This document shows, in pieces, positions 1 to 64,000 of a DNA stretch of 64,000 bases (its first letter is position 1; each line of letters starts with the position of its first letter). A program made the translations under genes and the position numbers. Below the pieces are notes generated by a model that saw only the letters and a list, made by a program, of their open reading frames with translations, had not been told where the DNA came from and made no database searches. The stretch is from Fimbriosthenelais zetlandica (lineage: Eukaryota): NCBI GenBank assembly GCA_977030845.1, contig OZ365110.1, forward strand, positions 27,652,001 to 27,716,000, written 5' to 3'.

Positions 1-3000
1 GACGGACGGATGGGATCGTTCCACATCGTTTAGAAAAAAACTTTTTCCTTTAGGCCTGACCATTAGTGACGTAAATAATGTAATGTTCCTCGTCATTAAG
101 TCTTTTGTTCATATCTTTCAAGAAGAGTCATTGATTTGAAATTTGAGATGATAAAGTGTAACATTTGAATTATAACAGTGAGAAGGGATGTCCTTACATT
201 CCATAGGACTTTAGATTAAAGGTACATTTCTGTGGAGGAATTTGGCGAGATAGTGGTAAAAAACATTCATAGTAATAGTTATAAGTAATAGAGTAAGTGA
301 GATATTGCTTCACGGAGGATGATCCCACAAATTGAACCCTGCCGTTTTCAGGGTATCATATATGTATACACGTGTAGCAGTTTGTAACCAAGGTTAACCG
401 CCCTGGAGTAGACGATATCTAGGTGAGGGTGGTCTCTACTGTCAGCCATCAGGATCTGCATGGGTATATATAGTCCGTATGTAGGATCATCACATAAGCA
501 TGAAACTATATGGACTGCCAACAATGAAAGGTGGTATACTTAGTCCGTTCGAGACTGGTCTACCCTGTCAATAACTTCGGGGCGTAGCCGAGAGGATATG
601 AAAAGGGTAAACCAGTCAAGGGCTGACTTGTATTGTAAGTGTTTAGTGGCTTCAGTACACATTTGTTTTACGTCATGGCAGTGAATTATGGTCACAATAG
701 TAGACCGTTTTTTGACGCAATAAACAACGTAAACCACCAAAGCAAGTACTATATGTGCCTTTCGATCCATTCAGTCCTATTGCTGTCAAGTAGTGCCAGC
801 CACAATGAAACATTACTGTACTAACTGGCATCATCCCATGGAAAGTCCCATGGTGAGCCTAATGCAGGACTTGCCAATGTCAAGATCCAGGAGCAGGACT
901 GTAGACAGGGGCACAGAAGCTGGGGTACAGAGTCAGACACTTCTTCCAGTATATATATGCTGTAGGTGTCCATGGGGAGATGGGACGCTCCTTCTACAGG
1001 TGGGCGTGGACCATCGGGAGTCAGGTATTTCCTCCAGTGTATCCCATACACTATATACACATACTGGAACACAATTTTTATCCAACATGTTTATACAGGT
1101 TATTGAGTACAGAAAAGGGGCACTGCATGGCCTGAACTGAGAAATAAATGTTTTGCAAGAAAAGATTTAAACATTCCAGAGTATACTTAGAAGGGCAATG
1201 TGGGGAGAAAAAGTTTTAGATACATTTCCGAGTTGGATATGAATGGTTAACTGGGGTTATTTTCCAGCTTAGCATTAGCGCATTGGAATGATGGGAGAAT
1301 AAACATTTGTTAAAAATAATAAAATTTTAAAAAATATATTCAGATAATCAAATTTCAAGGTAAGTACAATTTTGCTACTGATTATGTTAGGAGGATTATG
1401 TTAGGAGGTAAAGTTTTGGAGGAAAAACATTATAATTATTGTTCTGGAGTTGTGACCTTTGGACTCAGTCAGAGAAAGATGGTCTTACAGGCTGTCAATT
1501 AATATTACACATGACAACATGTGGGCCATTCGTTTTCTATGTGCTGCTTGTTGACGGAGATAAAATGGGAGGTGGGTGGGTGGTCTGTGGATTTAGGGAT
1601 ACATCTGAGGGGGTTCAATCTGCAGCGTTAATCATAGGCCTACATCGGCGGAAATGGGCGGTGTTTGAAGTGATGAGATTTGGGTGAGAGGTATGTGGAT
1701 GTTTGGTAGAAGGTGTTCGGGTTTTGTATCAAAATCTTGGAATACAAAGATATAATGAGAGAAATTTTCAATTTGTAGTGTCTGAACTTGAGATTGGACA
1801 AATGATTAATATAGGGCAAGCCATGATCTTTTAAAGATTATATATTATTTAATATATTTATATAGTCAACAACATATTTTAGCGGGAATGAATAAATCAG
1901 GGTTGGGGGAGTGAAGTGTTGATGAGAAGTTTTTAGTGTTGAAGCTGTCAATAGAAAGCATGTTTGTGTCAGGGGTCGTGGAAAATGATCGCACTGTCAG
2001 CAGCCATGCTAGATCACACCTTGGTTATCAACACGTCATGGGATTTATCACTCACTCTTTTTCTACCGACACCTTGATGTGCGAATGATTTTTAGCCAGA
2101 AGTATTATATATTTGGAGGAGCATCCATACTAACAGGTTATGTTTCAAAGGAAACCCTGACCCTCAGGTGCACTTAATATGAATAAAAACACTACATATG
2201 CATTAAAATATTTCACGAGTTTGGGAACGCCTATATCAATAATCCCAAATGTTTTTTTGGGGGGAAGGTCTCCTGACTATATATTAATGGTCCAAATTAT
2301 TGCATGCAATTATGTAGTCACAAATATAGGTCAATATTACGCGCTTGGGGCTATTTTCAGTCAGAGGTTATCTATTTCGTTCATGTCAATGCAGGATATA
2401 TGTCAGTGTCAAACCCTTGCCATCAGCTCCTCACTTGCTCACAGCTGCTCAGGTGGAGGTCGCCAGAGGTAGGAGTGTGGTGGGTTGGATAAAATATACT
2501 CAAACATGCCGCATTGCAGAAGGAAAAATATCACACTTATGCTATTTTTATCGAAGGTTTATATTCTGATTCAGGGTCGCATTGAATAAAATGCTTTCGA
2601 CATTTTGCTTTAATTTCATTGTTATAGATATGTTTGAATGTTTTTAAAAGTAATGTCATAAATATAATTAAATCATTTACATACATCAATCGTTAATATG
2701 CCTAAAGCAACTTTTAAGTGCCTCCTGTGTCATTTCACACTATCCAAACCTGCTTTCACACATCTGCTACATTTCTGCCAAAGGCAACTCTGATGCCAAG
2801 CTTTTTAAGCCCATTTTTGGCAGAAATACAATGGGAACATCACCTGAAACATCTTCAACCATTGATATGAGATATAATAGAAATAATTAATCGACGACAT
2901 TCAGACATTCACGGCTCTGGGATATTTAAACAAGAATAATGGGAGAAATAACTCCGAACTTCTAAGTGCACAAATACATGGAATTGCCATGGAATGGTAT

Positions 3001-4013
3001 AATACATTTCCAGACCGGAAATGCAAAAAACAGGTTGACCCAAATAGCCTAGTCGATCTACACTATTTTCCAGTCATTAGCATGTAGACCTGCGGCCGCC
3101 AAGGTCAATGTAGTGAAAAAGGTAAACCTGCCTCCCAGCATGCCTTTTTCTTAGCACACTTCCGGCCAGACACCCCGTGTACAGACATGCCACCATAGCT
3201 CGCCCGCCACGCTGGTGCAGCTGGCGCGAGAAATGGTGACGTCACTAGTAATGTCACAGACGAGACTTGATGTTTATGGTTTTGTCTTTTTGCCGTCACT
3301 GTTGTGACACGAGACCTGGCGGTGGAGGGATGAACGGGTAATGTGCCCCCACCCAGCTTGAACTTTTCCAACTCACTCCCAACACTGTGCTTCAGTTCAA
3401 AGGATCAGACTTTGTAACTTCTCCACATTCGGGAGAAAAGACCCAGCGTTTTACTGCCTCCACCATTAACAGAGACATCAAGCGGAAGCTGGGCAAACGA
3501 ACAAGTGAATGTTGGCTTGAGCTTCAAAGGACGGCCTTCCCTCAAGGGGCAATACACTCAGGCTCAAATTGAAACCCCAACAGAAATCTTAACTTCCATT
3601 TGGGTTACAAAGTCCAGTCCAACTTAAAGTTCACTCAAAAACATTTGTAAGACCAGAGAGACTACACCACACTCTCTGGTAAGACTAAGAGCCAGTAGGC
3701 CTAGAGGTGTCTAATATTGGACATGCGGGTTTTGAGATCCAGAAAAGAAGTTATCACGGGTAAATAATTGTATAAATTGGAGTTATTTTCCCCACACTTT
3801 ATGTATAAGAATCCAGGGGCATGCTAAAAAATATGTTTAATGTTTATCATACGTTCAATTAAACCATAATTTTCCTTTCCGTAAAGTACAGACTGACCCG
3901 AGTGAATCTTTCAGCACAGGTTGCGAGCGCATATCGCATGGAGCTTCCGGTGCGCCAGGCATGCGCGGCACGGGTGGGCAGATATTGCCTATCAAAGACT
4001 CCCTCCCACACGC

Positions 4014-4254
4014 GCGCAAGGTGGCATCCCAATCTCTCAGCGAACTGAGAGGTGGAAAAAAACTGCCATGGATCATAAAAACACATCGAGACTGTTTCTA
4101 TTTGGAGATGTCTGCGCTAAACATAGTGAGAAGGCGGTCGCCAGGTGGCGAGTATGACAACTTCCGGTGTGAAGATAAGAAACTGAGCAGGGAGGTGGTG
4201 CAGGGGAAGAAGGTACTGATAAATCTAGTGCAAATGTTTGCCACTAGATGGTGT
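4014..4254 (+). promoter_or_regulatory. Cluster of three CTCF-like motifs in a CpG-rich patch
   Basis: GCGCAAGGTGGCAT (4014-4027), TCGCCAGGTGGCGA (4138-4151) and CCACTAGATGGTGT (4241-4254), all on +, resemble the CTCF core CCRSYAGRKGGCRS. The local sequence is CpG-rich against an AT-rich background. Motif match by eye only. Confidence 0.45.
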
Positions 4255-6502
4255 TGGATCCTATGGGGTGAAGATCTTTGTTGATAAGGTGTAATGATCT
4301 GATGGGTGGCGGCAAGGTAGGCGGGACACTTGTACAATATACATTATCCCAAAGCTGAGATTATTGACTTATTATCGGTACATCACTGACATTTTTATTT
4401 ATGCTGATTTCTTTTTATTTCTTTAATCCTTTGGACTTTTGACAGATTTATGAAAGTCCACTTACACATATAGAGAATTAGAAGCTTACCTGAGTACCCC
4501 TATATAAGGTTTGCATGAGTCAATTTCGTTATATAGGCTATGCCAAAAAAAATGATTATTATAATAGCCTATAGGCCCTATGAAGAAAAATATAAAAGCA
4601 TTAACACTTTTTTCGACTGCCCAAGAGTGTATAAATCTATCGATGTACTCTTGGATGAACAGCATAATTATGAAAGCATAATACAACATGTAACAATCAA
4701 ATTCATTTCTGACAGGGGGTTTACCCACTCTATCATCTGGGGATTCTCCAGAACCACAGAGACATCCTGAATGCCAACGAATGATCATCATACGTACATA
4801 TCTATGAAATGCATGGTGTCTGTCACTGTACCCCTGCAAAATTTGTGGCGGAAAAGGTGAGAGTTCATGAGTTTCCCATGGGTTTCTGGCAAGACAAATG
4901 ATTTCAGGAACTACCAGCTCGTGTTATTAATTCAAAGGGATTATGTAAGTTACCATAGGCAATTGTAATATATAATTTAATCATTCCCAATAGGAAATTA
5001 ATAGCACTTTCAGACTTCCACCTAAGAACAACGAACATGGTGACATGCACTCTTTCAACTGAGATGCACCTCCCATGTAGGCCAATCAAGTATTGTGTGT
5101 TGCAATAGATGATTTACCATTGAATCAATGAAACCAATTGTTTTGTATGGCCAAAAATATGCAAGATATGCAAATTGCAAACAAAGTATAATGGGCAAAC
5201 TATAAGAATATTTCATTATTTTTCTCAATAATAAGCAATGTTTATAGAGAAGGAGTCCGAACATTTTACTGAGGACCCAGAAGAAAGCCTAGAAGGTTGG
5301 TAATGACTGGTAATTTACTGGAGTAACTCGATCTCCTCTATCTACCAATGTTCTTGCAGTGTACCAACAGTAGATAGACACAGCTAACAATGGAAAGTAA
5401 CTTAATTCGGCACTCCCTGGACTTCCCCCCTCTATATCCCAATGGGTATCTCTTCCCCATACTTATTTGTCATGCCTAATCCATAATTATCTATGGCGAA
5501 CACCATGTCCTCTGAACCACTTATCGGCCGTTTTATCACTCCATCCCCATAAACCGGTCCCTTTAAGAGCGAAAGCGGTGAAACTAAATAGCTGATATTT
5601 TTCTTTCTCAGAAATTCAAGCCACGTTCAGAGGCCCTGCAATGAGTGCGGATTTAATGTGGCTATTGTCATGCAATTTACCAAACAACTATGGGGTATTT
5701 GATTTAACCCCCGTTCCAGTCCCGACCATCGTTTGCCCCCAAGGGCTGGAAATGCTTTATGAACTGGGGATCCTATATATCAGAAGCTTATAATAAGGGG
5801 TCCTAAAAGAGGCGTTAGAGGGGAGGTTAACTTCATGAAAGAATCTTGTCAGGTGTTTCAATATAAGACGAATGAATGAATTTCCAGTGTTTTGATGGAA
5901 GGACCGGTAAAGAAGGTACATATAAAGTCTGAACAATCCGCGGTAGATTTCCTACTTTGGTTTCACTCTTTTACCTTATCTCGTGGATCATCTACTATAG
6001 TCAACCAGTTTAACCTGAGAGACGGTGGGGTGATTTGTGTTCATTGGGGCATGACCGGCCCTCCAGCAGTGTGTGTATTGTGGTGGGGAGATTGATTAAC
6101 ACGTTCTGTCCGACTAATGCTAGGTTACGACAGAAGCTCTCTGCTGGTAGCGGCACTTTGATCTTTTAAGTCAAGTCTAGGAGAGAACAGCAGCTGTGAC
6201 GGGGATCAGAACAAGGATCCAGGGGTGCTTCATGTGGGGTAGGACCTCTCCAACCAAAAATGGGGATAAGTGATCATTGAGAATCCGAGTTAAATCTCAC
6301 AATTTCCATTTAGAGTCTACAGGTCTATCATGAAGAGGTTATTGTAGAGATTTTCATCTATATAATTACTCTACTTTGGAGCTCTTAGACTTGGACCTTT
6401 CTATCTCTATCCTGATCACTAAACATCTCTCCTCCACTTTTCTCCGCTGAGGTCATGACGTAAAAAGACCAGCAGACGAGAAACGACAGCCAAAGGTAAG
6501 TC

Positions 6503-6516
6503 CCGCCACCTGTTGG
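6503..6516 (-). promoter_or_regulatory. CTCF-like motif
   Basis: Minus strand reads CCAACAGGTGGCGG. Confidence 0.35.
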
Positions 6517-9500
6517 CGTGCGGCAAATTCTGACCTTCAGCTTTACTTGGCAAAGGTCAGGCCCACGTGTTTCCAAACCTTTACTTCTGTCACTATACTC
6601 CACCTCCCGACTCATTTTATGGGATGCCAAATGCACAATAAAAGCAATTACCCAAATAACGGGAAGAACCAGAAAAGGATTTCTAGAAAAATATTCACCA
6701 TCAGTAAAATGCTCCTGGAGAAACTAAACACAGTTGTATTTTTCTTATACTATAGATAGTAGTAAGTACCCTCAATATTTCTAATAAAAATAAGAAATAA
6801 GATGAAAATGGCACTCCATAAAACATTCATTCTCGCCCACACTGCAAACAGTAAGAAGTGCAAAGTTCAAATAACCAAGGAGCATCTATGTCGGTGTAGA
6901 TACATGATACACATTCTTGAAAAATCAGGCCAAATTGGAAGCGTTTACCAATGGTTTATTTTGCTCATCCCCTCTTGACAGCATAAAAATGTGGCAGAAA
7001 TCCGATCTTACAAGCCTAGTCCAATTACACCATGGTTAAACAACACTGACGGCTGACACGGCCAGGCCTTGTGTAATATTATATTCATATTTTAGGATAC
7101 GTCAGATATGAATAATAATGGCATATTTACTTTCATCATTTGTACCTGACTTCAATCCCCAGCCGTCTGGTTCAGGTCCCAGGGCCCCATACCTGGCTTG
7201 TTTTTAACTAGGCCATGTCAAACTGGGCATGCAATATCATAAAAATGTTCTGAGCAAATATTTATGATCATTTATCAGCGTCAAGTAGAGGTGAGTTGGG
7301 GAATGACAGATGCGATGGGTGACAAATAGGAAAACAAATTTTGGGTGATTGGTGGTTGATATATCCACCCGACATATCGACCTTATCAGGTCTATTCTAG
7401 TCCTTCTCATCTCAGCATCTCCCTTCCTCTATCTTACTTCCCCTTCTCTTCATCTCCTTCTCATTCCTTCATTCCTTATGATACCCTTATATATTAACTC
7501 TTGTCATGGTATGCCGAGACTGAATTGCCCATTTATCGCAAAATTAGTAAAGTATGTCGCACAGATTTAATGTCTACGAACGTTGCACAACCTCTCAAAA
7601 TTAAGGAATTATTTTAACATGATTGGGTTTTTAATGAGACACCCTTCTGGGCATATGGACTAGCTCTGTCCTGCTTCTGGTCTAGTCCCATTCTCGCCCA
7701 CCTCACCCCTCCATCAACCCCAGCCTTTCAAGTGACCGTGCAGACATGTACATCGTCTTATTAAAGCATTGCCTTGCTTGCACCATCCCACTGACTTTTA
7801 TAGCTTGGTGATCTAGAGGCTTATTTACGTTCACACACGCCAAGCTCTGTGAATGAAAAACCCCAAACAGCACCTCACACCTGGTCGTAATAGTTCCAAC
7901 CCGAGTCACGCAGAAGTCACACCACTACTGAAGACCCTGCCACAAAATAAGCAAACAGTCAGGCTATCCGAAACCCTGCCTGATGACAGGACACATCTTG
8001 CCAATGAGGATGTGCACATGTGCTCTTAGTTTTGTGGGATCGTGCTTGGGGTGGGGCATGTTACCTGTAACACACCTGAGATATACTCTTACACCAGAGA
8101 GACTACAGTCTCTCTGCTTACACGTAACCTCATATACTATAGGCCTACGCTTACCTGTACTCCCTTGCCACAAACTGTTTATCACATGGAAAGGACTGGA
8201 AGAGTTATCTTATTCTTTCTTGATATCTTGTATAAAGCTTAATCAGGTCTGGTCGTATCCATAAAATTCCTTTCAATGGAAACCAATTACATTGATAGGC
8301 CTATGACAATAATACCGAGTATTATAATATAATCTGACAAAAATACTACACATTGGCATTTAGCAAGTGTAGATAAGATTCAATTCCTTTCTAGTCAGAA
8401 GTAATGCAAATCCAAAGCACTTATGAATGCTCAGGTCAAGCATATAACGTCCAGGACCACGTACATCCGTTCAGAATTCACACACATACCTCTTCCTCAT
8501 CTGCCATCCCTTTACCATCAGGCCAATCATACAGAGTACATAAACACTGACCACGGGTGTTGACAAACTTTGAGAAAGCTATTTTGGCTTGAAAACGACC
8601 GCCGGCATAGCACCCCTCCGGCGTAGTGTACAGGTATGCAGGAAGGGGGCGTGCGCTGCGGTGAGCGATAATAGGTGGTCAGGGGAGTGGGGCCAAGACC
8701 GGTGTGAGCAACTCAGGCGAACGTGAAAGGTCAAGGTTAACCACGGAATGGCCAAGTTATTAACGCTCAACATTTGGGCAGGTTGGATTTGAGAGCATGA
8801 CTGAGGGAAATCCATGTGTAAAGTTTGAAAGAGAAAATCGAACTTTCTAGACTAAATAGGACTTTCAATCTATACCGCTGGATGTAGGGCCTATACAGGG
8901 CTATTGACCCTAAAGTCAGGCTTAAATGGGATTGTAGGTTATAATTGTTATAATTGCACCTATTCAATTTATAATAGTAAAGAAATTCACAACCTCCAAT
9001 TTAAAAGTTTAACAATAAAATAGTTGCCGCTAGAAAATCTCTCTCTCTCTCTCTGATTCTAAGGTATGACCGCACTATAGGAATTCAACAGATTTCCTTT
9101 TGAAAGGAAAAGTGCTTGGAATTTCAAAAATAATATTAGGGAGGAAAAGGAGAAATAAATGCTTGATGCTTCTGAAGCGAAGAATTGCTGACAATGAAGA
9201 CTGTTAAAAAAAAGATGAGAAAAAGTTGTCGCAAGTACAGAGGAAAAAAACCGTTCGAGAGTGCATTATGTAAATGGGTGTGCCAACAATAAAGCCACTA
9301 TGAGAAGGTAAATATACCAAACATATTTCAGGGCTAGATGGGGTTCAACCTCTGTGATTTATAGCCCCATTGAAACCTACCACCCCAGTCGAACCTCAGA
9401 CTTGTTGGACCCTGGATTCCAATCTCCGCCAATAGAGCATGTACGGGCAAATAGGATTGTGGAGACATGGAATGAAATAAATAAATAAAACCGTGAGTCC

Positions 9501-12500
9501 ATAATTAGGAATATGATAACGGGCCTTCTCGATATCAAATTGAAATTCCTATCCTTTATGACCCAATATTCCAAATCCAAGGCATCAATTTTATATAATG
9601 AATCTATGCAACGGGAACGTAAGTTGCGAAATCTGTGGAAAAGAATAAAGGCAGTGAAAACAGCAAACTTTGTTTTGTCAAATGTCCGATCATATATTTC
9701 AATTAAAAGAAAAGAAAGTAAATGATTTTGTAGGGATAGATGGCAAGTCTAATACTAAAAGCCCAATCTTCGCCTAAGGCCTATACACTGCACCTTATGT
9801 CTTGTTTAGCGAAAGAATTATGTTTACATTCGGAACATTAGCTTTTGCTGGGGTCAGGGGTCTCTCTAATTGTCTAAGTCTCGTTGCATAAACGTGCCCT
9901 GGACATTTTTTGTCTTTACTTCAACAAGCAAATGATGCCTTTTAGTTAAAGAGGTCTTGGCTACTGCATGAACCTAAGCAGTTAATGTGCCAGAAAATGG
10001 GGAACCATTGGCAGGTCTTGGATTTGGAAAAATCCATTAGAACCCCAGACACTGATGTTGAACATTAATTATATTGATGGAATGGTATTCAAAAGATAAT
10101 AATTTGAAAAGTTTGACATAAAGTTGATCATCATCACTATAGCATTTTCCCTCTTACTACCTACATAGTATTGTAAAAGATACCTCAAGGCGAAACACGA
10201 TGTTACACTCACCACAAGCATGATTATCATTTGGGATGAGTCTGTAGAAGAGAACCAAGTTGATATAGGACTCATCAAAGTATCCAGACTGAAAATACTG
10301 TCGGATTTCTGTGTATAACCACATAAAATACTGGCCTAAGAGAAGAAAATGAAGGGGCCATCGTAACGGATATCTACTGTTGCATGCATTTATGAAAAGA
10401 CCGAAGTTTAGATTTCAGAATATTAGATAAAAATTATATCTCGATCTCCACGCATGCTGCTCGAAAGAATTACACCCCTTTAAGGCATTATAGTCAACCA
10501 TCTCATTATAGACGACTTGACGCAATGGTCAAGGCACTTATAAAGAAAATCACCATAATTAGGCCAGGTTGCTGCAGCCTCTTCAGGCACTTACATCTCA
10601 TTGGACTAGAGGGACAATAACCTATACACCTAAATTAACAACGGAACTGTTGCTAATTAAGGCAACAGACGGACTCAAGTATCCCCGACAACTTCTATAT
10701 CATTGACGTTGAAGAGGGGATGATTGAAGACCGTGCGAGTGCCCTCTAATTGAAAGATCTTGAAAAAGAACTATGGTCCTCACACCTGACTAGTGCCTAT
10801 AGAGTCCAGCCCTGGGCTATACTATGGTAATTTTTCCTCTTGGGCAATTCACCACACATTATTTCTAATGCCATCACACATTAAAGGCTATAAAATCTGG
10901 GAAATTAATGCCATTCATGTCTAAAGGAAACATTTTTATAAGTATTTTATGACATGGTGTGTACAACAGAATCAGATCAGAAGTAGTGGATATGGAGATG
11001 ATAATAATGATAATGGAATCCTTGCCCTCCAGTCATGCAAGCTGGAGGTTGTGAGCATGAGGCAAGAGTTACAGAATAGCCAACTGTTGATGCAGTCACT
11101 GAACATGCATTACAACCAGCTGCCACCGCCAATAGCACCGCACCCAGACATCCATTCACAGATGTGCTAGCCCACTCCTTCCATGAATCACATGTATATA
11201 CACCATTCCAATGATATCAATGCACATACTCACACACCAGTATAGCATATCAGTGGTTTGGCTCAGATTACTAGATCATCGATAAGAAAAAACTCAAGAT
11301 GCATTTAAGAGCAGCTGCGGGTGTAGGTCATATTGGGGGAAAAATGCGAAAGAGTGCATGAAGACCTCAATACTGCTAGACAGAGTAAACAAATCGGACA
11401 ATTTACTAAATTGTAATAAATTTGTGATTCATTGGAATGTGTCTGGAAATATACCTAACTTTTATTTCTAATCGGAAATTTGTTTCCTCAATTTATGGTT
11501 TATAGCTGTGTGTCGATATAGATAAGCAGTGAGACTCATAGCGTTTGCATTTTGATCTGTGGTCATGTGTGATGAACTTTTTTTCGGAAGAAGACGAAGA
11601 CCTCATCTGAAAGGACCCATGTTGAGCCAAACCATGCTCAAAATAACTTAAACATGCTACTGACTGCCTCCTCCACAGCATCTCTTATTGACATTTAACT
11701 GGGTGCACAAGATTAGTGATGTGGTTACCAAGTGCAGCTTTTTAAATGATGTTAAACATTTAGAAAAGACATCATATTACGATTCAAAATCAACTAGATC
11801 CCTGTTTAGGATGTAAAGTATGTCACATGTTAAAGAGCTGAATACACAATGGGAATAATCAATTATCTTCATGGGCATATTATTCTAAATTGTATAATAT
11901 TGGAAGGTAACAATAGTACACTTAATTTAAATATAATTTCACACCTGGCCAAAATCCAGGTTGAAATTAAATTGATGAAATAACACTCACTAAATTTAAA
12001 TCAAGACATCAGATTGAAATTTGTTGGTCTGATGGGACAGGAGAAAGTTTGTCTCATTTTATATGCCAACAACCTTTCATCTTCCTTCTCCACTGAAACA
12101 CCGATAAAAGTTCTGTAACTTTCTCCATGCAGAGTGGAGCGCGACATGAAAGAGGACCAATAGCTGAATCGGAACATTCCTTGGGAGAGCACCAGATATA
12201 CCTGGTGAATGTTCGCATGAAATTCCGGGAAATCCACCAGTCTTTTTTCTATAGAGAAATCAAAGGAATCCTATTTTCAAAGGAAGTGAGCTAGTTCAGT
12301 ACTCGTAACAGAGACAGAGACCATAGCATGTGACGAGGAATGGATGTTTCGGTGACCACCTGTGAGCTCCCGTATACCTGAGGGACTTATCATCATGTAT
12401 CTACATGGGAGAATGCCTCCACTCCACAATTATTCTAATATCACATACAGCATCCAACATCTATTATTGTGCCAGGTCAGACTCGACTTCTAACATAATC

Positions 12501-12936
12501 TGATGACTTTTCAAAAAACCAGTGAGTAGAAGTTAGGGGATATATAAGATATTTTTATACCACAATAAGGAAAGGGGTGTTATCTTCAATCCCTGTTTCT
12601 TCAATCTTCGACGTTTCGACATCCCAATAAAACATTCACATTCTCCCAGGTTCAGCTAAAGTCGCCCCTTAGCTGTGGTCTGTAAACTGACAGCAGACCT
12701 GTCCCACCTATGGGGATGCTACACAAGTACCCCTGTATAAAGCATTCCAATGCCAGCCACCTTCCCTCACACAGCATGAATTACATAGACCTGGCATATA
12801 AAAAAGACTGATTGCCATTCTTGTTGACGCTCACAATATGGTCTCTACGGATCCAGAAGTTTTTCTCTTATTTCCTTGTCTCAACTTCTCTCTATCCCAA
12901 TCTCAAAAGATTGTTACCGATTCTTGTCAATTATTT

Positions 12937-13063
12937 ACGCCATAGTGACCGACACTGAATCCGGTATAGTTCACTATTGCTGATAAAGCCGCAAGGCCGA
13001 AGGCCGCGCGGCTGAGTCAGCAATAGTGAACGATACCGGATTCAGTGGAGGTCACTATTGCGT
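12937..13063. repeat. 127-bp imperfect palindrome (47-bp arms) with apical GGCC-GAA-GGCC mini-hairpin
   Basis: Left arm 12937-12983 versus right arm 13017-13063 shows 4 mismatches in 47. The loop contains AGCCGC...GCGGCT and GGCCGAAGGCC (12995-13005). Confidence 0.95.
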
Positions 13064-13899
13064 TTAGTACACGTCACACATTAGAATGCGTCACACAATA
13101 GAATATACAAGATCAGTATTTTAACTTGTAATGTGTTAAAACTGATGACTTTTGACTATATTTGTCCCCTCTTCACATTCGTAGCCACTACTCCACCATT
13201 CAGCCTGCTCCACCCAACATACACTCAAACACATACACCCCTGTGCCATACACATGTTTCCATACACACACCTCCTCATACTGGCGGCACGACGGCCGGA
13301 GGCCGGAGTGCCGCGTCACGTACAATGTTTGTTTGTATACAGTCTTGGTGCCAACTTGATGAGTGACACACTGTAGAGAAAAGCAATAGTGCATCCTTCA
13401 TACAGACTTCATTTATGCTAAGCCCTACACAACCCCCCTCCCCCCACCCCGATCAGAAATAATCGTGGAATCTGTGACAGCTGGACTGTATCAATGCCAA
13501 CGGCCTCTCCCCGGCAATGAATTAATGAACTGTTCAGAAAGGAGTTATTGAAAATGTTAGACACTGGTCAAGGATAATAAAATGATTTTTATCGCTAAAC
13601 GTCTCATCACTATTTTTCTTGCCCTTTGTTGAGGTGATGCTCAGGCTCCATTTAAGCGAGAATTCGCTAATTTCTCTGTTTCTGGGACAGCTACGACATG
13701 TCACAAGCATTAGGATAAGATTACATGATGTTTATTTCTCAATGTGTCCTTCTCCCCTGTGACAGGACATAAAAAATGTCTACAAGCACATAACAAGTGA
13801 CCAATGACCTTCAGCTTACAGGTGCTAGTTATTTGGCACTGTGGGAGCAAAGTTGGCATTACACAAGTCATTCCCACGTAAGGAACATCAAGAGACAAA

Positions 13900-16276
13900 A
13901 TGCAACAAGATTATCGACCAAAATTTTCAATAGGACAGTTTGTCGATGTAGAGATCGAAGGGTCTTGGCAGCCAGCCCTTGTCCAGGATGTTTCATTGAG
14001 AGGATACAGGGAATACACTGTTTGTCTCATAGACAAGGCAGAGGTCCTCAAGGTGTGCTCTTCGAAACTACGACCATCTCAGACATTTTCCCGAATGCTG
14101 GCCGAGGAGTTAGAGACAGAAGTGCAAGATCAAAGTCAAAGTCAGGAAAGACTTTCTCATGTTCACTGGGCGGATGATGATGATTTTGAAGAAGTGGCAC
14201 CCAAGAAAACACCGCCTACCAAACCTCCAAGATTTAAAAAACTCAGTGAACCGGAGTTAGATTCGATCCAACTTGCTTCGAAGTCCAGTAAGACAAATGA
14301 CTCCACCAAGTGGGGAAGTGCAATATTCAGAGGTGAGTTTCCCCCTTATACGGGCATTTCTATACTATAACTTCTAGGACATACATGTAAGTGTTACACA
14401 TTCATCGGATCATTGGTTTGCCAATACAGTCCAGATGGACATTTTGCCTGCATTTAATTAGGCACTTTTCCCACGTCCGACATTAAGGAGCCGACACAAA
14501 AGTATCATTTTCTTTGGCCTTTGTGATCTCTTTACTGTTCCTATTCCTCAACATGGTCGTTTCGGGGTCAATTCTATGGAGATTCTCACATGTCAAAGTT
14601 ATCTTCTTTTCTTCTCAGATTGGTTAGCCGAGAGACACTTACCCACCAACTTTGAACTGATGTCCTCCCAAGACTTAGCCAACGCCTTGAGGAGGTTCTA
14701 TGGAGAGACACAGATGCGTAATGGTGAACCTTACAGCAAGGCTTCACTTCTTTCTATCAGAGGTGCTATCCAACGTCAACTCTCTGCACCTCCACACCAC
14801 CGTCACCTTGACCTGAGGAACGCCCCTGAATTTGCACCTGCAAATGCTGTCTTGGCAGGAAAATTCAGGGAATTAAAAAAAGCTGGACAAGACAGAAGCA
14901 CCCACCATCATCCTATCTCTGATACTGATTTGCTTAAACTCTATCAATCCGACCTCTTTACAACTGTCAACCCTCAGTCCCTACAGTTGAAAGTTTTCTT
15001 TGAAATGACCCTTCATTTCGGACGTAGGGGCAGAGAGGGACTGAGGGACTTGAAGGCGAAAGACGTCATATTCAGGAAAGATCCACACGGCCAGGAGTAT
15101 GCAACCCTTGCCTTCCAGCCTCTTGAAAAGAACCACCAGGGTTTTGATAGGAACGCAACTGAGCATGATCAGAGGATGTATGCTACAGGAGGGAGTAAGT
15201 GCCCTCTCAACTCACTACGCACCTATTTGCAGCATCTACATCCGGACTGCCAAGCCTTTTTCCAGAGAGCTAAAACAACTAAATGGGAGACAAGTACATC
15301 GTGGTACTGCAATATGCCCATTGGTGTCAATACTATAGGCAAGTTCATGGACCGGATTTCACAGAAGGCAAATCTCAGTGAGCGATACACAAACCACTGT
15401 ATCAGGGCAACAACTGTCACCAGTTTGCGAGATCTTGGTATAGAGGCAGCAGACATTATGTCGGTTACAGGGCATCGAAATGCTTCCTCTTTAGAGCACT
15501 ACTCCACAACATCCGCACAGAAAAGACAGCATATGTCCAATGCTCTATCAAAAAAGCTTGGGTATATAATTCCAGGCAATGGACAGGGACAGGCGAAACA
15601 GGCAAGACCACCTTCTGCTGCCTTAGGTCGTCCTCCAAGTCCCCACCCCGACGATTCAATTCCACCAGCGAACACCTCACCATGCCCAATAATTCTCCAG
15701 TGCACTACTGCACCACATGAAGCAAAGGAAAAGTGCACTAGTGCACCAGACAAACCAAAGGACAATTCGCCTGCCCAGACAAAAGAATCAAGTACACATG
15801 TATCTCAGGAAAAAGGTCCGCAGTGCACTACTGCACCACAAGAAGCAGTGCAAAATTCCCCTGCCCACACCAACAAATCAACGACACCCGCACCTGGGGA
15901 AATACCTTCAACATCATCAACAGCAGAAGGCATTGCACCTGTCCTTCTTGTCCCGTCAAGGGTGGCCAAGATGACAATGGAGGTTAACAGAACACAGAGA
16001 CCAGTGGGCTCACAAACCTTGGCCGATGTGGAAGGCAAAGGGAAAGGGAAAGGGAAAGGCAAGGCTACTCCCTCGCACAATATATTTCCTCCTCCTGTAG
16101 CCTATGAGGAAGTCAATTTCAATCTTGAACTGGATTCAGGTGAGACGATTCCTCCCTCACAGGTGGTGTTAAAGGACAAACAGCACGGACACGAGTGGAA
16201 ACTTGTCAATGGTGTACGCTCCTTATTTGATAATGCACATTTCACTAACTGTACTTTCAACATTAATATAAAATGA
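13900..16276 (+). CDS. Crypton-type (DUF3504-like) tyrosine recombinase with N-terminal Tudor/Agenet-like domain, 696 aa
   Basis: join(13900..14332,14619..16276) with a GT-AG intron (AG|gtgagt ... ttctcag|AT) gives 2091 nt in one open frame, joining STKWGSAIFR|DWL, a typical Crypton-like segment. Catalytic motifs: FGRRGREG (R281), EKNHQG (K315), TNHCIRAT (H404, R407), VTGHRN (H430), SLEHY (Y439). The C-terminus FTNCTFNINIK is also typical of this family. N-terminal residues 7-59 (KFSIGQFVDVEIEGSWQPALV...YTVCLIDKAEVLKVCSSKLRP) fit a Tudor/Agenet beta-barrel pattern. Confidence 0.9.
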
Positions 16277-16913
16277 GGGTATGACACCAGAGAAGGTGAC
16301 TACAGGTTACTGCTTCGTTCACTCCTTCTACACACTAGGCAGTGATCTGCTTCATTGTCACCTACTCTTCACACACATCAAAAGACAATATCGTTTGGTT
16401 CTTAAGTAGACTCAGTTCATTACTTGCAGACAAAGTTTACATTGCTTACACTGCCATGGACAGTAAATGTTATTGGACTTGGACTATGTACGTACACCTG
16501 TGAAAGGATTATAACCTATAGTAATTTTTGTTTAGCCTCTTAGACAGTTGGACATACACATTGACAGGCCCAACTATAATATATTTAGCCAATGTATAAA
16601 GTAAGCAAAGCTTACTTTCTCTGGATCAGTGCATATGGTTCATACTCATAACGCAGATTGAAAGAGAATTGTAGGCTTACAACTTAGAAGTCCGTACTCA
16701 CTGTCATATAAAATAAGCAGCACTTAGGCTGACATATATATAAAAGTAATAGTGCATGCCTTTCATAGACATTACACTTATATGTATTAAAGATGACATG
16801 ACTTTTTCAGTTCGTAATTGAATTTGTCATAGGCTCATAGACGTTCAATTTAGATAGCCAAAGTAAGAGTTGTCAATGTTACACTCAGGTAAGAACTTCG
16901 TCGATTTTAGGTC

Positions 16914-16919
16914 AATAAA
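16914..16919 (+). terminator. Likely polyadenylation signal of the recombinase transcript
   Basis: AATAAA about 640 bp downstream of the stop codon, immediately before the right-hand TACCGATTCT copy. Confidence 0.4.
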
Positions 16920-17573
16920 TGTACCGATTCTACAATTTGTCATCCTATTGTCATTGCCCAACGCACATACACTTTTCTATACATTTCAAGACATAATCGG
17001 GCACAACATGTCTTTCCCATGACAGCACCAAGTGAATAGTGCACCCCACACATACACGAGCGACCGTCCCTATCAGTACACTCACCACACATCCTACCAC
17101 ATCCCCTCCTCAGATCTCCTCCCTACCCCTCCTTCTCTGCATGAAGGGAAAAGTGATAGTGCACGCTCTTGATACACATTGGACAGGGGAAGGGTGCAGG
17201 AGGTTGCTGGGACGTGGGTGGGTGTGTAGGGGTGGTGCGTTCCGTGTCATGAGGAGGCAAGTAGTGAACCAACCCCTCCTTCACTGTACGAGATATTTAC
17301 ACCGTACGACAGCCCCCTCAGTGCCGTCATGTACACTATAATGGTGACATAAGACATTTATCCCATCCCACCATCGATGTGTGCATAACACATAATGATT
17401 ATAAAACATAATTCAATGAGTAATTCTCCTTTTAATGAGTTACAAGTGATTCATGCTTGGACCAGGAGCATGACTGACCTACTAACCACCCCCATGTGAC
17501 TCGTCGGAGGTCGGTGAATGAGGTCACTTGGCCAGTGTCAAGATAAAACGCTCATTTCCCACCCTGTATATCA

Positions 17574-17791
17574 GTGATCTTCGTAGGTCAGTGGTAACGT
17601 GCCTGCTTCTGGCACGGCAGGAGACGGTTCAAACCCGGGTAAAACCAGTACAGTGCACCATCAGTCTGGAGCGACTTCTACAGGGTTCACTACGGGGAAC
17701 TGGAGCGACTTCTACAGGGTTCACTACGGGGTAATAGTGAAGCTGGTATAGTGCATGAAAACGGGGTAGTAGTGTACTAATAAATACTAAT
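17574..17791 (+). mobile_element. tRNA-derived SINE (degenerate)
   Basis: A-box-like TAGGTCAGTGG (17584-17594) and B-box GGTTCAAACCC (17626-17636). An anticodon-like arm GTGCC-TGCTTCT-GGCAC (5-bp stem, 7-nt loop) lies between them. A non-tRNA body follows and ends in the tail TACTAATAAATACTAAT. Confidence 0.65.
17666..17731 (+). repeat. Exact 32-bp tandem duplication inside the SINE body
   Basis: CTGGAGCGACTTCTACAGGGTTCACTACGGGG at 17666-17697 and 17700-17731. Confidence 0.95.
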
Positions 17792-20700
17792 TTCCTTAAC
17801 AACTACATCACATCTACATCTGCAAAGTTTGACATGCAAGGAAAACCAGTATAAGCCAGAACAGTGCTTCAGTTGGATTGCCTGAAATATAATTTCTCTT
17901 CACCTGCCAGAGAGGAGTGCCAGTAAATCAAGCCATCTATAGGTACATAAACCCTGGCTTATCTCTACTTCTGATGACCACTCGTTTCTCCAGGGTCAGG
18001 GTTATCAGCCTGATAATGGGATAGGGCGGCGCGAGTTTATCTACCCTTATAATGGTTCGCCCCCGGCGTTAGTCTTGCCCGGCTCCTCATGCCTTATCAG
18101 TTAATTGATTTTTGCTTTTCATTTTCATAATTCCTTCACGGAAACAGCCCTGAAGGGCGTGGAGGCGGTCTCTTTGACCAACGAGTATAGAAAGAATACT
18201 CGTTGCTTTGACCACCTGCACATGGTCAGTTTTGGACTTAAGGCCGTCATCCACTTGTGCAATATACTCAACTTAGACATGATATTGTTTTTGCAATAAT
18301 ATTATTACGAGGCAATAAAGGTTATTAATAGTGGTTTGGTTTGGTAAAGGCCATCCTCCACTTGTGCGATTCATTGTGGGAGACACGTATAATGGACATT
18401 GTCGCAAAGAAAACAGTACTAGAAGTAGATGGTATTGGTGTGGACATCCTTGCCCGATAAGAAGGTAAGACCACAAGGTTCTATCTATATTCCTGGCACA
18501 GATCTATACAGATTATACATCAGATATTCGTTGCATCATAGCAGCCACTGACATAATAATAAAATGTAATGGTATAATTGAAGGGTTGTTTCAATTGGAA
18601 GGGCTTGGACCAGTCTATGCTCAATGTGTGGCTATCTCTGTGGTTTGGGGCGGTGGTAGGAGCGGGGTGGTACCTTCACTAACAGGGAAGACACGTGGTA
18701 TATGACGTTAACCCCCCTCCATCCTCATCTTCGTCCACACCCATCACCCTCCAAAGTCCCATATTCAACCCCATCCCCCAGTCTATATCCACCCTCCCTT
18801 AAAACCACAAATACAGTTTCTCCCTCAAATTATGCCACACTTCACGCACGCGCATGCCTTAAAGCATGCGCACATCCTTATCTCGATGACCTCGTCCCTC
18901 TTCAAAAAATACACATGACACAGAACCCGACCACGTGAGGTATAAGTGGCCCTCTGGATCTTTCCATCAATTGGTAAACTTTGGGGAAATATGCAGAGTA
19001 ACAGGGGACATGCTACATATATATGGAATTTCTATCACCAGCCTGTTCAACCAAAACTGCATATCTGACTCAGTAACCTCCTATTTTCTTAGAGTAAATC
19101 CAGTCCATCTCCGATGGATTCTGAAATATTCCCCTCCAATTGAATTCTCCCACAAAACCTAAATCTAAGTTGAACCCTTCCCCCACACACAGAGAAGGCA
19201 CCCGTCATATTTATACCCTCAATATATTAGCGATCAACACACAAGGGTATGCCTGGGGCGACATGCCAAGGGTCTATAGGAGGGAGCGGGACCTGCGCGC
19301 CGAACCATATGGCACGAGAACGCCACGACCGGGATTCCACTCAGATGACCTTCACCTCTGGCTCTTTTATTCCTCCAGGGTCCCTCCCAGTGTCGCTATG
19401 GCAGCAGAAGCACCAGTCACATACCCACCCACCCACTCCCCCTCCACTCACCCAACCACCACTCGTCCTATGAGAAGGAGGACCTGAATAAGAATTCGGC
19501 GAACTCCACAAAGTTGACATCTCAACCCCTATAAATCTTAGGTATTTCGAAGCAGGTCAGCAATATGATTATTTTTAATATTAAAGGGATTTAACCTCTG
19601 TGATGGTATGTATTTATAAAGTGTCACCTGTGGTTAATTTTTTGGGAGGGCAACATGACCAAAATGATAAAAGTTGGAAGTCAATTTAATGATGCTCAAT
19701 TGGATTAGATAAACGACATAATCCAAGAGAGGATCTGTCATAGAGAATGTCTCATGAGGATTGTTCAGATCACTTTATTGTGATTCCGAGCAATTATATA
19801 AGGCAACAAAGTAACAATATGTGAATCTATCTATCTTTCAAGGGAATGTCTTGATGTTCAGTTACGAAAATGTACCCTGAGTTATTACCTTCAGAATTAA
19901 TGTAACAGTATAATTTACTGAGTCATTGATGGGGGGCTAGAAATGGATTTACCGTGTTTAATAAATATAACATAAAAACCCAGAATCTCTGCGCCAAAAA
20001 GCGAGGATAAATCACGAGTGTAATACTTGTCTCGTCTCAGGGTCAGGATCAGAGGGCTCTCTATGGACTGCATGCCAAAGTATACAGTGAGACTCATTCA
20101 AACATCCATTCATCTGTTATAGCCTCATCTCTCTGGCAGGAAGTCTGTAATACCAACTGCAATTTTTGTGGTTCAAGTGATACCAAACAACATATAGATG
20201 AGTGTCCATTTAAACATGTTACCATTGTAGACTGCCTACCAGACTTACTATAGAAACTCTGTCAGACAAGTATCGGCTAATATCGGGAGAACAAGCCCTC
20301 TCCAGGGATGATGACCTCAGGAAAGCTGTATTCTAATAGATCAATGATATAATACAACAATATAGCAGAATCCTACTATAGATTTTTTAAGCTAGTAGAA
20401 TAATTAAGAACTTTCAAGATGAGAAGGTCAAGGTCTAACCACTTTGGTCCACTCAGGTCACGCTCAGGTCTCGCGGCACGTAAACGAGATCATTGTATGG
20501 GTGTTTCAATGGGGGCAATCATAGCAGTCATGGCGTTTGTGAATATACTGGTTAATGCATACATGCCCCGGGGGCATAAAGCTTATACCCCCTGAGGGGG
20601 TCAATCATACATCATTCCATCCCATATGATAATCACTGACCCCACATGGTAGCGCAAGAACCTCACATTGGAATATTAAATGGGCAGTTGATTTTCATTA

Positions 20701-22030
20701 AAAGGAGAGCCCCAGGCTATAGTGGGAAATGCCCCATGAAAAAAGTGAAGTTCACATGAAAAGGGATAAACAACCCATTACTAAATGAAATGTCATATTT
20801 TACTCGAGGGAAAAACGTATGGGTAAGGAAGTGATGCGTAGTTAAAAGCTGACAGCCGTGGATGTGCTATCAAGTATTCAATGAAGGCTCGATCTGTGCC
20901 AATATTTACATGATAACTATTAGAAGATAACTCTTTAACATGGCCTTCACATGTGTCGAGCACTACAACTCATGTGCACACTCAATAGATGTCATGTGTT
21001 TGAGGAGTCTCGCTTTCTGAGAGGGTTCCTTCTGGTTTGAAGTGCTTCAACTATGCAGGATCAGTTCGAGTGCTTAGTAAACTGACCTAACGAGTAACTT
21101 TCTCGAGAGATGCCTAATATTGTCCTCTTATTTCTTGTATAAACATGATGCAAATGCAATACTATGTAACGATTAAAGAAAGATCTGCATCATTATGAAC
21201 CACTTGGCATTGCCTTCCCGAGACAAGCCCATGGAAAATGAAGAGGGAACCCTGCTTATAGAAATGTTATAGACGCACAATTCATGGAACTTGACCAGAA
21301 AAATCAATGATCAGCTAAATTGATACAATTACTTGCAAACCATTAAAAGTTACCCGAATACGAGAGATTCAGTATAGAAATCAGTAGGAATAGACGAGAA
21401 AAATGCAACGGATTATACCTTTTTAAACGCAATGGCTTTCAGTAAGAAAAGTGTCACTTTTTGCCATCAGCCATTTCTCAGGATACAGAGGTCGAGCAGT
21501 GGCTCTATGGTGGAATGTCTAATACGCCAAAGCAGTCTAAACATTCTTTATAGTCACCTATCTCCAGCTCCTGCCATACCTTTCGATATTTATACCAAGA
21601 CACTCTTTTTTCACTACTGACACCTTTATTTTCGCATGTGAGGCAATACTAGGTCAAGGAAACATGTATTATTTTACATTTATTTGGGTGGGACGTGGTC
21701 CATTGAGAGCAATCGGCAAAAAGAAATCAATGAACGCGAAATATGTACCCTCTTATGTCTTGAACTTGATAAAGTGTGAAAGGAATCATATATAGAAAAA
21801 CACTATTGAGAATTTGATGCAGGGGATGGATTTTCAGCGAATTGTCCTATCTTTCGCTGGCTGGTTCCCAGTCTCTGGCACTGACTGCAGTCTGCCACAT
21901 GTGGCAGACAGGGGGATAGAAGTAGAACATATGCGCATTGTGGTGAGAAGTGGGTGCATGATGATGGCCATGAAAAGCAATGACCAATACTCGATGAAAA
22001 GATAATGAAGATGGAAATCATGGAATGGAC

Positions 22031-22044
22031 AGAGAAAGAGAGAG

Positions 22045-22085
<41 letters not shown>

Positions 22086-22113
22086 GAGAGAGGAGAGGGA
22101 GAGAGAAAGAGAG
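22031..22113 (+). repeat. Imperfect (GA)n microsatellite
   Basis: About 80 bp of GA dinucleotides with a few interruptions. Confidence 0.95.
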
Positions 22114-25100
22114 TAAAGCAAGGAACAAATGAAGAAACGTCCCAATATAGTTACCCTCCAAATGAAAACTTCTTCCACAGATTGGTGTTGACACTTGTTT
22201 TTACGAAGCAACATAAACAAGTAATCAAAGAACTGTGTGCACAGATGGGAGGAAACATGGGTGGGACATTTAAACACGGTATGGGTGATACACAAGCAAA
22301 AAAAACCCTATGTACGTGTAGTTAATACGCCTAGCGTAATATTGGGTTGCAGTTTATAATTGATTCTCCGATTTGATTGGATATGACATGGATCGGTGAT
22401 AAATCATAGAGGAAAAACTAGGGGACAGCATTGTTAAGATTTGGGGAATGCAGACAGGAGAAAAAAATTGAGATTTGATACAGCGAGAGATCGAGATCTG
22501 AGAGAAGGGGACAAAGGGTGAGGGCTGGGCTCGGATTGTGTAATCCAGGGTTAGAAAGAAAGGGGCTCCTTCCAGATGGCCATAGACCCTCCGGGTCATT
22601 CAAAGGGGCTGCATGTAAAGTATCGAGGGGAATAAAGCAACTCTATAGGGTGGGATGGGTGGATGGTATGACTGAAGATGAGAAAGTGTTTATGAGGGAA
22701 ACTTTCATTTTAGATTTATTCCAAGTATCAGGAAACTGATCAAGTAACTGTTCATTTATGACCCTCTTATACTTAAAACCAATAGCAACAAGTGAAAGTC
22801 AGCAATATTTTCTCACAGGAAGGAAAATGTGAACAAATATCCAAAAAGACAAACGTTTGCCCTTCTTTAGTTTTTCTGAGAAGGTTTGACCTGATTCTAA
22901 GATCCGGGCATGAGTTTTGACTAGACAGACCCAAGCTGATAGGGGGTGGAGGGATCCATAGGCTCAGCGGTCAGGAGGTAGGAGGTAGCAGGGGTATATT
23001 GTCCTAAATCTAGAAAAAATAATGGCTAAAGATGTATGACCAAAATCCAAGGACCCTAGGGTGACCGACATATAGATAGAGCAAAATGAACACTGACGGA
23101 AAAGGGACCAACTCTAATAGAGGGTCTGGTTTCAATTTGCAAAACATTACGCAGAATTTGCAACACGGTAGGCAGAATATGCAGCATATTAGTAATGTAT
23201 ATATGTCTTAAGTCAAAAGATACATAATGTCTGAGGGCCCTTTAAAAGGAAGGGAGAAGTGGCAAGGCTGAATGGTAAATGAAGAAACTCATTGAGAAGA
23301 TGAGGAAAAATCAATCAAATAGGGACACGACTGAAAGGGAACCGTTGCAAGATGAACGGAGTGAGGTGATGCGAAGAAAATCGTTCCAAAGGGAGGGGAT
23401 TCAAAATTAGGACTTAAAAAGATTCCGTCCAGTGACTCTTTTGTGACGGGGTTCAGAAAGGGAACTTTCTCCATTATTTGAAGGATCCAACGTGTCTTTG
23501 ATCTCCTATGTCTGGGACTGGTAGACGAATGGGGGCAGCTGTTCCTTCACGGCAACATGTTGTACTTGCCAGTGAAACCACCCCAGACATACCGTGAGTG
23601 GCACTTCTGCACTAGTTTACAAGTCAATATAAAAGGTCGAAGACTAAATAGAAACCCAGATCCCCAATGATCAGGGTGCTGGAAAGTCAATCAGTGAAGG
23701 AACAAAAGACCTGGGTTACCTAAACCACATTTTATCATGTAGAATGTATTTTATTAGCCTCGTTAAACGGGCTGGCAAACACGTTTTCTTAGATAACAGA
23801 CTATTTTTTCCTGAATCAGTTTAAACAAGAAAGTTCCCTGTCATGTCTCGCCAGTCTTGATGCTGGTTGATCGGATATTCTGGTTCAGACAATAGCAGGT
23901 TTTCAATATAAATATGTATACTATAGGCTATGTATAGATGACCTGCTAATGCAATGTGTACGGGCTGGCCATAGCGAATTAATTATATTCCAATGCAAAT
24001 TATTTCTTGCAACCCTTGTTACCTCCTCCTTCTCCAGCTTAATTTCTAGGAGAAAAGCATCAGACTTCGCAACGCAGAACATCATTGAATTACATGATGT
24101 ACAAATGTAGTTGCAATTCCTCTCCTTTGACAGACAGTTTTCTTCTCGTCCGGACCAGCATCAATAGCCTTGCGAAATCAATTAGCTGACAGCAATGATC
24201 AAAAGCCCAGACAACAAGAGTGAACAATTAAAAAAAAGTGAAAAGAACCACTGAGCACAAAGAGAAAAAATGCAAACAAACCATCTAAATGTTGGTGTAC
24301 ATAGTCTTACAGGACATTGACATGCATGTCACGTGGGTTTCATGTAAGCGTTGACATGCTCGTCACGTGGTGTAGGCGAGTCGGTGGGGTATAGACATAA
24401 GCAATCTTTATAGTATGGCTTGAGGCTAAAGAAGATATGTCCATGGAGCCCTGATATCATATGCACACACCAGCCCACAGGTGGTCATATACAACTGCTC
24501 ATAAATACAGGAGCCTGGCTTACCGCCTTGGTTTACACACAATACAACAATTACTGCTGGTAATAAGATCCCACTACTATAGAGAACCATAAATATCACC
24601 TAATAAATAAAAGCCGACAAAAAGAGACTAGAATTTCTCGGTTTGAATAGAATAATCGACAATGACTGTATGTGTGGGTGTACATATAATACCACCTGTG
24701 TATACTAGAAAGATGTGATGGGAGAGGGTACAAAGAGATTTTGATCAGGAAAAAATGATCATTTATTATTTAAGCATATTTACAATGTGTGATGCAATTA
24801 TTTGACTTTACTCTATGAACCAAGTGCAGGTTCTCACAGGGTGGCAAATGCCCTTGACTGTTGGGCTTATTATTTTCCATGACAAAACGGTACAGTCAGA
24901 TATTTCAATTCTTAAATCTTCATGAATATGTAGATTTTTTTCACTTGTGAGGAAAACGGATGGGCACAATGGGCACAAAATATTCAGGCCACAAAAAAAC
25001 TCTAACGAACTTTTATTAAATAAATCATGTAAAAGCCAACTGACACAAGACATTGAAGACAGAAGCAAGCAGTGTCACGCTTGACTGATTTGTCCATTTA

Positions 25101-26956
25101 ACCCTAACGACCTACACCCAAAGGAAGGTTAGTTCGGACCCTGGATAAGGTCAACAAGACAAGATCATAGGTCAACCCAGAAGGGTTTTAGGGGCTAATC
25201 GGAGTTCTTTCTCACAAGTATACATGCTCTCCTTTGAGGCACCATTATGATCGTAACTGTACCCCTTGCTTCAATGCAAGAGGACAGTGAGTGAGAACTC
25301 CAAAACTTCAACCACTGGGATCCAAAAGTCCCCATCACAAAAAAAATTCCGGGAATCCCTGGGTGAAGTACAGGAGGGGCAAGGTCCAAAAGCCATGGTT
25401 ATATATGTAGGGTCATTACTCTTTGTCAACTTCAGGTATATCTTTTTACCCCGAGTAAGTGGGTGGTTGGGCTGGATGGTGGGGTTGGAGTGTGTAGTGG
25501 TACTATATTGCTTACCACTATATAAATGTGTCTCTTGACTGGTTTGTTTGAGACCTCGGGGGCTTGGCTTTTCACGATCTGTCAGGATTGAAGCTTGTTG
25601 AGATGACAATTTGATCTATTCCCTCACTCTACCGCCATGTTAAAGGTAATACACTGAATACCGTGAGAAAGTAGGGATGAGTTGGATCCTGGGTTTGATC
25701 TGCAAACTGTTATAAAAGTCTCCTAATGGTTTTCATGCCAAAATGTCAAGACGTCTGTTTATTTATTAGGCTAATTAGGCCTTATTTTAAACATTGAGTC
25801 TAATCAGCCACACATGATCCATAGGGGGCCTACTGTATGCCATTTCGGATCAATTTGGCATCTTTGATATGGCCAGGCCTATCCCAAAATAAATCTCGCG
25901 CCTCGTGACACATCGGGAGACCCTGTCACCATGGCCACTGTTTGAAAAACCGCAGACGTGCGTTATGGTTTGTATGTGGGTACTTCAGGGGTTACCGAGG
26001 GTGGGTGGCATATAAGACTCAGATACTGGTTGGGAAGAGACAGGGGGTACAAGAGGTTAACTGGACCGATGAAGTGCTAATGGTATGACAGAGAAAGCCC
26101 TAGTTGAAGAATAGGTTGGCGAATACGTCAAGAAACTAGGTTCTTTGACCTTGGCAGGCACCGAGGGAGCCTTAATAGTGTTAATAGCATGGCCCTACTT
26201 TGATGTGGTCTTATGTTAAAAAGGAGTACATAAATGTATCAAACAGACCCTGACTTAGCGCATCATGTCAGTTTCTCTTTATACGACAAGACAAACATTA
26301 AAAAAGAACCGGAATTAATCGTGCCGTGGCATGTTGACGTCTGTGAGAACTTAGCTTTTCACAGTAATGCACGGTCACGTTATGCTTCCATAGATTAATT
26401 TTTACATTTTTTTTTGTAGATTTCCAATTGATAGAACTTTTCCACATCATCCCGCGCCTTCCATGTAAACCAGTCACACTTTAAGTATTATCTATCATCC
26501 TAGAGCTTTCGTGCCGTCTTCGCTCTTACGTCAATCATCTATCTCTGTTTACTCCGTTTCCCCATCTTGTCTTTCTCCAAATTTCAGCACATCTTTAAGC
26601 TTCCTCTTAGCACAAGGCAGTTATCACAAAATATGCCAGTTTTCGTAACATCCATTCACAGCTCTTTTCAGTCTTTGTCTTTTAGTCGCTTTTAAGCGGG
26701 GTTTACTACACCCCTACAACGTTTGGCACGTCAGTAGCTACAGACGTTCATTTCTTATTATAGAACTTTCTTCTGTGACGATCTAAACAAAAATATCATC
26801 CTGACAGAAAATATATATGTGGTTCAGACCTGCACTGAGGGCAATATGAATTGACAGTACTCTAAGGGTGTTGTTCCATGTTTATTTTTACAAGGAAGAA
26901 AAACCCTATGTTTCTTTACTAAAAAACAAATAAACCAAAATCGGTATTGATGGCTT

Positions 26957-27028
26957 GGGGTCCATTCTATAACAAAGATGCGCTATGTACATGAGACAAA
27001 ACGTTTATATTTTTCTGAAACAGGCTCC
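26957..27028. mobile_element. Degenerate ~70-bp PIF/Harbinger-like mini-MITE
   Basis: The right end TGAAACAGGCTCCAG is identical over 15 bp to the reverse complement of the left end of the 62662 element. The left end GGGGTCCATTCTATAA is a decayed counterpart. Confidence 0.35.
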
Positions 27029-30000
27029 AGTGCAACATGCTATATTTAAGGGTCGATATCATAGTGTTTTGAGACCGTATCTTTTTCCTTTTGCTTCCAT
27101 TACATGTACATTGATTCCATTCAACCTGCTTGCCTTTCCCATCCATAACGCCTTGAACAGACCAGAGCGTTTACATGATTGCGTTCATAGCACTTTTTTT
27201 TTTATAGTCGCACCCACCTTGGTCCGTCTCTTTGAGATAGAGCATGCCCCTAAATCAAGCAAGCGCAAAGCCTCGAGCTGCGATTACAAAATCTTATTCT
27301 GCCAATTTCCTTCCCTTCCGCTTCCTCTTCGATCTCCTAGACAAGCACTCTTTGGGCGTCACCCCCACCCAGACAGCTGACTTAGCTCGGGTCATTCAGT
27401 ATACCTGTTTCATTTATATGAACCACTGCAGGTGAAAATAGAAAGGTGGATGGTGGGAGAGAGGGATGGGTGACTGTACTGTAAGAGACTATAAGTTCAC
27501 TGTAACATGAACACGATGGGTCTCAAGGCATTTTAGTCCATACACATATGTATGTATATGTATTTCTCAAATCATCATATATACATGATCAGTGGCAAGT
27601 GTGGATCAACACCTCTGAGGTCCCAAAACGGTTCATTACATTTAAACACATTTAACCTCAAAATAAACCCCTTTTTTCTCACATAATCTGGGCATCAGGA
27701 AAAAGCTGAGATGGAAACATTTCATTCCATACGCCCATTGTTGTCTGTACGTGCTTGGATCCCCAAGATAGCCCTTTCTTCTGCTTTTATTAAGTGCCGC
27801 CTCACAAAATGATGCATTCAACGTGTGATATTCTTCTGAGGCCCCTCGACAGAATACACTTAACATATTCTATGCCCTCGTGATTGCACATATATGGACA
27901 TATCTGCATATATAAAGCATTCCCTCTGTAACTAGTTCAGACTCCTTATTGACATGCGAACAAGACCTATTTACATTTCACAAGGACGCTTCAGGCGTTA
28001 TGTATCGAGTGTGTAACTGGTATTAAACCCCACATCTTGAAGGGACTTGTTAAACATTCATTCTCACACTCCCAACACTCATCACATGGATCGATTTACT
28101 ATGTCTATGCACTCATCAACTTTACCACTCATCAATTTTACCATCACCAAGAAACTGAAAATCATACAAATCATCAACTGTTACTCATATATAGGTACCT
28201 ACTAAATAGGATGAATCGAATACAAATTTGAAATGGTTCCTCTGAAGTTATGTTTTGGGGTTAACAGTTTTAAGTTTTCAGTTAACAGCGTGCTGATTTC
28301 AATATTAGATATCTTGTAATTGGCAAAATATGGGGAGAGATAGAAATGGATGGAGATGAAATGTCACAAGTGCACAAAGTACACTAGTGTTATCTTATAA
28401 TGATATTATGAGGATTGGGCATGGGATAGAAGGTAATAGATCCCCCTGAATCGGATACCATCAACTTCTTAGTATACTTTGCCACCACTTTCTTCTGGTA
28501 TAGCATTATAAATCCCATATTTGACATGCAGAGGCCTTGGGCAATGCCCATAGCAGATCATCACATGTGCCTTCTAAGATACAAGACGAAAAACATCGGA
28601 TCTGCAAGTATACCTTTGAGGCCCGTACCTTCAAATCATTTACAAACATTTGTCATGACAATTAATTTGTGTTTTATTGGAATTTAGTTAATATGTGCAT
28701 ATTGTTTTAGTCAATGGCATTGAATTTAAGCTAGTATACTTTATTTTCGCTCTCCGATGTCCTTGGGTGTCCCCCAGGCCAAATCCTAACCCAATGTCCC
28801 TTAAGCCCCTCGTGTATTCGGTCCCAAATCCAAGACTATGTACCTTTGATATTACCACCAATTCTTAGGTTACAATCTCCATCTCTATCTGCCTGTGATA
28901 GGAGAGAGGTGCGTGGAGTGTGTAAGGTATGACAGGAACACCTTTAAGGGCACTTGAGCTGGGTCCTCCACCACATTGCCCTCCACTCGCCGGCCACTAT
29001 GTAAACACTCCACTCCGTGACAGCGCACTAGGGGTCGTTGCTATTCCACCCATTGAAAAGGTATAGAAGTGGAGGTTGGTGGCAAAAAGGGCCACAGGGG
29101 TGGTGTACAAGTACACCAGGGCTGTTTTTCTTGTCAGTCTTGTCTTTTTCAGCATGGCCAGGGTATTGTAGTTACCTTGGACTTCGATTATAAGCCAGGA
29201 AAGAGGATTGCAAGAAAGGTGAGAAAGAGAGGGTGACAGAGACAAGAGGGGCATTTTGGGCTCGAGCGACATAGTATAGACTACCATATTGAAAAGTGAA
29301 ACTTCAAATGTAATGAACGCATTGCAGAATTTTGAAAATTCTGCAAAATGCCTGAAAGTTACAATCCAACAATTCACCATGCAATGTGGAGTCAGGGCTT
29401 CTATATATGAAGCGAGACAAGAAATCCAGTTGATGTGCTGAACAACTCCCGGGGGCAGTGAAAATTTCAATAATAAATCAGCTAAGCCGAAAGACCTTTT
29501 CCCTCATTTCCAAGCACCTCATTCAAGTCTGAAAGACATCCACAGAACGACCTCATTCTTGTGAACAATCTACGCATCGAACGATGTTTGTGTATAATTT
29601 AGATCTACCAGTAGCAAATTGGAATGGTAAAATCGATAAGTCTGTCCCTGGATGGTTGTTGCGAACACAAGCAAGAGTAATTGTGTTGGTGTGGAGTGTG
29701 GACCAAGATGCAAAAAGTAGTCTGCTGAATGAAAGTACTGCTGTGTATCTATATGAAGGGATGGCAAATACTGTTACTAGTCCAGGAAAGTGCATGGTCA
29801 TAAAACAGTGCACCACATACAAAAATATATATATAGTGACCTTTAATGGTTTGGAATAAAGTGTTGACGAACTGATCTATGAACCCAAAGATCATGTCTT
29901 GGGTGCAGATGATTTCCTAAAATCACAAATGAAAAGTAAAATGTGCGGAAAGGATACAACATAAATAGATGGGAAGATGAGGGAGACGTACTGACAAGAA

Positions 30001-31004
30001 GGGTGACATATGTAGGAGTATTGTAGGCCTACAGCTTGTTTACCAATTGTTAATTCATTCCGCTGCCATCAGGCGAATATTTTGTACATATGAGTGATCA
30101 TGAAGATGAGATAGGACTTCTACAACAGACAGGAAAATGAGACAATGATATTATCCATGCTGTTGGGCAGTGATAGGCGCATAAGACCGGTTTCTGACGT
30201 GGGAAGGTGGCATTGCCAATTGCAGGGCCAATACGGTGGCCCTACTCATAATGGGCTGAGGCTAACTGGCCTGGCATTATAAAATATCTGACAAACATCA
30301 GGCATCTGACCACTTTGTTTCCATCTAGTGAGTAATATGTCTGGACCTGAGGCCGGCTGGACAATCTCCCACCAAAGGGACCGGTCTATGTTCCCTTCAA
30401 AAGCCCAGATCACGCCGCGTATACGAGACTCTTATGTGGGAATGCTTTACCTCATCTTGTCTTGGCACTTTTTGGTCCTTCTTCTGTTTTTACATTACTT
30501 TTAAGTCTTTCTTGTCATCGTTCATTGAAAAGAAAAACATCGCATTTGCATTTGAACATCCTTGATTATCTCCTTCGTTCGTTGCAGATAGCAACAGAAT
30601 CTGAAACCTCATATAGATATACATGCATATGCACAATCCAAACTACAAGGGAGTTCCTACTATAGTATTTCAATTAATTGCAAGCACCTTTAATATCTAA
30701 GAGTCCATCAAACAACACCCTTGCCACTGGGTGTAAAGTTTAAAAGCCAAAAATGAATCCCCGGTAAAGTAGATTGAAAAATTGATTCCCAAACATTCTC
30801 TCTCGGGGCTGTGTATCGATCAGTCTTGGCACCAAGCCAATACAAAGCTACGATTTACTCCTTAAAGATACTGGCCTCGTTTCCTGCCAGCATGGCCATG
30901 CTTTCGGTCAGCATTGGCTTTCCCAGGAAATCATTTCCTGATATCAAATAGATGACAAAATACCCGGAGCCATCTTCAGCGAGTCAATTTTCACCTCTCC
31001 AGTT

Positions 31005-31047
31005 CCTGGAGTGTGTAAAGGTAGCCTCCTGGAGTGTGTAAAGGTAG
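31005..31047 (+). repeat. 20-bp exact tandem duplication
   Basis: CCTGGAGTGTGTAAAGGTAG at 31005-31024 and 31028-31047. Confidence 0.9.
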
Positions 31048-34000
31048 ACTCCCCAGCCCCTGGCGCTACTTGACCTTTTGCCCCGCAAGTCATTATCAGG
31101 TACCCACTTTAAACAAGCAAATATGTACAGAATATTCACAATTTTCTATTAGTGGCATGGAATGAAACTTTTTCTATTCCATATGGCAACTCATGTGGCT
31201 ACAAAATTGAGGGTCACCATGCCCATGAAGAAGTAGTAGTTTTTGATTTCACCATGATTCAAGCATGAACTTTACCTGCCAGGGTGCACTCACGTTCATG
31301 GTTTCCTTTCTACATGGACATTTTCTATTTACAGTGCAAGGAACACTGTGTTTGCACCAAACTGAAACTTTTATTCCATACATATATCTTCCTTACAGTC
31401 TGTATCAGATCTTAAACTGACAATATCCTTTCAGACATAAATCCTGATAATTGCCTCTGATGAGTTGAGGTCTTGAATGTTATATGTACTTTGTCACTTT
31501 ACATAGAGAAGCAGAAAAATGTAGGCCAGTGGGGGCGGGGTGAATGACTTTCTAGGTTAAAATGGTCGTGTGACAATAGCTATGTCCCGAGACACAATAC
31601 CATCCGTCCCTGGTTCTTATAGTAGTTACCCTATAGGAGAGCCTTCCAGACGTCCAAATATACCATTAAAGGGCTGGCTACATGGGGACCCATATAGATA
31701 TTTCCCAGGAGACATGTATGCACTGTTTGTCTCAAGATCTCATTCAGAGAACATTTATGCGGAATCCGAGTAACAAGTAGTGTTTAAATCTTCAATAGTA
31801 AAATTTACCACTGACTGGCTGTTACGGTTTTAGTCATTATTCGCGTACGATCGATGTATCCTCATTGGATGCAAAATGAAAATTATTTATATAAATACAT
31901 CAAGACAACCCAGGATGAAACTCCTACGGTTCTGTGCCTCAGTAATATCATATCCTTCAATTAACATGGACTTCTGCTATGAAAATATTTATTCCTATTT
32001 TCATGACTCACTCATGTGCTCAGTGGATCTTCACTCCAAGTTTGTCATGAGAACAAATCAACCACAAACTTTCCTCTAATTCTATCAGCCCCATAATACA
32101 TTCATGCTACATTTATCAATATCACTTATCAAACAAGGTTCATTTGTTAATGTTATGTACCCCCTTCCTTCGTATAACTATGAGGATATAGGGTAGGGAG
32201 GGGTAGATTCTCACGTCCTCTATATATAGCTGTGGAATATTACTTGTGGGAGTCATATCTGAGTATATGGAGTACAATAGAATGTCTGCATCTTTGTACC
32301 CTTACCGCGGGTCAGGAGCTAAATAACTAGCGTGGCCGATGAACGATTTGTCATTGGCCGCCAACTCGAAAAGAGACATTATCTAATCAAACTAACAATT
32401 GGGATCCGTAATAAGGTAGTTGGTGAAGCGGGAAACACTGGTCGTGGGACGTTTAGTGATCTGTCAAACTGATAGCCTTGATTCACTGTGGGATGATCTT
32501 CCTATTCATGGGAGGTGAAACAGAAGGGAAACAGGGTGTAGGGGAATCGCATTATAATATCTCTGTATGTCTTTTACAAAGGACAGCAAATGGACAACAA
32601 ACTTTTAACAACGTTCCCCTATAAGTAGCAATGCAAAATTGAGAGGGAGCTCCATGGGATTTGAGCCAGGATTCATGGCTTGAGACCACTCAGCAAAATT
32701 TGACCAGATACAATTCAAGAATCATTGCGAATCATTATTGCAATAAGAATTGTCACAGTAGATATTGGACTTTAGCGGAGTCGTGGCCATGGAGCTTGGA
32801 TGGGTGAAGCTGGATCCTGCTCCCATTCGACTTGGGCTGTCTTTTTGGCAGCCGCCACTATACTCTTCCTCTTTTGTGCATCCAAGTGTGTTGAACTGTT
32901 CATTTTAAGCGAGTGGTACATTATTGCAAACCCGAGAAGGGAATGCATGAAAGTTATATGTAGCCTGTTCTTAATCATTCAGGATTTGAACTTAATATCT
33001 TTCCTGTATATTTCCGGACGATTGGTATAAAACTGTTGTATGAACTGTTTTGGTGACCCGTTTCCAATGAAAGATTGGCTACCTATAATACCGGAGTAAA
33101 TTTCTTACGGGACAGGCCCCATGCAGATAGCTAATACAATGGTCATCAATGGTTGCTCACAACAACATATACCCCCATTCAATTAGCACTGCACTGGTCT
33201 GGCCAAGACGAATGTCATGAGGACATGTTATCTAATATAATGTCTATGTTCACTTGGCTGATATGGATTTTGATGGCCTCCCTTAAGCCCAAACTGCAGT
33301 CAGTGGTATGTATCTCCCTTCAGATATATACAGACGTTCAGACGTATTGACGTCTGATAAAGTGTATCTAGACCCCCACTAGCTCCCTCTGACGGCCTGC
33401 CCGTACCTCACCGTGCCATCCAGCTACCAACATTGCCAGAATTTTACCAGTATATTTTTTTCCCTTCCTTTCCTTCTTCCCTACAATTTTCGTAGTGGCA
33501 ACTATTTCTATAAACACCCCGACCACAAGGACTAATTGTTTTTGTCATTGGCAACACAAGTGGGGAGCCTATTCCCCAATTATGACAATTCTAGAATTCC
33601 ATGGCAACCATAGACGCCACCACACAACTGCGCCAAGGCACGCCCCTTCAGTTCAAGGTCCTGCCAGAAAACATTTACTATTTTCTACCACCAATTCCTC
33701 ACCATTCACCAAAACGCATCGATCATTCTAAAATAATGAATCGAACTTTAAATCGTAGATTTATCCCTACTTCCTCACGAAATCTCCACAGGCATGTAAG
33801 CGTGGCATTGAAATACATTTGGCATATAAAAAACAAATTGCGGGAATGGTTGATACCATTCCACGTGCTGGGTATTTTATAGGTGGGAGGAAAAAGAGGT
33901 ACTACTATAAGTGCTACTAAGCACATCATCTCAGTTTATCTTGTACATTGGCACAATCTGACCTCTCCCTGTCCCCACTGTTAGAGTGGGAGGCGTCTGG

Positions 34001-35000
34001 GAGATGGTCGACCCGAATTCTTTTCCACACATTGAAATAAAGTGTGTAGAGAACGAGAGGGGGTGGGGGACTATGCAGCCTCTGTGCCATTGGGGGCACA
34101 TTATTCCAAACAATTGATTCTTGTCTTGGAGATCAGCTTGTCATGCTAAGCCATGTCATGCTGGTCTGGATCCAGAAATTGGAAGCCAGCTCTGAGCCTG
34201 TTCCATAACGAAGGTACGCTACATTAGCCAACGTTACGTACGTCCAACGCTAATGTACCGTAGAGATATTTATTATGAAACAGCCGCCTGCGGATTTTGG
34301 TTTAGCCACCCCTTCATTAGGAAGAATGTACCCCACCCACGCCTGAACGTTTCCAGTGCTGGCCCAGAAATGAAAATCCTTTGACACAATGAGACATGGA
34401 AAAGACAGTGAAAATGGTCGCTCCTGTCTCATATCAGGATTGCATATATATAAATTATAGCATAACAAAGTAATGTGTTAGCAAGGATTATTGTGGCAAC
34501 AAAGGGTGGGACTGCATGTATATTATATGCTTGTGACTAAGAAGTGTGGCAGTAACGGTGGTAACATGGAGGATAGCAGACCCGGCCATTTACACATCAT
34601 TAAAATGAAATCAGAGGAAATCAAGGAAAGCCTCATCCAGTCCTGGCTTTTGTTACTCCGCTAAAGTATGCAAATTGCATTTCCTTCACCAATTCACAAC
34701 TAATCTTGCGTCCAGCTTATAAATGACCTACCGACTTTTTATATATTGATCCAGGAAATGAAATACTGGGGAATGCCTCAGAAAAAACATCTGCCGCATT
34801 AATCCATAGACGTTGGCTAATTGATACTCTATCTTTGTTATGAAACAGCCCCTTGGGGCACAGGATTTAAACAGGATTTAAACATCTGAACGAGACTTCC
34901 ACTCTGAAATTACATCGCACTCCATTTTAAATACTTTCTCAAATTCCAAGGCCTATTTACTTTGGCTAAAACTCTGAGATAACAATGTATGGTCACTTAC

Positions 35001-35021
35001 CTCGGCTGCGCACGCAGGCGT
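35001..35021 (-). other. Candidate 21-nt microexon of an unidentified minus-strand gene
   Basis: Minus strand reads tctcatttctttgttttcag|ACGCCTGCGTGCGCAGCCGAG|gtaagt: strong polypyrimidine acceptor, consensus donor, length divisible by 3, open in all three phases, and GC-rich relative to its flanks. Confidence 0.5.
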
Positions 35022-38000
35022 CTGAAAACAAAGAAATGAGAACAATTAATCCCCTCATCAAACAGGAATTAGAGAATGTGAAATCTAATTAAGATGACGG
35101 GTATAACGGCCTTTCCCTGGAGGGCATGGGCTGGAGGGGGAGGGGACCCCAGCGGCGGCCCGTATTAGGTTGATTTAAGGGTATTGTATTGGGACAATGG
35201 AGGTTGTAATGGGCCATTCTGTCTGGCCGGAGTCCGGGGTTCTTGTTTGAGATACTCGGGTATGGAGACATTGTAAACTCTATTAACGCCAGCTTATTTG
35301 CAGGATAAACCAATTTGAGTATGTTAACGTAATCGAGACAACGTTAAACTGTGTTTAGACTGTTTGTTGTAAGTAACTATACAAAAGTGTGTTTATTAAA
35401 TCAATGCAATATTTGGAATTTAGATTAGGACTAAATTGATCTAAGTGAAGGAGCATATTATGTGAAGGAGCATATACCGTGCATTTCCCCATTAATCTCC
35501 TAGAATTGATTGGAACTTTTGAAACAAAAGCCATTCCCAAAAGCTTCCAATAAAGCTGCTTTGGGTATTGGAATGATAAATGAGTCTACGTGGGGGCATG
35601 CCGATGCCATGACTATTTAATGGTGTCTCCCAGTTAGTTGTAAAAAAAGTCTATTCTATAGGCAGGACAAGCAAAAAACTGTCATTTGCATAAATACAGT
35701 CATTAGAAGTGGTTCTGTAATAAATCAGAGAGAACTACTTAGAGACGTGAAGTGTGACTTGTTCTCTGAACAGTCAATTGATTTCTGATTCAGCATAACA
35801 ATGGAGGCCAGACAGAGACTTGTCCCTCTTACATCCGGGATGACCTGAAAGTAATTGATGAGGTGAGTCCGTGGCTGGACCATAATTAAGACCTGTCTCG
35901 ACCTCCTGCCATGGCTTTCTCAGGGCTGACGGTGGGAAAGGGTTTGTGAGGCTCAGCTTCTGGCAAAGCATCCAACTTTCTGGATTGATGGCTTTTCGCG
36001 TTAAACTGGCCAAACTTATCAAGATGGAGAGGCAGAAAATCAATTTTGGGTTATAAATTACATTAAAATAACAAGATGCAAGTATAAATAGTATCAGTGG
36101 ACACCATAACCAAGGTGACGGATGACAACCATCTGTGGGAATGCCCCTCCCAACAGTCTTAGCTTTAACCAGAAGATGCCCTCTTGTCGAGTCTGGCTAG
36201 ACATTCAAGGTAAGGGCATTGTCCCTTAGGCCTTTGTGATTCAGAAGGACCCCCTGCTTTCAGGTCAACTCCCAATCCAATCAAGGTATAAAAGATTGAA
36301 CCCCTTCAAATACCACTGGCTTTATCATTACACTATTGGATCAGTTCTCGGTTTAATTCAAGATAAAGGCGGCTTTTGAAAAGGAAGGAGGGAGAGTTCA
36401 TACCCTAAGGGATGATAACCTCATATTTTTCAAACCCTCTCCGGCACTTCATATGAGCTACCTGTGCCATTGAACCGCAACAATAGGCCCGACCATCTGT
36501 AAAGTTTTGACAATCTAACTTAGACTCGGTCTGCAGTGCTTTATGTGGGCTTTGAAGCCTTTTGATATAGTTGTGGGACCGACAACTTCCATCCGGAAAC
36601 CCGTGCAAACAGTGTTTTGGCTATAATAGTTTTTGCGACTAATATGGCCCCATGGAAGGGAAAGTTCTATATTTAGTGGCGTGGGGGGACTTTGTAAATG
36701 TAATATCACTGCGCCCAAATCCCACTTCCAAGTGAAACAAGCTCGAGTTTACAGCTGATCCCTATACATTAAACATCATACATATGTTCTCTTATTTTTC
36801 ACAGATGAGTTGCGTACTGGGAAAGCCCCCGTGCAGTGATGTGTGTTCCATGATTAAATTGATTGCCATTTAAAATATATATCATCATGGCACTTTGGAT
36901 AGGTTGCCAGCTGATGGGGATATAGCATGATACAAGATAATATTTTTGAAGAATTAAGTCAATTTGTGGAAAATGTGTCACATTATACTGCATTCATCGT
37001 TATCATGGATAATATTTGGGTCCATGCAATAACGGAGGTTACGGGATAAGTGCTTTAGTATCACTCAATAGACCTATATCTTTTCCTTTCGGTATGTGTA
37101 ATAAGTCCGTGAATTCTATTTACAGTTTGGACACAAATCAGGAGCACGTGGATGCGTGTGCACTACATGACTTAACCCGAGCACACTTGATCCATATAAT
37201 ATGCTCCGTACACACGCCAACAGGATACATGTCCATGTGTGAGCGTGTATAGTTTTGACAGTGGCGTGCATACTTCAAGTGTTATAGTGTCATGACTGAT
37301 GATGCATAATTGATGTCATATCAACACCAGCACTAATCATTCTAACCTCTCCTGGCCTTTGATGGGCCGACATGGATGACCCCGGTCTTATATGCATAGG
37401 CTGATACTATAATGTATAACTGCACCAGGAAATTTAAAGTTAGGCAATACAAGGAGCTTAAAAGTTTATACACAAATCATGTTTATATATTCTCGGTTTT
37501 GACTATATATTTGATATTATTGTTACAAAGTATCTTGGATGTGTATTCTTATATAATAATATTATAGACATAGTTCTAGTCTTTATATAAATTAAGGGAG
37601 AAATTATTTCTTCAAATGGGTTTCATTCATTTTCATTAATAGAAATTCATGGATTTTCCACGTACCTGTTCCCAGAAGGAAGACCACTATGGCGACTAGT
37701 AGATACATGTGGACGAACGAGGAGCGTAATACGTCCAGAATTCTGCCGTGTCTCAACCATGCGATCCAACCCACCCAAAGGCGACAGTATATACACACAT
37801 AATATCACCTAAATCCAAATAATAAATGATCCAGCACTGGGAGGCCCTTAATCCTGCCTGAAAGGGCCTTATCTTATCACAAAGCTCCTAGAGACACTTC
37901 CTACTTTTATTTGCAATTTACTTATTTCTCTTTTCAAATTTATGCACTTTTTTAACTTCCAATTTATGTCAAGGTTCTTCCAATTTTTAGTGGCAATATT

Positions 38001-39128
38001 AGTGTAACTCCGTTTGTTGAGGGTAATTGTTTGCAATGGGTTAATTCCCTTTGCCAGTGAGAATCATGTAGTTGAATGGAGGGTATCCTCGGTTTTTTAA
38101 TTGGGATGTGGGGTCGTTGATTGGGCCATGCCATAGTCCCCTAGACAACTAGCCGGGACGGGGGCCGTCCAGGTCCCAATAAAAGGTCCTCGTCATCCAC
38201 GTACTCCTCCCTCTCTCTCGTCCTATACCCCTCGACCCCCAGCAGCACACCAATTCCCAATGCATCAGCTGAAGTATATAACTCCTCCTATGGCCCAATA
38301 ATAATACTCTTGTTCCCGGACCACTTCTCCATCTAGCAGTTTATTATATCCTTGCAACTTTTTCCCACTGCACTCGCAGCACTTGCCACAGAGTTGTGTA
38401 CAGAGCCACTGACTGGAGGAGTGGACTCCAAAAGCCACCCACATGAGCTGCTGTGGTGGCGGCAAATGGCGGTGGCCTATGGTGGTTGTTGCGATAGTGG
38501 CGCCCCATTCGTACCTCTCCATCTTCCCTACTCGCTCTCCTTGATGCTGCGTTCTCGTTGTTCCATTGAAATGAAGCCCTGTGTTCGTTTCTGTATGGTG
38601 TTACCCCGAATTAGGATATATCTGAAATATAAATATCATAAATCTGTAATAAGTTCAGATTTTTACTACAGGACCCCAAAAAGTGTAAAATTATTAGGGA
38701 AGAAATTATTACATAATAGCGAGATGACCAAAGCCAACAGCTTTTTAATAAAGTTTGGGAGACCTAGAGTTTCGAACCTAATATACAGAACTTGACAAGC
38801 AAACTATTTTAGCCGTAGATTTAAATATCTAGAAATGATTTTGGGTCGTTTTATCCAAGAAAAACTTCCAACAGGGCTTGGAACAGCCGTTTTCGCGCTT
38901 TCAATGGAACACAAAATTCTTTAAAATTCGAGCAATGTAACATTGTACGGAATTTCTGCATTAATTCTTATGGCAGAGCTCAATATATTGGCCACATTTG
39001 GTGTTTGTCAAGCATTTGTTTCAATAAAATAAGCTAACCCTGCTCCCTGCATGTTCCTCGGGGTGCCCGCCTCACTGATGGAGGCGACAGGGTCGTCCCC
39101 TGGGGAACGGTCGACCAGACAGACAGAG

Positions 39129-39142
39129 GCGCCACCTAGTCG
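39129..39142 (-). promoter_or_regulatory. CTCF-like motif in a CpG-rich patch
   Basis: Minus strand reads CGACTAGGTGGCGC. Confidence 0.4.
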
Positions 39143-41212
39143 CAGCCTGGTGAGGTCTTGAGTAAGTTCGATAGTATTGATCGCACATATCTCATTGGAC
39201 GGAAGTGGTATAAGACGTCCCGCTGTCGCCTACAGTCGCCATTTTTATCAGAGACATGGGAACATAAATACATGGGATCTGGTTAGTCTAAAGGATCGCC
39301 CTATCCCGGCAGACGCCCGTCTGACCATGCTTATTTCTGCTATGGCACAAAGGGAAGTTTCCATTTTTTATGGCGAAACAATAAATTGATTGCATATAAT
39401 AAGAACAGAGTTGCTCCTTTTCAATTTCATCACTATAAATCATTATGCAACAAACTAGAGCAAGAATTAGGCCCATTTCATATTTAAGTGAAGAACTTTC
39501 AATGGATTTCAGCATATTGAATGAACATTATACAGTGTATAAGAAAGACATCATGGCTTGGACATATTATCTTACTATATAGCCTAGGCCTATGTTTCAT
39601 AATATCAACTTTTATTCAGTTAATATCAAATTTTGTTCCTTCTAATTTAAGTCTTAATTACAATAATCATTAATGGAAAAGAATTTTGTTCTTATAAATA
39701 TCTTGAGTTGTAAAGCCTATAGCAACAAATAGCTATAGTTAAGTATTCAATTAAGGGTATAAAACCATCGTAGCATATCTTAGCAATACTATATTAATAT
39801 AATATATTATTAATTTATCTATAGAAGTTGTGTTTATTTTGTGTAATCTCCTATATCAAGCAGGCCATCACTGAAGACATTACACAGAATGCCCTATTTT
39901 CATGGAAAAGTTACATTACATTTCGGGATCCCTGGATCTCCTATCGCTGTATTCATTGAGACATCCAGGGTCGCAAAAGGGGAAAAATATAAAATATATA
40001 TATATTGCCCAAACACAGCCCAGACAGTTGGGGTGGTCGATAACCTCCCATTTCCATATACTACTAAGAGGCTAAACGTCCCTCCAGCGCCGGTCCGCCA
40101 CAGGCCTGGCCATTAGATGATGTACAGGCGATAGAGACGTTCTCATGGGAACCAATCATATCTTCTGAGGAGGTGAGGGCCATATATCATTCAGACTGAA
40201 GAGATGGTACACATTCCCCACCACAGACCAGGTCATCATATACAAAGTAAGCTTCCATAGGAAGCCGTTATATAGTCTGTAACATTTGCAATTTCTGGAT
40301 AAAGGAGCCCAGTAGCTTCGGGAGGGAGACTATATGTAAGTGAAAGCTGCAGCATCTAAGGGTTAGGCTTTCTGCAATATAGGCTATTAAGCCTACCGTA
40401 CTACTATAAGTGTAGGCCTATCTACCACCCTTGACAATCTCCCGCTATTGTTCCAATTATGGCTCCTTTTATTGAAGCGGTCCCCCTAATTCAGAGATGA
40501 AATTTTTGTCGCTCAAATTATTTATTATTTTAGATGTGACACCATCTCATGTTCCCTGATGAAATTGCAAGTAGGCCTACTGGCCCTATAGGCTATAGGA
40601 GGGATCTGGCAACACGTAATCATATTTCCCATCTTCCCAAGCCATTGCCTATAGGCCTACCGGACTGGTTATAGGCCTACGACTATCAACCTACAATTGG
40701 CATAGCAGCTAGGATTCATCCCTATAGAAGACTAGGGCCTACTGTCTATTTTCTTATGTTTTCCATTACCAAAATTATGTTTGTAACGTCTTTCTCCATA
40801 CCATCGGCATAAGTCTCACACACTATATTAGTCTATATGCCGTACCGGTATATTATATTCCAGGAAAAGTTTGTTTTCCACATTCCCTCTAGACTCTACT
40901 CACATAAGCTTCACATTTGTAGTCTAGCCTGTACGGTACTAAACTAGGCCTATACTAGATCTATACGGTACCGTACCGTACCTACTAGTACTGTGGCCAG
41001 GCCTATTAACCCTAGTGTGGGTTTATGCAAATTTGGTTTAGGTATATATCTGTCTGTCTATCTATAAGCTCCAGAACCAGGAAAATATTATTTATGCTAC
41101 GTTAGGCCTACGGCCTATACTAGGTTATAATGATAACACATGAATGTCATGACTATTGTCAGTATTGTCTATTGATTCCGGTGTAAAGATTTCATATTTC
41201 CCCCGGGAAGTT

Positions 41213-41423
41213 GAAAACGTTTCAAATTCCACCGGCAGGAATCTGAAAACGTTTTTAAGTTCCCTCCTACAGGAATATGAAAACGTTTTCAAATTCACTC
41301 CCCAGGAATCTGAAAAGGTTTTCAAATTCCTGATGTGGAGTAAAAGCGGGGAGGGAATCTGAAAACGTTTTCAAGTTCACTCCGCAGGAATCTGAAAACG
41401 TTTTCAAGTTCCCTCTCCAGGAA
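41213..41423 (+). repeat. ~33-bp minisatellite with palindromic core TGAAAACGTTTTCA
   Basis: About 6 degenerate units of GAAAACGTTTTCAARTTCMCTCCNCAGGAATCT, interrupted once near 41331-41354. An inverted partial copy lies at about 41460-41480. Confidence 0.9.
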
Positions 41424-41486
41424 ACCTAGCCAGTAGAAACCAGGTAGACAGTAAAACTTGTTCAGATTCCTGGGGGGAACATGAAT

Positions 41487-41511
41487 GGGGGGGGGGGGGG
41501 GGGGGGGGGGG
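41487..41511 (+). repeat. G25 homopolymer
   Basis: 25 consecutive G. Confidence 0.95.
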
Positions 41512-41589
41512 ACTTGAAATCGATACACCTGTAGGCTGAACGAACGTACCGGTAGGCCCTATAATTATACTCATTTATAGCCTATAGAA

Positions 41590-42104
41590 GTAGAGTCGAG
41601 AGAGACTACACGAGGTCGGGCACCGTGTCCGACTCCGTGGCACTGCCACTGATACGGGAGGTTTACTTACCTACGCTGAAGTGATATTTGCACTTGTACC
41701 AGAGTTTCAACATATTAATACCGGTATTTTTAAGTTTTTGACGTCCTTCAGCTTCAGACTGATGCCATTTTTGGTTGGCATTGTCACGTGTTGCCCATTA
41801 CGTAACTTCGTAAGCAAAACACAGCACCCAGCTCTCCTCACCACAACCCGTTACAACGTAGGCCCTGATGTAGGCCGCCCAAGGCCCGCGATATATTGTG
41901 TCATGTTTTTGTTGCATAGAATAAATGAAAAACCCCATTTTCAAATCGGTACGGTAACATGTTAAAATTGGAGGTTGTAAATCAATATCTACTGAAACAT
42001 TTACTGTTAACCCCCCCAACATGGGCCTCCCAACTCGCTGCCGTGGCGTCCGTAGACCCTGTTTGGATGCAGGAATTTGAGAGCAGCATCGAACCGACAA
42101 CAAA
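41590..42104. promoter_or_regulatory. CpG-rich, probably bidirectional promoter upstream of SMU1
   Basis: Elevated GC/CpG directly upstream of the SMU1 ATG. YY1-like AAAATGGC motifs on both strands (42102-42109 on +; near 41763-41770 on -) and an E-box CACGTG near 41785. Confidence 0.55.
41671..41713 (-). other. Candidate first exon (3' part) of a gene divergent from SMU1
   Basis: Consensus donor AG|gtaagt at 41670 on the minus strand. An in-frame ATG at 41713 would give MLKLWYKCKYHFSV plus a phase-1 junction. It lies in the CpG-rich SMU1 promoter region and may be non-coding. Confidence 0.35.
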
Positions 42105-45885
<3,781 letters not shown>

Positions 45886-46145
45886 GGTCATGTTTGTGGA
45901 GGGTGAAGGGAGATAGGGACGGGAGAGAAGGGAGTCCTTTGGGGGAAAAGGAGGGGATTTGTTTGAGATCAGACAAGGGAATGAAAGAGAACACTATTAG
46001 GAGTAGATTTAACCGCTCTGTTTTACCATTATATCCATAGAAATCCCATCTTCAAAAATCTGATTCAAACATTTCATTTTCGAATTTTCATGTCTTAGTA
46101 ATGTAGAACTGCCATGTTCGTTAACACGTTTTATCCTGTGAATTT

Positions 46146-46151
46146 AATAAA
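46146..46151 (+). terminator. Polyadenylation signal of SMU1
   Basis: AATAAA about 260 bp after the stop codon. Confidence 0.6.
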
Positions 46152-47751
46152 TATCTTATACACAATGAAATCTCTCAGGTATTTCTTCCTCCGAATATTT
46201 TCCCTACTAATATTGTTCGTTGGAGGGATCTGGGCTCCAAGCGCAAATAAGTATCGTAACTAGTTCATTAAATTGGTATTATGATCGTTGCATCAGAAAC
46301 TGGCATACCGGTATTGATAACGTTTTATTCGATAGCAGGAGGTGAGGTTAATGCTACTGTCACCCATCACGCTATTTGCTTCGTATGATGATCCATTACT
46401 TCTAGGCTATACATGTACATAGATTCAAGCTTGTGATAAGTGGCGTCCTTGTTGGTATAACTAATGTGTTAGTAGTTATCAGAAGAATCAAGACTTTCAC
46501 ACATTATCCTAGATGAACTTAGCTTATCTACGATTAAAATCCTGGATCCCTATATAGAAAAAAGGCATCTCCGCCCCTTTTACACCCTTCAGAGATACTA
46601 TTTTCCCCAGTTCCCTTTTCCTATTTAATTTTAAATAGGAAAACATTATTCTTACCACAGCTTCTATAGTCTACTGGAAGAAGTAATATACCTACCCTTA
46701 TATAATTATGAAATATACTGTCAGATATTTAGCATGAAAGATAAAATATATTTTAGTCTGCAACTATTTGAATTCACATAATAATATATTTCTTTTTGAA
46801 GTGTTCTACTATGAGCTATTTATACTCCACTCGAGAATTAAGACCAGTGTAAGAGATTTCGATGAAACATACTGAGATAAGATCTATTTAAGACCTTACA
46901 GGATATATGTAAGGGCTGTTATCAAGATAAGATACGTGAAATGATCGGACGAGGGCGATGTTGTCATTAACCATATGATACAGACCTTATCTGAGAGGAT
47001 AAGATGACGATAGCACAATCAACAATAGATTATTTTTCACTTGTTTTTTTTAAAATTTTTATTTTGATATCAATCGCTGAGCACTCGCATCATGATCTCT
47101 AGATAGCAAGATCGACATCGGTACAATGTACAAGATTTGTTACCTTTCATGATCCAGGGGTTTATTTTTTTAAGTACTGGTACAGACCTATAGACAGACG
47201 CTGATTGGTAAAGCGGAGTCGATAGTTATCAACATTACAGGTAGATTAGATTATTGAGATTATCGCGAAGTGTGATTTGAACCTGTGGAGACTCTGAATA
47301 TGGCGTTGGTGGTGATTTCATGTAAATTTCTGGATAAGAAAAACATTTATTTATACTATAGTACAGGGAGCCCTAAAATTTTAGCACGTAACTCAGATCG
47401 AGCATGGATCTATACGACTTCGGAATGTTTTTTCAAAAATCACTTCTCTTATGTTTGGAGATGCTTATCACACGGATAAGGATATCTATCTGACAGACAG
47501 ATAGATAAGAGATAAAGCTAGGTTGAGAGATCATTTTCATATCTATTTCTATCTATTTTTAAATAATTCATATGAAGATGTCTAAACAGGTACCGGTAGA
47601 GGATATATTGTTCAAGTACATGTATACCCGGTTATATTTTTTGTACGGTATAAAATATTTCTGCAAGTACATGCATATGTGAAGTGTTGGCCTAAGTACG
47701 TAAGGGACGAACTTACATTGAACTGAACTGGACATCATCGACTGGCCAGAC

Positions 47752-48674
47752 TTAATTCATCATCTGGAATGATAAAGAACAAGAAAACATGAGTTAGCCG
47801 TTTTCACAATATTATATTATATAATATTTATAATCTATTTATGATTAATAGTTAGCTGCTTATATCTCTTACATTTGAATACATATTTTCTTATATTTAC
47901 TTATATTTTATTATTTTAATATAATATAGAAGTATTTCTCAAGTCTTTATTGTACAAACACTCTAAAATAGATTAATTGCACGAAATTTAATAGATTTAC
48001 TCACCGCGCTCCAGCCTGTGACAAACTCATTCTTATCAATAGATCCGTCACCTGAAAAAAAAAATCGAAAATTGAGCCATTATTATATCTTAAAAAAATA
48101 AAGGTCCTAACAAATTTTAAGATGAACAAGCCCATAACATTTTGACCCTGTAGAGAAGGATTTATGTTATGATGTATCTAAACTTGAAAAGTGGTTGGCA
48201 TCCCAATAGAATTAAATTACAAACCCATCTATTTATGTAAAAATTACATGCATGAAAGTAGATTACATGTATGGAATGATCTTACCGTCTTTATCGAGCC
48301 TTTTGAAAAGTTGTGTAATTTCTGCCACAGTGATTTCCCCGTCTCCATCAGCGTCTAGATGGTTGAAGACCTTGCCTGCGTGCTCAGCAGTTCCTCCCAG
48401 TTTGCTAGAATACGTTCCCTCAAACTCAGCCTTAGATACAGTGCCGTTACCTGCCAAATTTATATTATCAATACAAGTGATACAAGTACCTTTGAAATTT
48501 AAATAACCTTAAAACTTTAAATCAAATAACTTAAATTAATGATAAGAAGAGAAATTATGTTTTACCATCTTCATCAAAGATCTTGAAAATTCCCTCTAGC
48601 TCAGCCTGGCTGATGCTCCCATCCTTGTTGGAATCCAGGGAATCAAATATCTTTTCAATAACTTGTGTGGCCAT
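47752..48674 (-). CDS. Small cytosolic four-EF-hand calcium-binding protein, 110 aa
   Basis: Coding exons on -: 48674-48566, 48450-48286, 48051-48005, 47763-47752, all GT-AG and in frame. Protein: MATQVIEKIFDSLDSNKDGSISQAELEGIFKIFDEDGNGTVSKAEFEGTYSSKLGGTAEHAGKVFNHLDADGDGEITVAEITQLFKRLDKDGDGSIDKNEFVTGWSAMMN*. It has four canonical loops (DSNKDGSISQAE, DEDGNGTVSKAE, DADGDGEITVAE, DKDGDGSIDKNE). A non-coding first exon ends at 49027 (donor gtgagt). Confidence 0.92.
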
Positions 48675-49075
48675 TGTGAAAAAGAAGGCAGACTATCAAG
48701 TTGAGCTGAACGGGCACTGAAATGATTTTTTTAAACCGAATTAGTATCATGTATGTGTAGTAATTAGTATTAGTACATCCAGATATTCATCCTGAAAAAC
48801 CACTGTGCAAAACTGGCTTAAATAAAGTGTCCTTTCAAACCTTAAAAAGCTAATTCAGAATTATTAATATTGGTTCAAATCTTTACTCTATTGTACAATA
48901 AATTCACAAAAGTTCTAGCTGAACTTGTGTTTAAAAGTCGAGTTTAATCAATCGAATGATAGGCATACAGAAAGTCATTACGCCCGCAGCCTGCAATGAT
49001 AATGTATTTGTAATGCTTTGACTCACCTGTGGAGGAAGAGACGGTCCAGTGTCTGGGTACGCTCTCACTGAACCA

Positions 49076-49083
49076 TTTATATA
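49076..49083 (-). promoter_or_regulatory. TATA box of the EF-hand gene
   Basis: TATATAAA on the minus strand, about 30 bp upstream of a short non-coding exon ending at 49027. GATA-type sites (CTTATC, TGATAAGATAA) lie just upstream at about 49100-49125. Confidence 0.65.
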
Positions 49084-52000
49084 CTTCTCTGCATACACTT
49101 ATCATCTAATCTCTGATAAGATAATCATTGAGATGACTACTGTAGATTGGTGTCTAGATCGGCGATCAATACACAAGTAGCCTACATGAGTTCATCTGGG
49201 AGAAAAATAGGAAGTCTGCAATTACCAGAATTTTGATTAAAGATATTATTATTATTCACATGGCTATAAGAAAAGAATAGGATCAAACAATATTAATCTT
49301 TGACATCAACAAGTGGATGAGATATGGAGAAACATCATGTCAGACTTTAATTTCTAATGTAGTTGACCAGTATTATGCCCCCGATGAGGAATTGATACGA
49401 TTTGAACATGAGTGATGATTTGGTCTGCCCCTATGATACCATACATCAAGACCATGCAAAAGTTTTTTGTTGTCAGCAATTTCAGTCGTGGATCTCTTGA
49501 CCCTTGTTGATGACGTCAGAAAGACTAAAATACATTGTACTAGGTAAGTGAATGAATTATTCATGAAATATGAGAAATAATTCAAGATTAAGCACTTTAT
49601 TCTCTCTGAATGGTGGAGATGTAAAGAACAGAGCATACACCAAAATGATAATCAATGAATAACAGTAAATCAGTTGCATTCAGAAGTAACATCATTTACA
49701 CGAAGTAATAAACATTCCTAATCAGATCAATACAATGAAATCATAAGTAATGGGGCAGATCTTAAGTCAAATTTCCCCCTTCCCAATATAGATACATGTC
49801 GTCTTAAATTCAAAGGAACGACATAAATAGGCCCATATATTATGTAAACTAAATTCCCCATACACCCTATCGGGTAAATCCACAAATATACCATGGTGGA
49901 CAACCTTCTGGCAGAATCTGTTCCGTCACAAAATGTACACATTTAGGGCAGTTGTTCTGTCAGAGAAAAATTAAATACCAAGTTAACAATTGCAGATTGT
50001 TGTGGGACATGTATGCTTTTGTGATTACGGTAGGATTCATTGTAAGTTCTATATTTAGGTAAACTTAAGTACATTAGAATGACATATTCACGAAGCGCAT
50101 GTTACCCTAAATAATCAACATCCCCTCGTGTGTGAGTATTGATCTTGGATATTGATGGTCTGGGATTTTAGGAAACTTTACCTTTCTAGTTAGTAACTTT
50201 TATTTATATGTATGTTGTTTAGATCAAGCACCTCAACCTTATCATATAAAGAAATCCTTTTGATACATTTAATCTTCTCCATCGTATAAATTGGTCATTT
50301 ATACAATTTTCTTCTTTAGTATGACGAGTTAAATTCTTCATACCCAGGAGATTTTAATTACATGATTTGAATCCTACTCCCACTTACAAATAGAGAGTGG
50401 TTTGTATATGCCCAGTTGTTGAATCATCAAAATCCAGATCACAACCTCCAGACTCCAGCTCTAGGCCTAAACATGTCTAATTTAATCTCCGTACAAAAAT
50501 AGTTACAATATTTATATACAACTCCACATATCCTCTAATATTATTAACCTTCATATCATTCATAATAGGTGGGCAATTAGACACAAGTCTTAACAGTGGT
50601 ATAACAAAAAGAAAAACATGAGAACTGGACGAAGTTTAATTATGTGGATATTAGGCAAACTCCCATTCCGATTTATGAAAGAGCAGCAGTAGTTCCCCAC
50701 TGCCACTCACATAGAGATTCGTATTTCTGAAAAATATCTAAAGGTCTGACCTAAATGTATGTTTTAGATAATGTTTGGTCCATAGTAAAAAAGAATGGAT
50801 TCATATTAATATGAGTAGGTTACTCTAGATTATGCATAAGTTTCAGACAGTCATCTTCATAATCCCTACATGTTAGTCAATTGTTCGGAAAAGCGTATGG
50901 ATCATGCCTGAAAAAATCAGTTGGAGAAACCCAAACATGAGGCTCTAGGAGTCATATTATGAGCAATGAACAGTATACATGTACATAATGGAGATTCATC
51001 AATATTGTACCAAAGAAAAAAGACCAACATTATTCTCTCTCAATAGAGTCGACAGTGTCCGAATGATTCAGACATTCTGGACATCCTCATAAAGCTATAG
51101 GGAAAGGTTCACGGCCCGACTGTTAGCATTCTCAGGGGAGAACTAACTTAATACGAGAGATACAGAAAAAAACCTATCTTCTGTTTATCACATTCATCTA
51201 TAGCAAAACAAATTCTGCAACTTGCGTAGCCCCACCCCACCCCCACCCCGTCCTAAGAGAAAACCTCAACCAGAGGGGTTGTGTCCTGATTATCATTATA
51301 CTGCAAACATAACAATTTATTCAGTTCAATTTAGATTTAATAACTGCTTATTTCACATAACCTCTGCGAAGGAATGTATGAAGTACATATTGGTTAATGT
51401 CACAACTTTCACAAGTACGATAATCTTACAAACATGCGTGCTCACATGTCAGTAACAATTCAAAGAGCAAAAAGAAATCTTTTGGATAGAGTACTTTAAA
51501 ATATACAGATTGTCAAGGTCGTCTAGATTTGTCAAAACTGGTACCCAACGTTAAGTCCTATTTACACAACTACCTACACAACAGAAAGCACCTTTCCCCA
51601 AGGAATCCAATGGCACATAAAAATATTAGTATTGCACATGAAACTTTTTTCAAGGGACTATAGTTAGCTTAGGTGAGATTGTAAACTAAAGAATTGAAGA
51701 ACGAAAAAAAAGTATATTCTGAGATTAATCCCAAATGAGTTAGAAAATGAGTGACGAGATTTCTCCGATTTCCCAAACATTCAAGAAGACAGTGTAAAAA
51801 CATACACCAAATATAATGACGCTGTCCTTGTAAAATTTCAAATATGGGACTCAACATTAATTCGCAGATCACATTTTCCTTGGACATTATGACGATAACT
51901 ATAGAATTTCTAAAAGATAAGGATATTTGAACGAATACATATTATTCATAACCTTCGGACACAACCATATCGCAAAAGTAATTTCCTTAATTTCTGAACC

Positions 52001-52750
52001 TAGTATATTTTAATTAATATGTAATAATTGCTGACCAATATAATCGTACCAGTCGAATACCAATATTCACAACATTCGCGTCTTGAGGAATACGTAGAAA
52101 CATTGATTGGAAAGAATAGAACCTTAGCTTCATCATACAAGAAGTTACGTGAATGACCAAAAACAATATCCTACATAACGACACTAATTCAGTCCCTAAA
52201 TTCCGGCCGGATTCATTATACTTAAATGCAGACTTGGAAGTCATGGAATTGTGCAAATACATGTATCAGCACAAGTCCATATCAGTGGGTGTCGCCTGAT
52301 TTATATGAAGGCATCAGATCAAGATCTCTTCACCACTTCTATTATTTACACATTGCCTGCATGTTTAAGAAGCTTTGGATAATAGAAACGTTAAATCCAC
52401 CTTGGGACCATTCTTTCTATGCTATATTATATAGAATATATATCACTGTATCTTGCTATCACAAGGTTGCATTTTATATACAAGATGTCTGGGTGGAACA
52501 ATTCATCCAGATCAATAAAAACAAACTTCACCTCGCTAAACAGATGGAAAAGCATTGCTGGTTAAGAATAGAGTAGGGAATGTTTCCCTTCGCTAGTTCA
52601 CACATTTCATATTTGATGAAATTTCGCTAAGCGAAATGAAATTCAATTACTTGAAGGTTTGCAGTTAGGGCCTCCACTTGTGGGGAGTCGTGTGTGGGTG
52701 AGTTCTTCTACCCAGACTTTAAATGTGAATGTTTGCAGGTTGTTTGGACA

Positions 52751-55700
52751 CTAAGTAGACACATCTATGGGGTCGTCATCGTCATCATCTTCGTTGTTCA
52801 CCAGCAGCTCGTGCTGTCCGTACCGGCTCTGGTGCTTCTTGTACATCATGAACAAGAAGACACTTATTGCACCCACAAGTAAGAGACCGACACCAGCCAC
52901 CGATAAACCGATAACAAGAGCTGGAATGAGAAGCATTTAATTAGGTACAGCACCAAATAGCTATCTCGCTATTTGCTTTGGGAGATATTAATAAAAGAAA
53001 AGTCGCCCATCCCTGAGAAAGAATGTGTCCAATTGACTGATCAAAAACTATGGCCCAAGTGGACAGAAGTGGAGTGCGTGATAGCATTTGAAACATCCTT
53101 ACCGTTTGAGTGGTTACTTCCAGACTCGCTTTTATATGGATCTGTAAAATAAAACATGCGTGCATATTATGCCAGTTAAGCAGGTACTGTGAGGTAAAGT
53201 TAGTACAGAAATACATCTTATATTCATAAACCGTTATATTATACATGTACAATTAAACAATTGTTTTTAAACCAGAGAAACTTGTACCTGGAATGACAAC
53301 CGTCCCATTATTCCGTTTATATACCGTAGCGTCGACACACTCCATAGTACTTAAATTGCGTTCGTGGCCAGGAAGACATATACAACGATGGGTTCCTTTA
53401 TCACACATCTGCCGGTGGCCACACTCATTGAGGCTATTTAAACTTGAACAGGAATCTGAAATGTAAATTATGCTATGCATTCGTCCAATGGCGGGACTGT
53501 TTGTTATGGCAGTGCAAAAACCTGAAATATGCCAAAGGTGTGTACTAGGGAAAGTACTCCCCAGTTCATGCAACTTGATGTTTAAGCAAAATAAAATGTC
53601 TCATGCAGAAAGAGGATATTAATATGCAGAAAAAGAAAACAACACTGGGCCAATAACAGCAGATAGCCCATGCAGAGTATGTAAGCTGCAAGCATAACTC
53701 CAATACAAATGGTTTCCGCTATTTCCTATACAATATTATACATAAAGCAAATAATGAGCGGGACGTTCCTAAACAAAAGTAACCCCCAACTTCTTCCCAC
53801 GTGTATTTCCAACACATTTGTTCACTCCACTGAAAGACATGCAGTGTGAAATGGAACGGGGGAATGGGATGGGATACTATTCATGCAAAGAAAGGGTTCT
53901 AGATATTTCCTCGTCAATATTTCTGTTTGTTAACTCCAGATATACCCAGATTGAATACCATATATCTCCAATGATGTGCTGCGACATCAGGAACTCAACC
54001 ATCTCAAACGATTAAGGATTTTGTTTACAGTTCTTTTAACAATTGGCTTGAACAAAGAAATGAATGAGAAGGTCCAATTGTTATAGGAAACATGGTACAT
54101 AGGACATGGGAATGGCAAACTGGGGTTACAATGGACCTCCTTACCTCCTATCCTTGCCATAGTGCTAAGAACTGGACTGGTGGAAGTATAGGAGGTGGTG
54201 GTAGTTGTGGTGGCGGTGGTGGTGGTAGAGGAGGAAGAAGAATAGACGGGTATACTAGTCCCGTTTGCTACAACCTTTTTAACTGAGGTTGTCGTGGGAA
54301 TTCCCTCAGTAGAACTACTTCTTATGTCTGAATAAATGGAACCAAAATATCAGGTATGCAAATATCCAATCAGACTGAGAGCCTCATACGCTGCAGTAAG
54401 ACTACGGTAGAGAGGTTCTTCAAGTGAATTGACATTTTCTTTTTCTGCCATAAAATATTCATTTAGAAATGGTATTACCTAAACTGGAACAAAAACGGGG
54501 ATCGGGTGGAGGAAATAGATCTATAATATCACCATCTTCCTCAAACTCAAATAATAAATCCCAAAATCATAATCATCTTTAAACAAATTTTGCAAGCAGC
54601 TTGCTCCTTGGAAGCGAGAATGCGATTACAATTTGTCAATCTTAATATTAGACGTAAATAACATTCAACATCCAAATTATGAGAGGAAGAAGCATCAGTG
54701 CTCAAGTATGATAGTCTAAAGGAAAAGAAATGAGATGACTGAGATAGTTGGAGAGTGGGGAGACATCGACTGCAGTTAAAAGGAGAGATTAAAGAAACAG
54801 AACATAGGAGCAAAACATTAAGGCTATATTAAAAAGAGTTTTGTCTGAAAATTGATTGACATATCACTTATACAGGTTTCAGTGTTGAGAGGAAATTATT
54901 CAGCGCCAAAAGATTGTAAAATGATGAATACCAAGTTGATATAAATAGTTGGTTAAACCTACCCTCATTTGTTTTGACGGTGGTAGTGGTGGCAGTGGCA
55001 GGTGGTTGATACTCCTGGCAGGACTTTGGATCATGAGGTGGCGTTATTACTGATTTGTCACAGGGAGGGATGGGTATACTGGTTGGGTACATTAACTGCC
55101 TCTGCAGTTCTTCAGGCCATTCACTGGCTATGCTAATTGGTCCTTTAATCCTTACTAAAAGCCGTGCCTGTTAGTAAAAATACACTCAGATGATTTCCTA
55201 GTCAGTCCACTAAAGTTCACTGCATGTATACACAGAAATATGGAGGGTTTTATTTTAAAATGCATTATCTATGTGAATTGATAAGAACAGAACTTACAGC
55301 AGCATTGACGTATTGGTCACCACTTATAGTCCTTCTGGAGATGGTCACGTTAATATAAGTTGTTGCAGTGCCCATCTCGCCCAGTTTTTGAGTGCTGCCT
55401 AAAGAATGAGTCAAGTAATATAAGAATAAGCAAATTGGGATGGAACCATAAAAAAAAGTCTGTACAATCCTTAGTGTCTTGACAATAGGATCTCACCTGG
55501 TATCATCACAATTGACGATCTGTTCACTGTATGCTGATGGCTCCCTTCAAATGCAGGAATATCCATATAAAAATCCAAATCGACTGGCTGACTACACGGG
55601 TGCATGGTTATACCGAAGCAATATCCTAAATCAAGATCATTATTCAGGGAATAGATGCCCTGAAATAGTAAATATGAAATTGTGGTTTATACCGGTACAT

Positions 55701-56862
55701 AATATTTTGGGCAAATCAATCTATCAAATTAGTCCTCTAAATATTTATACTGACAATTAATCAGCGCAAAAATAATACACACGGAGGAACCTCATGTCAG
55801 TATCTTATCTAGTTCTATCGTAGACGTATTTACTCTATTTTTGTCTCAACTAAGCTCATGAATTCAGGTCAGAAACTTACATTATACCGGTACCTCCCGC
55901 TGCAGTCCATCCCTGTGCATTCAGCATTCCTTGAACAATTGGTTATTAGCTTAGGATCAGCTTCAAGCCTCTTCCTAACTTCATTCCAAACCGTACATTC
56001 TTTATTATATTCCGGTACGGCTATGCACCCTGGAAGACAAAACTTGAAGCATGTAACAAACTTTTTATTATCAAATTATTTATTGGTTTAGAGACAGTGC
56101 TGGTTATGCTGGCTAATCAATAATGTTAACGATTACCGGGTACGGTACATACATGGGTACGGTACATGTATATTTTAGGATGGTACCGTACCCGGTACCG
56201 GCAAACAGATGGAAAATGACCGGGTACCGTTATTTAAATTTTTGTTGGTTAAAATTGTATATCAGACTCAGTAAAGTCTGATGACATTGGTGCATGGCGG
56301 GATCCCATGATGAAAATCCTCCAGACAGTAGGCCCTATCGAGGAACATCATACATACGGTATCTACGATTGTTTAATTTGACAGTTCCACACACAGCCAC
56401 GGACAGTCTTCTCAGGTGCTACTGATAGTGCTACTCTCTGGCCTCTAGCCTAGCCTCTGCCTCATATTGTCAACATGATTCTAATTTTAACTTATAGCCT
56501 CATAGGCTAATCATTTTAAATCAGGTGATAATTATTTAGGCTATGCCTAGTTACTAGTAATTATAGGCTAATATAGACAGGTACAATTTCGAATTACATA
56601 TTGATACACCGAATCCTTAGATATAAATAATAATAATGGCTGTTTCAGCCCCATAAATGTTAAACACCATAAATAGTCTAATGACTCTTCCACAGTCTTC
56701 CACAGTCAAGTAGCCTACTAGCCTAGACTCATGAGCAGAGCGGCCCGAGCTGAGCCTGAGGAGGATACGCCCCTCACAGTCACAGCTCACTCACTCAGTC
56801 CTCACGTTCAACTCACCAGTGAAAACACAGAATATGACGATAATAATACGATGAGAATTCAT
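52751..56862 (-). CDS. Uncharacterised type I membrane glycoprotein (signal peptide, Cys-rich domain, Thr/Ser mucin-like stalk, EGF-like module, TM, acidic tail), 394 aa
   Basis: Eight GT-AG exons on -: 56862-56817, 56029-55881, 55659-55497, 55398-55298, 55167-54963, 54327-54145, 53455-53288, 52920-52751. Total 1185 nt with all phases compatible. Signal peptide MNSHRIIIVIFCVFTGCIA; EGF-like C-x8-C-x5-C-x6-C-x-C-x12-C; TM ALVIGLSVAGVGLLLVGAISVFLFMMY; tail KKHQSRYGQHELLVNNEDDDDDDPIDVST*. In-frame upstream ATGs at 56883 and 56901 are possible alternative starts. Confidence 0.85.
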
Positions 56863-56899
56863 TCCTGTCTTAATGTCTTCCATGCTGTGAAAATAATAC

Positions 56900-58037
56900 C
56901 ATAAACGCAGATCTTTCAAAGCTTCCTTGTCATGTGATAGAGATATAAGCGACCTAATTCTCCGTTGTAAACATTTCGCTCAGCTGCAAAGGCAGGCGGA
57001 AGTAGTCATGTAGTAGCAGGTTCGCAGCAAATATTTCTGCTGAACTGTTCATCGATGGTTCCCCTTACAGATAGGACAGGATAAAATAGAACACGTAAAT
57101 TGATGTAAAGTGATGAAATTATTAGGAATTAACGGTCTATCAAAAAGTTTTGCACATGAGACTTTAGGACAGAGCAGTCCAACCGGGGAAACTAGAAACT
57201 AGTTTTTGTCGCCGTCAAAGATGGCGCCACCGTCAGGTCTTCAAGAGGGACAGACCTAGAGAGATGTAGGCCCTATATATAGGCTACATCTCCCGTCCGC
57301 TCGAGAGGGTTATAACGGGGTTTACTGACAGGCGACAAAGGGCTTAAATAATTGCCGACAAGCGACATTTGGGAGGTATTTTTACTGACAAATGACGAAG
57401 AGACGTTAGCCGTTAGGTTTGACCATAGACTAGGCCTATGGTTTGACAAGCGACACACAAAATGTTTCCAAGTGAATGGCAAAAAAAACTGGGAGTTTGA
57501 GATCATAAAATCCAGGTCTGACTGACCAAATAAGATAGTCAGAGGCGTATATCAATGTGTAGGCCTAAAATATGTGACTATAATAATATTATACTTCTAC
57601 AGACTGCGCGTGGTGCCATCTGGAAGATTATATTCATGACACACGTTATTGACTCACGTAGTAGGCCTACAGTGCCTACGGTAGGCTATGTCAGCACCCT
57701 GGTTTAGATTGTTAGGCCTACACATATTTTTGATAAAATTACAAATCAGTTTTACCGCATTATCCTTGTGTTTGCTCTGGCAACTCTGCCCTTGTTGCTA
57801 AATGAGCAGCCATCTTGGTCGGTTGTAACGGATTAAGCCTACACAACTTTCGCCATTTTCAGTTAGTTCACGTTTGTCACGGTGGTGGCGTATTCAGAGG
57901 GCGTACCTAGTTCTAGGCTGAGTAGACCATGTTTATGATTAATATAAATTAGGCCTAGGGCCTACTAGTTAGCCAGCGGTTATCTTAAATACCGGTATCT
58001 CCGAAAAGCGAGCCATTTTCCTACCACCATATCGACC
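56900..58037. promoter_or_regulatory. CpG-rich head-to-head promoter region
   Basis: Lies between the ATG of the minus-strand membrane-protein gene and candidate + strand 5' exons. YY1-like motifs AAGATGGCG (~57217), CGCCATTTT (~57851) and GCCATTTT (~58012). Confidence 0.5.
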
Positions 58038-58528
58038 GTGAGTGACAAAACGGCAGCTACGAGATCGAGGGCCCGCAACATGCTTAATATATCCTATCCA
58101 TCCCTATGTAGCCTAGTATGTTCCAGGGATTTCATTTTCAGGTGAAGCGAGGCATCAGGTTGAGCGAGACAGGTAGGCCTAGACCCCTACCGTATAACCT
58201 CTTACCATTATAAAGTCAATACCGGTAGGCCTATGTCATACCAGGCTATAGGCCCATGCACCTGCGATAGACGAAAAGGCAGTGTGCCAATGCGGAATGA
58301 GGGGACCACTAGGCTAGGTCTAGGCCTATAGACCTATAGGCCTACCCATGTGGGACCTTTAACAATTAGGCATAAGCATACCAGTACTTAAAGTAAATCC
58401 AGAATCACGCTAAAAGCGATCTGGGTCGGCCCCTATGCCAGATGAGGAGTGGTATTAATTAAAAAGATGAAATCCAGAGTCCTGCCTAGCTTTGTTCCCC
58501 GAAGCCCCTGCCCATAATATATTAGCCT

Positions 58529-58580
58529 ATGAATGAATGAATGAATGAATGAATGAATGAATGAATGAATGAATGAATGA
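58529..58580 (+). repeat. (ATGA)13 microsatellite
   Basis: 13 perfect ATGA units. Confidence 0.95.
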
Positions 58581-58682
58581 AAGAACTTTATTGCGGACTC
58601 ATATATCACAATATAGGGGTCCATATATAGGGGTCCTATAATGTGGTTGGGCTGTCCAAGTGCTTATAGGTGAAAGTGCAGG

Positions 58683-58703
58683 CCCCCCCCCCCCCCCCCC
58701 CCC
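58683..58703 (+). repeat. C21 homopolymer
   Basis: 21 consecutive C. Confidence 0.9.
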
Positions 58704-58919
58704 AGGCCCCCACCCCAAACCCTCATCCTCTCCCTTTAGAAATCCAAAAACAGGAAGGGCAAGGAAATTCCCAGTAAACATTGGTGTACCCGTATCGTAC
58801 CGTTTTGTACCGGCAGTAACGGCAATGGCATGCCATTAACTAGCCAGTAGGCCTACCTTTGCCGGGCTCGTTTTTCACGTGATGCGGCCCAGGTAGCCTA
58901 CGGGCCCTGCACTGGGCCG

Positions 58920-59372
58920 GTAGGCCTACAGGTTTGTAAAGGAGTCTATGTACTGGCCCCGTACAGTTTTGTAATGTAACCCAGGTAGGCCAGGCCTACT
59001 GGCCTGGTAAAGCTGCGTGTTGTTACCGAGGTAGGCTTACTTTCCTGGTACAGTTTTGTGATGGAACACAGGCACTGGCCCAGTAGGCCTACTGGGCTGG
59101 TAGGCCTACAGTTTTGTGATGTACGGTAATTCTAGTATTGGGTTGGTACAGTTTTGTGATATGTAGCCCAGATACAGGCCCCGTATTGGGCCGGTACAGT
59201 TTCGTGATGTAACCTAGGTACTGGTCGATCATCTACTGGGCTGGTACAGTTTGGTGAGGTGACCCAGGTACCGGCCCAATAGTGGGCCGGTAAAGTTTCG
59301 TGGTGTAACCTAGGTAGGCCTACTGGCCATCATCTACTGGGCTGGTACAGTTTTCTTATGTGACCCAGCAGC
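58920..59372 (+). repeat. Degenerate ~45-55-bp minisatellite
   Basis: About 9 units anchored on TACAGTTTYGTGATGTAACCYAGGTA followed by CTGGCC/GTAGGCCTAC/CTGGGCYGG variants. Confidence 0.85.
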
Positions 59373-60502
59373 ACATTTTCAACAACACGAATATTGAGAA
59401 ATTTATGTTTTCAACCTGTACTGGCCCCATACTGGGCAGGTACCATGTACTTCCTATAGAAACCTGGTGGCGTGTACATAACTTTCATACAACTTTCAAC
59501 GACCTTGCCAGACAAAATTGGGACCTTGAGACAGTTGAACCACCCTGCACAGAGCTCTTTTTACACATTACTAAGGTAAATATTGTTCACCTCTTTCAAT
59601 CTGTTCTCGCAGAGAGGTACAGTTCTAACCTATGTTCCATCTTTAGTGGGACAGGCCCAGGGGACAGGCTGCGTCCAGTCTTCGTTGCGGTTTTAAGTAC
59701 CCTTCTACCACTCCCTAATGTATTCATAATTTATATTTGGGCCTGTATGTATCTTGAAAGTCAACTCCTGTACTATATAGTCATGTTATCATTGATGTAA
59801 CTATGTCACGGCGAATGTCACGGCCAACATTCTTCATACACCTTTTAAATTCGGTGACTCTACCCATTCGTGACTACTTCTACTGACCCAATGAGTTTTA
59901 TACCCGGTGTATGACCTAAACATGGATCCACGGGATATCTCCTATACCCGCCACATCTCATAAAATACACCAGTCATCCATGTCCTCCCTATCTCCACAC
60001 ACACATTTTCCAGCCACAAGGGAACTACATTTAAGACAACCAGTTGGCTTTTAGATATGATTATAGTTCAGTAGGCCTATGCCTATATATGGATTAATAC
60101 CATAAGGATTTATAAAAAAGCATTGAATTGATTATATAAGGTCCCGGAGGAACTTATACTGGTCATGCAAGTAGGCCTACACTTTACAATACGTCAATTT
60201 TCCAATTCCCCTGGCTGGGTTTTAGATAGGCCTACATATTTTCTCATTAGATAAAATATTGTTTGTTTTTAACAACGGGCTAATTTAACTTATTTAATAA
60301 CATTTATTATGTGTAGGCATTGGAGTTAGCCAAGTACATTGTTCTAGATTTGATTGTACATAATTCTGTCATAGAACTATGAATTTTGCACAACAATCAA
60401 GCACAACATTTATCTCAAGATTCGTGGATAGGTCTATCTATACGTTGTACAACCATAGGCTAAAGCATTGTTGTACAACAGGTCGTATAGATAATCCAGG
60501 TG

Positions 60503-60719
60503 TTGTACAATAAAATCGTAGATGGCGAGGGATCGGCGAGGGTGCCCTCGCGGTGCGATTAAATTGTTGAAGTGCTGTTTTTTTCTAAAAAGTGCTTGGA
60601 TAACTGCATGTTATTGCATTATCCAAGCACTGTTTTCTCAAAAACAATGCTTGGACAATGCAATTGCTCCGCGAGGGTACCCTCGCTGATTCCTCGCCAT
60701 CGACGATTTTATTGTACAA
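60503..60719. mobile_element. 217-bp nested palindromic MITE-like element with 51-bp TIRs ending in TTGTACAA
   Basis: Arms 60503-60553 and 60669-60719 show 4 mismatches in 51. Each arm contains the palindrome GCGAGGGTRCCCTCGC. An internal hairpin AGTGCTTGGATAA...TTATCCAAGCACT is present. No TSD is visible. Confidence 0.8.
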
Positions 60720-62661
60720 TTAACAGGAGGATAATTATTGTAAATATATAGGAGTTTCCAACCACACAGCGACATGGTTGTCACCTATTGGCTTCTGTCT
60801 GCATGACGTCATGAAGCTCGAGGGCAAGCCTCCCACACTGATTTTAGCCACCGCCCCACAATATTCCATTCCTCCTTCTGCGACCCTTCCCCCAGCCACC
60901 CCTCCCACCATGAAAGGCACCACTCCCACTCCCACCTCCTGCATGCACCACAGTACCTCCCACAAGCCACCAATGGCCTGCGTTTTTGCATCCATCCTCC
61001 CACCTCACAGCTCATCTTACTCATGAATATTCACGAATAAATTGTATTCCTTATTTACTGCTATATTAATCAAAATGTAACTCGATGCGGTCAACAGACT
61101 CCTATAGGCCTATATATAGACATCACTGCCTACACAATTCTCCAGCATAATATTTATATATAATATCATACTCATAGTATACTTGCAAACTTGGTCGAGG
61201 TGCATCACTCACCAGGTTGGGACATAATCATAAATACATGTATACTTATAGGAACTGATTCACGGAATCACATCTAAGGTTTATGCATTTATGTCTGATT
61301 GTTTAAAGAGGTAAGAGAATATTAACAGGATTAAAACCTTCATAACCTAAAAGAGTTTCTCACTGATGAAATCGGAAGTGAAACTTTTGGTGCTAACTAA
61401 CTTAAAAGTTAAACGACCGTGACATTCATGTTAAAGCCAGACGCTGCAGGTCTTTCCGGTTTGACTATTTTTACTCACTTTCCTTTTGCAGTTGTTCGGG
61501 GAGTGAAATAGAAGTTTAGTACACGTGACTAGGAGGCTCCAGAGAAGCTGATCGAGCAGGCATCCCAGGAGCAGAAGCAGAAGCTACCTACTCGAGCTAG
61601 GTGAGACGCTCAGACCGTGTATTCCCGCCAAAAGCATTGCATCTACTCGCTGGTCGCATCAGATAAAATCAAGCATGGATCTCGAAGAATACAGAGTTCG
61701 GGGTAGGTATTTTTCAAAAATCTTTTTTTAATGATACACTTTCTATTCGAAGTTGTATTTGTTGGGAAATAGGAAAGCAATCTAGTGCAGAGGTTGTCTC
61801 CCCCGGTGATTATAGAATGCTTAGATTATAGAAATTTAGTACCCGGATATATATGCAGATTGCATCAGCAATATAACCTAGTGCAATCTACATTACATGA
61901 TCAGTTTGTCACAGGTTTTGTGACTATACAACACCATGGAAAAAACTCTTTAGCTTATAATGTTAATGAACTGTGGAATAACCTATTGCAAGAACATTTG
62001 GGAAAGTGACAAATTCATTAGATCTGCAAGAATACTTTTTTCCAGATCAGTATGACAATGATTGATTACCTGAAATTTGTTGTCGTTTTAACAATAATAT
62101 AATGGCAGATAAGCATCAGTTTTGTAAAAACAAAATAATTGATGTATTTGAGGCGCCGCGGACAACAATAGGCTACCCACTGTCTTCTTCTAAAAACTTT
62201 CCTCTTCCTCTCAGCTCCTAACTTCTACATGATCTGCACCCAGCTGATAAGACAAAACTCTTACCTATTACCTATGAATCTGCACTCAGCAGTCTAACAA
62301 TTCTCACTGTAAATACTACACCACTTGCTCCTTTCAATTTCTGAGGATGAAAAATCAGGATGGTGTAGAAAATAATTGACCCTGCGAACAGGATTGCACG
62401 TTGATATATGAGCATGTGGTACAAACGATCATTCATACGAAAGAACTCAAAGAGGGCATTCGAAATGTATGTGCAAATGAATCATTTTTACCTTGTTACA
62501 ATGGCAATTCAAAACTTTGATGATTTTTTTGGAAAAGTGTTGTTTTCAGTTTCCATAGCAACTATAGTAAAGGTATTTTACCAATTTTTTACTTTTAATG
62601 TGAAAGAGACCACACATCTCTCATAAACATATGGAACGTCAGGAAACTTTGGGAATATCCT

Positions 62662-62733
62662 GGAGCCTGTTTCAAAACGAATATTACTCATAGATTTAGC
62701 ATTGCTTATAATATTCATTTTGAAACAGACTCC
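62662..62733. mobile_element. ~70-bp PIF/Harbinger-like mini-MITE
   Basis: 25-bp arms GGAGCCTGTTTCAAAACGAATATTA (62662-62686) and TAATATTCATTTTGAAACAGACTCC (62709-62733) with 2 mismatches. The GGRGCCYGTTTCA end resembles Harbinger-type MITE termini (from memory; superfamily assignment is tentative). Confidence 0.5.
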
Positions 62734-64000
62734 GGGGAACCTGTCCTGCCGATGTCCAGTTTATCTCCCCTACTGAATAAAAATAGATAAACCAGAAAAT
62801 GGCATGTAATGGCATAAAGGTGCATTAGAATTTTTATTAGTTAAGACAATTGTTTTGCCTATTATAACCGAGACTATATAGATAGCAATGAGGTGCACCA
62901 CAAGGCTTACATGGACAGATACATTTAAATGTGCCGCTATAGCCTTAATAATTATAATTTATACCTTTTTGTTTGGAACACCTTAGCCTAAAAATAAAAT
63001 CCTAAATTTAATTATATATCCATTGGCCCAGGGCCCGGCTGTACTGATCGCACTATGCCCGGACGCTATAATAATATACAGTAGATCAAATACCTAAATA
63101 GTACAATTTAACTACAATATGATACGTTATTGGAGATACAGGATTACATAATGATAACCCAACGTGGACATTTGAGTGGCCAATGTGGTTTAATACAGAT
63201 CCATGACAGCTTTTATAAAGCAACCCCCATTAATGCAGTTAGACAATATTCATGCATCAGGCGGCTGTAATAAACGTTCCCATTAGCTCAAATTTTCCAT
63301 TAGAAAAATTGACAAAGAATTACCATAGGAAAAACGGTGTCCCGGGGCAGGGATGCCCCATTACAAAACAATAGTTCCCCCTTCTTATTTACTTTCCCGT
63401 TATTCTCCTCTGAATCAACCAGCTGTTCTGTCACACAGAAGGCTTGACCCTTTAACGACGGTCAAGAGAAAACAAACCGTTGTTTGAATATTTTAAAAAG
63501 CTGTTATCGTGAGACAAGAGGGAAATTGAAAACGACCTCTTCAATTGGAAGGGGAGTAATAGTGTTAAAATACGAGGTAAAAGATGAGGTAAATGCGGAC
63601 CGACAGAGAAGTGGCATAGATTTGCATAGAAGTGAATAAAATAGGAAGTCAGTAGGCCGGTCGTTCATTATAGCTGTCAGTTCCATAATGATGCTCATAT
63701 ATGATAGACGCATATCGAACCATTGATATTCCATTGACAGAATGACTGCTATGTTGCGGCAATACGGCCATCGCGGAAAACGGACGGAATTCGCGGAATT
63801 GCCCCCCGAAAACGGAATCTTTAAATTGAATGGAATTCACAGAAATGGCTGTTTTTAGGTAGTGGGTCAAATTTTAGGCATGTAATTACGTCTAGGCCTA
63901 TGTAAATTTTGTAAAGAGAAAGACATCATATATGAAGCTTTCTGTTTACTTGGTAAAATAGGCCTATACCCATACCTACCCCACCATTATTATTTTGGAA

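Follow-up and report, generated by a model that had tools for sequence, protein, structure and literature searches.

We consider it probable that an imperfect palindrome upstream of a tyrosine recombinase gene is the terminal cis-structure of a Crypton-type transposon of about 4.85 kb, and that it acts in a folded form, probably as a substrate of the recombinase. The palindrome lies in the window, by which we mean the whole 64-kb stretch of DNA analysed. A comparison of sequences with related elements placed it in a conserved class of long, imperfect palindromes at element ends.

The palindrome and its proposed element in the window

The arms of the palindrome (12937-12998 and 13002-13063, 62 nt each) are 85% complementary and are separated by a 3-nt GAA spacer. 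Only three inverted repeats of at least 40 nt are present in the 64-kb window. Folded as single-stranded DNA with DNA parameters, the palindrome forms one long hairpin of -58.8 kcal/mol, and none of 200 dinucleotide shuffles equalled this fold (-15.9 +/- 2.6 kcal/mol, z = -16.6). The initial annotation had described 47-bp arms with 4 mismatches, four ATAGTGA half-sites and a GAA-triloop apex, and all of these were recovered (Table 1). The mismatches in the outer 47 nt of each arm lie at four positions (C/T, a GA/GA pair and A/G), and ATAGTGA and TCACTAT are 22 nt apart within each arm, as annotated. Inward of the outer 47 nt, an AA/GA loop and an AA/GC loop precede the apex GGCC-GAA-GGCC, whose central heptamer is CCGAAGG (12997-13003). 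A 16-bp tandem repeat had also been noted beyond the palindrome; the repeat is real, but its period is 17 bp. The GA/GA internal loop, a second hairpin and the motif copies in the 3' non-coding region go beyond that first reading. The 4-bp direct repeat TTTA stands on both sides of the palindrome (12934-37 and 13063-66). An Rfam scan of window positions 12500-18200 returned nothing relevant, and an exact search of the JGI metagenomes with the arm sequence gave 0 matches.

The second hairpin (31 nt) lies 220 bp past the main palindrome and consists of a 7-bp stem, a GA/GA loop, a 5-bp stem and a GGA triloop, without long arms. It is the only module of the form GA-stem-GNA-stem-GA in the 64 kb, against 0.13 expected, and may represent either an additional site or what is left of a second palindrome. 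Two other structures were seen in the window. A foldback at 60503-60719 has 101-nt arms (82% complementary), a 15-nt spacer and TTGTACAA sites; since the ATAGTG motif, GA/GA loops and a GNA apex are all missing from it, nothing ties it to the Crypton. On the minus strand at 41101-41119, TAGGCC-GTA-GGCCTA forms a GGCC-GNA-GGCC mini-hairpin like the apex of the relatives L005 and L006. It adjoins a field of tandem repeats (41205-41445) and may be related to the TAGGCCTA scars of this genome.

Table 1. Coordinates of the features in the window and of the palindromes in five relatives (YR, tyrosine recombinase)
Sequence	Feature	Position	Strand	Remarks
Window	Proposed 5' terminus TTACGCCATAGTGACC, outer end of left arm	12935-12950	+	Aligns with relatives' termini
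Window	Imperfect palindrome, 62-nt arms, GAA loop	12937-13063	+	Inverted-repeat search, fold
Window	ATAGTGA copy 1, outer left arm	12942-12948	+	
Window	GA of symmetric 2x2 GA/GA internal loop	12951-12952	+	Partner GA at 13048-13049
Window	ATAGTGA copy 2, inner left arm	12971-12977	-	
Window	Apex GGCC-GAA-GGCC, C-GAA-G triloop	12995-13005	+	
Window	ATAGTGA copy 3, inner right arm	13023-13029	+	
Window	ATAGTGA copy 4, outer right arm	13052-13058	-	
Window	TTAGTACAC, directly past palindrome	13064-13072	+	Inverted repeat of proposed 3' terminus; same arrangement in L001 and L002 family
Window	Tandem repeat CGTCACACAWTAGAAT(G)	13072-13104	+	Period 17 bp = 16-nt motif + one G; 1.9 copies
Window	Second small hairpin GCGGCAC-GA-CGGCC-GGA-GGCCG-GA-GTGCCGC	13284-13314	+	
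Window	ATAGTGCA copy, 5' non-coding region	13386-13393	+	
Window	Exon-1 ORF of recombinase gene	13900-14370	+	ORF limits; splice site not mapped
Window	Exon-2 ORF, DUF3504 + Phage_integrase tyrosine recombinase	14576-16276	+	
Window	Direct ATAGTGCA copies, 3' non-coding region	16749, 17036, 17156 (16749-17163)	+	
Window	34-bp tandem repeat, GGTTCACTACGG (inverted GTAGTGAAC) in each unit	17666-17731	+	
Window	Small inverted repeat TTCACTA-CGGGGTAA-TAGTGAA, 8-nt spacer	17720-17741	+	Followed by ATAGTGCA at 17748 (to 17755)
Window	Proposed 3' terminus GTGTACTAA, tentative	17772-17780	+	Inverted repeat of 13064-13072
L001 (55% to window YR)	Palindrome, 83-nt arms, 94% complementary, 3-nt loop	6334-6502		180 bp before exon-1 ATG
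L002 (51%)	Palindrome, 47-nt arms	6952-7058		180 bp before exon-1 ATG
L003, another assembly (52%)	Palindrome, 73-nt arms, 99% complementary	6660-6859		Upstream of exon 1
L004a, same family as L002	Palindrome	6552-6656		Upstream of exon 1
L008, Ptychodera flava (41%)	Palindrome, 68-nt arms	7268-7435		Upstream of gene

A two-exon gene begins with the ATG at 13900, 837 bp downstream of the palindrome, and its product matches DUF3504 (5e-08) and Phage_integrase (3e-06) in Pfam. Both exons are common to the relatives by tblastn, and the HxxR and GH...Y motifs are invariant in the recombinases of 11 relatives. Within 12935-17780, no further ORF of at least 80 aa with a family match was found, nor any reverse transcriptase, and the ORF search revealed no replication protein encoded by the element. 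Past the catalytic domain, the recombinase is of low complexity, with a 33-nt repeat (15698-15862) encoding QCTTAP-like units and a GKGKGKGKGK run. The CCAAT box at 13801-13805, near the ATG, suggests that the promoter lies close to the gene and outside the palindrome. The relatives carry GATTGG about 60-70 bp before the ATG, again well downstream of the palindrome, and a promoter function of the palindrome itself is therefore unlikely.

The sequence ATAGTG[AC] occurs 20 times in the 64 kb, and 11 of these copies fall inside 12935-17780, where 1.5 are expected. In addition, all window copies of the 8-mers AATAGTGA, TAGTGAAC, ATAGTGCA and GCAATAGT (5/5, 5/5, 5/5 and 4/4) lie in the two non-coding ends of this interval only, and no element-specific 8-mer was found in the window beyond 17780. 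The ATAGTGA/ATAGTGC motif family is thus confined to both non-coding ends of the element, as expected of a binding motif. At 17156, the ATAGTGCA copy reads GATAGTGCACGC and so matches the L003 terminal motif at every base. The verified end TTAGGGAATAAC of the L002 family, TTAAGGGATAGTG of L003 and TTAGGGAATAGAT of L001 all align with the proposed 5' end TTACGCCATAGTG, as does TTACGGGTTAGAG, the reverse complement of the L036 terminus. The proposed 3' end matches the verified 3' end of the L002 family (GTGTTATAA) at 7/9 bases, and is tentative because a 9-mer match carries little weight by itself (the window holds twelve). On the basis of the motif confinement and of these alignments, the element is proposed to span about 12935-17780 (~4.85 kb), its ends being placed by likeness to the relatives.

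Related elements and the terminal position of their palindromes

A word-indexed protein search with the window recombinase yielded 136 relatives, the best of them 50-55% identical and none near-identical. Palindromes were found at the same position in several of these relatives (Table 1), and their arm sequences are not alignable between families. In 270 kb around the relatives, 13 palindromes of such size were present, 9 at the conserved position and 4 elsewhere. Since this background amounts to only about 1 palindrome per 68 kb, chance co-location in five lineages is negligible. One of the four off-position palindromes, the second in L008, is of the same class. The palindrome is clade-limited and not universal, because no palindrome is present within 4 kb upstream in L009 (a chiton element, 41% identity) and the distant L004b/c lineage (21-24%) has no long palindrome, only a 7-bp hairpin. 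L013 and L029 are likewise without it. L004 11911-12208 was considered as a sixth case and was rejected as a MITE insertion missing from the sister copy.

Several observations were made beside these comparisons. Two distant Crypton copies (L004 11619-16800, recombinase 21-24% identical) stand head to tail right behind L004a, and only one of the two is interrupted by a MITE (11879-12248, 81-nt inverted ends). The second palindrome of L008 (10909-11050), from Ptychodera flava, lies 1.3 kb past the gene and has two TC/TC loops as well as the apex CTTCG. Its arm begins GCAATAATGCAC, which recalls GCAATAGTGAAC of the window, and the L008 element may have palindromes at both ends. L001 5638-5758 and L004 6411-6502 share a foldback repeat (81% over ~70 bp) at most a few hundred bp upstream of the Crypton 5' end. 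Protein P0098, a DUF3504 recombinase of the animal clade, has a 'Candidatus Thiodiazotropha' MAG as its NCBI source, and this annotation probably reflects host DNA binned with the symbiont genome.

The L002 family, with five copies in unrelated flanks, defines the ends of such an element. Homology starts exactly on the outer edge of the left arm, with TTAGGGAATAAC, and stops about 3.7 kb downstream at ...CGCCGTGTTATAA. No target-site duplication was found around the five copies. In the L002 family, L001, L003 and the window, the ends read T/TA...TA/A, with a repeat of at most 2 bp; we infer that this arrangement fits an exchange at TA inside a TTAA-like target. An inverted repeat of 9-12 bp ties the segment after the palindrome to the far terminus, namely TTATAACACGG to CCGTGTTATAA in the L002 family and TTATAATATAGT to ACTATATTATAA in L001, as TTAGTACAC to GTGTACTAA in the window. 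Among the 55 pairs of the L002-family arms, 16 show compensatory double changes and only six cells are broken over the five copies; this co-variation could come from gene conversion within the palindrome instead. The two full-length palindromes among these copies, those of L005 and L006, measure 173 nt with the apex GGCC-GTA-GGCC, and L002, L004a and L007 have lost the apex through central deletions while their genes are intact. In comparison with L002, the 5' module of L005 (3826-4544) and L006 (3816-4544), comprising the palindrome, promoter and exon 1, is 83-91% identical and the remainder 97%; this module was either exchanged between elements or evolves much faster.

In the L035/L036 pair, homology stops at the outer edge of the palindrome (...CTCTAACCCGTAA), which indicates that the palindrome is terminal there as well; in this pair, however, it lies 3' of the gene and the strands are exchanged. 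L076 comprises a tandem pair of elements that are separated by the palindrome. No solo copy of the palindrome was seen in 85 kb of the ENA genome. That the palindrome is a terminal cis-element of the window element can be regarded as very likely.

Strand-specific features of the predicted fold

Tandem G.A pairs are stable in DNA. A G-N-A triloop closed by C-G, with a sheared G-A pair, forms an unusually stable DNA mini-hairpin (PMC13037366, PMC3201870). The C-GNA-G triloop and the tandem GA loops are meaningful only in an intrastrand fold and not in a duplex. Both recur in the elements compared. The main palindrome and the second hairpin of the window have the same loop, C[GA]C/G[GA]G, with the apices CGAAG and CGGAG, respectively. 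L001 has the loops T[GA]G/C[GA]A and AA/AA with the apex CAGAG, L005 and L006 have two GA/GA loops each with the apex CGTAG, and L004a and L007 keep one GA/GA loop each with the apex deleted. A G-N-A triloop with a C-G closing pair on a G+C stem was thus found in both window hairpins and in L005/L006. In the L002 family, the GA/GA positions are fixed, whereas compensated substitutions are seen in the adjoining stem pairs. The apices C-GAA-G, C-GGA-G and C-GTA-G fit the GCGNAGC rule of the known mini-hairpins (PMC13037366, PMC3201870); the difference is that here they cap a 60-90-bp stem at a transposon end and are flanked by tandem G.A loops.

A wider sample was obtained by scanning JGI metagenome contigs with the alignment of 11 recombinases, which gave 80 loci of 28-50% identity. 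About 24 of the 80 carry palindromes, many of them 1420-1630 bp past the start of the recombinase match, that is, just past the gene. Palindromes downstream of the gene have TC/TC loops and CTTCG apices on the sense strand, equivalent to GA/GA and CGAAG on the opposite strand. The apex CGAAG was found in L047 and its complement CTTCG in L018, L032, L035a, L036, L076 and the second L008 palindrome; in L032 the apex, GGCCTTCGGCC, equals the 11-mer apex of the window in reverse complement. GA/GA or TC/TC accounts for 28 of the 35 two-by-two loops in recombinase-linked palindromes, where a uniform expectation is below 1%.

The purine features (GA and GNA) lie on the strand that reads 5' to 3' inward from the palindromic terminus in about 14 families, a count that is tentative because the families are not all independent; L008a, L045, L035b and L047 are exceptions. 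The fold energies of the top and bottom strands are 1.6-5 kcal/mol apart with mixed signs and are not decisive, and the model may not credit GNA triloops. The initial annotation had proposed a hairpin- or ssDNA-based mechanism, with integron IntI at attC as a precedent. The recurrence of C-GNA-G triloops and GA/GA loops on one strand in the relatives favours the hairpin, while the defining features of attC sites are absent. Taken together, the folded state of the palindrome probably matters.

Mechanism, alternatives and related systems

In the mechanism that we propose, ATAGTGA-type motifs are the predicted binding sites for the recombinase of the element or for its N-terminal domain. The palindrome would act with its purine-bearing strand folded, in an extruded cruciform or in single-stranded form, and would serve as a recombination or synapsis substrate next to the crossover point. 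Strand exchange would occur at TA within the TTAA-like target. The palindrome may be the direct catalytic substrate of the recombinase, although we lean slightly against this narrower claim. More tentative still is the suggestion that a clade of animal Cryptons moves through a folded-DNA substrate, with the recombinase recognising and exchanging strands on a terminal hairpin of one specific strand that carries a GNA triloop and sheared G.A pairs.

It is conceivable that the palindrome works only as a duplex, that is, as a cluster of double-stranded sites for the recombinase or accessory proteins, with dyads for dimers and no hairpin at any stage. Such a platform can be modelled on lox/FRT cores plus arm-type sites, or on subterminal transposase repeats. 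Canonical tyrosine recombinases use duplex sites (PMC3212892), direct motif copies occur outside the palindrome in both non-coding ends, like the subterminal repeats of cut-and-paste transposons, and each window arm is lox-like in having 17-nt imperfect inverted repeats around an 8-nt spacer. However, the 17-8-17 sub-site is absent from other families and was rejected as a general feature. A duplex platform also leaves unexplained the symmetric same-strand GA on both arms, the G-N-A centre closed by C-G, and the prevalence of GA/GA or TC/TC among the two-by-two loops of diverged elements, and we regard it as unlikely. Less probable again is an initiation signal or single-strand origin, at which complementary-strand synthesis would start on a single-stranded or circular intermediate, or be primed by folding back, without any exchange at the site. 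GCGAAGC-type mini-hairpins are found in single-strand replication origins, and the heptamer CCGAAGG held by ssiA is that of the window apex (PMC13037366). The strand specificity of the hairpin feature would also suit an origin, but the absence of a replication protein from the element does not, and the location of the palindrome exactly at the element boundary, together with the terminal motif, points to recombination. Moreover, tyrosine recombinases leave a 3'-phosphotyrosine and a 5'-OH, and their chemistry therefore gives no primer for rolling-circle synthesis.

The palindrome as an independent foldback element or MITE, inserted beside the recombinase gene by chance or by targeting, appears highly improbable. 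The TTTA on both sides is readable as a target-site duplication, palindromic MITEs exist in such genomes (that at L004 11911-12208 is present in one copy only), and the window has another, unrelated foldback (60503-60719). However, TTTA is better taken as part of the site architecture, since TTA opens the site after the palindrome in every family. Furthermore, five diverged lineages carry the palindrome at the same relative position, the five copies of one family all begin with it at different loci, and its motif is common to the 3' non-coding end of the element. Identity between copies drops well inside the element (about L002 7622-7998) and not at the inner edge of the palindrome, which disfavours a separate target MITE. 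The palindrome is therefore very likely part of the recombinase element, given its conserved position in diverged relatives and its place at the exact end of the five-copy family, and the initial annotation is supported in assigning it to that element. We give just as little credence to a protelomerase-like target, in which the recombinase would cut around the dyad centre and seal covalently closed hairpin ends. Telomere resolvases are relatives of tyrosine recombinases and act on long palindromes, and a hairpin end could well be capped by a stable triloop with G.A pairs. Against this stand a centre of odd length with 3 non-palindromic nucleotides, the intact genes of the apex-deleted copies (L002, L004a and L007), and the fact that whole palindromes travel with the element, whereas after central cleavage only half of each would be carried along.

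Under the preferred reading of a terminal structure that acts folded, the element resembles Cryptons (CryptonA, DUF3504) in that its one gene encodes a tyrosine recombinase with DUF3504 and Phage_integrase domains, that it lacks a reverse transcriptase and that its host is an animal. A further likeness is that relatives are present in several copies whose ends are defined, and that no target-site duplication is clear; copies at several loci with common ends are known here from the L002 family (five) and the L035/L036 pair. Animal Cryptons have been described without direct or inverted terminal repeats, and 50 copies of one family showed neither (PMC3212892). According to a 2022 curation guide, Cryptons are recognisable only by a direct repeat of a few bp (PMC8969392), and a 2026 paper on Glomhopper reports fungal DUF3504 CryptonA elements with no detectable repeats (PMC13465315). 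In contrast, one terminus here is an imperfect palindrome of 130-200 bp, and a 9-12-bp inverted repeat joins the post-palindrome segment to the other terminus. The terminal direct repeats of 4-6 bp without inverted repeats that serve as a criterion for Cryptons were not found. Because of the long terminal palindrome, the inverted repeat and a direct repeat of at most 2 bp, the element is a structural variant and not a canonical Crypton. No description of palindromic, hairpin or inverted-repeat ends for Crypton/DUF3504 elements was found in the limited literature searched, Repbase entries lying outside its scope.

Integron attC sites recombined by IntI are likewise imperfect palindromes with structure conserved over sequence, strand-specific unpaired features and two inverted boxes per folded stem, and are used by a tyrosine recombinase (PMC2727003, PMC5027507). 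They have R and L boxes, extrahelical bases and an unpaired central spacer and belong to bacterial cassettes, whereas the palindrome here has tandem G.A loops, a GNA triloop and boxes 22 bp apart at the terminus of an animal transposon. The RYYYAAC/GTTRRRY boxes and single extrahelical bases of attC were absent from the folds, which show symmetric 2x2 GA/GA loops and 1x1 mismatches. The resemblance to attC is thus one of mode and not of membership. In CTX phage, XerCD acts on attP(+) as a forked hairpin, in which a single strand brings together two head-to-head sites while the other strand is inactive; the mechanism proposed here would be similar. The genome of CTX phage is single-stranded, whereas we know of no single-stranded stage for Cryptons. 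Parvoviruses and AAV, as well as Helitron2/Helentron elements, depend on HUH nucleases, which leave a 3'-OH for replication, whereas the sole enzyme here is a tyrosine recombinase. Their terminal or subterminal hairpins are alike in being palindromes with conserved mismatches and possible flip/flop, and Helitron2 also shares short asymmetric terminal inverted repeats (PMC8969392).

The movement of Cryptons is still a model on paper, and the animal elements are not known to have any defined cis-acting site. A terminal palindrome with a motif, a boundary and strand-specific features provides concrete substrates for binding, cleavage and transposition assays, and an annotation signature for Crypton ends and non-autonomous derivatives. 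If the proposed mechanism is true, this would be a eukaryotic counterpart of recombination at integron attC and CTX attP, with a single-stranded or cruciform intermediate in animal tyrosine-recombinase transposition. To our knowledge, no hairpin-based tyrosine-recombinase system was known in eukaryotes before, and the element would be the first such case, as far as known, if the folded form is the substrate. The finding could also bear on the DNA that was once recognised by the domesticated DUF3504 proteins ZMYM2-4, QRICH1 and KCTD1.

Follow-up and report, generated by a model that had tools for sequence, protein, structure and literature searches.

A 64,000-nt stretch of Fimbriosthenelais zetlandica contig OZ365110.1 (the window, 64 kb) very probably contains a recombinase gene that belongs to a DNA transposon of the CryptonA type and encodes an additional N-terminal β-barrel, with the assignment to CryptonA made from domains, catalytic set, and homologues. 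That degree of confidence covers what the gene is and how its product is built, not what the barrel does. The 696-aa product would consist of four parts: a Royal-family barrel, an acidic linker with a motif, a complete Cre-like recombinase, and a disordered tail with a motif at its end. As read from its sequence, the element may be autonomous or may have lost its mobility only recently. Among eukaryotic DNA transposons, Cryptons form the class about which least is understood, with ends, target choice, and mechanism known mostly by inference. Animal Cryptons have so far been described as a bare recombinase; the clade found here has a recombinase with a conserved Tudor/Agenet-type barrel.

The ORF listing gave two + strand ORFs at 13900..14370 and 14576..16276, the second of which (566 aa) is the longest in the window, the runner-up having 157 aa. 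Splicing 14332 to 14619 yielded 2091 nt encoding 696 aa, with one terminal stop and none internal, and the following layout:

13900..14332, + strand: exon 1, codons 1-144 and the first base of codon 145, starting with the ATG at 13900
14333..14618, + strand: intron of 286 nt, phase 1, GT-AG
14619..16276, + strand: exon 2, codons 145-696 and the stop

The donor reads GAG/GTGAGT at 14332/14333, and the acceptor, ...TTCTCAG/AT, is preceded by a pyrimidine run. When 1.8 billion representatives were searched with exon 1, 17 homologous ORFs were found to span residues 7-144 and to diverge after ...FRG, which is the donor position. In the intron-less relatives P0015, P0036, P0046, and P0057, the reading frame is continuous over the exon 1/exon 2 junction, and in four relatives with the barrel exon this codon is likewise the site of a GT-AG intron (between F-R/Q and D/E-W), with lengths of 160, 263, 317, and 472 nt. 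The first-pass annotation had proposed a spliced 696-aa ORF without frameshift or stop; the joined segments 13900-14332 and 14619-16276 do read open, and the proposed joining of exon 1 to exon 2 is supported, at the level of sequence, by homology, including the read-through in the intron-less relatives, and by the conserved intron position.

The recombinase occupies the middle of the product:

14230..15550, + strand: Cre-like two-domain tyrosine recombinase (helical core-binding and catalytic domains), residues 111-455, with the intron inside
15026..15028, + strand: codon of R281, the first catalytic Arg, in LHFGRRGREGL, invariant in the recombinase alignment
15500..15502, + strand: codon of Y439, the nucleophile tyrosine, invariant and aligned with the XerA tyrosine

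All six catalytic positions that had been annotated (R281, K315, H404, R407, H430, and Y439) were found in place in the spliced translation. In an alignment of 23 sequences, R281, H404, R407, and Y439 were invariant, and K315 and H430 were at least 90% conserved; profile alignment mapped the HxxR...H...Y block onto XerA (5hxy). Pfam analysis of the exon-2 product returned DUF3504 (4.8e-8; 33.7 bits against a cutoff of 29.7), Phage_integrase (3.1e-6), and, weakly, QRICH1. The recombinase has 95 homologues (best E 4.5e-103), which carry PF12012 and PF00589 and the closest of which are animal proteins; no protein in the databases was more than 55% identical to the gene product. AlphaFold2 modeled residues 1-290 of the exon-2 product at pLDDT 85-97, with values of ~67-70 by residue 320, and Foldseek aligned this model with Cre-loxP complexes (TM by target ~0.6 across ~320 columns) as well as with QRICH1 (9hjt), λ Int, Tn1549 Int, and XerA. 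Sequence and predicted structure together support a catalytically complete Crypton-type tyrosine recombinase (DUF3504/Phage_integrase) with a Cre-like fold. In keeping with the standard Crypton model, it would move the element by Cre-like cleavage and rejoining via a circular intermediate.

Downstream of the catalytic domain, the protein continues into a long tail:

15551..16273, + strand: P/S/T/Q-rich tail, predicted to be disordered, residues 456-696, pLDDT <50
16148-16165, + strand: short conserved tail motif IPPSQV
16241-16273, + strand: short conserved tail motif F-T-N-C-T-F-N-I-N-I-K, which ends the protein

A tandem-repeat search detected an internal 33-nt duplication and a (GK)5 run in the tail, and both conserved motifs were found again in P0001, P0012, P0015, L006, L009, and L010. 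Docking of the C-terminal motif onto the recombinase was considered and dropped, as AlphaFold2 keeps the entire tail at pLDDT <50.

Of the 13 window ORFs that reach 110 aa, ten lie outside the Crypton locus, and in these Pfam detected neither a reverse transcriptase nor any other recognisable domain. Retroelement genes such as reverse transcriptase and gag set DIRS, Ngaro, and PAT elements apart from Cryptons. A DIRS-type retroelement was rejected on the missing reverse transcriptase and the conservation of the intron; the conserved intron argues for a DNA-only life cycle.

The barrel exon was present in every close relative for which upstream DNA was available (L001, L004, L005, L006, L007, L009, and L010), and all seven barrel-bearing lineages fell into one recombinase clade in the tree (support 100/99). 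The barrel is a shared trait of one Crypton recombinase clade and not a local accident. Exon 1 is conserved among lineages that are just 21-40% identical. A relative element of 3.83 kb in another genome, ENA assembly ERZ25767047, was found as four dispersed copies of 95-97% identity with common sharp ends and differing flanks, located on four Mb-scale contigs. Its termini consist of just ~10-bp imperfect inverted motifs with no target duplication, and its protein cluster also includes truncated members. The barrel exon lies inside the boundaries of this element and travels with it. On both grounds, we rejected a chance ORF or a functionless captured host exon. These observations support the view that close relatives with barrel and recombinase are multi-copy mobile elements. 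A profile search with the exon-1 alignment retrieved five proteins, only one of which (P0195) was new with respect to the earlier exon-1 homologue search.

The N-terminal part of the product was divided into two features:

13924..14079, + strand: Royal-family (Tudor/Agenet-like) five-stranded β-barrel, residues ~9-60
14080..14229, + strand: acidic helix and linker, residues 61-110, net charge -8; a basic stretch comes next

AlphaFold2 predicted a five-stranded barrel for residues 11-60 (pLDDT 92-97), with strands at 14-19, 22-32, 38-43, 49-53, and, after a 3-10 turn, 57-59, and a helix at residues 61-72. The barrel pattern picked out in the first-pass annotation is present (F9..G12..V15.V17, W23.P25A26.V28, Y39.V41, and L57R58P59), and the scaffold residues fit the Agenet-like pattern G-x-x-V-x-V, W-x-P-A-x-V, Y-x-V, and L-R-P. 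Foldseek matched the barrel to TbTudor 6if4 (TM by target 0.78) and the NtAGDP3 Agenet domain (1.2 Å over 52 residues) in the PDB and to the AtDUF724 Agenet domain among the Swiss-Prot models of the AlphaFold database (0.9 Å over 52 residues, 31% identity), with E-values of just ~1e-3. VIA-align gave Z scores of 8-9.5 to MRG15/MRG2 and to the UHRF1 TTD, PHF1/PHF19/PHF20, and TDRD3 Tudor domains; overall, superpositions of the barrel had rmsd values of 0.9-1.6 Å over 50-60 residues for Tudor, chromo-barrel, Agenet, and PWWP matches, with Tudor, chromo-barrel, and Agenet domains covered over their entire length. The predicted structure and its matches thus bear out the Tudor/Agenet-type fold that had been suggested for the N-terminus. 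At the sequence level, Pfam gave no match for the barrel of the window copy, and one of 13 relatives matched Agenet weakly (E 0.08). The best PDB match of the family profile, also weak, was to the Agenet domain of AGDP3, with E 0.006 on the full sequence and 0.13 on the domain, and the protein atlas gave weak Tudor/Agenet leads at 0.80-0.85.

The cage of methyl-lysine or methyl-arginine readers, formed by two to four aromatic residues, was compared by manual pattern alignment, using the ADCP1 cage (Y129, W134, and F151; PMC6318295) and that of 53BP1. The cage-equivalent positions of the window copy are E18, W23, L43, D45, and A47, with W23 the only aromatic residue; among relatives, the first position is L, Y, W, or F and the third L, I, V, or E. 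The methyl-lysine aromatic cage therefore appears incomplete in the window copy, and Y39 seems to belong to the scaffold. The first annotation, with W23 and Y39 as the sole evident aromatics, had already doubted methyl-lysine reading; the alignment bears this doubt out, leaving W23 alone at a cage position. Following the barrel, the linker shows conservation of E-[LM]-P-D-x-[ST]-Q and P-W-x-D-x-x-[DE]-F-x-x-P-x-P as a motif in the exon-1 alignment; the L009/L010 lineage keeps the barrel but has no such acidic motif.

We propose that the barrel would act as an accessory tether taking the recombinase to a macromolecular partner. This partner might be a chromatin feature or a chromatin protein that biases the landing site, a reading that we put forward tentatively. 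It is possible, though short of probable, that a whole Crypton clade with its own Royal-family reader tethers its recombinase to a chromatin state or protein and so picks its integration sites.

That the partner is another protein seems unlikely. The barrel would then be an adaptor through which protomers self-associate or a host factor is recruited, reading neither DNA nor histone marks, and the acidic motif P-W-x-D-x-x-DF-x-x-P-x-P may provide another docking site; we give this a low probability. Tudor and SH3-like barrels often bind peptides. The seemingly incomplete cage would suit such a role, as would the conserved short linear motifs found beside the barrel and others in the tail, and the best fold matches include complexes of the UHRF1 TTD with peptides; however, the lineage lacking the acidic motif retains the barrel.

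The element's own subterminal DNA is a similarly doubtful partner. The barrel would in that case be an arm-type DNA-binding domain on subterminal sites, with the recombinase core on the crossover site, and would assemble the excision/integration synapse without any role in target choice. Candidate sites were found on both sides of the gene:

12937..13615, unstranded: candidate 5' subterminal region with a hairpin and ATAGTG sites, element membership uncertain
12937-13063, unstranded: hairpin with 62-nt arms and four ATAGTGA-type sites, in the candidate 5' region
13379-13394 and 13608, unstranded: further ATAGTG sites in the candidate 5' region
16742..17760, unstranded: candidate 3' subterminal region with repeated sites and a tandem repeat, element membership uncertain
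16742, 17036, 17149, 17734, and 17748, unstranded: ATAGTGCA-type sites in the candidate 3' region
17666-17731, unstranded: 34-bp x1.9 tandem repeat in the candidate 3' region

The clustering of these sites around the gene would favor arm binding: 12 of the window's 43 ATAGTG/CACTAT hexamers fall in the 2.5 kb of sequence that flanks the CDS (P ~7e-8, for a region chosen post hoc), the 16-mer AAAAGYRATAGTGCAY occurs at 13379, 16742, and 17149, always on the + strand, and all five 8-mers GTTCACTA/TAGTGAAC in the window fall between 12969 and 17719. The non-coding ends of relatives likewise hold repeated short motifs, the domain layout is that of heterobivalent integrases (λ, Tn916), and the fold matches of the barrel include a PWWP domain bound to ssDNA as well as the SH3-like C-terminal domain of RSV integrase. 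However, the flanking motif of the window is not common to the relatives, and the 16-mer pattern, with up to 3 mismatches over the whole window, is not enriched (10 sites against 4.8 +/- 2.2 expected; 3 of 100 shuffles reach 10). Several ATAGTG-type sites are, moreover, non-independent, being parts of hairpin arms or tandem units, and the flanking sequences may belong to other repeats. The barrel itself is not basic (charge +1 in the window copy, -3 to +4 among relatives), and its rough neutrality argues against non-specific DNA binding; its nearest fold relatives in VIA-align, overwhelmingly histone or peptide readers, also stand against this role. Separately, a tRNA-derived SINE downstream (B-box-like GGTTCAAACCC near 17626) was considered but found no support, since ARAGORN reported no tRNA and Rfam no match.

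A flank-to-flank comparison (12900-13899 against 16277-18000) for terminal inverted or direct repeats gave five 10-mers against 3.8 expected, and a repeat search of the whole window turned up no direct repeat reaching 60 nt and no second copy of the element in 64 kb; no target duplication was detectable in the window. With up to 5 mismatches allowed, by motif length, the window showed neither the 5' 20-mer seen in the Logan contigs nor the motifs at the ends of the 3.83-kb element; the sole exception, one 9-mer match, carries no weight. The gene could be a single-copy host gene, domesticated from a barrel-bearing Crypton and kept with its catalytic residues for a cellular role in chromatin or DNA transactions, which we regard as improbable. 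The canonical intron, the long intact ORF, the long lineage-specific tail, and the lack of recognisable termini, repeats, or a second copy in 64 kb would agree with it, as would a Pecten protein, annotated as a gene, in which a nuclear-receptor zinc finger is fused to a Crypton recombinase. Crypton recombinases have been domesticated repeatedly, but the known domesticated DUF3504 genes have an incomplete catalytic set, whereas all six residues are intact here, and animal Cryptons normally have no terminal repeats, so that the missing repeats are uninformative (PMC3212892). Intron and architecture are, furthermore, common to clearly multi-copy, mobile relatives. The statement in the first-pass annotation that domesticated Cryptons have generally lost catalytic residues agrees with the literature (PMC3212892), with a correction to its list: KCTD1 isoform b carries DUF3504 and KCTD15 does not (Kojima & Jurka 2011, PMC3212892). 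The Pecten fusion may also indicate, from its sequence, that CryptonA recombinases swap N-terminal targeting modules as a wider pattern.

As a constituent of a CryptonA-type transposon, the barrel offers a testable handle on site finding or synapse assembly by a eukaryotic tyrosine-recombinase transposon, and it extends the capture of Royal-family domains by mobile elements beyond DDE integrases. A Crypton already equipped with a chromatin-type module is relevant to how domestications into chromatin-associated regulators (ZMYM, QRICH1) start, and for genome engineers, a naturally modular eukaryotic recombinase of the Cre type, with a tethering domain that can be separated from it, could be of interest.

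Compared with known systems, the gene shares with CryptonA a DUF3504/Phage_integrase recombinase, the full catalytic set, introns, and the lack of a reverse transcriptase, and differs from CryptonA as described by its N-terminal Royal-family barrel and acidic linker and by a long tail with a conserved peptide motif at its C-terminal end (PMC3212892). Animal Cryptons were described without a C-terminal domain, and an N-terminal accessory domain was not mentioned (PMC3212892); no description of a barrel joined to a Crypton recombinase was found in the literature searched, in line with the first annotation, which knew of none. ZMYM2/3/4, QRICH1, KCTD1, and KIAA1958 have the DUF3504 fold in common with the gene, and QRICH1 (9hjt) is among both its sequence and fold matches. 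Unlike these domesticated genes, it retains all six catalytic residues, and where it has the barrel they carry other domains, MYM zinc fingers and BTB among them.

The barrel fold superposes with Agenet (ADCP1 and AGDP3) and Tudor (PHF1, TDRD3, SMN, and UHRF1 TTD) domains; unlike these, it has no Pfam-level membership, and the Y, W, and F of the ADCP1 cage correspond in the pattern alignment to E18, W23, and L43. Heterobivalent integrases combine a small N-terminal β domain, a flexible linker, and core-binding and catalytic domains. The gene resembles λ Int and Tn916/Tn1549 Int in this layout, in its catalytic fold, and in the repeated short motifs that flank it, whose role as arm sites is putative. 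The N-terminal domain of λ Int is a three-stranded sheet with a helix, in contrast to the five-stranded SH3-like barrel of the gene.

Chromoviruses (Ty3/gypsy elements with a chromodomain-ended integrase; PMC3605345) likewise fuse a recombination enzyme to a Royal-family barrel. Their enzyme is a DDE integrase and not a tyrosine recombinase, their reader is C-terminal and not N-terminal, and in many lineages the cage of their chromodomain is usable; the Agenet/Tudor-like barrel described here has an apparently incomplete cage and a putative targeting role. The fusion of integrase and chromodomain nevertheless provides a precedent for built-in chromatin targeting, and a chromatin-reading Crypton, if real, would be its tyrosine-recombinase counterpart, independently acquired.

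The coding sequence of the Crypton-type recombinase falls in two open reading frames (ORFs) recovered by an ORF search of the window:

13900..14370, + strand, upstream ORF
14576..16276, + strand, ORF of 566 aa

The second is more than three times as long as any other ORF in the 64 kb. Joining 14332 to 14619 (donor GAG/GTGAGT; acceptor ...TTCTCAG/ after a pyrimidine-rich run) gave an in-frame product of 2091 nt and 696 aa with one stop only, at its end. In this product, R281, K315, H404, R407, H430, Y439, W23, and Y39 all occupy the positions assigned by the first-pass annotation, and the splice that it had proposed is supported by three lines of homology at the sequence level. Four intron-less relatives (P0015, P0036, P0046, and P0057) read unbroken across the junction (...RF-K..-EL...SKS.T...T-W-G...F-R/K-D/E-W-L...), which corresponds exactly to the end of exon 1 and the start of exon 2 in the window. 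When exon 1 alone was used as a query against 1.8 billion representative proteins, 17 ORFs of 88-238 aa were matched; in those reaching the 3' end of the query, similarity ran to ...FRG and was then lost, as expected if each enters an intron at one common place. Finally, four relatives compared at the DNA level carry a GT-AG intron at the same codon and phase, with lengths of 160, 263, 317, and 472 nt vs. 286 nt in the window gene.

The exon-2 product matched the Pfam families DUF3504 (4.8e-8) and Phage_integrase (3.1e-6), both over the curated cut-offs, with a weak match to QRICH1 as well. Of its 95 homologues, the top one has E 4.5e-103 and ~50% identity; those with a name are from one scallop, two hemichordates, and one sea spider, and the best identity to any protein-database entry is ~50-55%. 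In an alignment of 23 sequences, R281, H404, R407, and Y439 were invariant, and K315 and H430 were conserved in at least 90%. Profile alignment matched the HxxR...H...Y block with the archaeal XerA structure. The AlphaFold2 model had pLDDT values of 85-97 over exon-2 residues 1-290, falling to ~67-70 by residue 320, and superimposed on full-length Cre in loxP complexes (TM by target ~0.6, ~320 columns), followed by QRICH1, lambda Int, Tn1549 Int, XerA, and XerH. On the predicted structure, the enzyme is thus a two-domain Cre-like tyrosine recombinase with no part visibly absent. The final 240 residues were predicted to be disordered in the same model. Tandem-repeat searches and comparison with relatives located the following features in this tail:

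15699-15762, 33-nt x1.9 duplication inside the coding tail (QCTTAP... repeated)
16032-16062, AAGGGA/AAGGCA microsatellite inside the coding tail, encoding (GK)5
16148-16165, motif IP[CP]SQ[VI], preceded by acidic residues
16241-16273, C-terminal motif F-x-N-C-x-F-N-[IL]

The two short motifs are common to relatives ~50% identical in the core, the remaining tail being unconserved, and may serve in trans-docking or in binding a host factor.

For the N-terminal barrel, AlphaFold2 with a 13-sequence family alignment predicted five strands with a 3-10 turn preceding the last (residues 11-60, pLDDT 92-97), followed by a helix (61-72) and a low-confidence linker. Foldseek searches of the PDB returned TbTudor (TM by target 0.78), the Agenet domains of ADCP1 and NtAGDP3 (1.2 Å over 52 residues), PWWP domains, the MRG15 chromo-barrel, and the RSV integrase C-terminal domain; the AlphaFold DB Swiss-Prot set added MRG1/2, SPF30, SMN, spindle-E, and an Arabidopsis DUF724 Agenet domain (0.9 Å over 52, 31% identity). 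Re-alignment with VIA-align spanned whole Tudor, chromo-barrel, and Agenet domains (Z 8-9.5, rmsd 0.9-1.6 Å). The sequence signal was weak: a Pfam search of the window copy's barrel gave no match, Agenet was matched in one of 13 relatives' barrels (E 0.08), and the family profile found the fourth Agenet domain of AGDP3 as its top PDB match (E 0.006). The Tudor/Agenet-like N-terminus suggested in the first-pass annotation therefore holds as a predicted Royal-family fold and not as a statement on family membership. The barrel is roughly neutral (net charge +1; -3 to +4 in relatives), and the 45 residues after it carry a charge of -8.

Cage positions were assigned by manual alignment on spacing and pattern. 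Against the 53BP1 cage, the window equivalents would be I19, W23, L43, D45, and A47. The ADCP1 cage consists of Y129, W134, and F151 (PMC6318295), for which the probable equivalents are E18, W23, and L43. W23 thus appears to be the only aromatic residue at these positions, in keeping with the doubt raised earlier about a largely non-aromatic cage. Y39 resembles the tyrosine that forms part of the scaffold in the Agenet "Y-x-V" strand. In some relatives the first cage position is Y, W, or F.

All close relatives for which upstream DNA could be read had a homologous exon 1, on contigs L001, L006, and L007 (Logan run ERR14368249) and L004, L005, L009, and L010 (ENA assembly ERZ25767047), that of L004 by profile comparison (95.8% probability). 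In a maximum-likelihood tree of the recombinase core, these seven barrel-bearing lineages formed one clade (support 100/99), which also takes in P0012 and P0015, the latter with a proline-rich N-terminus in place of the barrel. P0036 (Pecten maximus LOC117315013) carries a nuclear-receptor-type zf-C4 DNA-binding zinc finger at residues 254-314 (Pfam E 4.3e-11), fused N-terminal to its Crypton-type recombinase, which suggests that CryptonA recombinases pick up differing N-terminal binding modules.

One lineage exists in several copies: nine proteins, truncated ones included, make up its 90% cluster and lie on eight different contigs of 0.33 to 2.7 Mb (six of them >1 Mb). Four copies of this barrel-bearing 3.83-kb Crypton were compared in ERZ25767047:

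L010:4824-8655, first copy
L005:6934-10647, second copy
L011:4814-8654, third copy
L012:5022-8730, fourth copy
L010:7535-7935, 163-bp x2.5 tandem repeat in the element's non-coding 3' region of 1.4 kb
L010:5573-5745, 86-bp x2 repeat inside the element's intron

The copies have ~3.8 kb in common at 95-97% identity, with identical sharp ends (left, TTAGGGAATAACGCACGG...; right, a perfect 12-bp palindrome, CGCTACGTAGCG, 12 bp from the end, then CCGTGTTATAA), unrelated flanks, and no target duplication at any of the four. The barrel exon lies ~300 bp inside the left boundary. Each end bears an imperfect motif of ~10 bp, the two being inverted relative to each other (ATAACGCACGG / CCGTGTTAT); upon circularisation they would face each other across ~11 bp as a lox-like junction site. 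Logan contigs of three further lineages start 250-300 bp 5' of the ATG and share a conserved 5'-terminal 20-mer, TTAWGTCCKTTAWMCMAYGT, in run ERR14368249:

L001:23-42, L002:2-21, L006:5-24, and L007:10-29, 20-mer

Such starts look like repeat boundaries in these assemblies, and the 20-mer, identical in two lineages with coding sequence only ~70% identical, probably serves for recognition of the left end of the elements. The window gene encodes an intact Cre-like tyrosine recombinase that bears a conserved Royal-family barrel at its N-terminus. It falls in a clade with recently mobile members, and the barrel is a character of that clade.

Within the 64-kb window, no second copy and no flank-to-flank repeats above chance were found, and the motifs that mark the ends of the relatives were absent. 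This is in line with an animal Crypton, a group in which terminal repeats are lacking (PMC3212892); a domesticated host gene would also be compatible with it and is considered improbable. The hexamer ATAGTG/CACTAT is clustered near the gene, with 12 of the 43 window copies in the 2.5 kb flanking the CDS vs. 1.7 expected (binomial P ~7e-8, for a region picked post hoc and with some sites non-independent). Three near-identical 16-mers, AAAAGYRATAGTGCAY, start at 13379, 16742, and 17149, all on the + strand, and all five window copies of the 8-mers GTTCACTA/TAGTGAAC fall between 12969 and 17719. The cluster includes:

12937-13063, hairpin with 62-nt arms
17666-17731, perfect 34-bp x1.9 tandem repeat
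12937-13063, 13379-13394, 13608, 16742-16757, 17036, 17149-17164, 17262, and 17666-17760, ATAGTG(A/C)A-type motifs on both sides of the gene

These motifs may be candidate subterminal recombinase-binding sites marking a ~4.8-kb element, and could equally be parts of unrelated repeats. Elsewhere, the window holds inverted repeats at 60503-60719 (101-nt arms, 82% complementarity, 15-nt loop) and 41237-41414 (67-nt arms, 70% complementarity, 44-nt loop).

Among top-ranked full-text results, no fusion of Crypton/DUF3504 to Tudor, Agenet, PWWP, chromodomain, or SH3-like domains was found; neither the 2026 Glomhopper paper nor the ALOG paper describes a barrel-Crypton fusion. According to Kojima and Jurka, animal Cryptons have no C-terminal domain, and an accessory domain at the N-terminus is not mentioned in their paper (PMC3212892). 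Domain-architecture databases would not show the fusion, since Pfam is blind to the barrel.

Under the Crypton model, and from what is known of tyrosine recombinases, the element would be excised as a circle and reintegrated by two sequential strand exchanges via a Holliday junction. Y439 would be the nucleophile and the barrel, conjecturally, an accessory tether. Tethering to chromatin or a chromatin protein, biasing integration, is a tentative reading drawn by analogy with chromoviruses (PMC3605345). A protein adaptor or oligomerisation module appears doubtful. An arm-type DNA binder, by analogy with lambda Int, seems similarly unlikely and would gain weight if the ATAGTG sites were subterminal recombinase sites.
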